Shown: positions 1 to 56,053, counted from the first letter of the stretch. The stretch: 56,053 nucleotides of DNA from Deltaproteobacteria bacterium (GCA_034670305.1 JAXMNT010000049.1:1-56053), one strand, 5' to 3'. Notes: generated by a model not told the origin, from the sequence alone. A program made the numbers and translations.

Positions 1-11
1 CGTAGCACCGA

Positions 12-45
12 CCGATGCCCGGCGGCTTCGTCCGCTGGGCATCGG
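12..45. terminator. GC-rich stem-loop, possible terminator
   Basis: CCGATGCCCGGCGG (12-25) pairs with CCGCTGGGCATCGG (32-45): 14-bp stem with one G:T pair and a 6-nt loop. It follows a TAG at 3-5 and lies downstream of the desaturase; no U-tract. Confidence 0.45.
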
Positions 46-92
46 GCTCCGATTCGCGGCCTCGCCGTCGCGAAACACACGGCGTCCACGAC

Positions 93-152
93 GCGGGCAA
101 GGGCACGGGCAAGGGCAACGGCAAGGGGCAGGTCGCTTTTCAGCGACCTGCT
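93..152 (-). repeat. Dispersed REP/MITE-like element: hairpin plus (CCCTTG)n, copy 1
   Basis: Perfect 10-bp hairpin GCAGGTCGCT-TTTC-AGCGACCTGC (128-151) next to GGGCAA-type hexamers. A related copy lies at 55937-56016. Confidence 0.7.
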
Positions 153-156
153 CGGT

Positions 157-1101
157 CTAAGCGGCGTGCACCAACGCGGCGGGCGCGGGTTTCTCTGCGG
201 CCACGGCCGGCTTCTCTTCAGCTTCGAGATGTTCGCCACGATCGCGCGCGCGTCCTTCGGCAAGCACGTGTTCGGGCACTGGACGGAGACCCCAGACGAT
301 GCCCACCGCAGCCAGGGCGCGGATCACGTAGTACGTGATGTCGATCTCCCACCAGTAGAAGCCGTTGCGGGTCGACGACTGGTAGCGGTGGTGGTTGTTG
401 TGCCAGCCCTCGCCCAGCGTGAGCAGTCCGAGCAGCCAGTGGTTTCGGCTGTCGTCGGTGGTCTCGAATCGGCGCTTGCCGAAGACGTGTGCGAGCGAGT
501 TGATGAGGAAGGTGTTGTGCCAGAGCAAGACGGTGCTGAGGAAGAAGCCGACCACGAGTCCTGACCAGCCCATCGTCGCCCAGCAAATCAGCGCCAGCAC
601 GATCGGCGGCACCAGGTAGTACTTGTTGAGCCACACGAGCTCCGGGTACTTCGCGAAATCCGGGATGCGCTTCATGTCGGTGGCTTCGGTCTCCGGGTCG
701 AAGAGCCAGAGCACGTGGGAGTACCAGAACCCGGTCTGAACCGGCGAGTGCACGTCCTTGGGGGTGTCGCTGTGCTTGTGGTGGTCCCGGTGGTGGGCTG
801 CCCACCAGAGCACGCCCTTCTGGGCGCTGCTCATCGCGAGCAAAGCGAGCACGGTCTGGAACACGCGGCCCGTCTTGAACGTGCGGTGCGAGAAGTACCG
901 GTGGTACCCGGCCGTGACGGCCCACTGGCGCACGACGAGCAACGAGACACAGGTGACGATCGCCGCGGTGCTGATCTCGATGAAGAACATGCTCAGCAGC
1001 GCGAGGTGGCAGAGAATGAATGGAATGGCGCCCGCCCACGCGATGCGCTTCGGCGAAGAAACGGTCGAGACGGGGCGCTCTCCTGAGTCTGTGATGTCCA
1101 T
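157..1101 (-). CDS. Acyl-CoA/acyl-lipid delta-9-type fatty acid desaturase
   Basis: His boxes HRYFSH, HHRDHH and GEGWHNNHH; DVHSP motif; hydrophobic segments. Confidence 0.93.
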   Translation of the reverse strand: MDITDSGERPVSTVSSPKRIAWAGAIPFILCHLALLSMFFIEISTAAIVTCVSLLVVRQWAVTAGYHRYFSHRTFKTGRVFQTVLALLAMSSAQKGVLWWAAHHRDHHKHSDTPKDVHSPVQTGFWYSHVLWLFDPETEATDMKRIPDFAKYPELVWLNKYYLVPPIVLALICWATMGWSGLVVGFFLSTVLLWHNTFLINSLAHVFGKRRFETTDDSRNHWLLGLLTLGEGWHNNHHRYQSSTRNGFYWWEIDITYYVIRALAAVGIVWGLRPVPEHVLAEGRARDRGEHLEAEEKPAVAAEKPAPAALVHAA

Positions 1102-1107
1102 GGATCC

Positions 1108-1204
1108 AAGCTACGGCGTGCCGCCCACAGCTGCCGTCACGGTTCCGCTCGACTCGGTCACACTTCGGTCACGACCTCCCGCCCGAATGTCACGAGCGGG
1201 TCAC
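1108..1204 (-). promoter_or_regulatory. Desaturase promoter: -10 TAGCTT plus five phased GTCAC direct repeats (putative OmpR-family boxes)
   Basis: TAGCTT on the minus strand at 1108-1113, 6 nt before the ATG. GTCAC starts at 1136, 1157, 1168, 1189 and 1200 (spacings 21, 11, 21, 11). Confidence 0.65.
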
Positions 1205-1222
1205 AGCGGCTGCAGCGTCAGT

Positions 1223-1369
1223 GCTTCGGCTTCGCCCTCGGGTTCGGCGTCGGCTTCGGCGTCGGCTTCGGCATCGGCGTCGGCATCGGCTTCGGCATCG
1301 GCTTCGGCATCGGCTTCGGCATCGGCTTCGGCTTCGGGTTCGGCTTCGGCTTCGGCTTCTTCGGCTTCG
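1223..1369. repeat. Intergenic hexamer tandem array (TCGGCT/TCGGCA/TCGGCG)n
   Basis: About 24 hexamer units between the response regulator stop and the desaturase promoter. Confidence 0.95.
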
Positions 1370-1385
1370 CTGGAACCCCGATGCG

Positions 1386-2093
1386 TTACCCGTTGCCCTC
1401 GGGCAGGAACCGGTAGCCAGCCCCTCGAACGCTCACGAAGAACCGAGGCTGCGTCGGCTTGGGTTCGAAGTGTCGCCGCAGCCGCGCGATGAAGTTGTCG
1501 ACGGTCCGGTTGTGTTCGACGTTCCGGAGTTTCCAGACCTTCTCGAGCAGCTCTCGACGGCTCAGCACCCGATGCGGGTGCTCCGCGAAGTAGCGAAGCA
1601 GGTCCAGTTCCAACTGGGTCAACTTGCGCGGCTCCTCGCCCACGAACACCTCGTGGGTGTCGAAGTCCACCCGCGCGTCACCGAACGCAAGCGAGCGTTG
1701 CCGAGGTTTGGTCTCCCCCTGCTCCCACTCGCGGCGCCGCAACATCGACCGCACCCGCGCGAGCAGCTCGTCGAGCGAGAACGGTTTGACGATGTAGTCG
1801 TCCGCACCGACCTCGAGTCCGCGGACCCGATCTTCGGCGGAGCCGCGCGCCGTCAACATGATCACGGGGACGAAGTTGCCGGCATCTCGCAGGCGGCGAC
1901 AGAGTTCGAAACCATCGAAGTCGGGCAACATGACGTCCAGCACGATCGCGTCGTAGCTGCCTTCGACCAAACGTTGGCTCGCCTGCCGTGCCGTCGGCGC
2001 GACATCGACCACGTACCCCTCGAGTTCGAGGTTGAGCTTCAGGCCCGCGGCCAGATGTTCTTCGTCTTCGACGACCAGGAGGGTGCCGCTCAT
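1386..2093 (-). CDS. OmpR/PhoB-family response regulator
   Basis: Receiver domain (VEDE, LDVMLP, LTAR, DDYIVKPF) plus winged-helix domain (RTVDNFIARLR, VRGAGYRF). Confidence 0.96.
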   Translation of the reverse strand: MSGTLLVVEDEEHLAAGLKLNLELEGYVVDVAPTARQASQRLVEGSYDAIVLDVMLPDFDGFELCRRLRDAGNFVPVIMLTARGSAEDRVRGLEVGADDYIVKPFSLDELLARVRSMLRRREWEQGETKPRQRSLAFGDARVDFDTHEVFVGEEPRKLTQLELDLLRYFAEHPHRVLSRRELLEKVWKLRNVEHNRTVDNFIARLRRHFEPKPTQPRFFVSVRGAGYRFLPEGNG

Positions 2094-3049
2094 GCTGGAG
2101 CCTCTTCCCGGTGAACGAGCACCGTCGCAGACGCAGGAAACTCCAGTCGCATCGTCGTACCCGTTCCTTCGCCGTCGGACAGCGCCCTCAACTTCGCACC
2201 CACCGCACGCGAGAGCATCGCGGCCACGTACAGTCCGAGGCCCGTGCCCTTGCGTTCGCGCGCGTGTCCCGACGACACCCGGTAGAACCGCTGAAAGATC
2301 CGTTGCAGTTGCCGCGGATCCAAACCGATGCCTCGATCGATCACGTCGATCCGGACGCCGCCGCGCGCGTCCTTGCTGCCGTGCACGCGGACCTGGATGG
2401 GCGGGTCCGAGTACTTCACCGCGTTGTCGACCAGGTTCCGGAGAATGACGAGCAGTGCGGTCTCGTCGGTCGCCACGACGAGATCCCCCGGCACGTCGAT
2501 GACGATGGCCCCCTCGTCGAGGTGCCGCCGGCGCGAGACCGCGTCGACCACCTCGCTCGCCAATGCAGATACGGGGACATCCGACAACGTCGTCCCATGG
2601 CTGGCGGCGTGCGCAAGCCTCGATGCTTGCAAAACGTCTTCGATGAACGTCGAGAGCCGCTCGACGTCGTCCAGCATCATGCCTTCGAGCTGCGCGCGTT
2701 TGTCCTCGGGCAACTCGTGGCGGGCCATGGTCTCGAGGCAGAGTTTGAGCGACGCCAGCGGGCTCTTCAGTTCATGGGTGACCGAATCGATGAAGGTGTC
2801 CTGCCGCCGGACTTCGAGGATCTCGCGCACGAGGTAGACGCTGAAGAGCACCAGCACGCTCATCAGGAACACGAAGCTGATCGCCCCGAGCACCAAGAGC
2901 CACAGATCGAGCGTGATCTCGCTGCCGTTCCCGAGGTTCTGGGAGATGAGCAGCGTCCACCCGACCAGGAGTGCCATGCTGATGGGCACGCTGATCGCAC
3001 CGAGGATGATCGGCGTCGAGATGGAGCGGAGATTGCGTCGACGCGCCAC
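2090..3049 (-). CDS. Sensor histidine kinase, 2 TM with a very short loop (intramembrane-sensing type)
   Basis: H-box THELKSPL, N-box NLVDNAVKY, G boxes DRGIG and GTGLGL. ATGA overlap with the regulator; GGAGGG precedes the GTG. Confidence 0.95.
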   Translation of the reverse strand: MARRRNLRSISTPIILGAISVPISMALLVGWTLLISQNLGNGSEITLDLWLLVLGAISFVFLMSVLVLFSVYLVREILEVRRQDTFIDSVTHELKSPLASLKLCLETMARHELPEDKRAQLEGMMLDDVERLSTFIEDVLQASRLAHAASHGTTLSDVPVSALASEVVDAVSRRRHLDEGAIVIDVPGDLVVATDETALLVILRNLVDNAVKYSDPPIQVRVHGSKDARGGVRIDVIDRGIGLDPRQLQRIFQRFYRVSSGHARERKGTGLGLYVAAMLSRAVGAKLRALSDGEGTGTTMRLEFPASATVLVHREEAPA

Positions 3050-3180
3050 CCTCCCCCCTTAGCACGGCGCTCGTCCGGTGGTCGGGATTTGAGTGGCCGG
3101 GACACCGGGCATCGGAGCGCGACTGGGCGACCGGTGGGTTCCCCTTGCGCCCAGCACGCAGCACCCGCCAGGCTGAAGCG

Positions 3181-4539
3181 ATGCAGAGCCCCTACTTGCT
3201 CGACGAGTACCGGCCGGTGAGCGAAGAAACGCCCGCCGTCGCGCTCGAGACCATCGAAGGCGCGGTCCCGCGCGCGCTCCATGGCAGTTTTGTCCGCAAC
3301 GGGCCCAACCCGCGCTTCGAACCCCTCGCTCGACACCATTGGTTCGACGGCGACGGCATGCTCCACGCGGTCCGGTTCGAAGACGGCGTCGCCCGCTACT
3401 CGAGCCGGTACGTGCGGACCGACGACTTCGGCGCGGAGACCGCGGCGGGACAGGGCCTCTTCCGCGGGCTGCTCGAATCGGTCTTCGACAACCCGGAGCA
3501 GCGGGGCAAGGACACCGGCAACACCGACGTCCTCTCGGTGGGCGGCGAGCTGCTGACCACGCACTACCAGTGCGGCGCCGGGTGGCGGGTGGATCCCGTC
3601 ACGCTCGAGACCCGAGGACGCCTCGCGCACCCGACGCGCTTGTCCGCCCACGCCAAGGTCGACCCGCGCACCGGAGAGCTGCTCTTCTTCGACTACCAGA
3701 AGCGTCCGCCGTACCTCACCGTGGGCTGGGTGGGTGACGACGGTTCCAAGGTCGTCGAACTCCCCGTCGACGAACCCGTCTTCCCGCACGACATGACCTT
3801 CACACCCGGCCACGCGATCGTGATGGCGCCGCCGGTCGTCCAGAGTGAAGCGCACGCCCGCGCGGGACGGTGGGGTGCGTTGATGGACAAGACGCGGCCG
3901 TTTCGGTTCTTCCTCGTGCCGCGCGCCGGTGGCGCGACACGGACCTTCGAAGCGAGCCCTTGTTACCTCTACCACGTGATCAACGCGTGGGAGTCCGAGG
4001 ACGGTCACCTCGTCCACCTGATCGGGTTCCGTTGCCCCGAACTCTTCGCCGGCATCGACCCCGACGATGGCCCCTACGCGGTGATGATGGCCAACCTGCG
4101 GCTGCGTGCGCAGCTGCACCGCTGGACGTTCGATCTGCGCACGGGCCAGACGAGTGAGACGCAACTCGACGATCGGTGCGCAGAGTTCCCCACCACCGAC
4201 GATCGACGGCTGGGGGTCCAGACGAAGTTTGGCTACGCGATGCGCATTCCGGACACCCGGCGGGTGAAGTTCGACGCGGTGCTCAAGTACGACCTGAACG
4301 ACGGCAGCCTCCTCGGGGCCCACGCCTTCGGGGAGGGACGCTCGGGCAGCGAAGCCCCGTTCGCACCCACCGGCCCAGGCGAAGACGAGGGGTACCTGGT
4401 CAGCTTCGTCTCGGACCCGCGCGAAGGACGCGACGAAGTGGTGGTGCTGGACGCGCCGACCATGCGGCCGGTGGCGCGACTCGCACTGCCCCACCGGGTT
4501 CCGGTGGGCTTTCATGCGTGCTGGTGCCCCGCGGCTTGA
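3181..4539 (+). CDS. Carotenoid cleavage oxygenase / lignostilbene dioxygenase family protein
   Basis: RNGPNP, HWFDGDGM, four Fe-ligand His (SAHAK, PHDM, YHVIN, GFHA) and EDEGYL. Start taken at ATG 3181. Confidence 0.92.
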   Translation: MQSPYLLDEYRPVSEETPAVALETIEGAVPRALHGSFVRNGPNPRFEPLARHHWFDGDGMLHAVRFEDGVARYSSRYVRTDDFGAETAAGQGLFRGLLESVFDNPEQRGKDTGNTDVLSVGGELLTTHYQCGAGWRVDPVTLETRGRLAHPTRLSAHAKVDPRTGELLFFDYQKRPPYLTVGWVGDDGSKVVELPVDEPVFPHDMTFTPGHAIVMAPPVVQSEAHARAGRWGALMDKTRPFRFFLVPRAGGATRTFEASPCYLYHVINAWESEDGHLVHLIGFRCPELFAGIDPDDGPYAVMMANLRLRAQLHRWTFDLRTGQTSETQLDDRCAEFPTTDDRRLGVQTKFGYAMRIPDTRRVKFDAVLKYDLNDGSLLGAHAFGEGRSGSEAPFAPTGPGEDEGYLVSFVSDPREGRDEVVVLDAPTMRPVARLALPHRVPVGFHACWCPAA

Positions 4540-4634
4540 GCCCGCCTGAACGCGACACGCTCCGGCCCCATACCGGACCGCCAGCCCACCCATCTCACCC
4601 TGGGACTTTTCCCTCAGCCTGCTAAAACCTCCGC

Positions 4635-5267
4635 ATGCAACCCATTCAGGCAGAAGAACAGAGCAACAAGGGCCTGTACCTCTTGTTGGGTTGCGCGGGT
4701 TTGATCGTGACCGGCCTGTGTGTCGCCACCGGCGTCGGATTCTGGATGATGGGCACCACCAGCTCCGTCGCCCCGATCTCGGTCCCCGTGGCGCCGACAC
4801 CGGTGCCCGTCCCTCCTGTCGCGCCGCCGAACACCGGACCCGGTCCCGCGCTGCCGCCGCCTCCCGGTCCCGCCCTGCCACCGCCGCCGGCCATGGGCGT
4901 CGCGCCGCGCATCGTGACCGCTGTGGTCGGCGCCACGACGGGGGCCGCGCCCGTCGCGACTGGAAGCGAGTGCACCTTCACGGTCGAACGTCATTCGCGC
5001 GCGGCGCCGCCGGGGTACTGGTGCCGCACCCAGATCAACTGTGGGGGCAACCTGCTCTACGGCGGACCCACCGCGGGCTTCTTCGAGTGTTCGCTCTACG
5101 AGCAACCCCGTCGAAACGTCGTGGGTGAGGACACCCAGACCACCACGTTCGACTCGGACGCCGCGATGCGCATCGACACCACGAACAACACCGTGACCGT
5201 GCGCGACGACACCGCGGGCGCGTTCGGCGAGTTCACCGTCGACTTCCAGATCACGAACGTACGCTGA
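4635..5267 (+). CDS. Membrane-anchored Pro-rich protein with a Cys-containing C-terminal domain, function unknown
   Basis: One N-terminal hydrophobic helix, a polyproline linker and a beta-rich C-terminus; typical codon bias. Confidence 0.75.
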   Translation: MQPIQAEEQSNKGLYLLLGCAGLIVTGLCVATGVGFWMMGTTSSVAPISVPVAPTPVPVPPVAPPNTGPGPALPPPPGPALPPPPAMGVAPRIVTAVVGATTGAAPVATGSECTFTVERHSRAAPPGYWCRTQINCGGNLLYGGPTAGFFECSLYEQPRRNVVGEDTQTTTFDSDAAMRIDTTNNTVTVRDDTAGAFGEFTVDFQITNVR

Positions 5268-5268
5268 C

Positions 5269-7098
5269 GTGGCCCGACCGATCAGCGAACACGAGACCCG
5301 CCGAGACCGCCACGACGCGGAGATGAAGCAGCACGCGGCCGTGGGTCAGCGCATCTCCATGGCGCGCCTGCTGACCTTCTTGGGCATCGTCGTGTTCGGA
5401 TCGGCCGGCGTCAGCCAAGAGAGTGGCACCTGGCTCGGCGTGGCGGGCGGCACCCTGGTGCTCTTCGTCGGGCTCATCGTCTGGCATGCCCGTGTGCTCC
5501 GGCGCCGAGACGAATCGGAGTCCCGTCGCGACGTGCACGTGCGCCACATCAAACGCCGCACCGGCGAGTGGCTCGAGTTGCCCGAGTCCGGCACCGCAGA
5601 AGCCGAACACGCGTACGCAGGGGACATCGACCTGTGCGGGGCGAACTCGCTTTGCCAGCGCATCGACGTCAGCCACACCGTGGCCGGCGAAGCGACGCTC
5701 GCACGGTGGCTCTCGAGCGCGGCACCGCTCGAGACCATCCGCGCGCGACAGACGGCCGTGGCGGAGCTCGCGGAACAGTTGGATCTGCGGGAGGCGCTCG
5801 AAGCCGACGCCGGCCGTGCCCACGGCGAACGCAAGATCGATCCGGCGCCGTTTCTCTCGTTCGTGAAACTCGCCCCGTTCGTATTCGGCAACCCGGCGCT
5901 GAAGTTGGCGGCGTGGCTCTTGCCACCCACCGTGCTCGGACTCTACCTGGCGTCGGTCGCAGGGTTCGTGCCTCCGCTCGCCTGGCTGATCGCCGGCGGG
6001 GTCCAAGCGCTGCTCGCGCTCGGCACCGCGGGCCGTTGCGCGGCCGCATTCCAACTCGTCGCCGCCCGTCGCGGCTACGTGGAAGCGCTGCAGCGCATGT
6101 TGGTGCGCGTCGAGAGCGCGTCCTGGGAGGCGGAGACCCTGACCGCGCTCCAGAAGCGCATGGCGGTCGGCGGCAAGCCGCCCTCGGCGTGGATGGCACG
6201 GCTCGACCGGTGGGCCGGCTTCGCAGAGCTCTACACGCAGTTCCCGCTGCACTTCTTCGTGAACATCGCCGTGCTCTGGGACCTCAACGTCCTGTTGCAG
6301 CTCGAGCGGTGGAACGAGGACGTCGGCGAAGGACTGCCGGACGCATTCGAAGCACTGGCGGAACTCGAGGCGCTCGCGAGCCTCGCGAGCCTGCTGGACG
6401 GAGACCCGAGCGCCATCCTGCCGGACGTCCGAGAAGCGAAGACGACGCTTGAGGCGGACGGACTCGCCCACCCGCTGCTCACGCCCGAAGCACGGGTCGC
6501 GAACGACGTGTGTTTGCCGGCCGAGCGCGGCGCGGCCCTGATCGTCACCGGCTCGAACATGGCCGGCAAGTCGACCTTGTTGCGGTCGGTGGGACTGAAC
6601 ATCGCGCTCGCGCTCGCGGGTGGACCCGTGGTCGCCAGCCGGTTCCAACTCTCGGCGGTGCGGCTGCGCGCCTCCATGCGGATCGACGATTCTCTGCAGC
6701 GCGGCGCCAGCTACTTCCACGCGGAGTTGACCAAACTCCGCACCGTGGTGTTCGAGTCCGAGGCGGACCCGCCCCTCTTCTTCCTGCTCGACGAGTTGCT
6801 GCGCGGCACCAACGCGAAAGCCCGCCACCTCGGCGCCCGCGCCGTCCTCGCCCACCTCCTCGACCACGGCGCCTGCGGCATCGCCGCCACCCACGACATC
6901 GCCCTCGCCGCGCTCGCCGACGAACGTCCGCACGTCGAGAACGTGCACTTCACCGACGTGATGCTCGACGACGAAATGGTGTTCGACTACCGCCTGCGCG
7001 AGGGCGTCGTGCGAACGAGCAACGCGCTCCGCCTCCTGGAAATGGCCGGCATCCAAATCGCCGACGTCCACGCCGCCGACACCGACGCCGCCCAATAA
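5269..7098 (+). CDS. MutS-related ATPase (domain V) with N-terminal transmembrane segments
   Basis: Walker [10 protein letters not shown], Walker [15 protein letters not shown] and SYFHAEL. No recognisable mismatch-binding N-terminus. Confidence 0.88.
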
Positions 7099-7105
7099 AG
7101 CGCGG

Positions 7106-7405
7106 TCGGCTTCGGCATCGGCTTCGGCTTCGGCTTCGGCTTCGGCTTCGGCTTCGGCATCGGCTTCGGCATCGGCTTCGGCTTCGGCTTCGGCATCGGC
7201 TTCGGCTTCGGCTTCGGCTTCGGCGTCGGATTCGGCGTCGGCTTCGGCGTCGGATTCGGCGTCGGCGTCGGCTTCGGCTTCCGCTTCGGCTTCGGCTTCG
7301 GCTTCGGCATCGGCTTCGGCATCGGCTTCGGCTTCCGCTTCCGCTTCCGCTTCCGCTTCCGCTTCCGCGCCCGCTCCCGCTCCCGCTTCCGCTTCCGCTT
7401 CCGCT
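7106..7405. repeat. Intergenic hexamer tandem array (TCGGCN)n grading into (TCCGCT)n
   Basis: About 50 hexamer units beginning just after the MutS-like stop codon. Confidence 0.95.
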
Positions 7406-7536
7406 AACCCTCTTCCGCTTCCGCCCACTGCGATCGGGTGAAATACCGGTCCCCGCCCATGCGTAGATCCAGGTATGGCCCCTTCCCCGCCTGCCCGTGG
7501 TTACCGCCGAGGTCCGAAGTGAGTCAGACTCTCGCC

Positions 7537-8184
7537 ATGGCTGAGCCGAAAGCAAAACCTACGCGCGGCGCTGTGTTCTGGACCGATCTGAAGAAGTCCC
7601 TCGTGGTCATGGGCATCGTGCTCGCGGTGTTGTGGGGGCTGGAAGCCTTCGACTTCGTGCTCGGCGGCTACCTCGACCGGTTCGGCATTCGTCCCCGCCG
7701 CCTCGACGGGCTGAGCGGGATCCTGTTCGCGCCGTTCTTGCACGGCGGCTTCGCCCACCTCGCGGCCAACAGCTCCGTGCTGGTGGTCTTCGGAGGGTTG
7801 ATCCTGCTCCGCAGCCGCAAGGAGTTCGCCCTCGTTTCGGTGATCACCACGCTGCTCGGTGGCCTGGGCGTCTGGCTCCTCGGCAGTCTCTTCTCGGTTG
7901 GCAACGCCGTGCACATCGGCGCGAGCGGCGTCATCTTCGGCTACTTCGGCTACCTGCTCTCGATGGGCATCTTCGAACGCAAGGTCGGTTCGATCCTGCT
8001 CTCGGTGGCGCTGGCGGTTGGCTATGGCGGCGTCATCTTCGGTGTCCTACCAGGACAGGAAGGCGTCAGCTGGGAGAGCCACCTCTTCGGGTTCCTCGCC
8101 GGCGTGCTTTGTGCGCGCTTCGTGGGACGCAAAGCCCGCCAAGCGGCGAAGGCCAAGTCGAACGTCCTCGCGACGGACGGGTAG
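7537..8184 (+). CDS. Rhomboid-family intramembrane serine protease
   Basis: FLHGGFAHLAAN, catalytic HIGASG and SWESHLFG; about 6 TM segments. Confidence 0.93.
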   Translation: MAEPKAKPTRGAVFWTDLKKSLVVMGIVLAVLWGLEAFDFVLGGYLDRFGIRPRRLDGLSGILFAPFLHGGFAHLAANSSVLVVFGGLILLRSRKEFALVSVITTLLGGLGVWLLGSLFSVGNAVHIGASGVIFGYFGYLLSMGIFERKVGSILLSVALAVGYGGVIFGVLPGQEGVSWESHLFGFLAGVLCARFVGRKARQAAKAKSNVLATDG

Positions 8185-8211
8185 GACGCGGCGACGAGCG
8201 ACGCGGCGGGC

Positions 8212-9030
8212 CTACTGAATTTGGCGGATGCGTTCGTCGCGGCGCGGGCGGGTGTACTGCACCTCGTCGCGCTGCTGGGCTTCGATGAGCTGCAGGTCGG
8301 TGGTCACCGGCACGTCGGTCAGTACCATCGACTCGTCGGCCGGGTTGCGCACGATGAGGGAGATCCGCTCCGCGAACTCGAGTGCGTGAAACAGCGCCGT
8401 GGCTTCGTCCAAGTTGACGGATAGCGTCACCTGTCGGTGGACACGGCCGGTGGCGCCCCGCTCCTCTTCTTCCATCTGGGCGCGTTCGTGGTCGGTTCGG
8501 CCGGTGCGCGACGCACGCCGCTGTCCGATCGCGAGGACCAGGACATTCTGCAGCAGCACCGTCGTCAGGCGCGTGGTTCCGTTCGGGCGCACCGCCGTGA
8601 TCAGCACGTCCACGCGATCGCTGGCGGCCACCATCTTGCCGAACGAATCCGACTCCATCTCCACCGTGTAGGCGCGTTGTCCGACCGGCAGGGTCTCGGC
8701 CAGGGTCACACTCTCGCGAATGTTGCCCTCCACGTCGTCCCAGTTCAGCCAGGCGCCGGGCTGGAGCTCGCGCGCTGAGGGCACGCCGAGCACGAGGTCG
8801 ATCTGGTTCGCGCGCACGTGGCGGTCTTCGACGAACCGTCGCGGCACGTCTTTGTAGCCGAGGACGCTGCGGGTGAGCCCGGCGTGCTCGCGAACCTGCG
8901 CGATGACCACGACGATCGGAATGGTCTCCCCGCCCTGAACGCGGCTCTCGTAGTGTTTGAGGTGCAGCGAGTAGAGCACCCCACCGAGAATGGCGATGGC
9001 GATGCCCGCCAGCATGGTCGTCCGGTTCAC
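8212..9030 (-). CDS. cpaB: Flp pilus assembly protein CpaB/RcpC-like (SAF domain)
   Basis: N-terminal anchor, LPVGQRAYTV, DRVDVL, LLQNVLVLAIG, VTLSV and LIVRNPAD. Start may be GTG 9030 or ATG 9048. Confidence 0.8.
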   Translation of the reverse strand: MNRTTMLAGIAIAILGGVLYSLHLKHYESRVQGGETIPIVVVIAQVREHAGLTRSVLGYKDVPRRFVEDRHVRANQIDLVLGVPSARELQPGAWLNWDDVEGNIRESVTLAETLPVGQRAYTVEMESDSFGKMVAASDRVDVLITAVRPNGTTRLTTVLLQNVLVLAIGQRRASRTGRTDHERAQMEEEERGATGRVHRQVTLSVNLDEATALFHALEFAERISLIVRNPADESMVLTDVPVTTDLQLIEAQQRDEVQYTRPRRDERIRQIQ

Positions 9031-9113
9031 GTGGCCCGGAGAATACATGGCCCCACGAGAACGGTCATCCCAGAACGATGGGGGACCACCCAGAACTGGG
9101 CACATTTCCCCGG

Positions 9114-11783
9114 ATGGACTACACCTCCGGGGTGCGTCGAGCGTTGCTCGCGGCCCTCCGCAGTCGACTGCGTCCCGCGCTGGAGGAGCAGTGGGCCGGC
9201 GGATTGGGTGCTGCTTTCCTCCTGGCGACGGCCGATCTCGTCGCGGTCGCCGTGCGTGCAGACGACCCGCCCTTGCTGCACACCTGGGTCCAGCTTCTCG
9301 GTCTGTACCTTCCGCTCGGGTTTCTCGGGGGAACCGCAGCGGGGCTGGTGGTGGCGACGGTCCGGGACGCGCCCTGGCTCGCGCGGACCCGCTTCACCTG
9401 GAGCCGCATCGGCAGCCGGGGCCGCAGCCCGGAGCGGTTCGCCCACGTGCTGTCCGCAGCTGCGGGGCTCGGGCTCTTCGTCTTGGGCATGCGTACGGCC
9501 GCGGTGGGGTTGGCGGGCCGGCTTCACGACGCCGCCCTCATCGCTTGGGCGATCGCACTCGCGGCGCCCGTCGTGGCTATTCTCGCAATCGTGTTCGCGG
9601 CGGGGCTGGATGCGTTGCTCCGCAGGGTCTCTCCGCTGCTCGGCGACTTCGCCAGCGGCCGCTCGGCGATCTTCGTCTTGTCGGGCGCGATCGCGTCGGT
9701 GGTGTTCTTCGTCGTGTCCGAAGCGTCGGTCACCCTCCAGCAGCTCAACCTCCTCGACCTGTTGTGGCTGCCGTCCGCGCTCGTGCTTCACCTGGCATGG
9801 GTCTGGGTCGTGCGGCGGGTCGGGCGTGGTCGCGGTCGCGTGGTCCGGCGGGCGACCTACCTGGCGATCCTCGCGACCGGCCTCGTCTTCGGCGTTTCGA
9901 TCCGCACCTACGGCCACGCCAACTCCGTCCGTGGCGCGATCGAGACCCACTCCATCGGAGGCCGAGCGCTCGCGCGGCGGTGGCGCTCCTGGACGGACCG
10001 AGATCGCGACGGGCACGCTTGGGCGTACGGCGGCGACGACTGCAACGACTCCGATCCGCGCATCCACCCAGGCGCCGAAGATCCCGCGGGCGATGGGATC
10101 GACAGCGACTGCTTCGGGGGCGACGGCACCCCCGCGCTCGAAGGTCTTCACAGCGACGGTGACTTCGCGCCCCGTCCGGCAGGCCTCGCCGCGCGGCCGA
10201 ACCTGATCTTGCTGACCATCGATGCGCTTCGTCCCGACCGCTTGGGTGCCTACGGTTACGAGCGCCCGACCTCACCGAACATCGACGCGCTCGCTGCGGA
10301 GTCGGTTCGTTTCACGCGCGTGCTCGCGCCCTCCTCGCGATCGGTGCGGTCGATCCCGGCCGTGTTCGCCGGCGTCTACCCCTCCGAGGTCGCGTACGGC
10401 GGCGAGTTCCTCTTTCCCTCGGTCCGCGACGAGAACGAGCTGCTCGCGGAACGGTTGAGCGCGCACGGCTACCGCATGCACGCGATGCTCGGGACCGACT
10501 ACTTCTCGCGCGTGCGCGGCTTCTTCCAAGGCTTCGACGAGATCGCCCAGCCGCCCCACGCGGCCCGCTCGTTCCCGGTGGACGAAGCGCTTCGTGTGCT
10601 CGACGGCATGGAAGACGGGGCCGGGCCCTGGTGTCTCTGGGTGCACCTGTTCAACGTGCACCTGCCGTACCTGCCCGACGGAGTCGCTTCGATGTACGGC
10701 GACACCGAACCGGACTGGTACGACACCGAGATCACACTCGCCGACCGCGAGGTCGGACGGCTCGTCGAAGCACTCAAAGCCCGCGGCGTCTGGGACGACA
10801 CGGTGCTCGTCTTCGCGAGCGACCACGGCGAGGGCCTCGGCGAACACGGACACATCGGCCATGCGTCCTCGCTGTACGAGGAAGAGGTGCGCACCCCGCT
10901 TCTGATCCGCGTCCCCGGCCTGGCCCCGCGGGTGGTGGAGCGCGCAGTGAGTCTGATCGACGTGATGCCGACGGTGCTCAACCTGGTGGATGCGCCAGCC
11001 CCCCAGCGCATCGTCGGACGCAGCCTCGTCGCAGACCTGACCGGCACCCGCGCCCAGGGCGCCGAGCAGCTGCCGATCTTCAGTGAACTCCTGCCCGACG
11101 GCTTGTTCCCGTTCGACCAGAAGTCGGTGACGGTCGGCGACGAGAAACTCATCTGGTGGATCCGAGACGGGCGCGTCGCGCTCTTCGACCTCGCCACGGA
11201 TCCCGCCGAACGAGTCGACCTCTCTGAATCGCGACGGGAACGCGCGAACGAACTGCACGGCGTGCTCCGGGCGTGGATGGCGTCGGGCCGGCGCGGCAAC
11301 CGGAGCGACGACGTGGCGCGCGCGCACGTGCTCCGGCGCGTCCCCGACATGGACGAGAGCGTGCTCGCCCGGTACCCCGGCTTCACCTTGCTCGGCTACG
11401 ACGTGGGCGCACGGACGCTCTCGCGCGGCGACACGGTGGAGCTCGACTTCTACTTCCGAAGCGACCGCGCGATCGAAGAAGACCTGTTCTTCAACGTCGA
11501 ACTCGTCGGCCCCGACGGCTACGTCGTGCACGACTTCGGCGCCCCGCACTACCCGGTGTTCGGCGCGTACCACACGAACGAATGGAAACGCGGCGAGGTC
11601 GTCCAAGACCCGATCCACATCGTCGTGCCCGACGCGGTCCGCCCCGGCACGACCTTCGAAGCGACCCTCCTCGTCTTCTCCGAAGACCGGCGTCGCACCA
11701 TCGGCTACCTGCGCGGCCCCGCCACCCCCGAACCGAGCGAACCCATCCACCGCCTCCCCCTCGGCACCTTCACGGTCAACTGA
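9114..11783 (+). CDS. Multi-TM sulfatase-like (alkaline phosphatase superfamily) hydrolase/transferase with a Cys/Asp metal-binding motif
   Basis: NLILLTIDALRPD, SDHGE and LYEEEVRTPL; DCNDSDPRIHPGA..DGIDSDC motif; N-terminal TM block. Start may be ATG 9114 or GTG 9132. Confidence 0.85.
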   Translation: MDYTSGVRRALLAALRSRLRPALEEQWAGGLGAAFLLATADLVAVAVRADDPPLLHTWVQLLGLYLPLGFLGGTAAGLVVATVRDAPWLARTRFTWSRIGSRGRSPERFAHVLSAAAGLGLFVLGMRTAAVGLAGRLHDAALIAWAIALAAPVVAILAIVFAAGLDALLRRVSPLLGDFASGRSAIFVLSGAIASVVFFVVSEASVTLQQLNLLDLLWLPSALVLHLAWVWVVRRVGRGRGRVVRRATYLAILATGLVFGVSIRTYGHANSVRGAIETHSIGGRALARRWRSWTDRDRDGHAWAYGGDDCNDSDPRIHPGAEDPAGDGIDSDCFGGDGTPALEGLHSDGDFAPRPAGLAARPNLILLTIDALRPDRLGAYGYERPTSPNIDALAAESVRFTRVLAPSSRSVRSIPAVFAGVYPSEVAYGGEFLFPSVRDENELLAERLSAHGYRMHAMLGTDYFSRVRGFFQGFDEIAQPPHAARSFPVDEALRVLDGMEDGAGPWCLWVHLFNVHLPYLPDGVASMYGDTEPDWYDTEITLADREVGRLVEALKARGVWDDTVLVFASDHGEGLGEHGHIGHASSLYEEEVRTPLLIRVPGLAPRVVERAVSLIDVMPTVLNLVDAPAPQRIVGRSLVADLTGTRAQGAEQLPIFSELLPDGLFPFDQKSVTVGDEKLIWWIRDGRVALFDLATDPAERVDLSESRRERANELHGVLRAWMASGRRGNRSDDVARAHVLRRVPDMDESVLARYPGFTLLGYDVGARTLSRGDTVELDFYFRSDRAIEEDLFFNVELVGPDGYVVHDFGAPHYPVFGAYHTNEWKRGEVVQDPIHIVVPDAVRPGTTFEATLLVFSEDRRRTIGYLRGPATPEPSEPIHRLPLGTFTVN

Positions 11784-11890
11784 GCCGAGCGAGCGCTGTG
11801 GAGGTCCCGTGAGCAACATCATCGGCGGCTGGCGTTTGTGAGACGGATCATCGGCTCGGCGACCCGGACCGCCCAACCAAAGGACCACGG

Positions 11891-13435
11891 ATGCTGCTCT
11901 CTCTTCCCCTCGACTACACGATCGCACAACGGTGGGAGCGCAAGCCGCTGGCCACGTGTCGCGCGGACGGCACACGCCAAGGCAAAGGAACCGAAGTTGC
12001 CGTCAGCCTGGGACAGGCGCGTTTGGCGGATCTCCGCGAAGCCCTCAGCGATGCAACGGGACTCTGGCTGACCGGCGCAGTCGAGTGCGATGACATCGAA
12101 GCAGCCGGGCAGCTCGATTCGCTCGCCCACCTCGACGTGATGCGCGCGCCACTGGGCGTCGAGCTGCTGGAGCGCATCGCGAAGTCGTCGCTCTCCTCGC
12201 TCCGGCTTCGCGTGGTCGATGGGGCCAACGTCTCCCTGCTCCGCGGCCTCCAGGCAACGGAGCTCGGAATCGGCCTCAAGCGCGAATCTGGACCCGTCGA
12301 CTGGGCGGCCCTGGGCTCGGTGCAGCGGCTTGCTGTGTGGGGACAAGGCATCGCTCTCGATGCAGAGGCCGCCGAAGCGCTGGTGGCCGGTGACCTGGAG
12401 GTGCTCAGGACCGATGGTGTGCAACTGAGCCCCGAAGCACTCGAGGTGTTGACGAGAAACCTCCATACGGTCGTCGCCAGGAGCTTCTCCGGCGTGGCTC
12501 CTGAGCTAACGGTCAAGGATGCACCGCGGCTCCGCGCGTTGGAGCTCTCGGTCACACACATCGCTTCTCTGGAGGTGCGTGACTGCGCTGCGCTCAAGTG
12601 GCTGAGGACGCAGCACTGTCAGCGGACCCTGCTCGCCGGACTGCCGGCGCTCCGGGTGGCGACCGTGGGTGGGCACACGACCGTCCAGGATCTGCCCGCG
12701 CTCGAGCGCGTCGTGTGCACCGCAGACGTGAGCGCCCTCGACCTGTCGGGCGTGCCACGCCTTCGCCGCGTCGAGCTCGAGCATTTCGCCACGCCGGAGA
12801 GCGAAGCGACGGCTCGAGCCACCGGCGCCGAGGTGCGGGTGGAGGGGACCCCGCCGAAGAAGGCGAAGGCGACCGCGCCGAAGCGGAAGCTCTCCCCGAA
12901 GCAGCGCACCTGGCCCAAGGTCGGCTGGGACGGCGAACCCTATGGCCTCCTCGTTCTCGGCCGGCGCGCTGGGCAGCCCATGGCGGAGAAGACCGCGAAA
13001 GCGCTCGGCCTGGTGGGAGACTTCTGGTCCAAGGAGTCGGGCGCACACGTCGTGGCCGCGTGCCCGATAGACGGCCTCAACGCGCGCCTCGAAGACGGGT
13101 TGCCGGATGTGGTCGCCGGGGTCGTCGTGGGGTTCGTTTCAACCGACCGCCCCGACGCGGTCATCGACGGCGCAGCCATCGAGGATGCGCGCGCCCTGCT
13201 GGAAACCGATCTGAGCGAGCTGTTCCACGAACTGGATGGGGTGGCGAAGCGCGCGTACTTCGCCGAAGCGGAGACGAGGATGTGGCTCGTCGCCGCCGGG
13301 CCCGACGCCAGCGTTCGGCTGCGTCGCGGCGACGAGGCCGTCCTCGTTTGCGACACGGACATCGTCAGCACCGATGCGGTTCGCCCAGAGGCGCTCGGGG
13401 CCGACTTGCAGCTGAGGCTCTTGCACCAGACGTGA
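11891..13435 (+). CDS. Hypothetical protein with leucine-rich-repeat-like segments
   Basis: Recurrent LxxLxL patterns (PRLRALEL, AALKWLRT, PALRVATV, PALERVV, PRLRRVEL) and a Lys-rich linker; AGGA lies upstream. Confidence 0.6.
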   Translation: MLLSLPLDYTIAQRWERKPLATCRADGTRQGKGTEVAVSLGQARLADLREALSDATGLWLTGAVECDDIEAAGQLDSLAHLDVMRAPLGVELLERIAKSSLSSLRLRVVDGANVSLLRGLQATELGIGLKRESGPVDWAALGSVQRLAVWGQGIALDAEAAEALVAGDLEVLRTDGVQLSPEALEVLTRNLHTVVARSFSGVAPELTVKDAPRLRALELSVTHIASLEVRDCAALKWLRTQHCQRTLLAGLPALRVATVGGHTTVQDLPALERVVCTADVSALDLSGVPRLRRVELEHFATPESEATARATGAEVRVEGTPPKKAKATAPKRKLSPKQRTWPKVGWDGEPYGLLVLGRRAGQPMAEKTAKALGLVGDFWSKESGAHVVAACPIDGLNARLEDGLPDVVAGVVVGFVSTDRPDAVIDGAAIEDARALLETDLSELFHELDGVAKRAYFAEAETRMWLVAAGPDASVRLRRGDEAVLVCDTDIVSTDAVRPEALGADLQLRLLHQT

Positions 13436-13458
13436 TCTTCACGCGGCCGGCCCGGGAG

Positions 13459-14097
13459 TCAGAGTGGGCGCATGGCGCGCTGACCTCTCGGGTTCGTCGG
13501 CTGGACGCGGGCTTGCCACCCGTCCATCGACACGACCCAGACCGCCGCAAGCAGAAACCCAGCCATCACGTCGCTCGGGTAATGCACACCGAGGTAGGTG
13601 CGGGTCCATCCGATGAAGAGCGGGAACAGAAAGATGAGCGCGGCCCACCGGCGCTGCGCGGGCCACACCCGGCGCACCACGAAGAACACCGCGAGCGCGA
13701 ACGCCATCGAGGCTTGGCTGTGTCCGCTCGGAAACGAGAGGCCGTGCGGCTCGTAGACCCGCTCGACGATCGAAGGACGCGGGCGCGCGAAGAAGAGTTT
13801 GATGGCTTCGTTGAAGAGCGCGGAGCCGCCCACCGCGAACGCGAAGAACGCGCCGGCTCGGTGGTCTTGGATCGCGAAGACGATCGCTAGGACGGTGCAG
13901 AGCGGGATCATCAAGAGGTGGCCGCTGAGATCCGAGGCCAGCTGAATCGCTTCGATGCCGCCCGGCGTGCGCCACGACTCGTTCGCCAGAAGCCACGGTG
14001 CGTCGAAGAGGATCGGACCCTCCGCCGACCCGAGCATGAGCGCCGAGAGCCCTACGAAGAGCACGACGCAGGCGAGTACTACCGGTCCGTGACGCAC
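13459..14097 (-). CDS. PAP2-family membrane phosphatase
   Basis: KLFFARPRP, SFPSGH and TRTYLGVHYPSD motifs. Confidence 0.93.
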   Translation of the reverse strand: MRHGPVVLACVVLFVGLSALMLGSAEGPILFDAPWLLANESWRTPGGIEAIQLASDLSGHLLMIPLCTVLAIVFAIQDHRAGAFFAFAVGGSALFNEAIKLFFARPRPSIVERVYEPHGLSFPSGHSQASMAFALAVFFVVRRVWPAQRRWAALIFLFPLFIGWTRTYLGVHYPSDVMAGFLLAAVWVVSMDGWQARVQPTNPRGQRAMRPL

Positions 14098-14107
14098 GGC
14101 GGCGATG

Positions 14108-15283
14108 CTACCGCCGGTACATCGTCACGACGCAGGCGCCGCCGAGCCCGAGGTTGTGCTGCAAGCCCACCTTGGCGCCTTCGACCTGGCGTTTGTCCGC
14201 TTGGCCGCGGAGCTGCCACACCAGCTCGGTGCACTGCGCGAGTCCGGTCGCGCCGAGTGGGTGCCCCTTCGAGAGGAGCCCGCCGCTCGGGTTGGTCACG
14301 ACCTTGCCACCGAAGGTGTTGTCGTCGTCCCAGATGAACTTCTCGGCGCCGCCCTCCGGGCAGAAGCCGAGGCCTTCGTAGGTCAAGAGTTCGTTCGCGG
14401 TGAAGCAGTCGTGCAGCTCACACACATCCACGTCGTCCGGTCCGAGGCCGGCTTCTTCGTAGACCTTCGCGGCCGCGGCTTTGGTCATGCCGTAGCCGAC
14501 CATCTCGATCATCGAGCCCGAGTCGAAGACCGCGGGCGTGTCCGTCGTCATCGCTTGGGCCGCGATCCAGACCGGGTCGGTCGCGCCATGTTTCGCGGCG
14601 AACTCGTCCGAGCAGAGAATCGCCGCGGCCGCGCCGCAGGTCGGCGGGCAACACTGGAAGCGGGTGAGCGGGTCGAAGACTTCCGGGCTCGCGAGGATCT
14701 CTTCGATGCTCAGCTCGTCGCGAAACAGCGCGTAGGGGTTCTTCGCCGCATGCTTGCGCGCCTTCTCGCTGATCTTCGCGAACGTCTCGCGCTTGGTGCC
14801 ATGTTTCCAGCGGTACTCGCGCCCTGCGCCGCCGAACATCTGCGCGGCGGGCGGCGCGGGCGTGAAGCCCTGCAGCTGCTGCATGACCCCGGCGTGGTGT
14901 TCGAGCGGGTTCGCGCGGTCGTCGTACTTGGAGCCGAGCGCGCCCTTCTCCATCTTCTCGAACCCGACCGCGAGCACGCACTCCGCCATGCCGCCGGCGA
15001 TGGCTTGGCGCGCGAGCATCAGCGCCGACGAACCGGTCGAGCAGTTGTTGTTCACGTTGAACACCGGGATGCCGGTGCGGCCCACTTCGTAAACCGCCCG
15101 CTGTCCGCAGGTCGAGTCCCCGTAGACGTAGCCCGCGAACGCTTGTTCGAGGGTCTCGAAGCCGACGCCGCCGTCTTCGAGCGCCGCCCGAATCGCTTGG
15201 CCCGCCATCACGTGGTAGTCGTCGCTCTTGCCGGGCTTCTGGAACTTCACCATTCCGACCCCGAGTACGTTCACTTTGCGCAT
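14108..15283 (-). CDS. SCP2/SCPx-type thiolase (lipid-transfer protein)
   Basis: NNNCSTGS, ELHDCF, SKGHPLGATG and LQHNLGLGG, all typical of SCPx-type thiolases; CAGGAG ribosome-binding site. Confidence 0.94.
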   Translation of the reverse strand: MRKVNVLGVGMVKFQKPGKSDDYHVMAGQAIRAALEDGGVGFETLEQAFAGYVYGDSTCGQRAVYEVGRTGIPVFNVNNNCSTGSSALMLARQAIAGGMAECVLAVGFEKMEKGALGSKYDDRANPLEHHAGVMQQLQGFTPAPPAAQMFGGAGREYRWKHGTKRETFAKISEKARKHAAKNPYALFRDELSIEEILASPEVFDPLTRFQCCPPTCGAAAAILCSDEFAAKHGATDPVWIAAQAMTTDTPAVFDSGSMIEMVGYGMTKAAAAKVYEEAGLGPDDVDVCELHDCFTANELLTYEGLGFCPEGGAEKFIWDDDNTFGGKVVTNPSGGLLSKGHPLGATGLAQCTELVWQLRGQADKRQVEGAKVGLQHNLGLGGACVVTMYRR

Positions 15284-15329
15284 GCTGATTCTCCTGTACT
15301 GACTCTGCGGTTGAGATTCTGGGTCGGGG

Positions 15330-18281
15330 TCACGAAGGTTTCAGCCACGTGAGGTCGCGGGCGAGCGCCATGTCGCCGTCGACGCGGAGTTTGCCCATCT
15401 GAAAGAGTTGCGCGGGGGTGAGCTCGCCGGCCGCCAGTTCGCCGAGGCCTTCGTCGCTCACGGTGAACGTGGCGTCTGCTCCTTCGTAGGTCCCGCTCTT
15501 CACATCGCCAGCCCCGAGGTCGACGAACCAGGCTCCGTCCGGGTCGGTGACGAGGAACTGAATCTTGCCGGTTCCCTTCGGCTGCGCGGACGCGAACAAC
15601 TTCTCGGCGCTCGCCTCCCGCGTCGATCCACCGGCCGCAGCCGCCGCTGCGCCCGCGCCACCACCCGCGGCGCGCTCGTCCATGGCGAGTTTCACGTGCC
15701 GCTCTTCGACCTTCTGCAGGAAGGTGAGTTTCTGCGACGCCATGATGTCGCCGCCGATCTTCAGGTCACCACCGAAGTACATCTTCTGCGCGTCCTTCTC
15801 GCCGCTGCACATCGCGAGGAAGTTGGCGTCGGTCATCTCGAGCGTGCACTCCGGCTTCTTGGTCTCGCCGGGCGCAACCGACGCCGCGGCGCAGTCGAGG
15901 GTCCACACCGAGTCCGGTTCGCTGAGTTTGAACTGGTAGACCTTGCCGATCTTCTTCACCGCGTCCGCGTTCTCCGCGAACCAGTGACCGATGCCACCGA
16001 AGATGTCGGCGCTGAGTGGACCACTCGCTGCCGGCGCCGCTGCGCTTGCACCCGCACCACCACCGCCCGCACCGGCCGCAGCCATCGCCGCTTCGACGTG
16101 CCGCGGTTCGACCTTCTGAAGAAACGAGAGCTTCTGCGACGCCATGATGTCGCCGCCGACTTTCAGCTCGCCGCCGAAGTACATCTTCTGCGCGTCCTTT
16201 TCGCCGCTGCACATCGCGAGGAAGTTCGCGTCGGTCATCTCGAGCGTGCACTCGGGTTTCTTGGTCTCGCCCGCGCTGACCGACGCGGTCGGGCAGTCGA
16301 TCGTCCACACCGAGTCCGGCGCGCTGAGCTTGAACTGGTAGACCTTGCCGACCTTCTTGGTCGCGTCCGCGTTCTCGTCCATCCACAGACCGATCGACGC
16401 GAAGATGTGCGCGCTGGTCGGACCCGCGGACGCAGCCGGCGCCGATGCCGCCGCAGCCTTCGGCTTGGCCTTCTTCTTCGGGATCTCGTCGTAGAGCGTG
16501 ATGAGCGCGTTCGAGATCACCACCTCGTCGCGCTCCTCCACCGAGGTCTGAAACACGATGCCCGCGTCGGTCTTCCACATCTTCGTGACCAGCGTCTCGC
16601 CCGGGAACACCGTCTTGGCGAACCGCACCTTGATGCTCTCGAAGAACCGCACATCGCCGTCCGGGGCCATCTTCGACAGCACGTGCCGCGCGGCGAAGCC
16701 GAAGCTGCACAAGCCGTGGAGGATGGGCTTCTCGAACTTCATCGCGCTCGCGAACGACGGGTCCGCGTGGAGCGGGTTCCAGTCACCGCTCAGGCGGTAG
16801 AGCAACGCTTGGTTGTCGTCGGTCTTCTCCGTGACCACTGCATCCGGTTCGCGGTCCGGCGGCGTGTTCACGTCGGCGCTCGGTCCCCGGTCGCCACCCC
16901 AGCCGCCCGCACCGCGCACGAAGGTGGTCAGCTCGTTGACGATCAACAGCTCGCCGTCTTCGTCGTAGCTCTCGATCGCGGTGATCACGAGCGCGCCTTT
17001 GCCCTTGTCGAAGATGTCTTTGATCTTCGCTTTGTGGGTGAGCGTCGCGCTCTTCGGGAGCGGGCGCAGGATGCGGGTGTACTGCTCGCCGTGCAGGACC
17101 CGGTCGAGCCCGTAGTGCAGGCCCGGCGCCGTGAACCCTTCTTTGCCCCACTTGAGGATCAGGTTCACCGCGGGGATGACGCCGTAGGTCGGCAGCGCGC
17201 GGAAGCCGTCCGAGCTCATCTCGTAGACGAGCTTCAACTCGTCGCCGGTCGGATCCTTCGCCGCGCCGACACCGAGTGCGTAGAGCGCCAAGTCCCGTTC
17301 GTCGTAGCTGCTCTTGGCTTCTGGGAACTCGAAGCCGAGCGCTTCGTCCACGTCGACGAACTCGTTGCCGCCCTGGCTCTCGCCCTTGTCGACGTTCTCC
17401 ATGATCGGTTTCATGGAGTCCATGATCGTGGCCGGGTGTTCGGCGTCTTCGAACGACGCGACGTCGTCCCAGTTCTGCTGCACCGCTTCGGGCGTGATGG
17501 TCCGGCCGACCCGCCACATCTTGCCCTTCGCGCGCTCCCAGCGGAGCTTCGCCGCGAACCCGCCGCCCACTTCGAACAGGCCGCCGGTCTCTTCGCAGTC
17601 TTCGTGCGCGAGCCACACGACGAGCGGGCTGACGTACTTCGGATCGAGGGCGGCGATGAGGTTCGGCGGCAGCACCGTCTCCGTCATCCGGCTGCCGGCG
17701 ATCGGCGCGATCGTGTTGACGTGAATGCCCTTCTTGCGGCCTTCGATCGCGAGCGTGCTGGCGAAGCCACTCAAGCCGAGCTTGGCCATCGCGTAGTTGG
17801 CCTGGCCGAAGTTGCCGTAGATGCCCGCGGCCGACGCCGTCATGATCACCCGGCCATAACCTTGCTCGCGCATGTGCGGCCAAGCGGCGTGGGTGACGGC
17901 GAAGCTGCCGAGCACATGGACCTGGTAGATGATGTCCCAGTCCTGCTGGGTCATCTTGTGGAAGCTGACGTCCCGAAGGATGCCCGCGTTGTTCACCACC
18001 ACGTCGACGCGACCGAACGCGTCGATCGCGGTCTCGATGATCTTCGCCCCGTCGGTGACCGAGTCGTAGTTGGCGACCGCCTGTCCGCCACCGTCGACGA
18101 TCTCCTTCACGACCGCATCGGCGGCCGCGGAAGCACGCCCGCCCCCGTGGATGTCACCACCGAGATCGTTGACGACCACCTTGGCGCCGCGCGCGGCGAA
18201 ACTCAGCGCGTGGCTGCGGCCGAGCCCATTGCCCGCACCGGTGACGACGACGACTCGATCTTCGAAGCGCAACTCGCTCAT
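15330..18281 (-). CDS. MFE-2/HSD17B4-like multifunctional beta-oxidation enzyme: SDR dehydrogenase + hydratase-2 + three SCP2 domains
   Basis: TGAGNGLG, NNAGILRD and NYAMAK (SDR); LHGEQY and YRLSGDWNPLHADP..ILHGLC (hydratase 2); three SCP2 folds at the C-terminus. GAGGA precedes ATG 18281. Confidence 0.92.
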   Translation of the reverse strand: MSELRFEDRVVVVTGAGNGLGRSHALSFAARGAKVVVNDLGGDIHGGGRASAAADAVVKEIVDGGGQAVANYDSVTDGAKIIETAIDAFGRVDVVVNNAGILRDVSFHKMTQQDWDIIYQVHVLGSFAVTHAAWPHMREQGYGRVIMTASAAGIYGNFGQANYAMAKLGLSGFASTLAIEGRKKGIHVNTIAPIAGSRMTETVLPPNLIAALDPKYVSPLVVWLAHEDCEETGGLFEVGGGFAAKLRWERAKGKMWRVGRTITPEAVQQNWDDVASFEDAEHPATIMDSMKPIMENVDKGESQGGNEFVDVDEALGFEFPEAKSSYDERDLALYALGVGAAKDPTGDELKLVYEMSSDGFRALPTYGVIPAVNLILKWGKEGFTAPGLHYGLDRVLHGEQYTRILRPLPKSATLTHKAKIKDIFDKGKGALVITAIESYDEDGELLIVNELTTFVRGAGGWGGDRGPSADVNTPPDREPDAVVTEKTDDNQALLYRLSGDWNPLHADPSFASAMKFEKPILHGLCSFGFAARHVLSKMAPDGDVRFFESIKVRFAKTVFPGETLVTKMWKTDAGIVFQTSVEERDEVVISNALITLYDEIPKKKAKPKAAAASAPAASAGPTSAHIFASIGLWMDENADATKKVGKVYQFKLSAPDSVWTIDCPTASVSAGETKKPECTLEMTDANFLAMCSGEKDAQKMYFGGELKVGGDIMASQKLSFLQKVEPRHVEAAMAAAGAGGGGAGASAAAPAASGPLSADIFGGIGHWFAENADAVKKIGKVYQFKLSEPDSVWTLDCAAASVAPGETKKPECTLEMTDANFLAMCSGEKDAQKMYFGGDLKIGGDIMASQKLTFLQKVEERHVKLAMDERAAGGGAGAAAAAAGGSTREASAEKLFASAQPKGTGKIQFLVTDPDGAWFVDLGAGDVKSGTYEGADATFTVSDEGLGELAAGELTPAQLFQMGKLRVDGDMALARDLTWLKPS
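15681..16424 (-). repeat. Intragenic tandem duplication of the SCP2 domain (402-nt offset)
   Basis: The block GETKKPECTLEMTDANFLAMCSGEKDAQKMYFGG is identical in both copies; matching DNA starts at 15737 and 16139. Confidence 0.92.
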
Positions 18282-18365
18282 GACGATTCTTCCTCGGGGG
18301 CGCTCTGCGCCCCATGCAGTGTCTTCCCAGCCACGACCTGGCCGGCCCCACGATCTACCACAGAC

Positions 18366-18383
18366 TGAATGGAGATTCATTCA
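18366..18383. promoter_or_regulatory. Palindromic operator TGAATG-N6-CATTCA (FadR/YsiA-like TetR box)
   Basis: TGAATGGAGATTCATTCA, an AT-rich inverted repeat about 85 nt upstream of the MFE-2 start, beside a candidate extended -10 (TGGTAGAT, minus strand). Confidence 0.65.
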
Positions 18384-18480
18384 AGGCGGTGGAACTTTCG
18401 CTTGGCGCGCGAAATCCGACGGATTCGTCCCTTTCAGGTATGCTCGGAGAACTTCTGGTGGCCGTGGCCGTACCAGGAAC

Positions 18481-19542
18481 GTGACCGCTCCTGCGATGCA
18501 ACTGACCGTTCGAAACGAAGCCGATGGACGCGCTGCCATCGCGACCGCTTTTGCCGGCCTGTACGGCTACGACGTACGTCCCACGCACTGGGGCACCCAC
18601 CGGCCGATGGAACAGGGCGGCGAGGATCCACTCGACGGAGTCAGCGCGTTCGCGGCCGACAACCACTGGCACTACGTCACCTACGGGCTGACCCAGCTCA
18701 CCGAGCAGACCGGCAGCTTCCCAGCCCAACCGGGGATGAGTGGCTTCGGGTTCGAGCTGACCTTTCGGCTCCGCCGCGAGAGCCAAACGCCGCCGGTGTG
18801 GCCGGTCGAGATGCTTCAGCGGCTCGCCCGTTATGTTTTCCGGAGCTCCAATCCCCTGCGCCCCGGCGATCACATGGCGCTCAACGGACCGCTTGCTGGT
18901 TCGGATCGCAGCGCGCTGCAGGCGGTGCTCTTCACCCTCGACCCGCAGCTCGCGCCGATCACCACCCGGCATGGCGAAGTGCGGTTCGTGCAGGTCGTGG
19001 GCATCACGCTCGACGAACTGGACGCGGTCAAAGACTGGCGCTGCGAAGGTTTCCTCGAACTGGTCGCGCGGGTGGAACCGAGGCTCATCACCGACTTGCA
19101 TCGGCACTCGCTCTTGAACGACGCCCACTTTCTCCAGGCCTGCCGGATCGGGGCACGCACGGAGGGCTCCTCCCACGGCTCATCGTTCGCGTCCGAGGTG
19201 CGGTGGCAGCTGACCTCGGTCGGACTCGAGTTGACCGTCGGTGCGATCGCCGTGCCCGACCTGCTCCGCATGCTCCGCCTGCGTTTGCCGTACAACCGCA
19301 GCTACCGGCTGCATGGCCGGCGCGGCAGCGTGCGCTTCAAACCTGGGCTGCGCGGCGGCTTCCGGGTCGAAGGTCGAGAGCTGACCATCGAGGTGCCCTG
19401 GGACGCAGCCGCCAGCATGGCAGAAGCGCTCAAAGCCCAGCGAGGCACCTACGACTGGCCAGGGATCCGTGGACTCACGGTGATCGTGAAACCCACCGAC
19501 GTCCGCGGCGGCCGAGGCGAGCTCATCCGCGTCATCGGCTGA
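18481..19542 (+). CDS. Suppressor-of-fused (SUFU) family protein with N- and C-terminal domains
   Basis: GGEDPLDGVS, HWHYVTYGLT, SGFGFELTFRL, WPVEMLQRLARYVF, GDHM, QVVGITLDEL and LITDLHR. Start may be GTG 18481 or ATG 18496. Confidence 0.9.
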   Translation: MTAPAMQLTVRNEADGRAAIATAFAGLYGYDVRPTHWGTHRPMEQGGEDPLDGVSAFAADNHWHYVTYGLTQLTEQTGSFPAQPGMSGFGFELTFRLRRESQTPPVWPVEMLQRLARYVFRSSNPLRPGDHMALNGPLAGSDRSALQAVLFTLDPQLAPITTRHGEVRFVQVVGITLDELDAVKDWRCEGFLELVARVEPRLITDLHRHSLLNDAHFLQACRIGARTEGSSHGSSFASEVRWQLTSVGLELTVGAIAVPDLLRMLRLRLPYNRSYRLHGRRGSVRFKPGLRGGFRVEGRELTIEVPWDAAASMAEALKAQRGTYDWPGIRGLTVIVKPTDVRGGRGELIRVIG

Positions 19543-19545
19543 CCG

Positions 19546-19641
19546 CGGCTTCGGCAATCGGCTTCGGCTTCGGCGTCGGCGTCGGCGTCGCCATCGGCTT
19601 CGGTGTGCATTTCGCACAAAAGGGCAAGGGCAAGGGCACGG
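19546..19641. repeat. Short (TCGGCN)n array, small hairpin and (GGGCAA)n run
   Basis: Hexamers at 19546-19603, then TGTGC-ATTTC-GCACA, then GGGCAAGGGCAAGGGCACGG. Confidence 0.8.
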
Positions 19642-19702
19642 CCTGCCACGGAGGACAGTCCGGTTGGCACCTGGGTGGGCGCAGCGTATGCTCCGCGCCG
19701 TC

Positions 19703-20026
19703 ATGAAGGACCTGACTTCGCGAGAGCGCTGGGACGTGTGGATGGTGCAGGCGGAACGCTTCGCCCGCCGCGAGAACTACATCGATGCCCTCGGCCGTTT
19801 GCGGCTGATCCTCAACGAGGTGACCGCGGCGCTGAAGGGCGCGTCCGATGCGGATCGCAGCGGGCTCGAGAGCTTCCGCGCCCGCGTCGAGCGACGCCAC
19901 ACCGCCGTTCGGACCAAGTTCGAAGTCTGGAACGCCAAGATCGCCAAGCGCCGCCAGCTCTACACGGATCAGGCCGGCGAGGAGATGCAGCGCCCGCTCC
20001 CGCTCGGTCCCGACGAGTTCGTCTGA
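19703..20026 (+). CDS. Small helical hypothetical protein
   Basis: Good codon bias; TATGCT upstream; abuts the next gene. Start may be 19688 or 19703. Confidence 0.7.
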   Translation: MKDLTSRERWDVWMVQAERFARRENYIDALGRLRLILNEVTAALKGASDADRSGLESFRARVERRHTAVRTKFEVWNAKIAKRRQLYTDQAGEEMQRPLPLGPDEFV

Positions 20027-20028
20027 CC

Positions 20029-20871
20029 TTGGAGTACTGCGCGGAACTCTCCGAGCACGCAGAAGAACCTCTGGCGGGCACCGCCGCGCACGCGCGGACC
20101 TGGTTGCTCGTCGAGGAGAACGGCCCGTGGGCTCCGGACCCGATCGACTCGCCTGGGCTCGTCGAACTGCTTCCGTTCCTGCGGGGCTGGCTGGACGAGG
20201 GGACCGAGGACGACGTCCGCCGCATTCAGCTGATCCGCCGGCCCAAGACCCAGCAGGACAGCGCACCCTCCGAGCGCCTCTTCTACGAAGCCGACGTGCT
20301 CCGCCAGACGTTGGTGGCGTGGCGCGGTGATCTGAACGCCACACGGGTGCCGCTCGAAGATTCGGTCGTGCTCGTCTGCACCCACGGCAAACGGGACCGC
20401 TGCTGCGCGCTGCGCGGTCAGCCGGTCTTCGATGCACTGCGGATGACCGAGGGCGACGCTCAGATCTGGCAGACCAGCCACCTGGGTGGTCATCGCTTCG
20501 CGGCCACCTTGCTCCGCCTCCCGGATGGCTACTGCCTGGGACGGGTGAACGCCGATCGCGCAGAAGACATCGCGCGCGCGGTCGACCAGGGGGTGCTCGC
20601 AGACCGTTCCTTGATCCGGGGTCAGGTCGCGTATCCGGGTCCGGTGCAAGCGGCGGATCTCTTCGCGCGCGGCATCTGGAACGAAGACCGGGTCAGTGCA
20701 GTGGTGGTTCGTTCGTCTGAGCCCGACGGCGACGGCTGGCAGGTCGCGCTCGAACGCGGCGACGACCAGCTGACGATCCGCGTCGGCACCCGACCGCTCG
20801 AAGCCTTCGGCAAGAGCTGCGGCGCCGATCCCAAACCGGTGAGCGCCTTCACCTGCGAGCAGGTGTCGTGA
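20029..20871 (+). CDS. Sucrase/ferredoxin-like (Apd1/Aim32-type) 2Fe-2S protein
   Basis: VCTHGKRDRCC and SHLGGHRFA; N-terminal EPLAGTA..WLLVE. TTG start is inferred. Confidence 0.85.
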   Translation: MEYCAELSEHAEEPLAGTAAHARTWLLVEENGPWAPDPIDSPGLVELLPFLRGWLDEGTEDDVRRIQLIRRPKTQQDSAPSERLFYEADVLRQTLVAWRGDLNATRVPLEDSVVLVCTHGKRDRCCALRGQPVFDALRMTEGDAQIWQTSHLGGHRFAATLLRLPDGYCLGRVNADRAEDIARAVDQGVLADRSLIRGQVAYPGPVQAADLFARGIWNEDRVSAVVVRSSEPDGDGWQVALERGDDQLTIRVGTRPLEAFGKSCGADPKPVSAFTCEQVS

Positions 20872-22190
20872 GCGGCACCCAAGACCGCGTCCGCATCGGC
20901 ATGCTCGGTTGCGGCGTCGTCGGCACCGGCATTCTGCGACTGCTCCGCGACAACGCCGAACAGATCGAAGGCCGCCTCGGTGCGCCGATCGAAGTCGTGG
21001 GCATCGCGGTCCGGGACCGATCCCGTGTGCGCGACGACGTGGTGCCCGCCGATCTCGTCTCCGAAGACGCAGCGGCGCTCGCCGTACGCGACGACGTCGA
21101 CGTGGTGGTCGAGGTCATGGGCGGTCTCGAGCCGGCCGGCGCCCACCTGCGCGCCGCGCTCGAAGCGGGCAAGCACGTCGTCACCGCGAACAAAGCGCTG
21201 CTGGCCGAGAACGGCGACGCGCTCATCGAAGCCGCCGAACGGCGGGGCGTGGATCTCTACTTCGAAGCGGCGGTCGCAGGCGGCATTCCGATCATCCGGG
21301 TGCTCCGCGAAGGGCTTGCGTCCGATCGCATCGTCGCGCTGCGCGGCATCGTCAACGGCACCAGCAACTACATCCTCTCGCGCATGCAGGTCGCGGGGCT
21401 CGACTTCGACGTGGCGCTGAAAGAAGCCCAAGAGCTCGGCTTCGCGGAAGCGGACCCAACCCTGGACGTCGGGGGCGGAGACGCAGCGCACAAGCTCGCG
21501 ATTCTGGCGACGCTCGCCTACGGCGCCCGCGTGCATCCCTCGCAGATCCTGATCGAAGGCATCGACCGGGTCAGCGCGATCGACATGACCTTCGCGGCGC
21601 GACTTGGCTACGTGATCAAGCCGCTCGCGGTGGCCAAACCCATCGGCGACAAACTCGACCTTCGGGTGCATCCCGCGCTCGTACCCGAGGGTTCGGTCCT
21701 CGCGAGCATTCGCGGCGCACTCAACGCCGTCTACGTCGAAGGCGCGATGGTCGGTCCGTGTCTGCTCAGTGGCCCTGGCGCTGGCGCCCTGCCCACCGCC
21801 ATGAGCGTCGTGAGCGACATCGTCGACGTCGGGCGCAACATGCTGGCGGGCGCGCATGGACGGGTGCCCACCCGCGCGTTCCGCGGCGAGAGCCTCCAAG
21901 AAGTGCGGGTGCAGGCGCGCGGCGAACACCGCGGGCGCACCTACCTGAGAATCGCAGTCGCCGATCGCACCGGCGTGCTCGGCCGCATCGCGAGCGTGCT
22001 CGGCGGATTCGACGTCAGCATCGAGCAGATGATCCAAGAGGGCGGCCGGGGCGACAGCGGCGAGAGCGCCACCCTGGTGATGCTCACGCACGAAGCCCTG
22101 GAGTCGGATCTCCAGGCCGCGCTGACCGAGATCACGCGGCTGAACTACTGCACGGAACCACCGACCGCGCTGCGCATCGAGGAGAGCTGA
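20868..22190 (+). CDS. hom: Homoserine dehydrogenase with C-terminal ACT domain
   Basis: GCGVVG, VVTANKA, FEAAVAGGIP, NGTSNYIL, EADPTLDV and GPGAGALPTA; ACT domain (DRTGVL). Confidence 0.96.
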   Translation: MSGTQDRVRIGMLGCGVVGTGILRLLRDNAEQIEGRLGAPIEVVGIAVRDRSRVRDDVVPADLVSEDAAALAVRDDVDVVVEVMGGLEPAGAHLRAALEAGKHVVTANKALLAENGDALIEAAERRGVDLYFEAAVAGGIPIIRVLREGLASDRIVALRGIVNGTSNYILSRMQVAGLDFDVALKEAQELGFAEADPTLDVGGGDAAHKLAILATLAYGARVHPSQILIEGIDRVSAIDMTFAARLGYVIKPLAVAKPIGDKLDLRVHPALVPEGSVLASIRGALNAVYVEGAMVGPCLLSGPGAGALPTAMSVVSDIVDVGRNMLAGAHGRVPTRAFRGESLQEVRVQARGEHRGRTYLRIAVADRTGVLGRIASVLGGFDVSIEQMIQEGGRGDSGESATLVMLTHEALESDLQAALTEITRLNYCTEPPTALRIEES

Positions 22191-22193
22191 GCC

Positions 22194-22430
22194 GTGCCGG
22201 AGGGTCTCGGCTGGCTGATCACGGCGACGGCTGTGGGCGCGGCGGTGTTGGTCGCACACCTGGCGCTCTTCGTCGCGGTGGTTCGGTCGGACCTGGCGAC
22301 CGGTTGGAAGTGGGCGTCGCTCGTCCCGCTCGTGACCCCGGTGGCGGCATGGAAAGCCGACAAGAAGTTCGCCCTGATGGCGTGGACCGTGTGCGTCCTG
22401 GCGTACATCGTGATTCGGCTCGCCTGGTAG
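22194..22430 (+). CDS. Small integral membrane protein
   Basis: 78 aa with three hydrophobic stretches; starts 3 nt after the hom stop. Confidence 0.65.
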   Translation: MPEGLGWLITATAVGAAVLVAHLALFVAVVRSDLATGWKWASLVPLVTPVAAWKADKKFALMAWTVCVLAYIVIRLAW

Positions 22431-22433
22431 CCG

Positions 22434-23822
22434 CTAGAACTCGAGGGTGGCGCCGACGGTGACTCGGGTGCTCGTGACTTTCATGCCCGCGCCGATCGGT
22501 TCGGTGCCCCACGCGAGCGTGAAGTCGAAGCGGTGGTCGAGGCTGTGGATGGCACCGAAACCGATGCCAAAGCTCATGCGCATCCGGTCGAGCGCGAAGT
22601 TCTCGAAGCGTCCGTCGTAGACGTCGCCGACGCCCACGTGGATGAGCGCGTCGAGGTACGACCAGATCGGCCAGCTGTACTGGGCGACCACACTCGCCAC
22701 GCTCTCGCCCCGCAGTCGGCCGGTGCGGAAGCCGCGCAGGGGCCCGCTGCCGCCGAGGTCGGGCAGCTCGGTGAACGGGACCTCACCAGCGAACGCATGG
22801 ACCAAGCGCACCGACGCATGCACGGCCAGCACTTGCCCTGATCCGTTGAGATCGAGAAACCCGGCCGCCGAACCGCCGTACCGAAGCCAGCGGCGCGCGA
22901 GCGGATCGACGAGGTCGAAGGCCTGTTCCACGTGCGCATGGAGCATCACGCCCGAGGTGCTGTTGGGGCGTCGACCGCGGGTGTTCACCTCCAGCACCAT
23001 GCCGTGCGCGTAGATGAAGTACCCGCTCAGGTACCCGGGCGGCAGATCGTAGGCGCCCTGGGCGACGCGGTTCTCGATGGTCTCCCCCGCGAAGATGTCG
23101 TCGCTGAACCGCCGCTCCCGGATCCCCGCCCAAGTGCGCACGCGGCTGGCCCTCCACGGTTCCGCTTCGAACCCGATCTCGGCGCCGAGCACTCGCTCCT
23201 GGTAGCGCGATCGAGTGTTCGAGTTCTGGCTGCCGATGCCGAAGTAGCGCTGGTCCGGCCGGCGGTGCGCCTCGAGCCGGAGCTCGAACCGCCAATCCTC
23301 GTTCGGGCCGACCCAGCGCGAGATCGCCCTGCCCTTCAGCCAGTCCTTGCCCCAGGTCGCGAACCGAAACCGCATGCGGTGGCGTTCGTGGCCTGCTTCG
23401 TTCCATCGCAGGTAGAGACCGGCGCTCGGACGCTCTCCGAAATCGATGAGGAGCGTCGGCGCGATCGCCACCTGCGCCCGTTCGCCGAACACGAAGAACC
23501 GAAGCGGGTCCGACGTGCCCTCTTCCGCCAGACGCGCCAGCAGCCCGAGCGGCCGCCGGATGACGAACTCGGTCAAGATCCAGAGCGGCGCGAACACGAG
23601 CCGCGGGATCCACAGCAGCTTCTGTCCGAGCGTGGTCGTGGCGTCCGCCCGACCGTCGTAGTCTGGGAGGGCACGCGGCTGAAGCCTCGTCGGCTCTTCG
23701 GTCTCCCCATCCGGCAGCGCGTGATCCTGCGTCATCACGTGCGCGTCGGGCGACTGCGCCCCGGCGCGAGACGCCGCCCCCACCGCGAGCCCCGCCACCA
23801 GGACCCACGCCCCCGCCTTCAC
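22434..23822 (-). CDS. BamA/TamA (Omp85) family outer-membrane beta-barrel protein
   Basis: Signal peptide, LGGSGPLRGFRTGRLRG loop motif and terminal Phe (TLEF). GTGA overlap with the upstream gene. Confidence 0.8.
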   Translation of the reverse strand: MKAGAWVLVAGLAVGAASRAGAQSPDAHVMTQDHALPDGETEEPTRLQPRALPDYDGRADATTTLGQKLLWIPRLVFAPLWILTEFVIRRPLGLLARLAEEGTSDPLRFFVFGERAQVAIAPTLLIDFGERPSAGLYLRWNEAGHERHRMRFRFATWGKDWLKGRAISRWVGPNEDWRFELRLEAHRRPDQRYFGIGSQNSNTRSRYQERVLGAEIGFEAEPWRASRVRTWAGIRERRFSDDIFAGETIENRVAQGAYDLPPGYLSGYFIYAHGMVLEVNTRGRRPNSTSGVMLHAHVEQAFDLVDPLARRWLRYGGSAAGFLDLNGSGQVLAVHASVRLVHAFAGEVPFTELPDLGGSGPLRGFRTGRLRGESVASVVAQYSWPIWSYLDALIHVGVGDVYDGRFENFALDRMRMSFGIGFGAIHSLDHRFDFTLAWGTEPIGAGMKVTSTRVTVGATLEF

Positions 23823-24604
23823 TGCGCAAGCTCGCGCGCGACGTCGATGTACCCCTCTCGGAAGGAGGGATAGCGGGGCACCCACCCGAGGTCGCGGAGC
23901 GCGTCGTTGCGGCAACGTTTGCCCACCGGCGGCCCCTCGATCACCGGCGCCTCGACGTCGAAGAACGCGGCGAGGTACGCCGCCACTTCGGACAGAGGCG
24001 CAGTGTCGTCGTCCACGCCGATGAATGCGCCGACCGGGCGATGGGTGAGCGCCGCGATCACTGCGGTCGACGCATCGTCGCGGTGGATGCGGTTGGTGAA
24101 CCGATCGGGACCACGCAGCGTGCCATCGACCACGCTGCGAATGAGCCGGGTCCGGGTCGGGCCGTAGAGGCCGGCAAGGCGCACGATGGCCCCACGGCCC
24201 ATCGCGAGCGCCTCGGCCTCCACCAGCACCTGCGCGGTCTCGGAGGTCGGCTTGGTCTCCGAGGCGTGGTCGACGAAGCCGCTCGACTGTCCGTACACCG
24301 CGGTGCTCGACACGAAGACGACGTAGGCTTCGGGGGCGACCTCGAGCATGGTGCGCAGGCCCTCGACGTAGGCTGCCTGGTACGCGTCCACGGAGCGCCC
24401 ATCGGCCGAGGCGCAGTACACGACCGCGGACACGTGCAAACCCTCGAGCGCCTGCTCGACCGACGCGCGATCGGTGAGATCCGCCGCCCGCACTCCGTCC
24501 ACAGCGGTTCGCCGCAGACCGAGGACCGGCGTGTTTGCGCGCCCCAGATCGAGTGCGATTCGGTTGCCGAGGTACCCCTGACCGGCGATCACCACATGAT
24601 CCAT
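23819..24604 (-). CDS. Atypical SDR / NAD-dependent epimerase (YeeZ-like)
   Basis: GQGYLG, SSTAVYG, RLAGLYGP, NRIHRDD and YPSFREG. Confidence 0.88.
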   Translation of the reverse strand: MDHVVIAGQGYLGNRIALDLGRANTPVLGLRRTAVDGVRAADLTDRASVEQALEGLHVSAVVYCASADGRSVDAYQAAYVEGLRTMLEVAPEAYVVFVSSTAVYGQSSGFVDHASETKPTSETAQVLVEAEALAMGRGAIVRLAGLYGPTRTRLIRSVVDGTLRGPDRFTNRIHRDDASTAVIAALTHRPVGAFIGVDDDTAPLSEVAAYLAAFFDVEAPVIEGPPVGKRCRNDALRDLGWVPRYPSFREGYIDVARELAQ

Positions 24605-24743
24605 GGCGCACCCTACCAGCGCCACCGGCCCGGCCCGAGAGACTTCGACGGGGACCGGCAGGTGTTCCAGGTTGGGGGCGTCGGCCCGAAGGTTTGTGCG
24701 TCTGGTCGGCAATCTGGCTCGGGGTTTGGTAGCCTGTGGTCCG

Positions 24744-25376
24744 ATGCGTTGCGTCCTTCTCAGCTGCTTGGCCCTACTCACGGGCGCCGCATGCGCCAAG
24801 GGCGTGGGCGAAGACGACCCGCGGGGCCGGGACTCGGCGGGTGTCGACGCGGCGGGCATCGACGGAGGCGCGCGGGACACAGGCGGCCGAGATGCGCCAA
24901 GCCAGCCCGACACCGGACCGCCGTGTGTGGACGACGAGGTCGGAGACGTGTGTGCGGAAGCGACCGAGCTCGGCACGATCATGCCCCTCGGCCGGACCAT
25001 GGTGGAGGGCAAGCTGCCCCTGCTCTCCGACACCGACTGGTACCACGTGACGTTCCCGCTCGCGGGCGCTGGCGAATCCATGCGGGGGGTCGGCATGCCC
25101 GAGATCACGCTGGCCGGCGACTCGACCATGGTCATGGAAGTCCTCTCGACCTGCACGATGCCGGTGGGATGCGACGAAGGCACGGCGAGCGAGATCACCT
25201 CGTACAGCTTTGTCGACGATCAGTCGGATCTGATGGTCACCGACCCGACGACGCCGGGCCCGGCCGAGCCCTTCATGACACGCGACACCCCGTGGCCCGA
25301 AGAGCTGTACATCAAGGTCAGCCGCCGCGGCGGGCCGGCCGACTGCAGCGACTACGTGTTGACCGTTTCCCGGTGA
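24744..25376 (+). CDS. Lipoprotein with a PPC-like beta-sandwich domain
   Basis: Lipobox LTGAAC, Asp/Gly linker, DTDWYHVTF and LYIKVS..YVLTV. Confidence 0.75.
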   Translation: MRCVLLSCLALLTGAACAKGVGEDDPRGRDSAGVDAAGIDGGARDTGGRDAPSQPDTGPPCVDDEVGDVCAEATELGTIMPLGRTMVEGKLPLLSDTDWYHVTFPLAGAGESMRGVGMPEITLAGDSTMVMEVLSTCTMPVGCDEGTASEITSYSFVDDQSDLMVTDPTTPGPAEPFMTRDTPWPEELYIKVSRRGGPADCSDYVLTVSR

Positions 25377-25437
25377 CGTCCGAAGCCGCAACCCTGGGCT
25401 CTCCAGACGCAAGCTCTCCAAGCCGAGCGCCGTTGCC

Positions 25438-26118
25438 GTGAGGATCGTCGCCGTCGCGGACACCCACACGTTCGAGCGCGATCTCGGCACGCTCCCCGAG
25501 GGCGACCTCCTGGTGCACGCGGGGGACATGCTGCGCGGCGGCACCCTGGAAGAACTCGGGCCCATGGCAGAGTGGTTCAACGCGCAACCGCACGCGCACA
25601 AAATCATCGTGCCCGGCAACCACGACGTCTGCTTTCAGACCCAGCCCGACCAGGCACGTGCGCTCGTCGACGCCACGGTGCTGGTCGACTCGGGCGTCAC
25701 CCTCGACGGCCTGACCTTCTGGGGCAGCCCCTGGCAACCGCAGCACCCGGACTGGGGCTACCACTGTCCGCCCGAATCGATCGGGGCGAAGTGGGCGCTG
25801 GTTCCGGCCGGGACGGACGTGCTGATCACCCACACGCCCGGGCGCGGCATCGGCGACCGAGCCTCGGGCCACGGCCGGGTGGGATGCCAAGCGTTGGCAG
25901 AGGCGGGCCGTCGCATCCAGGCCCGCATGCATCTGTTCGGTCACGTGCACCAAGAGGGCGGCGCCTGGCTGCACGACGGCCGGTGGCAATTGAACGTCAC
26001 GACGTGGGAGAGCGAACGCGCCGCGACCGTGTTCGACATCACCGCCGACGACGTTCGGCTGGTCGAGGTGCCGCCCACCGATCCGATGGCGGTCCAGCGC
26101 GCCCACCCAGCGTCGTAG
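25438..26118 (+). CDS. Calcineurin-like metallophosphoesterase (MPPED/239FB-like)
   Basis: ADTH, HAGD, PGNHD, LITHTP and FGHVH. Confidence 0.9.
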   Translation: MRIVAVADTHTFERDLGTLPEGDLLVHAGDMLRGGTLEELGPMAEWFNAQPHAHKIIVPGNHDVCFQTQPDQARALVDATVLVDSGVTLDGLTFWGSPWQPQHPDWGYHCPPESIGAKWALVPAGTDVLITHTPGRGIGDRASGHGRVGCQALAEAGRRIQARMHLFGHVHQEGGAWLHDGRWQLNVTTWESERAATVFDITADDVRLVEVPPTDPMAVQRAHPAS

Positions 26119-26148
26119 GCCACCCAGCCAGCGTGCTCGGGCAGGCCC

Positions 26149-29823
<3,675 letters not shown>

Positions 29824-29870
29824 GATGGACTTCGGTTCTTGAAACGGGAGGGTCGGGACAGGCGTTTGAA

Positions 29871-31133
29871 CTACGACTTCTTCTTCTTCGCGGACTTCTT
29901 CGTCGCGGACTTCTTCTTCTTCGCGGCCGTCTTCTTCGGCGCGGCCTTCTTCTTCGGCGCGGACTTCTTCTTCTTCGCGGCCTTCTTCTTCGGCGCGGCC
30001 TTCTTCTTCGGCGCGGCCTTCTTCTTCGGCACGGCCTTCTTCTTCGGCGCGGCCTTCTCCTTCGGCGCGGCCTTCTTCGGCGCGGCCTTCTTCTTCGGCG
30101 CGGCCTTCTTCTTCGGCGCGGCCTTCTTCGGCGCGGCCTTCTTCTTCGGCGCGGCCTTCTTCGTCGGCTTCTCGGTCGCGGGCTTCGGCTCCGTCAGGGG
30201 CGGGTCGCCCTCGCGGGGTTTGATGCCCACCGCCGTCAGCACTTCGTAGTGGGGCGGTCGCTTCTCCCGCGAGGTGACCTCGCACCGGGCGACGCGCAGC
30301 CCGCTCCGGCGGATCTTGGTGGCCAGCCGCTTCACATCGTAGCCCGCACGCACGTGGCCGAACGCGGCCGCCCGCGCCCCGTTGCGGTGCGCAGCCAGGG
30401 TGAGCACGACGAGCTCGCCGCCGGGGCGCAGCACCCGGGCCATTTCGGCCAGGGGTTCGGCGGCCGCCTGCACGTAGGTGAGTGCGTGAAACACCAGGAC
30501 GTGGTCGAACGACTCGTCTTGGAACGGCAGCGCCCCCATCTCACCGACCACGAACTTCCCGAAGGGGGCCCGCTGGCGGGCGGCTTCCACGACCGCTTCG
30601 CTCCGATCGACACCGGTGTAGCTCGCGCAGCGGCCCTTCAAGAGCCCCGCGGTCCAGCCGTCGCCGCAGCCGACGTCGAGTACGTCTCCGAGCCGGACCA
30701 ACGACGAGAGACCGTGGACGAGCGCCTGCCAGGTGCGCCCCGGCGAGTAGTGCTGTTCCATCTCGCCGGCCACTGTCTCGGGCCACGCGCCCTGCTCGAG
30801 CACCTTGGTGCGGCGGGCCGCATCCGAGCGAAGGGCCGCGTCGTCGAGCTGTCCTCGGAGGAGTTCCCAGAGCGCCCGCGCGCCGCGGGGCATGGCCGCG
30901 TGAACCCGGTACAGCGTGGAGGAACCCCGTCGGCGATCGTGCACGAGCCCCGCGTCCCGCAACTTGCCGAGGTGGGTCGAGACCCGGGACTGGCTCAGCT
31001 CGGTGATGCGCGTGAGCTGCGCCACGCTCAGCTCGTGGCCCTGCAGGATGCAGAGCAGTCGCAGACGGGTCGCGTCTCCGAAGAGGTGGAGCCAGTTGGT
31101 GGATGCTTCGAGGGTGGTGGTCGGTTTGGGCAT
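29871..31133 (-). CDS. SahR/SamR-like ArsR HTH + SAM-methyltransferase-fold regulator with a histone H1-like Lys/Ala/Pro tail
   Basis: ArsR domain ([20 protein letters not shown]), YSPGRTW and VLDVGCGDG; lies directly upstream of metH; in-frame KKKAAP repeats. Confidence 0.88.
29874..30165 (-). repeat. Coding 15/18-nt tandem repeat (KKKAAP)n
   Basis: Repeated CTTCTTCTTCGGCGCGGC units on the + strand. Confidence 0.95.
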
Positions 31134-31139
31134 GGTGGG

Positions 31140-31195
31140 TCATCGGTTCATCATGATGACCGGATGAGTGTGCACCTCGAGGCCAGTTCGGTCAA
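31140..31195 (-). promoter_or_regulatory. sigma70 promoter (TTGACC-N17-CACACT) with a 28-bp palindromic operator over the start site
   Basis: -35 at 31190-31195 and -10 at 31167-31172. TCATCGGTTCATCATGATGACCGGATGA (31140-31167) matches its own reverse complement at 24 of 28 positions. Confidence 0.75.
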
Positions 31196-31262
31196 CCGAA
31201 CGACGAGACCGCCATGCGACCTGATAACCTGCCCGCATGCCAGCCGCCGGGGCGAATTGAAC

Positions 31263-31736
31263 GTGGCGCAGGTCGAAGCCACGAGCCGGGTCGAGACGAC
31301 GTTCCCCTTCGAATGTGGGTGCGGCTACGAAGGCGTGGCGCAGGTGACCGGACGGGGATTCACGACGGTGGACGAAGGTGCGGCGCTCTTTCGGAACCAC
31401 CACGCGAAAGAGATGGCGCTCGACCACGCCGAAGGCCTCGCATGGGCGGACGCGCTGAGCAGTGTGGAACTCGCGCCCTGCCCCCGATGCGGCGCCCGAG
31501 ATCGGGGCCGATGGCAAACCTGGCTCGGGGCGATCGCGGTCCCCGTCGTGACCTGGGGGCTGCTCGGAGGCATCGTGACCATGCTCGGCACGTTTCTGCT
31601 CCGGCAGCGGCTCGATCATTGGCCGCTGGTGTGTGGGCTCATCGCGGCGCCGCTGGTGGGGTTCGGGGTCTTCTGGTTCAAGGTCTCCCGCAAGCGGAAG
31701 GCCAGTGCGGCGCTCTCCTTCGACCCGGTCCGATGA
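31263..31736 (+). CDS. Hypothetical Zn-ribbon membrane protein
   Basis: CGCG and CPRCG pairs plus two C-terminal TM helices; ATGA overlap with the next gene. Start may be TTG 31257 or GTG 31263. Confidence 0.7.
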   Translation: MAQVEATSRVETTFPFECGCGYEGVAQVTGRGFTTVDEGAALFRNHHAKEMALDHAEGLAWADALSSVELAPCPRCGARDRGRWQTWLGAIAVPVVTWGLLGGIVTMLGTFLLRQRLDHWPLVCGLIAAPLVGFGVFWFKVSRKRKASAALSFDPVR

Positions 31737-32602
31737 GGGGTCGGGCGGGCGCGGGTCGACCTACGAGCCGTGGGTCCCGATGGCTGCGGCGCTCTGTGCT
31801 GATCGGCTGCGCGATGCTTCCCTGCGTGCCTGCAAGTGCGCCCCTTCGACGGGTCATGGAAGCCGGGGAGACCCTCTCCGGTCTCGAGCACCCACCGGCG
31901 GTCCCGGAAGTGCGGGAAGGCACGACGCGGATCTACGGAGAAGGACGACCGCTCGTGCTGCTGCACGGCGCCCACGCGCTCGGCAACGAAGACGTGCGGA
32001 TCGACGCCCTCGCGCGGGTCATCGCAAACCGCGGGCTGAAGGTGTTCGTGCCTTCGTTGCCCGGTCTGCGAAGCCTGCGGCTGCTCGACGACGACGCCGC
32101 CCTCGTCCGGCGCGTCGGACCCGAAGGTGCGGCGCTGGTGGGCGTGAGCCTGGGGGGCACCCTCGCGCTTCGGCTCGCCTCGCACGATCCCGAAGGACGC
32201 TGGTCGATGGTGTGGACGATCGGGGCGGCGCATGATCTGGGCACCCTCGCCCGGTCCGCCCGAGCGCCGGACGCAGACGCGTACTTGATGGAAGTCGTGC
32301 GCTCCATCGCCGGCGGCAGCCTCGAGCAGGGCGGCTTCGAGCGGGCGTTGATGCGATCCGCGCGCCACTCCCCGGCCGGGCACCTCCGCGACGTGGCGCT
32401 CCCGGTGTTCGTCCTCCACGGCGAATCCGACCCGCTCGTCTCGAGCGACCACGGCGAACGAATCTGCGCGGAGGCGCCGCACTGCCGCGTCTTGATCTCT
32501 CCCGTGCTCTCGCACTCCGAAGTCGAGACCGCGACCTTCTTGGACCGGTTCCGGCTCGGTCAGTTCCTGGCGGAGACGCTGCGGGTCGCGCGCGGTCGCT
32601 GA
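31733..32602 (+). CDS. Alpha/beta-fold hydrolase
   Basis: LVLLHG, nucleophile elbow GVSLG, LHGESD and a candidate catalytic His in LSHS. Confidence 0.75.
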   Translation: MRGRAGAGRPTSRGSRWLRRSVLIGCAMLPCVPASAPLRRVMEAGETLSGLEHPPAVPEVREGTTRIYGEGRPLVLLHGAHALGNEDVRIDALARVIANRGLKVFVPSLPGLRSLRLLDDDAALVRRVGPEGAALVGVSLGGTLALRLASHDPEGRWSMVWTIGAAHDLGTLARSARAPDADAYLMEVVRSIAGGSLEQGGFERALMRSARHSPAGHLRDVALPVFVLHGESDPLVSSDHGERICAEAPHCRVLISPVLSHSEVETATFLDRFRLGQFLAETLRVARGR

Positions 32603-32618
32603 GGTCCTCGCGACACGG

Positions 32619-35282
32619 TCAGGGGACCGACCAGTCTTGATCGAAGAAGCCGTGGGCACGGTACGCGCAGTCCACCGGTTCGGCGAAGTTCGGACTGCCG
32701 TCGTCCCGGCGCGCGCCTCCGCACGACCACTGTCCGCGCGCATTCTCCACCCGCGCGTCGAAGACGACGTAGTCCGCGAGGATCTCGGGCAGGAAGCGGG
32801 CGCGCCAGGTTCCGAGCGGCTCCGTTCCAGCGACCACGAGCACCGCATGGTCCGGATAGTCTGGGTTGGGCGCCACGAAGACCGTGCCGGTCTGCGGCCC
32901 GGCGTGGCTGTCGGTGCCCACACACACCCGGTGGCCGTCCCACTCGAACCGCACCGGCAGTTGCTCCCGCCAACGCGCGACGAGGCGGTTGCTCCAGGGA
33001 GGCCCGACCAGCACCAGGGTCGCGTTCGCGATCATCTCCGGGGTCACGTCCACGTCGTCGACGATCGGGTAGGAGACGTCGACGCCCTTCGGGTGCGCCC
33101 ACTCGTGCGCGGTCAGGCGGTTGAGCAGGGTGTGATCCGGATCCGACGTGCCGACGACAAAGACCAGCCGCTCGTGAAAGACGTCGTAAATCGGTCCGGA
33201 GACGCCGGCTCGTTTCGCGGTCCGCGGCGCCTGCCCGAGCACCCAGCGGCCGTCGCGTCGGCGAATGCTGAGCGGACTCGGACCCTCGAGCGTCTGTCCG
33301 TCGATCGACACGGCGAACGAATCGGGCAACGTGGGCGGCGCCTCGAACGTCAGGCCATCCACGTGTTCGGCAGTCACATGCACGCCGCCGTCGCGCACCA
33401 CGGCGTCGACCTGGGAGAACTGGTCCGATGCGCTGCGCGCGTCGATGCGGACCCAGTGCGACCGGAGGGTGCGTTCGCGCGCGGTGCGAAGGCGCACGTG
33501 TCTCGGCGCGGTGGGCAGCCGGTGGCGTTCGAACCACTCGAAGATCGCGCCGCCCGCGTACGTCTCCGTCCACACGTTGTGACCAAGCGCCGGCTCCCGG
33601 TGTTCGACCTCGTACCCCAGCGCACGCATGCGCTCGACTTCGGTCCGGGTCCAGGCGAGTGGGCGGTCCCGGGTGCCACGCACGAGCAGCATCGGGAGGT
33701 GGTTGGCGTTGAACGTCCAGTCGACATCGCTGCGCCGCGCCTGGAGAAAACGTTCCACGTCGGTGAGGCCCTCGTGGTGGGTGTCCTGACGGACCCGTTG
33801 GTCGTGGTAGCCCGCCAGCCCGGCCGACGCGGCGAAGAGATCCGGGTGGCGCACCGGCAAGAACACGGCGCCGGTCCCGCCCATCGAGCCGCCGGTGATG
33901 TAGATGCGGCGCGGGTCGATCCGGAAGCGGGCGCGCACGTCGGCCAGCGCTTCGAGCACGTCCTGCTCGCCCATGGTGCGGTACATCGACTGCCCGCGGG
34001 CCTGCGGCGCGATGACGAACATCGGTCCAGCGGTCGGCGCGGTCCCATGCCGCCCGTGCGCGTCCAGCGTCTCTCCGCCGCGCCAGTCCCGCGCGAGTCC
34101 AAAGGTGTTGCGGAAGTAGTCGCCCGCGTTGCCCTTGAAGCCGTGCAGGGTGATCACGAGCGGCCAATCGCGCCGGCCTCGGTACGCGGGCGGCACGAAC
34201 AGCTCGTAGGGCTGTGCGGTGCCGTCGAGCCGCGAGACATGCGCCATGCGCACGTAGCCACGCGGCGCCCCGAAGGGATCGCGCCCGCGATCGAGCTCGC
34301 GCACCAAGGTGCGGGCCTCTTGCCGGAGCAGATCCCGCCAGGCCCGATCCGGTTCCTGTTCTCGGACCGCGCGCAACATCTCTTCAGCCCGCCACTGGAC
34401 CGGTGCCACCGAGGCCTCGGGCACCTGGCCGTCGCGAAGCCGCTGAAGCAGGGAGGCGGCCGCGGCGAGCAGCGGGCGGTCGAGGGAGATCAGCGCGCCG
34501 GTGCGGACGGGCTCGCCGGCCAGCACGAGCCCGTGGTCGGGCGTGCCCCGGGTCGGCATGGGCAGCGTGTGCACCGCCTCGACCCCCGGTGAGAACGTCT
34601 GGTCGGAGCCGGCGAAGGTCGCGGTGCTCGGTCGGTCGACCCCGCCGGCCGGAAACGAGACCCGGACGGTTGAGACAGACTCGAGCGCAGCGTCGAGCGT
34701 GTGGGTCTCTTCCACCTGCATCGCGGCGCGGGCCAACCCGGCGGCGTCCAACGTGGACACGGTCGCGGTCGCGGTGCCGAAGCCAGCGCGGTGCTGGGCG
34801 TCGAGCACCCGCAGCTTCAATCGCCAGCCACCCTCCTCCGGGGCGCCCACCCGAAGCGCGAGTCGATGCGGGCCCGCGGGAAGCGGCACCGTCACGAGTC
34901 GATCGTCGTCTCGGAACCGCCAGCGTTCATGACGGCCCAGCGTTCGGCCGTCGAGTTGGACCTCGACGGAGCCGTGCAGGCCGACGAGCAGGTGGAGCGT
35001 CGTCGCGGCGGGCGCCCGCAGGTCGAGGCCGATCCAAGTGGCGTCGGCGCGGGTCCAGTCGCTCGGGTCGAGCGTGTCCGGCGAGGCGTGGGCACCGACC
35101 GCCGTCCAGTCGGGCGCGGCGCCGTCACCGAGCAGTCGCCAGGTACCGAGCACCCCTTCGGCTCCGGTGAGGACGCGCACCGATTCCGCGGCCGGCGCGT
35201 CGTCCTGAGCGCGAACCGGCTGGGACACGGTCGACGCGAGAAGCAGTGGGATCAGCGAGCCCAGAGCCGTCGACGAACGCAT
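32619..35282 (-). CDS. Large secreted serine hydrolase (S9/esterase-like)
   Basis: Signal peptide (VRA-Q), PLVITLHG, YITGGSMGG, GTRD and GHNVW. Confidence 0.82.
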   Translation of the reverse strand: MRSSTALGSLIPLLLASTVSQPVRAQDDAPAAESVRVLTGAEGVLGTWRLLGDGAAPDWTAVGAHASPDTLDPSDWTRADATWIGLDLRAPAATTLHLLVGLHGSVEVQLDGRTLGRHERWRFRDDDRLVTVPLPAGPHRLALRVGAPEEGGWRLKLRVLDAQHRAGFGTATATVSTLDAAGLARAAMQVEETHTLDAALESVSTVRVSFPAGGVDRPSTATFAGSDQTFSPGVEAVHTLPMPTRGTPDHGLVLAGEPVRTGALISLDRPLLAAAASLLQRLRDGQVPEASVAPVQWRAEEMLRAVREQEPDRAWRDLLRQEARTLVRELDRGRDPFGAPRGYVRMAHVSRLDGTAQPYELFVPPAYRGRRDWPLVITLHGFKGNAGDYFRNTFGLARDWRGGETLDAHGRHGTAPTAGPMFVIAPQARGQSMYRTMGEQDVLEALADVRARFRIDPRRIYITGGSMGGTGAVFLPVRHPDLFAASAGLAGYHDQRVRQDTHHEGLTDVERFLQARRSDVDWTFNANHLPMLLVRGTRDRPLAWTRTEVERMRALGYEVEHREPALGHNVWTETYAGGAIFEWFERHRLPTAPRHVRLRTARERTLRSHWVRIDARSASDQFSQVDAVVRDGGVHVTAEHVDGLTFEAPPTLPDSFAVSIDGQTLEGPSPLSIRRRDGRWVLGQAPRTAKRAGVSGPIYDVFHERLVFVVGTSDPDHTLLNRLTAHEWAHPKGVDVSYPIVDDVDVTPEMIANATLVLVGPPWSNRLVARWREQLPVRFEWDGHRVCVGTDSHAGPQTGTVFVAPNPDYPDHAVLVVAGTEPLGTWRARFLPEILADYVVFDARVENARGQWSCGGARRDDGSPNFAEPVDCAYRAHGFFDQDWSVP

Positions 35283-35421
35283 GCCCGATCGTAGCAGCGT
35301 CGCCCGCACGGGCCGAATGATCGGAGCGCGGAGCGACCGGAAAGAAAGTGTGCGCCGGTCGCGCCACCTGCGCGTTCAGGAGGTGAACACGGCGAAAGCC
35401 ACCCACCACCAGGAACTCACC

Positions 35422-35781
35422 ATGAAGACCCAAGCCCTTTTCGTTGCCCTGCTCGCCACCCTCACGATGGGCCTCGCCCCTGCGCTTCTCCCCCAAGCGC
35501 AGGCCTGTGGCAGCTACGGCGTGCAGCTGCCCGACCCGAGCGAGAAGGCGGAGTGGTTCACCATGCTGCACCTTCGGCGCCGAGGCGTGCAGGACCCGCG
35601 GGTGGACCAACTGCAGGCCATCTCCCCGAGCCACTACCTGGCCACGGTCTCGTTCGAGATCGCGATGAACAACCGCCGGCCCGTCCGCCAGACGGAACGG
35701 CTCGACGTGATGGCCGCGTACGACGGCAGCTGGCATGTCCAGCCGGCGCAGCCCGTGTCGGTCGAGCGCGCGACCAAGTGA
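35422..35781 (+). CDS. Small secreted hypothetical protein
   Basis: AGGA ribosome-binding site; signal peptide ending AQA-C. Confidence 0.72.
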   Translation: MKTQALFVALLATLTMGLAPALLPQAQACGSYGVQLPDPSEKAEWFTMLHLRRRGVQDPRVDQLQAISPSHYLATVSFEIAMNNRRPVRQTERLDVMAAYDGSWHVQPAQPVSVERATK

Positions 35782-35790
35782 GGGGAAGCG

Positions 35791-35814
35791 ACGCGCCGCA
35801 TCCGTGCGGCGCGT
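35791..35814. terminator. Stem-loop between convergent genes
   Basis: ACGCGCCGCA-TCCG-TGCGGCGCGT, a perfect 10-bp stem. Confidence 0.5.
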
Positions 35815-35867
35815 GTCGCCCTGCCTGGAGCACCAGCGGCGAGGCGAGGCCCCAAGAGGCAAGGACG

Positions 35868-36650
35868 TCAGTCGTGAAGCGAGTGCACGGTCGCAAGCAG
35901 GCGGTCCACGCTCACGTCCATGCGGCTTCGAATCAGATCCATGACCTCTTCGATCTCTTCCGCACCGGTGGGCCCGCCCTCGATCTCCAGCGCAGCGCGA
36001 AGCTGCGCCTTCGTCTCTCGGTCGAGTTTGTCCCGCACCTTCGCGAGCTGCCGCACGATGGTCGACCGGTCGACGCGGTACATGGTCGCGAGTTTCTCGA
36101 GCGTGACCTTCCGCAAGAAGTGCATTCGCAAGAGGTTGCGCTCCCTCGAGTCCAGCGCTTCAACGGCTTGTTCGAACGCGGCGGCGAACGCGCCCCGGTA
36201 CTTCTGTTTCAAGAAGCTGAGCTCGGGGTCCTTCTCGCCGCTCCGGTCCACGATGGGATCGTCGCCCGGCCGCATCCGATCGAGTTTGCGAAGCATGCTG
36301 ATCGCGGTGCGGGTGGCGGTGACCTTCAGGAGCCCGCGAAGCGACCCACGCCCCGCGTATCCGACGAGCTTCGGTGGGTCGCCCACCAGCAGTTTGCGCC
36401 GCACCTCTTGTTTGACCTCGTCCACGAGATCGTCGTCGAGTTTCATCCGCCCGAGCGCGGCGTCGATGCCGTCGAAGTAGGACTCGAGTTCCGCCTGGGC
36501 CTTCCGGTGGCCGGCGGTGCACGCGAGCGCCAGCGCGAGTTCGTACTGGCGGTCTTCGCCCACTTCGCCGCCGATCTCGGCAAGCGCGGCATCGAATGCG
36601 GTCTGGTCCACGGGCCAAGGAAAGTTCACGAAAGGAGTTGTATCAGTCAT
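35868..36650 (-). CDS. Myxococcales-type ECF-like RNA polymerase sigma-70 factor
   Basis: LALACTAG, EVKQEVRRKLLV, YAGRGSLRGLL, DPELSFLK, ERNLLRMHF and MYRVDRSTIVR. Confidence 0.85.
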   Translation of the reverse strand: MTDTTPFVNFPWPVDQTAFDAALAEIGGEVGEDRQYELALALACTAGHRKAQAELESYFDGIDAALGRMKLDDDLVDEVKQEVRRKLLVGDPPKLVGYAGRGSLRGLLKVTATRTAISMLRKLDRMRPGDDPIVDRSGEKDPELSFLKQKYRGAFAAAFEQAVEALDSRERNLLRMHFLRKVTLEKLATMYRVDRSTIVRQLAKVRDKLDRETKAQLRAALEIEGGPTGAEEIEEVMDLIRSRMDVSVDRLLATVHSLHD

Positions 36651-36672
36651 GCCGCCGCGTGAGGTTGTGACC

Positions 36673-39495
36673 ATGGGCTGCCCCGACGATGCCACGCTCA
36701 ACGCGTTGATCGAAGGAGAGCTCCATGCGGAAGCCCTGCCCGCGATCGACGCCCATCTCGACGAGTGTTCCTCGTGCCGAGATGTGGTCGCCACGCTCGC
36801 CTCCGGCCCGCGCCTCAAACGTCGGCTCGAGCCGGGCGCGAAGGTGGGTCGGTTCGTGCTCGAGGAACCGATCGGCGAAGGCGCGATGGGTGCGGTGTAC
36901 GCCGCGCTCGACCCAGAGCTCGGCCGGCGGGTGGCCATCAAACGGCTGCACCCAGAAGTCGACGCGGAGCGCGCCCGGGCCCGGCTCGTACGCGAGGCGC
37001 AGTCGATGGCGAAGCTCGCACATCCACACGTCGTCACCGTGTTCGAGGTGGGCACGCTGCAAGACGAAGGGTCGGGCGAGGAGACGGTGTTCGTCGCCAT
37101 GGAGCTCGTCGAAGGGTCGAGCTTGCGCCAGTGGCTGACCCAGAAGCCGGACCGAGATGCAGTGCTCGTCGCGCTCCGAGACGCCGCGTCGGGACTGCGC
37201 GCCGCCCACGAAGCGGGCCTCGTGCACCGCGACTTCAAACCCGACAACGTCCTCGTCGACGCGCAGGGCCGGGCGAAGGTGACGGACTTCGGTCTCGCCT
37301 TCGAGTCCAGTCGGCCACCTGACCAAGCCTCTCCCCCCGGGCTGCCGAAGTCGGCGCCGACCATGACCCGGACCGGCGCCCTGCTCGGCACCCCGGCGTA
37401 TATGGCGCCCGAACAGCTCGACGGGCAGCCAGCGGATGCGCGCTCCGACCAGTTCGCGTTCTGTGTGTCGGCGTGGGAAGCGCTCTTCGGGACGCGTCCG
37501 TTCCAGGGGAACACGATCGCGGAGCTGCAGGCGTCGATCGCGGACGGGCCGCCGGCGGTTCGCACCAGTGCAGTCCTCAAGAAGCTGGTGACGCACCTGC
37601 GGCGCGGTCTCTCGCACGACCCCGCCGACCGCCACGACTCGGTGGCCGCTCTCGAACGCGCGCTGGTGCTTCCGTCGCGCCGACTCGGGTGGGCGGTTGC
37701 CGCTGTGGCCGCGCTCGCGCCCATCGCACTGTTCGCCGCCATGCAATCGGACGCGCCGTGCGAAACCCCGGGCGGGCTGCTGGAGTGGGCGCCCGGACAA
37801 GAGGAGGCCGCAACGAATGCCTGGGGCGCCGACGCAGCCGCGCTCGTCCCGCGCATCGCCCAGTTCATGGCGCGGTTCAACGACGCGCGGCGCGGGGTGT
37901 GCGAGGCCACCCATGTCCGGCGCGAACAATCGGACGTGCTGCTCGACCGACGCATGGCGTGTCTGGACCGCGCGGCGACTTCCTTCGGCTGGGTGCTCTC
38001 GGAGACGATCGAGAACGAGGATGGCGAGTTCGTGCTGACCGCCCTTCCCGATCTCGAGGTGTGTGCAGGGCTGCTGGAGGGCGTGGAACCGATTCCCGAG
38101 ACGTCCCAGGCGCTCGCGAACGATCTGGAGCGCTGGTCGGTCGCACTCCAACTCGCCTCCTCGGCACCGAGCGCGGACGAAGTTGCGTCGATGCGCGCCC
38201 GCGCCGCAGCCACGGGCCACCACGGACTGCACGTCGACGCTCAGCTGATGGCTGGGTCCGCGTCGGCGGCGCGAGGCGACTGGACCACCTCCGAAGCCGA
38301 GACCCAGGAAGCGCTGCTGCTGGCCGAAGCCCAGACCGATCCAGGCCGAGTCGCGCGCGCGTGGCTTCAAGCCGCCCGCATCTCCGGGGAGCGTGGCCGA
38401 TACGCCGAAGCCGAAGAACGCGCGCGTCATGCCGTCGCTCAAGCGGACCGGGCGGGCGAACGGCAGCTGTCCATCCGGGCCGGGCTGGTGCGGGTCATCG
38501 CGCTGACGCACCTCGAACGTTTTGATCGCGCCACCGAGGTGCTCGCGACGCTCGATGCGCAGGAGGATGTGGGTCCACTCCTCGCCGCGCGCATCGAGAC
38601 GAGCCGGGGCGACCTGCTGCGGCGGCAGGCGTTTTGCGACGAAGCGCTCGCGGCCCACGAACGGGCGCTCGAACTCGACCGGTCGGAGCTCGGTCCGACC
38701 CACCCCCGCCTCGCGCGACACCACCACAACCGCGGCGGCGTCCTGCGTGAAGCCGGCCGTCTCGAAGATGCCCGGGAAGCGTACGAAGCGGCGCTTGCCC
38801 TGTGGCCGCCGGCGTCTCTCGGGTTCGCGCGCACCACCAACAGCTTGGGGCTTGTCGATCGGAGCGAAGGGCAACCAGTGCGCGCGCGCGAACGCTTCGA
38901 AGGCGCCTTCCAGATCCTGACCGCACTCGAACACGCGGACGCGAGCCAGCCACGGTTCAACCTCGCCAAACTCGACATCGACGGGGACGACCCCGGCCAC
39001 GGCTTGGCTTCGCTGCAGGCACTGTTGGCCGAGGTCGAGCCGAGGTTCGGGGACTCGTCGCGCGTCCTCGAGATCCGGATGGCGATGGCCGAAGCCTACG
39101 ACCGCCTCGACCGACCCGAAGACGCGCGCGCCGAACGGCTGGGCGCGGCGGCGCTCGCCGAGCGGCTCGGACGCGACGACATCGCGGAGACGATCCGCGG
39201 GGCGGCCCCGACGCTGGAAGCCACCGAGGCGGTCGAGCCCAGCACCGCGCCGACGCCCATGCGGCGCGCGCGACCAGGTGAGACCGCGTCTGCGACCCGC
39301 ACGCGCACCACGATGGATGCGACGGAGACGCAGGCGGACCCCGCGCCCGCCGTCACCGAGACTGCCGAACCCACGATGCAGCCGACCATCGAGCCGACCA
39401 TGCAGCCGACCATGCAGCCGACCGTGCAGCCGACCATGCAGGCCACGCGCGGCGGGAGTGGGAGCTCCTACATGCCGGACCCAGCCTGGCAGTAG
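36673..39495 (+). CDS. Ser/Thr protein kinase with N-terminal Zn-finger (anti-sigma-like), TM segment and TPR region
   Basis: C..HLDECSSC; GEGAMG, VAIK, HRDFKPDN, DFG and GTPAYMAPE; LLDRRMACL; TPR-like helices. Confidence 0.93.
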   Translation: MGCPDDATLNALIEGELHAEALPAIDAHLDECSSCRDVVATLASGPRLKRRLEPGAKVGRFVLEEPIGEGAMGAVYAALDPELGRRVAIKRLHPEVDAERARARLVREAQSMAKLAHPHVVTVFEVGTLQDEGSGEETVFVAMELVEGSSLRQWLTQKPDRDAVLVALRDAASGLRAAHEAGLVHRDFKPDNVLVDAQGRAKVTDFGLAFESSRPPDQASPPGLPKSAPTMTRTGALLGTPAYMAPEQLDGQPADARSDQFAFCVSAWEALFGTRPFQGNTIAELQASIADGPPAVRTSAVLKKLVTHLRRGLSHDPADRHDSVAALERALVLPSRRLGWAVAAVAALAPIALFAAMQSDAPCETPGGLLEWAPGQEEAATNAWGADAAALVPRIAQFMARFNDARRGVCEATHVRREQSDVLLDRRMACLDRAATSFGWVLSETIENEDGEFVLTALPDLEVCAGLLEGVEPIPETSQALANDLERWSVALQLASSAPSADEVASMRARAAATGHHGLHVDAQLMAGSASAARGDWTTSEAETQEALLLAEAQTDPGRVARAWLQAARISGERGRYAEAEERARHAVAQADRAGERQLSIRAGLVRVIALTHLERFDRATEVLATLDAQEDVGPLLAARIETSRGDLLRRQAFCDEALAAHERALELDRSELGPTHPRLARHHHNRGGVLREAGRLEDAREAYEAALALWPPASLGFARTTNSLGLVDRSEGQPVRARERFEGAFQILTALEHADASQPRFNLAKLDIDGDDPGHGLASLQALLAEVEPRFGDSSRVLEIRMAMAEAYDRLDRPEDARAERLGAAALAERLGRDDIAETIRGAAPTLEATEAVEPSTAPTPMRRARPGETASATRTRTTMDATETQADPAPAVTETAEPTMQPTIEPTMQPTMQPTVQPTMQATRGGSGSSYMPDPAWQ
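39370..39441 (+). repeat. Coding 12-nt tandem repeat (PTMQ)x6
   Basis: CCGACCATGCAG-type units near the kinase C-terminus. Confidence 0.85.
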
Positions 39496-39505
39496 GTGCG
39501 TGTCC

Positions 39506-40468
39506 TCAGAGGCCAGCGCCGGAGATGCTGCAGCCGCCGCCGGACGACTCTGGCTCGGACGGCGCCGCTGCCGTCGAACTCGTCATCGCAGGCGCCGGCG
39601 CTTCCTCCATCGTCGGGGCCGGCACTTCGGCTGGCTCGGGTTCGGGCTCGGGCTCGGGCTCCGGCTCGGGCTCCGGAGCCGGCATGTGCGGCGCCGGTCC
39701 CGCGGTCTTCAGGATGTGGTCCGGGTCGCCGAGGAACTCGAAGTGCATCGTGTCTTGGAGCGCGTCGCGGCCGAGCCAGTAGAAACCGAAACGCTCGAAG
39801 ACGTGCACCCAGCACGATGGCATCGCCATGCGTTCGTAGATGGACTCGACCGGGTTCTGACAGAGCGGATGATCGCCCCACTGTGCGACACACATGCAGC
39901 AGGTGTTGAGCTGCGGGTCGACGTCGATGGCGATGCCGTAGACGTGGTTGCTCACTTGGCCGTTGTGGTAGGTGTTGCGGGTTCGCAGACCGGAGAGGCG
40001 CACCGGCGTGTAGGTGTCGCCGCACTCGGCCTTGATGACCTCTTCGACGCACTCGAGCGCGGGCACGATGCGCTGGTTGATGCGGACCGGCAGATCCATC
40101 CACTGGATCCGGGTGGCGTAGTGGCTCGGCGGGTGTTCGTTGTCGCGCGCCCGGCCAAAGCCCTCGAAGTAGCCGTAGCGTTCCGTCCGCCAGTCCACCG
40201 CTTGTTTCTGTAGGTCGCGCCGGCGGCGCTGCTCTTCAGGCGGCTGGGTCCAGCGCGGCAAGAAATTCTCCCGCACCAGGTACGGCACCGGGTCCTGGTA
40301 GTTGCACACCGTGGTGTTCTCGGGCCTCGGCGGGACATCGTCAGGAATCGGGGCCCGCGCCGGTCGTGGCCGCTCTTGTCCATCGGCGGAGGACAGCCCG
40401 ACCGAGGCGCACATCAAGGCGACGCCACTGAGCATGGTGAGAAGCAGAACGTTCCGGCGCGTAGACAT
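39506..40468 (-). CDS. Secreted M15-family (D-Ala-D-Ala-type) metallopeptidase with PE-rich tail
   Basis: SNHVYGIAIDV (SxHx6D) and DTMHFE; signal peptide; ends SSGGGCSISGAGL. Confidence 0.85.
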   Translation of the reverse strand: MSTRRNVLLLTMLSGVALMCASVGLSSADGQERPRPARAPIPDDVPPRPENTTVCNYQDPVPYLVRENFLPRWTQPPEEQRRRRDLQKQAVDWRTERYGYFEGFGRARDNEHPPSHYATRIQWMDLPVRINQRIVPALECVEEVIKAECGDTYTPVRLSGLRTRNTYHNGQVSNHVYGIAIDVDPQLNTCCMCVAQWGDHPLCQNPVESIYERMAMPSCWVHVFERFGFYWLGRDALQDTMHFEFLGDPDHILKTAGPAPHMPAPEPEPEPEPEPEPEPAEVPAPTMEEAPAPAMTSSTAAAPSEPESSGGGCSISGAGL

Positions 40469-40542
40469 GCGGGCCTCATACCGCGCTTCTTTCTTTCCGT
40501 CACGGGCCACGCGCTTCGTGTGGCCTGTGTCGCGCGCTCCGC

Positions 40543-40573
40543 CCGCTGTCCGCTGTCCGCTGTCCGCTGTCCG
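40543..40573. repeat. Intergenic heptamer tandem repeat (CCGCTGT)x4
   Basis: Four exact copies plus a trailing CCG. Confidence 0.9.
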
Positions 40574-40591
40574 AAGTGTGCCGCTGCTGGG

Positions 40592-41167
40592 TCAGCTTCG
40601 GAGTCGGGACTGGACGACCGAGAGAAAGCCCTCGGGGGTGTAGAAGGTGAAGTGGTACGGACCAAGTTCGATGTCCGCGCCGTCGGTGAGTCGGACGGCC
40701 TGCTTCGGAACCAGCTTCTTGCCCGCGACCTTGGTTCCGTTCTTGGAGCCGGCGTCGGTGATCTCGAACCCGTCTTCCGTCTTCGAGATGTACGCGTGGT
40801 ACTTCGAGACCTTGCCGAGGAAGACGCAGACATCGACGCTGCGCGCGCGCCCGAGTCCGATGCGGTCGGCGAACACCCCGCCGGCGCGTTTGGTCACCGG
40901 GTAGACGGTCCCGATGCCGGGGCCGTCCAAGTCGGCGTCGGGTGCACCAGGCGCGATGGTCTCGCCCTTCGCCGCTGGATGGTTCCCGGTGTCCGCGAGC
41001 GACTTCTGCTTGAGCATCTCGTCACGCGAAGACACGGCTGTGTGGAAGCCTGCCACGTCGTCTTCCCAGCTCTCGGCGCGGACCAAGAACGGGTGATCGT
41101 GTCGCTCGCGGAATCGGTGGATTCCGTACTCCCGCAGCTCGCGAACGTAGTCGATCAGTCGACCCAC
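40592..41167 (-). CDS. FHA domain protein
   Basis: LGR..VSKYHA..DAGSKNGT; TATGGT lies 6 nt before GTG 41167. Confidence 0.9.
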   Translation of the reverse strand: MGRLIDYVRELREYGIHRFRERHDHPFLVRAESWEDDVAGFHTAVSSRDEMLKQKSLADTGNHPAAKGETIAPGAPDADLDGPGIGTVYPVTKRAGGVFADRIGLGRARSVDVCVFLGKVSKYHAYISKTEDGFEITDAGSKNGTKVAGKKLVPKQAVRLTDGADIELGPYHFTFYTPEGFLSVVQSRLRS

Positions 41168-41263
41168 GCCGGTACCATACCCGGAATCGCGCCCAAGACG
41201 ACCCGCGTTCCGCAAGAAGTCTGGCCGGCCTGAACGACCGTCCCCAACGAGGGATGCGCCAGG

Positions 41264-43822
41264 CTAAAGCACGCGGATGGCGTCGTCGCTGCCTGCCGCG
41301 CCGGCCGTACCCGACGCGCTGGGCGAGAACCCACCGCCCCCGCCGGCCCCCGCCACGCCCACGCGGTCGATCGTCACGGTCGAGAGCGCGTCCACGTACG
41401 CCGCGGGCGACCCGCCCTGAGGCACCACCGCGATGCCGTGGGTGCTTCCGCCGCAGCCGCCGCCGCCGCCGCCGCCCGCGCCGCCACGACCACCGTCGCC
41501 GCCACGCGCACCGTTGCGGGCGCACCAGTGTCGTCCGTTGCCGCCGTTCGCGCCGCTGCCCGCCGCACCGCCGGACGCGCCTTGGCCGCCGCGACCACCG
41601 CGGCCCGCGCTCGCGGTCACCACGCGCACGTCGGTGAACGAGGGACCCGCGCCGAGGCCGGGCCCGAGCCGAACCAACACCGCGACCGAGCCACCGCCGC
41701 CGGTGCCGCCGGTGGCGCCGGGCGAACCGCAGCCGCCGCTCCCGCCGCCGCCGCCACTTCCGCCCGAGTGATCCGTGCAGCTGCCGGAGGTGCCGCCGAT
41801 GACTTCGTAGCCTCCGCCGCTCGTGCCGCCGCCGCCGCCGGCCCCGTTCGTGCCATCGGTGCCGCCGCTCCCTGCCACGCCCGCGAGCGTGCCCGAGGCC
41901 GGATCGAAGCGCGGTACGCCTCGGCAGCCCGAGCCGCCGGTGCCGTCGACGCCTTCCGATCCGTCGGCGCCGGGGTCGCCGTTGCGCTGGAGGGTCGGGT
42001 TGTCGTCGCAGAAGTTGCAGACGCCGCGGTTGGTCGGCGCGTTGTAGGTCCGCGCACCCGCCGCACCGGCTCCGACGCCCCGCCCGCTCTCCGCGGCCGG
42101 GTTCGGCACCGCGGCCGCCATCATCGCCGGGAAGTCACAGACGCCCCCGACCGTGTAATCGGTGCAGCCCGAGTTGCCGCATGCGCGCCCGTTGACGCAG
42201 CCGGTCTCGGGGCACGCGCTGCCGCCGCCCGCGCCACCGCTGACGTTGGTGGTGTCTGGGCAGGTGCGCGCGCCAGCGTTGCCACCCACCACGGGGTTGC
42301 AGGTGCCTGCGAGCGTGCCCGGGAACCCCGTCGTGCCGTCGCGCCCATCGAGGTCCGCAAGCGCCGCGCCAAATCGGTCGCGCAACACTTCGCTCGCGGT
42401 CAGTCCACTGATCCCATCGGCCCCGCGTCCCGCCAACACGACGGTCGCCGCGAAGCCGACCTCCGGGCCACAGCCATCGGAGAACAGCGCCGTGCTTCCT
42501 CGGCCGGGCCGCGTCGCGTCGCTGCCGTGGATCTCGAAACCTTCGAAGCGCGTCTCTTCGCGAATGCCCTCGCAGCGAACCACCGGTGCCCCGGGTTCCC
42601 CGCGGGTGTGTTCGAGCACGACCGGGAAGAGCGTGAGGTCTCGGTCCCGGAAGTCCGGCCGGTAGCCTCCGTACGCCGAGACCCCGGGGACGAGGGTCAC
42701 CTCCGCGTCGTAGACGCCGCGGGAGACGAGCACGTCTTTCTCTTCGGCCGCGCCGCGTCCAAGCGCGCCTTGCAGTGTGCGCATCGGACGCTCGAGGGTG
42801 CCGGGGTTGGTGTCGCTTCCCGTCGTCGCCACGTAGACGTAGTCGTTGGTCTCGTCCGGCGCGCCGTCGCAGTCGGCGTCGCCGCCCACGACCGGTGGCG
42901 GTCCTTCGCCGTCGAACCGTTCGCACTCGCACCCGTTCGCGAGGATGCCGTCCACATCGACGAACCCTTCCAGACACTCGACGACGCACTCCACGGCGCT
43001 CGGGCCTTCACCACGGGGTTCGCAGAGCGCGGACATGTTGGGTCCGGGTTCCACGCACGGGATGGCGCACCCACCACAGTGCAGGCGGTCGATGTAACGG
43101 CCCGCTTCGTCCCGGAAGTCCTCGTCGACTTCGAAGTCGCAATCGTCGTCCTGGTCGTTGCAGGTCTCGACGAGGATCGGTTCGCACGCGCCGATGCCCT
43201 CTTCGGTACAGCGCTGCACGCCCGCGCACGAGTAGTCCGGGTCGCGTTCCACGAGGCACGCGAGCTCCGCGCCAATGGTCTCTTCGGTGCAGCCGCAGAT
43301 CCCGGTCGAAGGCGAACACAATCCATCCCCGCCGCAATCGAAGCCTGGCGGACATCCGAAGGTGCCGTCGCACGCGGACAGACACCGGCGTTCGCCGGTG
43401 GGCATCTCCCGGCACGCCGCACCCGGTTCGCGGAGCGTGCAGTCTTCGTCTTCGGTGCAGGTCAGACAGAGCGAGACGACGTCGGGTGCGCACGCGCCGT
43501 CGCCCGCGCGGTGCCAACCGGCGGGACACGCGACGATCACGCAGGCCGCGGTCCCCCGTTCCCGGTCGACTTCGCACGCGGTCTCCGCCGCGGTGGGAAA
43601 GACGGCGGGGCAAGCGACGTTGCAGCCGCCGCAGTGTTCGAGCGTCGCGTAGATGCCGTCTTCGTCGAGAAAGTCCTCGTCGATGATCCGGTCGCAATCC
43701 TGATCGTCGTAGTCGCAGATCTCGGGACCGCACTCGTGCGAGTCGTAGCAGCCGCTCGCCAAGAGTGGCGCGGTCAGCAGCACGAGCGAGGTCCATGGAA
43801 GACGTTCAACGCACCACGACAT
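41264..43822 (-). CDS. Cys-rich, Gly-rich surface lipoprotein (paralogue B)
   Basis: Lipobox LASGC; CDxxDxDCDxxxDE motifs; HCGGC repeats; YVATTGSDTNPGTLERP beta-helix-type start; Gly-rich tail. Confidence 0.85.
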   Translation of the reverse strand: MSWCVERLPWTSLVLLTAPLLASGCYDSHECGPEICDYDDQDCDRIIDEDFLDEDGIYATLEHCGGCNVACPAVFPTAAETACEVDRERGTAACVIVACPAGWHRAGDGACAPDVVSLCLTCTEDEDCTLREPGAACREMPTGERRCLSACDGTFGCPPGFDCGGDGLCSPSTGICGCTEETIGAELACLVERDPDYSCAGVQRCTEEGIGACEPILVETCNDQDDDCDFEVDEDFRDEAGRYIDRLHCGGCAIPCVEPGPNMSALCEPRGEGPSAVECVVECLEGFVDVDGILANGCECERFDGEGPPPVVGGDADCDGAPDETNDYVYVATTGSDTNPGTLERPMRTLQGALGRGAAEEKDVLVSRGVYDAEVTLVPGVSAYGGYRPDFRDRDLTLFPVVLEHTRGEPGAPVVRCEGIREETRFEGFEIHGSDATRPGRGSTALFSDGCGPEVGFAATVVLAGRGADGISGLTASEVLRDRFGAALADLDGRDGTTGFPGTLAGTCNPVVGGNAGARTCPDTTNVSGGAGGGSACPETGCVNGRACGNSGCTDYTVGGVCDFPAMMAAAVPNPAAESGRGVGAGAAGARTYNAPTNRGVCNFCDDNPTLQRNGDPGADGSEGVDGTGGSGCRGVPRFDPASGTLAGVAGSGGTDGTNGAGGGGGTSGGGYEVIGGTSGSCTDHSGGSGGGGGSGGCGSPGATGGTGGGGSVAVLVRLGPGLGAGPSFTDVRVVTASAGRGGRGGQGASGGAAGSGANGGNGRHWCARNGARGGDGGRGGAGGGGGGGCGGSTHGIAVVPQGGSPAAYVDALSTVTIDRVGVAGAGGGGGFSPSASGTAGAAGSDDAIRVL

Positions 43823-46364
43823 CGTTCGCCCCCCCTTCCGCACCATCGCCCCCAGGCGCGCCACCGCCGCCGCCGCGGCCGGGCAAGCCGCCGAGCCCGA
43901 GCCGGAACTCGTTGTCGGCGCGCCACGCGCTCACGTCGACGAGGCCGCCCTCGACCCAGATGCCGATCGACCCACCGCCGCAGCCCGCGCCGCCTCCGCC
44001 GCCGGGCCCGCCATCGCCGCCGCGACCTCCGCGCCCGCCTGGGAACGGGGCCGACAAGGTCGGGGTGATGCGTTCTTCCAGGGCAAGTGCTTGGCCGAGG
44101 CCACCCGCGCTTCCGCGTCCACCGTCGCCGCCCGCGCCGCCATCGCCACCGCGGCCGCCGTCGCTCGGCCACAGCACGACGTCGTTCATCGTGAACGCGT
44201 CGATCGGACCATCGTCTCGGTAGAACACCAGCACCGCCACCGACGGAGCACCGCTGGTTCCGGGGGTTCCCGGCAACCCACCACATCCGCCTGCGCCACC
44301 GCCGCCACCCCCGCCGCCGAGGCCGTCGACGAACTGACACTCGGCGTCCACCCAGGTGATCGCGCTGCCGCCGCCGGCACCGCCGCCGCCGCCGCCGCTG
44401 CCGGGCGTGCCGCGGCTCCCGTCGCCCGCGTCGTCCGGCACCCAGAGCTCCCCTTCGAAGCGACCGAGCGCCGTCGAACATCCGCCGCCTCCGGTGCCCG
44501 CGCGTCCGTCGCCACCTGGGTTGCCGGACTGAGGCCCCGAGAAGTCGGTCGGCACGGTGAAGTCCGCGAGCCCGCAGCAGATGCCTTCGGGACAGCTCGG
44601 GCCGCCCATGATCGGTCCCATCGAATCTTGTCCGCCCACACCCCCGGTACCTGGCGCGGGACCACGCCCGGCTTGCCCGCGCGGCTGAAACTCAGCGAAC
44701 GTCGGGCAGCTCGACGAGCCTCCGCGGCCCCCGCTCACTTCGAGTGCCCCGCAGGTGTTGCGGGCGCCCTCGCCACCGGCCACCACATTCGCGTCGGTGC
44801 GCAGGCAACTGTGACTCGCGTTCTCCACCGCACCGCGCGGTCGTTGTCCTTCCCCCGCTTCGGCCATCGCGGGCTCCCCTGCGATCCCCGTGTCCCCGTC
44901 CGCACCCGCACCCGGCACGCCCGCGCGCACCGTCATCGTGGAGAGCCGGAGTTGGCCGCCGACATCGCGAAGGATCATGCCGAAGGTCGCTTCGGAGGGC
45001 GCGAGGGCGTCGCGGCCGATGAGCGTGACCCACTCGAGCACGGTCTCGGTCGCGCCGGCGGCGTTGGCGAACACCGCGGCGCCGCCTGGGGTGAGTGTGT
45101 CGAGCGGCGCGCGGATCTCCACGCGGAACCCGTTCGGTTCGAGCGCGAGGAAATCGCGGCGGTAGCCGCCGTGCACGAAGATGCCGTCGGGCAACTCGAC
45201 GGACTCCGGGTAGCTGCCCGAAGCGATGAACACGTGCCGGCGAGGACCACCCGCCGCCACTTCCGCTGCGGCCCGCGCAAAACCTTCGGTCACGGTGCGG
45301 AGCGGTCTGGTCGGTGAACCGGGGCCGGTGTCGTCGCCGTCCGGCGCCACATAGAACGAGTCGACCACGATGCCGTCCGCGCCGTCGCAGTTGACGTCGA
45401 GCATCTCGCCCATGGCCCCGACGGGGCCCGGCACATCGTTGAGCGAACCCACGGTGCACTCGCAGCCAGTGGCGATGTCGCGGTCGGCGTCGATGCGATC
45501 GCCCGGCATGATTCCATCGGCCGCGTCGGGGCACGCGAGTACGCATTGCGGCGCGAACGGGTCTCCACCGCAGACGAGGTCGCCTTCTGGGATCACGCTC
45601 TCGGTGCAGTCGACGCCACACTCGCCGCAGTTGTGCACGTCCACGATGTACGCGCCGCGTTCGTCGACGAACCCTTCGTCCGAGATTCCGTCGCAGTCGT
45701 TGTCGACCTCGTCGCAGACCTCGAGTGGCGCTTCGCACTCGGAGAGCGTCCCGAGGTCGCACACCTGTGCGCCCGGACAACGTTCGCCTTCCGGATCCAT
45801 GAGCGCGCACGCCAGATCGAACCGGTCGTCCGGCCCACAGTGGCAGCTGCCGCCGGTCGGCACGCAGCGGTCGCCGGTGCACGCGTAGTCTTCCGGGCAT
45901 CCGAAGTCGCAGCCGACCACACAGCGCAACTCGCCGCCCACGTCGTCGCATCGGGCGATCGCCACGTCGCCACAGTCTCCGTCGTCGGTGCAGCTCATGC
46001 ACAGGTGATCGAAGAGCGGCACGCAGCGGCCGGTGGACGAAGGCGCGAACCCGTCTTCACAGAGGGTCGCCGCGCACACCGCGGTGTCGTCGATGACCGT
46101 GCACTCCGTCGCCAGTTCGAACGGCCGCGTCGGTGCGCAGACTTGGTCGCAGCCGCCGCAATGAGAAGGATGCAGATACCGACCCGCGTCGTCGCGAAAG
46201 TCTTCGTCGACCGCGCCATCGAAGTCTTCGTCGAGACCCGAACAACGTTCGGGTCCGGGCAGCGGTCGGTCCAGCACATCCGCGTCGACGCGGTCCTCGA
46301 GCGGGGTCCGGGCCCCACAGGCGACGCACAACAGAAGGAGAAGAAAAGGGGTGAACCCGCGCAC
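43806..46364 (-). CDS. Cys-rich, Gly-rich surface lipoprotein (paralogue A)
   Basis: Lipobox CVAC; same motif order as the neighbour (EVCDEVDNDCDGISDE, NCGECG, YVAPDGDDTGPGSPTRP, GGYRRDF). Confidence 0.85.
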   Translation of the reverse strand: MRGFTPFLLLLLCVACGARTPLEDRVDADVLDRPLPGPERCSGLDEDFDGAVDEDFRDDAGRYLHPSHCGGCDQVCAPTRPFELATECTVIDDTAVCAATLCEDGFAPSSTGRCVPLFDHLCMSCTDDGDCGDVAIARCDDVGGELRCVVGCDFGCPEDYACTGDRCVPTGGSCHCGPDDRFDLACALMDPEGERCPGAQVCDLGTLSECEAPLEVCDEVDNDCDGISDEGFVDERGAYIVDVHNCGECGVDCTESVIPEGDLVCGGDPFAPQCVLACPDAADGIMPGDRIDADRDIATGCECTVGSLNDVPGPVGAMGEMLDVNCDGADGIVVDSFYVAPDGDDTGPGSPTRPLRTVTEGFARAAAEVAAGGPRRHVFIASGSYPESVELPDGIFVHGGYRRDFLALEPNGFRVEIRAPLDTLTPGGAAVFANAAGATETVLEWVTLIGRDALAPSEATFGMILRDVGGQLRLSTMTVRAGVPGAGADGDTGIAGEPAMAEAGEGQRPRGAVENASHSCLRTDANVVAGGEGARNTCGALEVSGGRGGSSSCPTFAEFQPRGQAGRGPAPGTGGVGGQDSMGPIMGGPSCPEGICCGLADFTVPTDFSGPQSGNPGGDGRAGTGGGGCSTALGRFEGELWVPDDAGDGSRGTPGSGGGGGGAGGGSAITWVDAECQFVDGLGGGGGGGGAGGCGGLPGTPGTSGAPSVAVLVFYRDDGPIDAFTMNDVVLWPSDGGRGGDGGAGGDGGRGSAGGLGQALALEERITPTLSAPFPGGRGGRGGDGGPGGGGGAGCGGGSIGIWVEGGLVDVSAWRADNEFRLGLGGLPGRGGGGGAPGGDGAEGGANDVVVR

Positions 46365-46495
46365 GCGCGGGAGTGTAGCGGAGGCGGTGCCCGGCGCCCG
46401 TACTCATGACACCGGGTTTCGGCTCCTCCTCGGCCAACGGGTCCTCATGCGCGGACGCAGGATCCACCACCGACAACTGTGATATCAGCAGCATC

Positions 46496-47065
46496 GTGAA
46501 GGAAGGGTTTCGCAGCCAGCGCCTGTTGTTCCGGGTGCCGGGCGCCCACGACGCCGAGCGGATGCGGGCGTACTTCGATGAGAACCGAGCCCACCTCGAA
46601 CCCTGGGAGCCCGACCGCCCCGACGGCTTCTACACGACCGTGTTCTGGGAAGACCGGTTGCAGACCGCCGCCCTCGAGGCGCGCGAACGGGTGAGCCTGC
46701 GCCTCGTGTTGATCCAGTCCGAACGCATCGTCGGCACCGTCAATTTCGTCAACGTGATCCGCGGCGCGTTTCAGTCGTGCACCCTCGGCTACTCCATGGC
46801 GCACTACGCCCAAGGCAAAGGCCTGATGCGGGAGGCGCTGCTCGAGAGCATCCCCTTCGCATTCGACTACCTCGAGATGCACCGCATCCAAGCCGGCTAC
46901 CAGCCGCACAACGAACGCAGCGGCCGCCTGCTCGAGTCCCTAGGATTCGAGAAGGAGGGCTACGCCAAGGACTACCTCTGGATCGCAGGCAGCTGGCGAG
47001 ACCACATCATCACCGCCATTCGCCGCGACATGCCGCTCGGCGAACGGCGCATGCAAGGGGTCTGA
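46496..47065 (+). CDS. RimJ/RimL-type GNAT N-acetyltransferase
   Basis: NRAHLEPWEP, RGAFQSCTLGY, GKGLMREA, NERSGRLL and WRDH. GTG start is inferred. Confidence 0.9.
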   Translation: MKEGFRSQRLLFRVPGAHDAERMRAYFDENRAHLEPWEPDRPDGFYTTVFWEDRLQTAALEARERVSLRLVLIQSERIVGTVNFVNVIRGAFQSCTLGYSMAHYAQGKGLMREALLESIPFAFDYLEMHRIQAGYQPHNERSGRLLESLGFEKEGYAKDYLWIAGSWRDHIITAIRRDMPLGERRMQGV

Positions 47066-47097
47066 ACCGCCCGCGCCCTCACTCCCAGGGGGCAGGC

Positions 47098-49377
47098 CTA
47101 CTCGAAGGTGGGGAGGTTTCGGAAGTGGGTGGCCATCGACATGAAGCGGCCGCGGGTGGGCGCTTCTTGATGCTCCGCTTTGTCGTCGTCGGGCTGGAAA
47201 GGCTCGGCGGACTTGAGGCCCATCAGCGCGTTCGCGAGTTTGGTCAGTTCGACCACTTCACTGAACTCGTACGGGCCGTAGGGATCGCGCGACGGGGTGT
47301 ACTCGTCGAAGTACTTGTAGCCGGCCTGGGTGAAGGCGACGGCGGCGTTGAGGAACTTCGCCGACCAGCCCGCCATCTGGATCATGTAGAGCACGGCTTG
47401 GATGACGCCAAAGCCGGGCGAAGGTGCCTTCGGGGGCGCTTCCACCAGTCCGTTCTGCACGAGCGCCGTGACGAGCACGCCGGTGACCCAGTTCTGCAGC
47501 GCCTCGGCGTCGCTCTTCCACTCGGTCTTCTGCCAGTGATCGATCTTCAGTGCGCTGCCGGCGTAGAGCAGTTCGGAGAGCGTGGTCATCACCGCGACCA
47601 CCTTCGCCTGATCGACCGGCGGCGCAGAGCCGCCGGTTGGATCGACGAAGAGGTTCTGCAAGTCGGCCTCCGCTTCGGCGACGAGTTCTTCGGCCCAGCC
47701 GATCACCCGGTCGCCGATGGAAGGCTTCTCGCCGAGGCCGAGATCCGCGAGCACCTGTTCCGCCACGTAGTCGCCGCAGGTGATCGCACCGTCCATGTAC
47801 CCGAGCGACTGACGCCAGTCGCTGTAGAGGCCGGTCGCGCCGAGGTCCTTCCAGTTCGGCAGGAAGATTGGGAGCGGAGACGTGCGCTCCTCCATACGTT
47901 TTCGGGCGAGCTCTGCGCATGCGAAGTACACGCGGTCCGCGACCGGTTCGTCGAACGCTTTCGCGGGCGCGGAAGAACCGGTGAGCACGTTGGGTGGAAA
48001 CACCGTGTTGGGTCCGCCCGGGATGAGCGGCGTCTGCGGGTTCCACTCGAAGAAGAGCAAGTCCAGGTACTCGTCCGAGGTCGACAGGGCGCGGGTGTCG
48101 TTCATGAGGTTGCAGATGCCCTCGGTCACGAGCTTCACGACGTCTTCTTTGGTCGGGTTGTCGCCGAGCGCCTTGGCTTCGTCCCCGATGGTGAAGGTCA
48201 TCAAGCAGAAGCAGCCTTGATCGGCGTACGCGGGCGGTGGACCGACCGGGCTGTAGTCCATCACCCAGATCACCGGGTAGTCGTTGGCGCCGCAGTAGCC
48301 GGTGTACTGCGGCACGCCTTCCTTCTGCGGGTCGGCGCTCTCCGAGACGTTCCGCCACCAGGGCGACTTGTAGAAGACCTGGCACTTGAGCGTGATGCCC
48401 ATCGGCTGGTCGAGCACCGACTGCCACGCGGCGGGAAGCGCCGGTTCGAACGTGACCTCGTGGGCGCTCGCGGGTGAGGTCGCGATCACGACGCGCTTGC
48501 CGGTGTGCACCCCTTTGGACGTAGTGACCGTGACTCCGTCGTCTCCGTACGCGACCGACTGCACGACTTCGCCAAAGGAGATCTTGTCCTTGTAGTTGGC
48601 GACCAGTTTGTCGATCAGCGTGTCGATGCCGCAGGCCAGGTAGTACTGCTGCGGCCCGTCGTTCTCGTCGTTGACCTCGTTGAGGAACCCGCCGTTGCAG
48701 GCGCAGTACCAGAAGAAGTAGAACGCCGAGATCTCCTCGGGCTGCACGCTGAGCACCGCCTCGACGGACACCTTCATGAGCGAACGCGCACCGGGCGGGA
48801 GCCCGAAGGAGTCGATCCACTCGGCCATCGTCACCTTGTCGAGATCGGTGACGAACTTCGGCGAGTTCCAGGGTTCGAGCACGTTGATCGCCTGCTCGAA
48901 CGCTTCGACCGCCTGGATGTAGATCAACGAGCCGATGAGATCCCAGAGGTTCAAGTCCGGGGGGACACCGCCGATGCCGAACAGGCAGTTGTCGCGGTCG
49001 TACTGGTAGCGCTTGCCCGCCACCATCATGACCTGGGTCTTGTACGGATAGCGCGCCGCGAATCCGTCGACCAGATCGTTCGCGTCGATGAGTCCGAGTT
49101 CGATCGCTTGCTGGACGACGTTCCAAATCGCGGTCTGTTCTTTGCCGATGTACTGCGCGCCGTGCTCGAAGTGGGTCGTCTGTTCGTTCCCGTCCGCGTC
49201 CTTCCAGGTGTACGGGTAGCTGTACGCGCGTCCACCGAGCCGGTCCGCGTGACCTTCGAGCAAGACGTAGCGGACGGGCTTGCCCGGAAACGCCGCGTTG
49301 TGTTTCTCAAACGCCAGGGCGGTGCTCACACCGGTCCAGCCGCCACCTACGATCACCACGTCGACTTCGTTCCCCAC
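47098..49377 (-). CDS. Flavin monoamine oxidase-family protein with a long C-terminal extension
   Basis: GGGWTG, RLGGR, EHGAQYIG and GYMDGA; GAAGGAG precedes GTG 49377. Confidence 0.87.
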   Translation of the reverse strand: MGNEVDVVIVGGGWTGVSTALAFEKHNAAFPGKPVRYVLLEGHADRLGGRAYSYPYTWKDADGNEQTTHFEHGAQYIGKEQTAIWNVVQQAIELGLIDANDLVDGFAARYPYKTQVMMVAGKRYQYDRDNCLFGIGGVPPDLNLWDLIGSLIYIQAVEAFEQAINVLEPWNSPKFVTDLDKVTMAEWIDSFGLPPGARSLMKVSVEAVLSVQPEEISAFYFFWYCACNGGFLNEVNDENDGPQQYYLACGIDTLIDKLVANYKDKISFGEVVQSVAYGDDGVTVTTSKGVHTGKRVVIATSPASAHEVTFEPALPAAWQSVLDQPMGITLKCQVFYKSPWWRNVSESADPQKEGVPQYTGYCGANDYPVIWVMDYSPVGPPPAYADQGCFCLMTFTIGDEAKALGDNPTKEDVVKLVTEGICNLMNDTRALSTSDEYLDLLFFEWNPQTPLIPGGPNTVFPPNVLTGSSAPAKAFDEPVADRVYFACAELARKRMEERTSPLPIFLPNWKDLGATGLYSDWRQSLGYMDGAITCGDYVAEQVLADLGLGEKPSIGDRVIGWAEELVAEAEADLQNLFVDPTGGSAPPVDQAKVVAVMTTLSELLYAGSALKIDHWQKTEWKSDAEALQNWVTGVLVTALVQNGLVEAPPKAPSPGFGVIQAVLYMIQMAGWSAKFLNAAVAFTQAGYKYFDEYTPSRDPYGPYEFSEVVELTKLANALMGLKSAEPFQPDDDKAEHQEAPTRGRFMSMATHFRNLPTFE

Positions 49378-49467
49378 GGACAACTCCTTCGGTTTGCGTT
49401 CCCCGGCGCATCATAGAGGCGTCTTCGCGCGCTTTGGGTGCGAAAGTCGTCGACGCACCGACACCGG

Positions 49468-50376
49468 CTACGGGAGCGCGAACGTGGCCACGACCGGCAG
49501 GTGGTCGGATACTTCGACGAGGTACCGGGGCACGGTGCGTTCGAGGTGACTCACGGCGGTGACGCCTTCGCCGTACTCGTCGAGCGCGTCGCGGGTCACG
49601 AGGATGTGGTCGATGAAGCTCTCGAACCTCGGGAACGTGTAGTCGCCCTCCGCCACGGCCGCCGCGGTGAGAAATCGAAAGCGGTCGTCCTCCAAGAGTG
49701 GCCCGTAGACGTTGGAGTCCGGCGGGTCGTCGAGCAGGTCGTTGAAGTCGCCGACCACCACGATGTCTTGTTCGGGGCCCTCGAGCTGCTCGGTCATCCA
49801 CGCCTCGAGCCGCTCGATCGCCGCCACGCGCCTCTGCTGGCTCTCCAGATCCGTGCGCGCTTTGAGGTGCACGACAACGAACAGGAAATCGAACGCCACC
49901 GTGCCATCGGCCCGAAGAACCTCCAGCTGCGCTTTGATCGGATCCCGCGGGTACGCGTAGTCGTCGTCCCGGAAGAGCCGGTCGATCTCAGAGACCCGAA
50001 TCCGTTCCGGATCGTAGAGGAACCCGACCCGGGTGAAACCGTCGCTGCCGAACGATACGATCTGCTCGAAGTCGAGCGCGCTCGCGAGTGTCTCAAACGT
50101 CTCTCGGTCCCGAATTTCTTGTACGCCCACGACGTCCAGGTCCAGCTCCCGAACCAGCCGTGCGACGCTGGGCACGGTGCTCGAGGTGAGCGGAAACTGC
50201 TCGAGGTTCCAAGTCGCGAGGCGGAACGCGCCGTCGCCGAGCGTCGATGCGTCCATGGGCGCGTCGGGTGGGCCCACGTCCCTCGCCGGCGCTCCGGAAT
50301 CCAACCCGCTTTCGGTGGACCAGGACTCGAAACATCCCACACCGAAGACGAGCAAGAGGCAGAACAGAACGCGCAT
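49468..50376 (-). CDS. Endonuclease/exonuclease/phosphatase (DNase I-like) lipoprotein
   Basis: Lipobox GVGC; ATWNLE, VQEI, VHLKA, GDFND, IDHI and SDHLP. Confidence 0.92.
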   Translation of the reverse strand: MRVLFCLLLVFGVGCFESWSTESGLDSGAPARDVGPPDAPMDASTLGDGAFRLATWNLEQFPLTSSTVPSVARLVRELDLDVVGVQEIRDRETFETLASALDFEQIVSFGSDGFTRVGFLYDPERIRVSEIDRLFRDDDYAYPRDPIKAQLEVLRADGTVAFDFLFVVVHLKARTDLESQQRRVAAIERLEAWMTEQLEGPEQDIVVVGDFNDLLDDPPDSNVYGPLLEDDRFRFLTAAAVAEGDYTFPRFESFIDHILVTRDALDEYGEGVTAVSHLERTVPRYLVEVSDHLPVVATFALP

Positions 50377-50484
50377 CGGGCGCACCATACCTCTTCTGCT
50401 CTCCTCCGGCCGCCACCCAACGATGCCCCACCCGCCCGCCCCACGACGACGTATCCTCCACCCACGCGACCTGCGCGACCCATC

Positions 50485-53400
50485 GTGAACGACGACGCCC
50501 ACAGCCCAGCCGACCCGAGCGCCGAACTCTCGCCTTCCGACTTCGTGGATGTGGACTCGGGATTGGTCTCGACATTCGGTGGCGCGGCCCACGGCAGCGA
50601 CGCACCGACCCTCCGGCGTTCGGGACGGGTCGCGTGCGGGCCCGCCCCCACCCGGCTCGGCCGGTACGAAGTCCTCGCGCAGGCCGGCTCCGGCGGCTTC
50701 GGCATGGTCTACCGGGCCCGATGTACGGAGACCGGTCGAGACGTCGCTCTGAAGACGCTGCACAACCTGCGGCCGGACGCCGTGGTCCAGATGAAGAACG
50801 AGTTCCGCGCGCTCGCCGAACTCGAACACCCGAACCTCGTTCGCCTCTACGAACTGGGCGTCGACGACGGGGTGTGGTTCATCGCCATGGAGTGGATCGA
50901 CGGCGTCGACTTTCTCACCTTCGTCCGTCCCTCCAACGAACCGACCAGCCTTCCCCGGTTGCGGATCGCCCTGGCCCAGCTCGCGCTCGCGCTCCAGGCC
51001 ACCCACGAGGCCGGCTACCTCCACCTCGACATCAAACCCAACAACATCCTCGTGACCGCGGAGGGCCGGGTGGTGTTGCTCGACTTCGGTCTCGCGGCCC
51101 ACTTCCGTGGGGTGGATTCGAGCAGCGGGGACAAACGCGCCCGCGGCACGCCCGCGTACATGGCGCCGGAGCAAGTGCTCGGATCGGAACTGGACGAGTC
51201 CGCCGACTGGTACGGCGTGGGCGGCGTGCTCTACCGCGCACTGACCGGCAGGTTCCCATTCGTCGCGGACCATCTGGTCGCGCTCATGGCCAAGAAGGTG
51301 CTCGTCCCGCCCGAGCCCATCGACGCCGGCGAGAGCAACGCGGAACTCTCGGATCTCGCGCTCGCGCTGTTGGCGCCCAAGCCGGAGGACCGACCGACCG
51401 GCCCAGAGGTGCTGGAGCGGCTGCATCTCGGGCGCGCGAGCCGAGAGACTCGACATCGCTCACTCGCGGGCCGGCGTGCCGAACTGCGGGCGCTGCGCAC
51501 CGCGTTCGAGCGCGCGGCGATGCCCGACGGGGGCGCGGTCGTCGCGCACGTCCGGGGACCCTCCGGGTTCGGCAAGAGTCGCCTGGTCGGTTCGTTCTTG
51601 AGCGAGCTCGGTGACGACGCAGTGATTCTGACTTCACGGTGTTTCGAGCAGGCCCACGTGCCGTACCGTGCGTTCGATGGATGCGTCGATGTGCTGGGTC
51701 GGTTGCTGGCCCAGGCACCCGACGAGGAGGTCGAAGCGCTCATGGGCCCCGAGGTCGCACAGGTGCTGCAGATCTTCCCGGACTTGCGCCAGGTGGACGC
51801 GCTCGACCGTGCCTTCCCCGAGCAGCCGGAGCTGCCGGTGCTGGGCGAAGCCCGTCGACGCGGGTTCGTCGGGCTCGAGCAACTGCTGCAGTACGTCGCG
51901 AAGGACAAGGTGCTCGTGCTCTCGCTCGACGACCTGCAGTGGAGCGACTCGGACAGCGCGCTCCTGCTCACCGAGCTGCTCTCGAGCCGAAACCTTCCGC
52001 GCTTCTTGTTGGTCGCGTCGTACCGCGACGAGGCCGACTCGAAGAACCCGGTGCTCGACTCGCTGCTGAAGGAGGACCTCGGCCAGGAATCGATCGTCGT
52101 GGAGGTCGGCCCGCTGACCCTCGACGAATCGGCCGCGTTGGTCGCGGGCCTGTTCGGAGGCACTCCGAATCCGGAGCGCGACCACGCGATCGCGACCCAG
52201 TCCAACGGCTCTCCACTGCTGGTCGAAGAGCTCGTGGAACGCGCTCGGACGGAGGCGTTCCTTTCTCAGGGCGAAGCGCTCGGGGTCGAGGATCTCATCC
52301 TGGCCCGCTTGGCGCGCTTGCCGGCCGAGCTGCGCGCGATCGCCGAGGTGGTCTCCGTCGCAGACCGACCGCTCACGCCCGACCTGCTTGCGGAGGCACT
52401 GGCGGACACGTCGGTCGACATCCCGCTCGCGGAAGCGGTCGAACGACTCAGCCGATACCACCTGTTGCGCGACGACGCGCGCATCGAGCCCTACCACGAC
52501 CGGACCCGGGCCGGCGTGATCGCCCAGATGCATCCGCGCTCCCTCACGGCGCGGCACGCCGCCTTGGCCGCCGCACATGCGCGCCAGCCCGGGGCGGACC
52601 CCGTTGCCCTGGCCTACCACGAACGCGGCGCGGGCAACCGGGAAGCCGCGGGCCGTTTCGCCGTCCTGGCCGCGGCCGCCGCGGAACGGGCACTCGCTTT
52701 TGGACAGGCGGCCGAACACTACGAAGCGGCGGTGCGCGACTTGAAGGCCGGTGAAGGAGGGGGCGACTCGAACACCCTCCAGCAACTCGCGCGCAGGCGC
52801 GCGGATGCCCTGGGCAACGCCGGTCGTGGCAGAGAGGCGGGCGAGGCCTACCTCCAATGCGCGACCGACACACCGGGCGAGGGCGACCACCTCCGCCGGT
52901 TGGCCGCAGAACACTTCATGACGAGCGCTGAGATCGACCCTGGTCGGGATGTGCTCGAGGCGCTGCTGCGCGAGCACGAGTTGAGTGTTCCTGGCGGCCG
53001 CAAGGGGGCGATCCTGGGGCTCGTGAAGAACCTCGCCTGGCTCCGTCTGCGTGGGGTCGGGAGCAAGACCACCCCGACCAAGGACATCGCACCGAAGACG
53101 GTCGCCCAGATCGAACTCTTGATCTCCGCGTACCGCGGCTACGTCAACTTCAACACGGTCTGGGCTGGCTACTTCGCGCTGGAGGCGCTTCGCCGGTCCC
53201 TCTCCAGCGGCTACGAACCCGGGCTGATCACGGGACTCGACTACTACGGGCTGATGACCACCTACGCGGGGACTGCGAGCGCGGAACGCCGAGGTGGCAA
53301 GTTGCTGGATCTCGCCGCTTCGATCGCCGCGCGTTCGGAAGACCCAGTGGCCCGCGCACGCATCGGACTCGCCTACGGGGTCGCCGCGACCGCCATCGGT

Positions 53401-54201
53401 CGGTTTGACGAGGCGGTCCACCAGTTGGACCAGTGCGCCCACAACCTCGAACAGTGCGTCGGCGTCGCCTGGGACCTCGCGGTGACCGAGAACACCCGCG
53501 TCCAGTCGCTGGTTTGGCTTGGGCAACTCAAACGCGCCCGCAAGCGGGTGCGGGTGCTGGTTCGTCGCAGCGAACAGACCGGAGACCTCTACTCCAAGCT
53601 CATCGGCACCGTCCTCGACGCCAAACTCCGACTCGCCTCGGGCCGTCCCGCAGAAGCCCGCAACATGGTCGCGACCATGCTCTCCGAGTGGACGACCGAA
53701 GAGTTCTCGTTCCAGCACCTGTTCGCGATCAAGACACTCGTCTGGTGCGATCTCTACGACGGGGATGTGGAAGCCGCGCACGCCCGCTTGGTCGACATGC
53801 AGCCGGACCTCAAGAAGTCGGGCATCTTGTCGCTGCAGCTCATGCGGGCCGAGGCTTCCGTGCTCGAGGGATGTGTGGAGCTGGCGCGTCTGGCCGCAGG
53901 CGATGGCGCCGCGTCGGAAGCGCGGGTGCGAAAACTCAGCCGGTGGCTGGAGAAGACCGGCCGGCCCTACGCACGCGGGTACGGCGCGATGCTGCGAGCC
54001 GGAAGTGCGCTGGTGGGGGGTGGACCCGCGGAAGGGGACCTCCGCGATGCGATTCGCCACTTCGACGCCGCGCGCATGAAGGTGCACGCGGCCGCGCTTC
54101 GACGCGCCCTGGGTGATCCGGACGGAGAGGCCGCAATGCGCGAAGAAGGCATCGCCGATCCCGCGCGCTGGTCCCAGCTCTACCTGCCCCCCGTGTCCTG
54201 A
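50485..54201 (+). CDS. Ser/Thr kinase fused to a STAND/AAA ATPase and TPR-like region
   Basis: GSGGFG, VALK, HLDIKPNN, DFG and APE; Walker A GPSGFGKS; Walker B LDDLQWSD; NGSPL. Start is inferred. Confidence 0.92.
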   Translation: MNDDAHSPADPSAELSPSDFVDVDSGLVSTFGGAAHGSDAPTLRRSGRVACGPAPTRLGRYEVLAQAGSGGFGMVYRARCTETGRDVALKTLHNLRPDAVVQMKNEFRALAELEHPNLVRLYELGVDDGVWFIAMEWIDGVDFLTFVRPSNEPTSLPRLRIALAQLALALQATHEAGYLHLDIKPNNILVTAEGRVVLLDFGLAAHFRGVDSSSGDKRARGTPAYMAPEQVLGSELDESADWYGVGGVLYRALTGRFPFVADHLVALMAKKVLVPPEPIDAGESNAELSDLALALLAPKPEDRPTGPEVLERLHLGRASRETRHRSLAGRRAELRALRTAFERAAMPDGGAVVAHVRGPSGFGKSRLVGSFLSELGDDAVILTSRCFEQAHVPYRAFDGCVDVLGRLLAQAPDEEVEALMGPEVAQVLQIFPDLRQVDALDRAFPEQPELPVLGEARRRGFVGLEQLLQYVAKDKVLVLSLDDLQWSDSDSALLLTELLSSRNLPRFLLVASYRDEADSKNPVLDSLLKEDLGQESIVVEVGPLTLDESAALVAGLFGGTPNPERDHAIATQSNGSPLLVEELVERARTEAFLSQGEALGVEDLILARLARLPAELRAIAEVVSVADRPLTPDLLAEALADTSVDIPLAEAVERLSRYHLLRDDARIEPYHDRTRAGVIAQMHPRSLTARHAALAAAHARQPGADPVALAYHERGAGNREAAGRFAVLAAAAAERALAFGQAAEHYEAAVRDLKAGEGGGDSNTLQQLARRRADALGNAGRGREAGEAYLQCATDTPGEGDHLRRLAAEHFMTSAEIDPGRDVLEALLREHELSVPGGRKGAILGLVKNLAWLRLRGVGSKTTPTKDIAPKTVAQIELLISAYRGYVNFNTVWAGYFALEALRRSLSSGYEPGLITGLDYYGLMTTYAGTASAERRGGKLLDLAASIAARSEDPVARARIGLAYGVAATAIGRFDEAVHQLDQCAHNLEQCVGVAWDLAVTENTRVQSLVWLGQLKRARKRVRVLVRRSEQTGDLYSKLIGTVLDAKLRLASGRPAEARNMVATMLSEWTTEEFSFQHLFAIKTLVWCDLYDGDVEAAHARLVDMQPDLKKSGILSLQLMRAEASVLEGCVELARLAAGDGAASEARVRKLSRWLEKTGRPYARGYGAMLRAGSALVGGGPAEGDLRDAIRHFDAARMKVHAAALRRALGDPDGEAAMREEGIADPARWSQLYLPPVS

Positions 54202-54323
54202 CGCGGGCGACCGCGAACTGCGGCCGCCAGTCTCGCAAAGCGAGCCAAGGCCCATGACCGGAAGAAACGACCGAACGAAAGACCGAAGGAAGTGAAAGCC
54301 GAACTCGATCTATGCTTGCCGGC

Positions 54324-55853
54324 ATGACGTTGAACCTGGCCAGTATCCTCCGTGAAAGCGCCCACCGGCTCCCCGAACGCGACGCCGTGATCTTGGGCGA
54401 CACCCGCCTCTCCTACGCCCGAGTCCACGGTCTCGCGCAGAGGTTCGCGGGCGGTCTGCAGAAGCTGGGGGTGGCGCGAGGCAAACATGTCGCCCTGATG
54501 CTGCCGAACGTGCCGCACTTCACGATGGCCTACTTTGGGACCCACTACGCGGGCAACGCCGTGGTCCCGCTCAACGTGCTTCTGCAGCCCGACGAGATCG
54601 CGTACCACCTCGACGACAGCGACGCCGAAGTGCTCGTGGTGTGGGAGGGGTTCTACGAGCAGGCGCGGGCGGGCTTCGATCGAGTCGACTCCTGCAAACA
54701 CATCATCGTGGCGAAAGCCGATCCTGCCGACACGACGGCGCCTGGCGGTGCGGTCAGCATGACGGCGCTGCTTGGCACGTCCGAGCCGGTGCTCGATCTA
54801 CCGGACACGATGCCCGACGACACCGCGGTCATTCTCTACACGAGTGGCACGACCGGTCGGCCGAAGGGCGCCGAGCTCACGCACTTCAACCTGTTCTTCA
54901 ACTGCGACTACGTCGCGAACAAGTTGCTCGCGAGCGACGACCCCAAAGTCAGCCTCACCGTCCTGCCGCTCTTTCACAGCTTCGGACAGACGTGCATGCA
55001 GAACGCCACGATTCGCGGCGGCGGCACCATCGTGTTGATCCCGCGCTTCGATGCCGCGCAGGTCTTCGGCGCGATTCAGGCCCACAAGGTGAACCTCTTC
55101 GCGGGCGTGCCCACGATGTACTTCGGTCTCTTGCACCACCCGGAATCCGACGCGTACGACGTCTCCTCGCTCGAGTTCTGTTTGAGCGGCGGCGCGGCGA
55201 TGCCGGTCGAGGTGATGAACGCATTCGACAAGAAGTACGGGGTGTCGATCCTCGAAGGCTATGGACTCAGCGAGACCTCCCCGGTCGCGAGCTTCAACGT
55301 GCTCGAGCGCCCGAAGAAGCCCGGGTCGGTCGGCATCCCGATCGAAGGCGTCGAGTTCCGACTCGAGGACGCCGAAGGCAAGGTCGTCACGGAAGTCGGC
55401 GAACGCGGAGAGATCTGCATCAAGGGCCACAACGTGATGAAGGGCTACTACAAGCGCGAGAGCGCCACGGAAGAAGCCATCAAGAACGGCTGGTTCCACA
55501 GCGGCGACATCGGGACTGTCGACGAAGACGGGTACTACAGCATCGTGGACCGCAAGAAGGACATGATCATTCGCGGTGGGTACAACGTGTACCCGCGCGA
55601 GATCGAAGAAGTGCTCTACGGCCACACCGCGATCGCGGAGGCCGCCGTCATCGGCGTGCCCCACGAGAAACACGGCGAAGAGGTGAAGGCCGTGATCGCG
55701 TTGAAGGCTGGCCAAGAGGTCACGCCCGACGCGGTGATCGCGTACTGCAAAGAGAAGCTGGCCGCGTACAAGTACCCGCGCATCGTCGAGATCATCGACG
55801 CGTTGCCGAAGGGCCCGACCGGCAAGATCCTCAAGCGCGAACTGCGCGACTGA
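54324..55853 (+). CDS. Long-chain fatty acid--CoA ligase
   Basis: YTSGTTGRPKG, GYGLSET, SGD, DRKKD and GKILK. Confidence 0.95.
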   Translation: MTLNLASILRESAHRLPERDAVILGDTRLSYARVHGLAQRFAGGLQKLGVARGKHVALMLPNVPHFTMAYFGTHYAGNAVVPLNVLLQPDEIAYHLDDSDAEVLVVWEGFYEQARAGFDRVDSCKHIIVAKADPADTTAPGGAVSMTALLGTSEPVLDLPDTMPDDTAVILYTSGTTGRPKGAELTHFNLFFNCDYVANKLLASDDPKVSLTVLPLFHSFGQTCMQNATIRGGGTIVLIPRFDAAQVFGAIQAHKVNLFAGVPTMYFGLLHHPESDAYDVSSLEFCLSGGAAMPVEVMNAFDKKYGVSILEGYGLSETSPVASFNVLERPKKPGSVGIPIEGVEFRLEDAEGKVVTEVGERGEICIKGHNVMKGYYKRESATEEAIKNGWFHSGDIGTVDEDGYYSIVDRKKDMIIRGGYNVYPREIEEVLYGHTAIAEAAVIGVPHEKHGEEVKAVIALKAGQEVTPDAVIAYCKEKLAAYKYPRIVEIIDALPKGPTGKILKRELRD

Positions 55854-55936
55854 GCGCGCCTACTTCTCGAACGGATGGTCGCGGAGGGGCACGACGCCGC
55901 AGGAGGCATCCGACGAGGAGGTTGAGCCCAGCCCCT

Positions 55937-56016
55937 AGCAGGTTGCTGAAGAACGCCCGCAGGGCGTTCTCGCAGCCTGCCCCTTGCCCCTGCCCTTGCC
56001 TTTGCCCTTGCCCGCG
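55937..56016 (+). repeat. Dispersed REP/MITE-like element: hairpin plus (CCCTTG)n, copy 2
   Basis: AGCAGGTTGCTGAAGAACGCCC-GCA-GGGCGTTCTCGCAGCCTGC followed by CCCTTG-type hexamers and CCCGCG; matches the reverse complement of 93-152. Confidence 0.7.
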
Positions 56017-56053
56017 GATCAGCGGTCAGATCGCTTGATCAGCGCGACGAGCA

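Follow-up and report, generated by a model that had tools for sequence, protein, structure and literature searches.

The window analyzed here, a 56,053-nucleotide stretch of deltaproteobacterial DNA, encodes a sensor histidine kinase (HK), a response regulator (RR) and a membrane fatty acid desaturase (Table 1). Reading of the open reading frames places all three genes on the minus strand, in agreement with an initial annotation that had described them as co-oriented. The HK stop codon and the RR start codon overlap in an ATGA at 2090-2093, and the regulator-desaturase spacer contains a hexamer microsatellite that is outside the operator described below; GCTTCG-like hexamer arrays of this kind number 630 across the genome. 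By Pfam, the neighbors of the HK/RR pair in the window are the desaturase and an RPE65-type oxygenase.

The desaturase scored 84 bits against Pfam FA_desaturase, its translation carries three histidine boxes (HRYFSH, HRDHH and HNNHH, corresponding to the pattern HxxxxH, HxxHH, HxxHH), and its PDB match is SCD1 (4YMK, E 1.3e-34). The domain, the three boxes and the similarity to SCD1 place it among the Delta9-type (stearoyl-CoA/DesC-like) membrane desaturases, and the position of the double bond is predicted from this family likeness to be of the Delta9 type. RR combines a receiver (Response_reg, 104.2 bits) with a C-terminal winged helix (Trans_reg_C, 76.1 bits), both above their cut-offs, and is therefore a member of the OmpR/PhoB family. 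The best NCBIfam matches of the two signaling proteins fell short of their cut-offs, namely PhoB for RR (TIGR02154, 210.1 bits vs. 296.2) and PhoR for HK (TIGR02966, 149 bits vs. 334.2), with HK aligning to the PhoR model over its catalytic part alone (model positions 104-332).

HK contains HisKA (PF00512, 39.2 bits, residues 83-146) and HATPase_c (84.8 bits) and no other Pfam domain. In its AlphaFold2 model (mean pLDDT 77.2), a helix spanning residues 5-40 is followed by a 4-residue turn and an unbroken helix, 45-108, which bears the phospho-accepting H92, such that the second transmembrane (TM) helix runs without interruption into the DHp helix. Since this single helix continues through H92, no HAMP or other input domain is present in HK; likewise, neither Pfam nor the continuity of TM helix 2 with DHp in the model revealed a PAS domain linking membrane anchor and catalytic core. 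An alignment of 15 HK orthologs (A1, with L025 excluded because of a stop codon) limits the non-helical, variable loop to ~14 residues or fewer. Pfam, alignment and model thus bear out the initial description of a kinase with two TM helices, a loop of ~15 residues and no obvious HAMP or sensor domain, and HK, as modeled, consists of a hairpin of two membrane helices that leads directly into a catalytic core. Intramembrane-sensing histidine kinases are defined, in a portion of PMC8534201, as membrane-anchored kinases without an extracytoplasmic sensor domain. With a loop of ~4-14 residues and its input confined to the membrane helices, HK falls into this broad class.

Table 1. Features of the kinase-regulator-desaturase locus, in window positions.
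Feature	Position	Strand	Basis
Membrane fatty acid desaturase, predicted stearoyl-CoA (Delta9) type, 314 aa	157..1101	-	Pfam FA_desaturase
-10-like hexamer TAGCTT (TAnnnT), 6 nt before start codon	1108..1113	-	Sequence reading
Box 5, proximal, GGAACCGTGAC, 12.8 bits	1136..1146	-	Matrix score
Box 4, 11 bp from box 3	1157..1167	-	Sequence reading
Box 3, 21 bp from box 2	1168..1178	-	Sequence reading
Box 2, 11 bp from box 1	1189..1199	-	Sequence reading
Box 1, most distal, 11-bp unit ending in GTGAC as read on gene-sense strand	1200..1210	-	Sequence reading
Hexamer microsatellite, GCTTCG-like, 22.8 copies, in regulator-desaturase spacer	1223..1359		Tandem Repeats Finder
OmpR/PhoB-family response regulator (RR), 235 aa	1386..2093	-	Pfam Response_reg + Trans_reg_C
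Sensor histidine kinase (HK), 319 aa	2090..3049	-	ORF + Pfam HisKA, HATPase_c
Phospho-accepting H92 codon, H-box SVTHELKSPL	2774..2776	-	Invariant in 15-ortholog alignment; HisKA match
TM helix 2, ~residues 50-75; L52, G55, S58 invariant, W50 nearly	2825..2902	-	15-ortholog alignment; AlphaFold2
TM helix 1, ~residues 12-35; P13, W31 invariant	2945..3016	-	15-ortholog alignment; AlphaFold2 helix 5-40

Phased direct repeats in the desaturase promoter

On the plus strand, GTCAC occurs at 1136, 1157, 1168, 1189 and 1200, with spacings of 21, 11, 21 and 11 bp. The initial annotation had given exactly these positions, and the arrangement is beyond chance: GTCAC is rarer than expected in the window (99 copies vs. 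164.6), while GTCAC-N6-GTCAC occurs twice against an expectation of 0.25, a count reached by 2 of 100 shuffles. The genome scan that the annotation had proposed for this pattern returned 14 sites in 7.93 Mb, two of them at the desaturase promoter, compared to 5 sites for the reversed control pattern. This promoter is also the sole same-strand cluster of five GTCAC within 80 bp that is not a plain tandem array. A GTCAC triple on another contig (C31:71425-71451) was rejected as a target, as it is located before purH in the opposite orientation and scores below 14 bits with the matrix.

From box 5 it is 22 nt to the -10-like hexamer and 40 nt to the ATG. The proximal GTCAC had been placed where a -35 element would be, and it does adjoin the -35 hexamer position, but it occupies ~-39 to -35 from the start codon and so does not coincide exactly with a -35 element. 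Boxes 3 and 4, taken as a dimer, score 17.2 bits with a matrix built without this locus and are the counterpart of the conserved distal pair in the orthologs. A consensus scan of 1000-1500 detected neither a sigma-70 promoter nor a terminator. The ECF-sigma -35 consensus suggested GGAAC as a -35 element; this reading was rejected because three to five copies of the unit recur in phase, with no matching -10 motif downstream of them.

Across 59 non-identical desaturase promoters, whose gene starts were set by crude rules and whose relatedness means that counts overstate independence, pairs of sense-strand T[GT]AC were separated by 11 bp (72 pairs), 21 bp (56), 32 bp (40), 10 bp (17) and 43 bp (9), compared to ~0.2 pairs expected per spacing in shuffled promoters. 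The motif itself was found in 205 sense and 8 antisense copies, and 177 sites yielded the 11-bp unit consensus c-g-A-A-C-n-R-T-G-A-C. A dimer of at least 14.7 bits was present in 55 of the 59 promoters vs. 0.2% of random 530-nt windows of the genome, and before none of the four other FA_desaturase-family genes of this genome. Boxes were kept at all five desaturase loci that are unlinked, displaced or convergent, and a second desaturase copy in genome G011 has them too (22.3 bits). Phased repeats are thus conserved in the orthologous promoters, where conservation had been suggested as a check, and the dominant 11-bp period accords with their earlier description as direct repeats of the OmpR/PhoB kind. 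Judged from this comparative evidence, the repeats are a conserved cis-element of the desaturase promoter. Direct repeats of 11-bp period recur in the predicted target promoters, with RR as their putative binder.

The position of the repeats is constrained as well. TAnnnT was found 5-8 nt before the candidate start codon in 30 of the 59 promoters, and its distance from the proximal box was exactly 22 nt in 24 of these 30 and 21-22 nt in 26, even though the intervening sequence varies. This geometry (22-nt gap, TAnnnT, proximity to the start codon) fits an activator-dependent promoter, and the desaturase mRNA is probably leaderless.

Linkage to the kinase/regulator pair and predicted further targets

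HK orthologs were found in all 24 same-family genomes, and RR orthologs (52-79% identity) co-occur with them. Kinase-regulator-desaturase synteny was observed at 19 of 28 ortholog loci when 1.5-kb flanks were considered, and cultured Nannocystis species share this gene order, which makes the prediction amenable to bench testing. Among 63 loci with an HK of at least 44% identity, a desaturase lies within 3 kb in 41 and not in the other 22. In other Myxococcota families, a desaturase was not seen within ~2.8 kb of the pair at any of the 16 loci sampled; the synteny, which had been suggested as a check across Myxococcota, is far from universal. At four loci (L020, L021, L041 and L052) RR is inverted, and a box-bearing spacer is common to RR and the desaturase. 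A carotenoid oxygenase adjoins the pair at three loci, and no conserved transporter or membrane partner gene was found beside it in the ortholog loci using four query proteins and ORF reading. Autoregulation was rejected as a reading, with a dimer of at least 14.7 bits in only 2 of 85 regions upstream of HK and no GTCAC from 2782 to 3598 in the window.

Between genomes, boxes and pair go together, though not cleanly. Of seven desaturase homologs in genomes that lack the pair, only one reaches 14.7 bits. Strict co-occurrence is broken by two genomes, G030, with an 18.9-bit dimer before its desaturase, and G036 (85% complete), with a good unit before pfaD; in both, the regulators found were only 41-42% identical to RR. 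An RR ortholog search of five genomes at E 1e-45 returned only paralogs of 40-47% identity. Conversely, G025 has the pair, and no unit was found before its pfaD. Gene order across these loci supports the assignment of the boxes to this kinase/regulator pair.

The regulon scan used the matrix built without the own locus and required a start codon 36-46 nt downstream of an intergenic match. The three best such matches precede a small PlsC-like acyltransferase gene (23.3 bits), pfaD/pfa1 (18.5 bits) and trhA (18.0 bits), and no pst or pho genes were among the best genome matches. pfa1 heads a PUFA synthase cluster: its product exceeds the PfaD model (TIGR02814, 612.1 bits vs. a cut-off of 449.25), and it is followed by genes encoding KS-AT-ACPs-KR-DH and then KS-...-FabA DH-AGPAT. 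This pfa1-pfa2-pfa3 domain order matches that of the myxobacterial PUFA synthase in the part of PMC8436480 that describes it. TrhA, of the PAQR family, likewise exceeds its model (NF011669, 140.3 bits vs. a cut-off of 80; Pfam HlyIII, 148.9 bits). The desaturase is an oxygen-dependent enzyme, and the PUFA synthase an oxygen-independent one.

Conservation differed among these candidates. Of 16 same-family genomes that have the pair, 15 keep the pfaD boxes, again with a gap of 22-23 nt to TAnnnn; these include G006 and G010, where the pair is present and the desaturase ortholog absent. The trhA boxes are kept at 4 of 4 evaluable loci, and those of the acyltransferase in just 4 of 28 orthologs. 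At three loci lacking this desaturase in other lineages (L062, L082 and L083), arrays are found directly beside the pair before other lipid genes, namely a different desaturase in L062 and a fabH gene in L082. Nannocystis punicea (L071) gave no PfaD match at 1e-60, and its TrhA homolog (38% identical) is without boxes; the one strict three-unit site in this record precedes an unrelated gene that has a long leader. The initial annotation, which had confined the circuit to the desaturase, is corrected in this respect: the circuit is predicted to extend to the PUFA synthase operon, trhA and the acyltransferase.

Proposed mechanism, alternatives and known systems

We propose that the locus encodes a two-component switch for membrane-lipid unsaturation, and we give this reading, mechanism included, a probability of roughly 60%. 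The input would be the conserved two-helix hairpin, whose second helix would pass straight into the phospho-accepting helix. Phosphorylated RR would bind the 11-bp direct-repeat units head-to-tail on one face of the DNA, occupying a strong distal pair and a proximal unit at ~-45 to -35. The promoter would consist of a TAnnnT -10 element without a recognizable -35, its transcript starting at or next to the start codon, and the proximal RR molecule would recruit RNA polymerase in the fashion of a class-II activator. The main target would be the Delta9-type desaturase, joined by pfa1 (the PUFA synthase operon), trhA (encoding a PAQR membrane-homeostasis protein) and the small PlsC-like acyltransferase gene. 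We infer that RR binds the boxes and activates from them, and that HK reads a physical or lipid property of the bilayer, such as its thickness or order, for instance when the temperature drops. Sensing of membrane fluidity or lipids is suggested by the bareness of the hairpin and by predicted targets that belong to lipid metabolism or the membrane. The most specific version, that the hairpin directly gauges bilayer order or thickness and that one OmpR-type activator co-ordinates desaturase, PUFA synthase, acyltransferase and TrhA, is tentative, and the odds lean against it.

If the boxes are real regulator sites, the HK signal could still come from an accessory membrane protein, as that of BceS does from BceAB, from a lipid or fatty acid ligand, or from a different stress such as pH, oxygen or damage to the envelope. 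According to a section of PMC8534201, kinases with two helices and no extracytoplasmic domain are often signal-transfer devices, which receive the signal from a partner protein rather than sensing it on their own; moreover, no sequence feature names the stimulus, and the predicted targets TrhA and desaturase are membrane proteins that could feed back on HK. However, four query proteins and ORF reading showed no conserved partner gene beside the pair in the ortholog loci, and the hairpin is both strongly conserved, with five invariant residues (P13, W31, L52, G55, S58) and a nearly invariant W50, and rigidly fused to the catalytic helix, as expected of a DesK-like direct membrane sensor. We therefore regard a signal of this other kind as unlikely, if a serious contender. 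That the repeats are bound by another factor, such as a different OmpR-family regulator, with the neighboring pair controlling something else, appears quite improbable. The two genomes with boxes and no detectable pair ortholog, the at least eight PhoB-like regulators in this genome and the separation of pair and desaturase in many Myxococcota would allow for it, but it is opposed by the synteny at 41 of 63 loci, the four divergent loci with a common box-bearing spacer, the arrays adjoining the pair at loci without this desaturase and the scarcity of boxes at desaturase homologs where the pair is missing.

RR might instead repress, with boxes at the -35 blocking RNA polymerase and the lipid genes on when RR is dephosphorylated. 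Many regulators do repress from the position of the proximal box, but repression calls for overlap rather than for constant phasing with the sites further upstream, and the exact 22-nt distance to the -10 in promoters without a -35 consensus is as expected when a bound protein replaces the -35 contact, as at PhoB-dependent promoters; we consider repression very unlikely. Finally, both proteins are closest in sequence to the PhoR/PhoB family of E. coli, and E. coli Pho boxes are direct repeats of 11-bp period that replace the -35 and activate from there. The core of our unit on the other strand (GTCAY) resembles the Pho-box core TGTCA, so the pair could be PhoR/PhoB and the boxes could serve lipid remodeling under phosphate starvation. 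We rejected this reading, which is hardly credible given that both proteins fall far below the curated equivalog cut-offs, that HK has no PAS region and matches PhoR in its catalytic part only, and that a better PhoB-like regulator (255.6 bits), paired with a 602-aa kinase, is encoded on contig C94. PhoR/PhoB, furthermore, controls phosphate uptake, whereas the predicted targets here are lipid genes, and the best genome matches include no pst or pho gene.

Returning to the proposed unsaturation switch, our literature search found no paper describing this two-component/desaturase system, and its closest relatives in logic differ from it in construction. DesK of Bacillus subtilis has a five-helix membrane domain and DesR a NarL/LuxR-type DNA-binding domain, whereas HK has two membrane helices and belongs to the HisKA (PF00512) type, and RR is of the OmpR/PhoB type (Trans_reg_C). 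The pair thus lies outside the DesK/DesR family, consistent with its initial characterization as independently built. In addition, the Bacillus desaturase is a Delta5 enzyme, unlike the Delta9/SCD-like enzyme here, and the regulon predicted here is wider, including PUFA synthase, trhA and acyltransferase genes. The likeness to DesK/DesR-des, as outlined in part of PMC8534201, resides in a kinase that lacks an extracytoplasmic domain and has its final membrane helix entering the phospho-accepting helix, in a partner regulator that drives a membrane desaturase gene, and in a logic that in Bacillus restores membrane fluidity.

The initial annotation, which took DesK/DesR as the classical comparison, needs correction in that a desaturase under OmpR-type control is already known: in Synechocystis the membrane kinase Hik33 (NblS) and the OmpR-family regulator RpaB control cold- and fluidity-dependent desB (excerpt of PMC6789579), RpaB binding the paired direct repeats HLR1 (excerpts of PMC6789579 and bioRxiv 10.1101/443713). 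Hik33 carries HAMP and PAS domains in the same excerpt of PMC6789579, whereas HK has neither, and HLR1 consists of octamer repeats 2 nt apart rather than boxes of 11-bp period. RpaB is a global photosynthesis regulator, unlike the lipid regulon predicted here, and the pair scored well below the RpaB (193.6 bits vs. a cut-off of 330) and NblS (78.7 bits vs. 1000) NCBIfam models, so it does not belong to this family. BceS-type kinases, as characterized in part of PMC8534201, resemble HK in that they span the membrane with two helices joined by a minimal loop, are devoid of an extracytoplasmic domain and work with an OmpR-family regulator. BceS is coupled genetically and functionally to the neighboring ABC transporter BceAB, on which it depends, and serves peptide-antibiotic resistance, in contrast with the pair here, beside which four query proteins and ORF reading showed no transporter and whose predicted outputs are lipid-synthesis genes. 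FabR, which binds acyl thioesters, represses as a one-component regulator, whereas the control proposed here is by a two-component system at an activator-type promoter. The FabR regulon of E. coli (fabA, fabB and trhA/yqfA) nevertheless provides a parallel, as trhA is co-regulated there with unsaturated fatty acid genes (a passage of PMC9017321), and trhA here shares its boxes with the desaturase and PUFA synthase genes.

Known cases in which bacteria sense and correct their membrane state are few, chiefly DesK/DesR of Bacillus and, in part, cyanobacterial Hik33, and the locus described here combines a far simpler sensor with a DNA operator that is clear and conserved. If the most specific version of our reading is true, the circuit would represent, in Polyangia and, by the labels of metagenome-assembled genomes, in some Gammaproteobacteria, a master regulon for homeoviscous control and the Gram-negative counterpart of DesK/DesR that has long been missing. 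It would also provide the first regulator known for myxobacterial PUFA synthases, one that would be testable and of biotechnological interest for PUFA production, as well as a bacterial parallel to the eukaryotic PAQR-desaturase link that would give a functional context to bacterial PAQR proteins. The kinase itself would offer a minimal model of bilayer-to-kinase signaling.

Gene identities, kinase input and distribution

The pair, a histidine kinase and an OmpR/PhoB-type response regulator, adjoins a fatty acid desaturase gene (table below), with the kinase stop and the regulator start overlapping as ATGA and a 284-bp spacer separating the regulator from the desaturase. Read in translation, the desaturase carries the histidine boxes HRYFSH, HRDHH and HNNHH. 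On the strength of its match to the mammalian stearoyl-CoA desaturase 4YMK (E 1.3e-34), we class it as a Delta9-type enzyme by family. PhoB and PhoR were the best NCBIfam matches of the regulator and kinase, but both identities were rejected because the scores fell far short of the cut-offs (210 vs 296 bits and 149 vs 334 bits, respectively); a better PhoB-like gene, together with a 602-aa kinase, is found on contig C94 of the same genome.

Features of the locus in the window (plain coordinates) and, among operator matches that passed the start-codon and frame filter, the best intergenic ones elsewhere in the genome (contig:position)
Feature	Position	Strand	Description
Histidine kinase	2090-3049	minus	319 aa; Pfam HisKA and HATPase_c only
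Response regulator	1386-2093	minus	235 aa; Pfam Response_reg and Trans_reg_C
Desaturase	157-1101	minus	314 aa; Pfam FA_desaturase
RPE65-type carotenoid oxygenase	3181-4539	plus, divergent from kinase	Pfam 373.7 bits
Hexamer microsatellite GCTTCG x22.8	1223-1359		intergenic
Hexamer microsatellite TCGGCT x50	7106-7405		intergenic
Hexamer microsatellite GGGCAA x5.5	95-127		intergenic
Site before PlsC-like acyltransferase	C10:77406		23.3 bits; 195 aa, PF01553; among three best intergenic matches
Site before PfaD	C1:33279		18.5 bits; among three best intergenic matches
Site before HlyIII/PAQR protein (TrhA)	C8:71831		18.0 bits; among three best intergenic matches

The input end of the kinase is a bare hairpin. 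No HAMP, PAS or periplasmic domain was found in the kinase by Pfam or in its AlphaFold2 model (mean pLDDT 77.2, pTM 0.67), and the two transmembrane helices described in the initial annotation were borne out by the model and by an alignment of 15 kinase orthologs. Across these orthologs the N-terminus is conserved as MARRRNL-SISTPIILGA ... LLVGW ... variable loop ... VWLLVLGAxSF, with P13, W31, L52, G55 and S58 invariant and W50 nearly so, and the segment EVRRQDxFIDSVTHELKSPL, containing the phospho-accepting H92, follows directly after the hairpin. In the model, a helix spanning residues 5-40 is joined by a four-residue turn to a single unbroken helix (45-108), in which membrane helix 2 and DHp helix 1 are one.

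Kinase orthologs were present in 24/24 same-family genomes and in 3/16 other families of the order, and in a phylum-wide sample of 301 genomes, 91 gave profile matches at E 1e-60 or better. Regulator orthologs co-occurred with the kinase in 23 of the 24 same-family genomes, the sole miss lying at a contig end, and in the three further families that have the kinase. By their record titles, related loci belong to Myxococcota, class Polyangia (Polyangiales, Sandaracinaceae and Nannocystaceae), and the cultured carriers among them are Nannocystis punicea, N. bainbridge and N. sp. RBIL2; some MAGs that share the gene order bear the label Steroidobacteraceae or Gammaproteobacteria, although such labels may err. 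Synteny with the desaturase is incomplete. A desaturase lay within the 1.5-kb flank at 19 of 28 kinase ortholog loci and within 3 kb at 41 of 63 loci with a kinase of 44% identity or more. Arguing against universality, none was found within 3 kb at the other 22, and 0/16 loci from other Myxococcota families had one within ~2.8 kb. At four loci (L020, L021, L041 and L052) the regulator is inverted, so that a single short spacer separates it from a divergently oriented desaturase.

Other families of the order also carry distant short kinases (~315-360 aa; locus L030 and genomes G030, G033, G036 and G037) that are 28-35% identical over nearly their full length and are paired with regulators 41-47% identical. 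The RPE65-type oxygenase neighbors the pair in L041 and L052 as well, and boxes are absent from the kinase/oxygenase spacer of the window. GCCGAN/NTCGGC arrays of at least 6 units number 630 genome-wide (~43 kb in total); one hexamer array lies between the regulator gene and the desaturase operator, and another precedes C9:22977. A palindromic element, AAAAGGGGACAGTCCCCTTTT, which resembles a dispersed hairpin repeat or terminator, was seen in the relatives L013, L060 and L130: some relatives have two copies between regulator and desaturase, and the palindrome is also found near the acyltransferase gene.

A phased operator before the desaturase

GTCAC, which reads GTGAC in the gene sense, occurs at 1136, 1157, 1168, 1189 and 1200, just as the initial annotation had claimed. 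Since the pentamer is rarer than expected in the window (99 observed vs 164.6), GTCAC-N6-GTCAC occurs twice in the window vs 0.25 expected and only 14 times in a scan of the 7.93-Mb genome, and five same-strand copies within 80 bp are found nowhere else in the genome except in two plain tandem arrays, the repeats do not reflect a chance pattern.

The phasing is conserved among relatives. Within the 59 non-identical 130-nt upstream regions derived from 64 desaturase loci, sense-strand T[GT]AC pairs were spaced by 11 (72 pairs), 21 (56), 32 (40), 10 (17) and 43 nt (9), compared with ~0.2 pairs per spacing in shuffled controls, and copies numbered 205 on the sense strand vs 8 on the antisense strand; these promoters are mutually related, so the counts overstate independence, although the sequence separating the cores varies freely. 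The 11-bp unit has the consensus c-g-A-A-C-n-R-T-G-A-C (177 phased sites). Two-unit sites scoring 14.7 bits or more were present in 55 of the 59 desaturase promoters; ahead of the kinase gene, just 2 of 85 regions had one, as did 0.2% of 530-nt windows drawn at random from the genome that contains the locus. The motif conservation that the initial annotation proposed to check was found among these relatives, and the repeats are predicted to be a conserved operator.

The boxes stay with the desaturase when it moves: they were kept in all five displaced desaturases, whether on another contig (G008 and G014), 2.6 kb further on (G007), convergent (G012) or found beyond the first locus (G034), and they also precede a second desaturase copy in G011 (22.3 bits). 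Seven desaturase homologs (47-57% identity) come from genomes with no detected ortholog of the pair, and only that of G030 had a strong dimer (18.9 bits), the remaining six scoring at most 12.8 bits. No two-unit site was found before the four other FA_desaturase-family genes of the window's own genome. At L044, where no desaturase is nearby, a 17.3-bit two-unit site (position 2909) and a third unit lie just upstream of the kinase gene, which could reflect autoregulation in that lineage only.

The operator keeps a constant distance from a -10-like element. In 30/59 desaturase promoters, TAnnnT is found 5-8 nt ahead of a candidate start codon; 24 of the 30 have precisely 22 nt between this hexamer and the closest RTGA(C/T) upstream of it, and 26 have 21-22 nt. 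In the first set of 23 loci, the proximal pentamer begins 35-42 nt before the chosen start codon at 17. The window promoter reads GGAACCGTGAC (1146-1136), 22 nt, TAGCTT (1113-1108), 6 nt, ATG (1101), and no sigma-70 consensus promoter was found in 1000-1500. If TAnnnT is the -10 element, transcripts would start at or next to the ATG and the desaturase mRNA would be leaderless; the proximal unit would then span ~-45 to -35, the place of a class-II activator substituting for the absent -35 element. Most commonly, a strong distal pair comes first, then a degenerate unit and the proximal unit; the window has an extra upstream pair. By the precedent of OmpR and PhoB, this layout suggests that the sites may be filled cooperatively, beginning at the strong distal units and ending at the weak proximal unit.

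Recurrence of the operator before lipid genes

A whole-genome scan with a unit matrix built without the window's own locus returned 58 two-unit sites of at least 14 bits, which were filtered for an open, coding-like frame whose start codon lies 36-46 nt past the proximal unit. The three best intergenic sites that passed precede the acyltransferase, PfaD and TrhA genes (table). C41:39436 (19.6 bits, second overall) was set aside as lying inside a longer frame. The genome's top two-unit site (23.4 bits; C94:935-956) is a perfect 11-bp tandem duplication just past the stop codon of the gene encoding the 602-aa PhoR-like kinase, with no downstream gene in its orientation. At C31:71425-71451, ~50 nt before purH, GTCAC occurs three times with a spacing of exactly 11 bp; the copies have the orientation opposite to the desaturase promoter, and the site scores below 14 bits with the unit matrix.

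The operator recurs before lipid genes. PfaD scored 612 bits on TIGR02814 (cut-off 449) and TrhA 140 bits on NF011669 (cut-off 80). Two giant genes come after PfaD, KS-AT-4xACP-KR-DH and then KS-...-2xFabA-DH-AGPAT, a domain order that corresponds to the myxobacterial pfa1-pfa2-pfa3 layout as described in PMC8436480. The hexamer 6 nt before the ATG is TAGGAT for the acyltransferase and TAGACC for pfa1, and their proximal units lie at -41 and -39, respectively.

Conservation differed among these sites. Among the 16 same-family genomes that have the pair, 15 carry before pfaD a unit scoring 12 bits or more, with TAnnnn 22-23 nt further on; G006 and G010, which have the pair and no desaturase ortholog, belong to these 15. 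A second unit was present in about half. No unit was found before pfaD in G025, which has the pair. The trhA site was present in 4/4 orthologs of at least 55% identity with available upstream DNA (the window's own genome, G014, G012 and G010; one further ortholog lies at a contig end, outside this count), and no phased site was found in five more distant trhA homologs. In Nannocystis punicea, PfaD was not found and a distant TrhA homolog lacks boxes. Only 4 of 28 acyltransferase orthologs (the window's own genome, G017, G004 and G011) have the site, which looks like a recent, lineage-limited recruitment; ATGAC-N6-ATGAC precedes the acyltransferase of G040, a genome that lacks the pair. At two loci without the Delta9 desaturase, a four-unit array lies beside the pair, before a different FA_desaturase (92 bits; L062) or a divergent fabH gene (L082), and L083 has a further array at a contig end.

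Regulator, stimulus and known systems

We put the probability that the regulator of the pair binds the boxes at about 0.8. Several results go against the overall reading: the findings on G025 and N. punicea given above, and the boxes of G030 and G036 (the latter genome 85% complete), where no ortholog of the pair was detected and the regulators found, beside short kinases, are only 41-42% identical; the distant short kinase/regulator pairs may be functional equivalents, which could explain boxes in such genomes. Given binding by the regulator, activation is likely. The initial annotation had proposed a membrane-fluidity or lipid-sensing circuit; for the stimulus, a bilayer property such as order or thickness is a tentative candidate, at slightly less than even odds, because there is no other input, because the tryptophans, proline, glycine and serine of the hairpin are conserved, and because the outputs all act on acyl-chain unsaturation or placement. 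By analogy, the lipid-homeostasis reading is supported by E. coli trhA, which PMC9017321 places in the unsaturated-fatty-acid (FabR) regulon.

Comparison with known systems sets the pair apart. The contrast with DesK/DesR drawn in the initial annotation was upheld, as helix number and regulator family both differ (PMC8534201; Pfam). Hik33 carries HAMP and PAS domains (PMC6789579), whereas this kinase has neither, and BceS-type kinases need a neighboring ABC transporter (PMC8534201), whereas none was seen beside this pair. Our literature search, with most subscription journals outside its scope, returned no OmpR-type two-helix kinase system beside a desaturase or pfa cluster in myxobacteria. 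Two-component control of a desaturase is already known; what we rate as new here is the sensor, the regulator and the wider predicted regulon.
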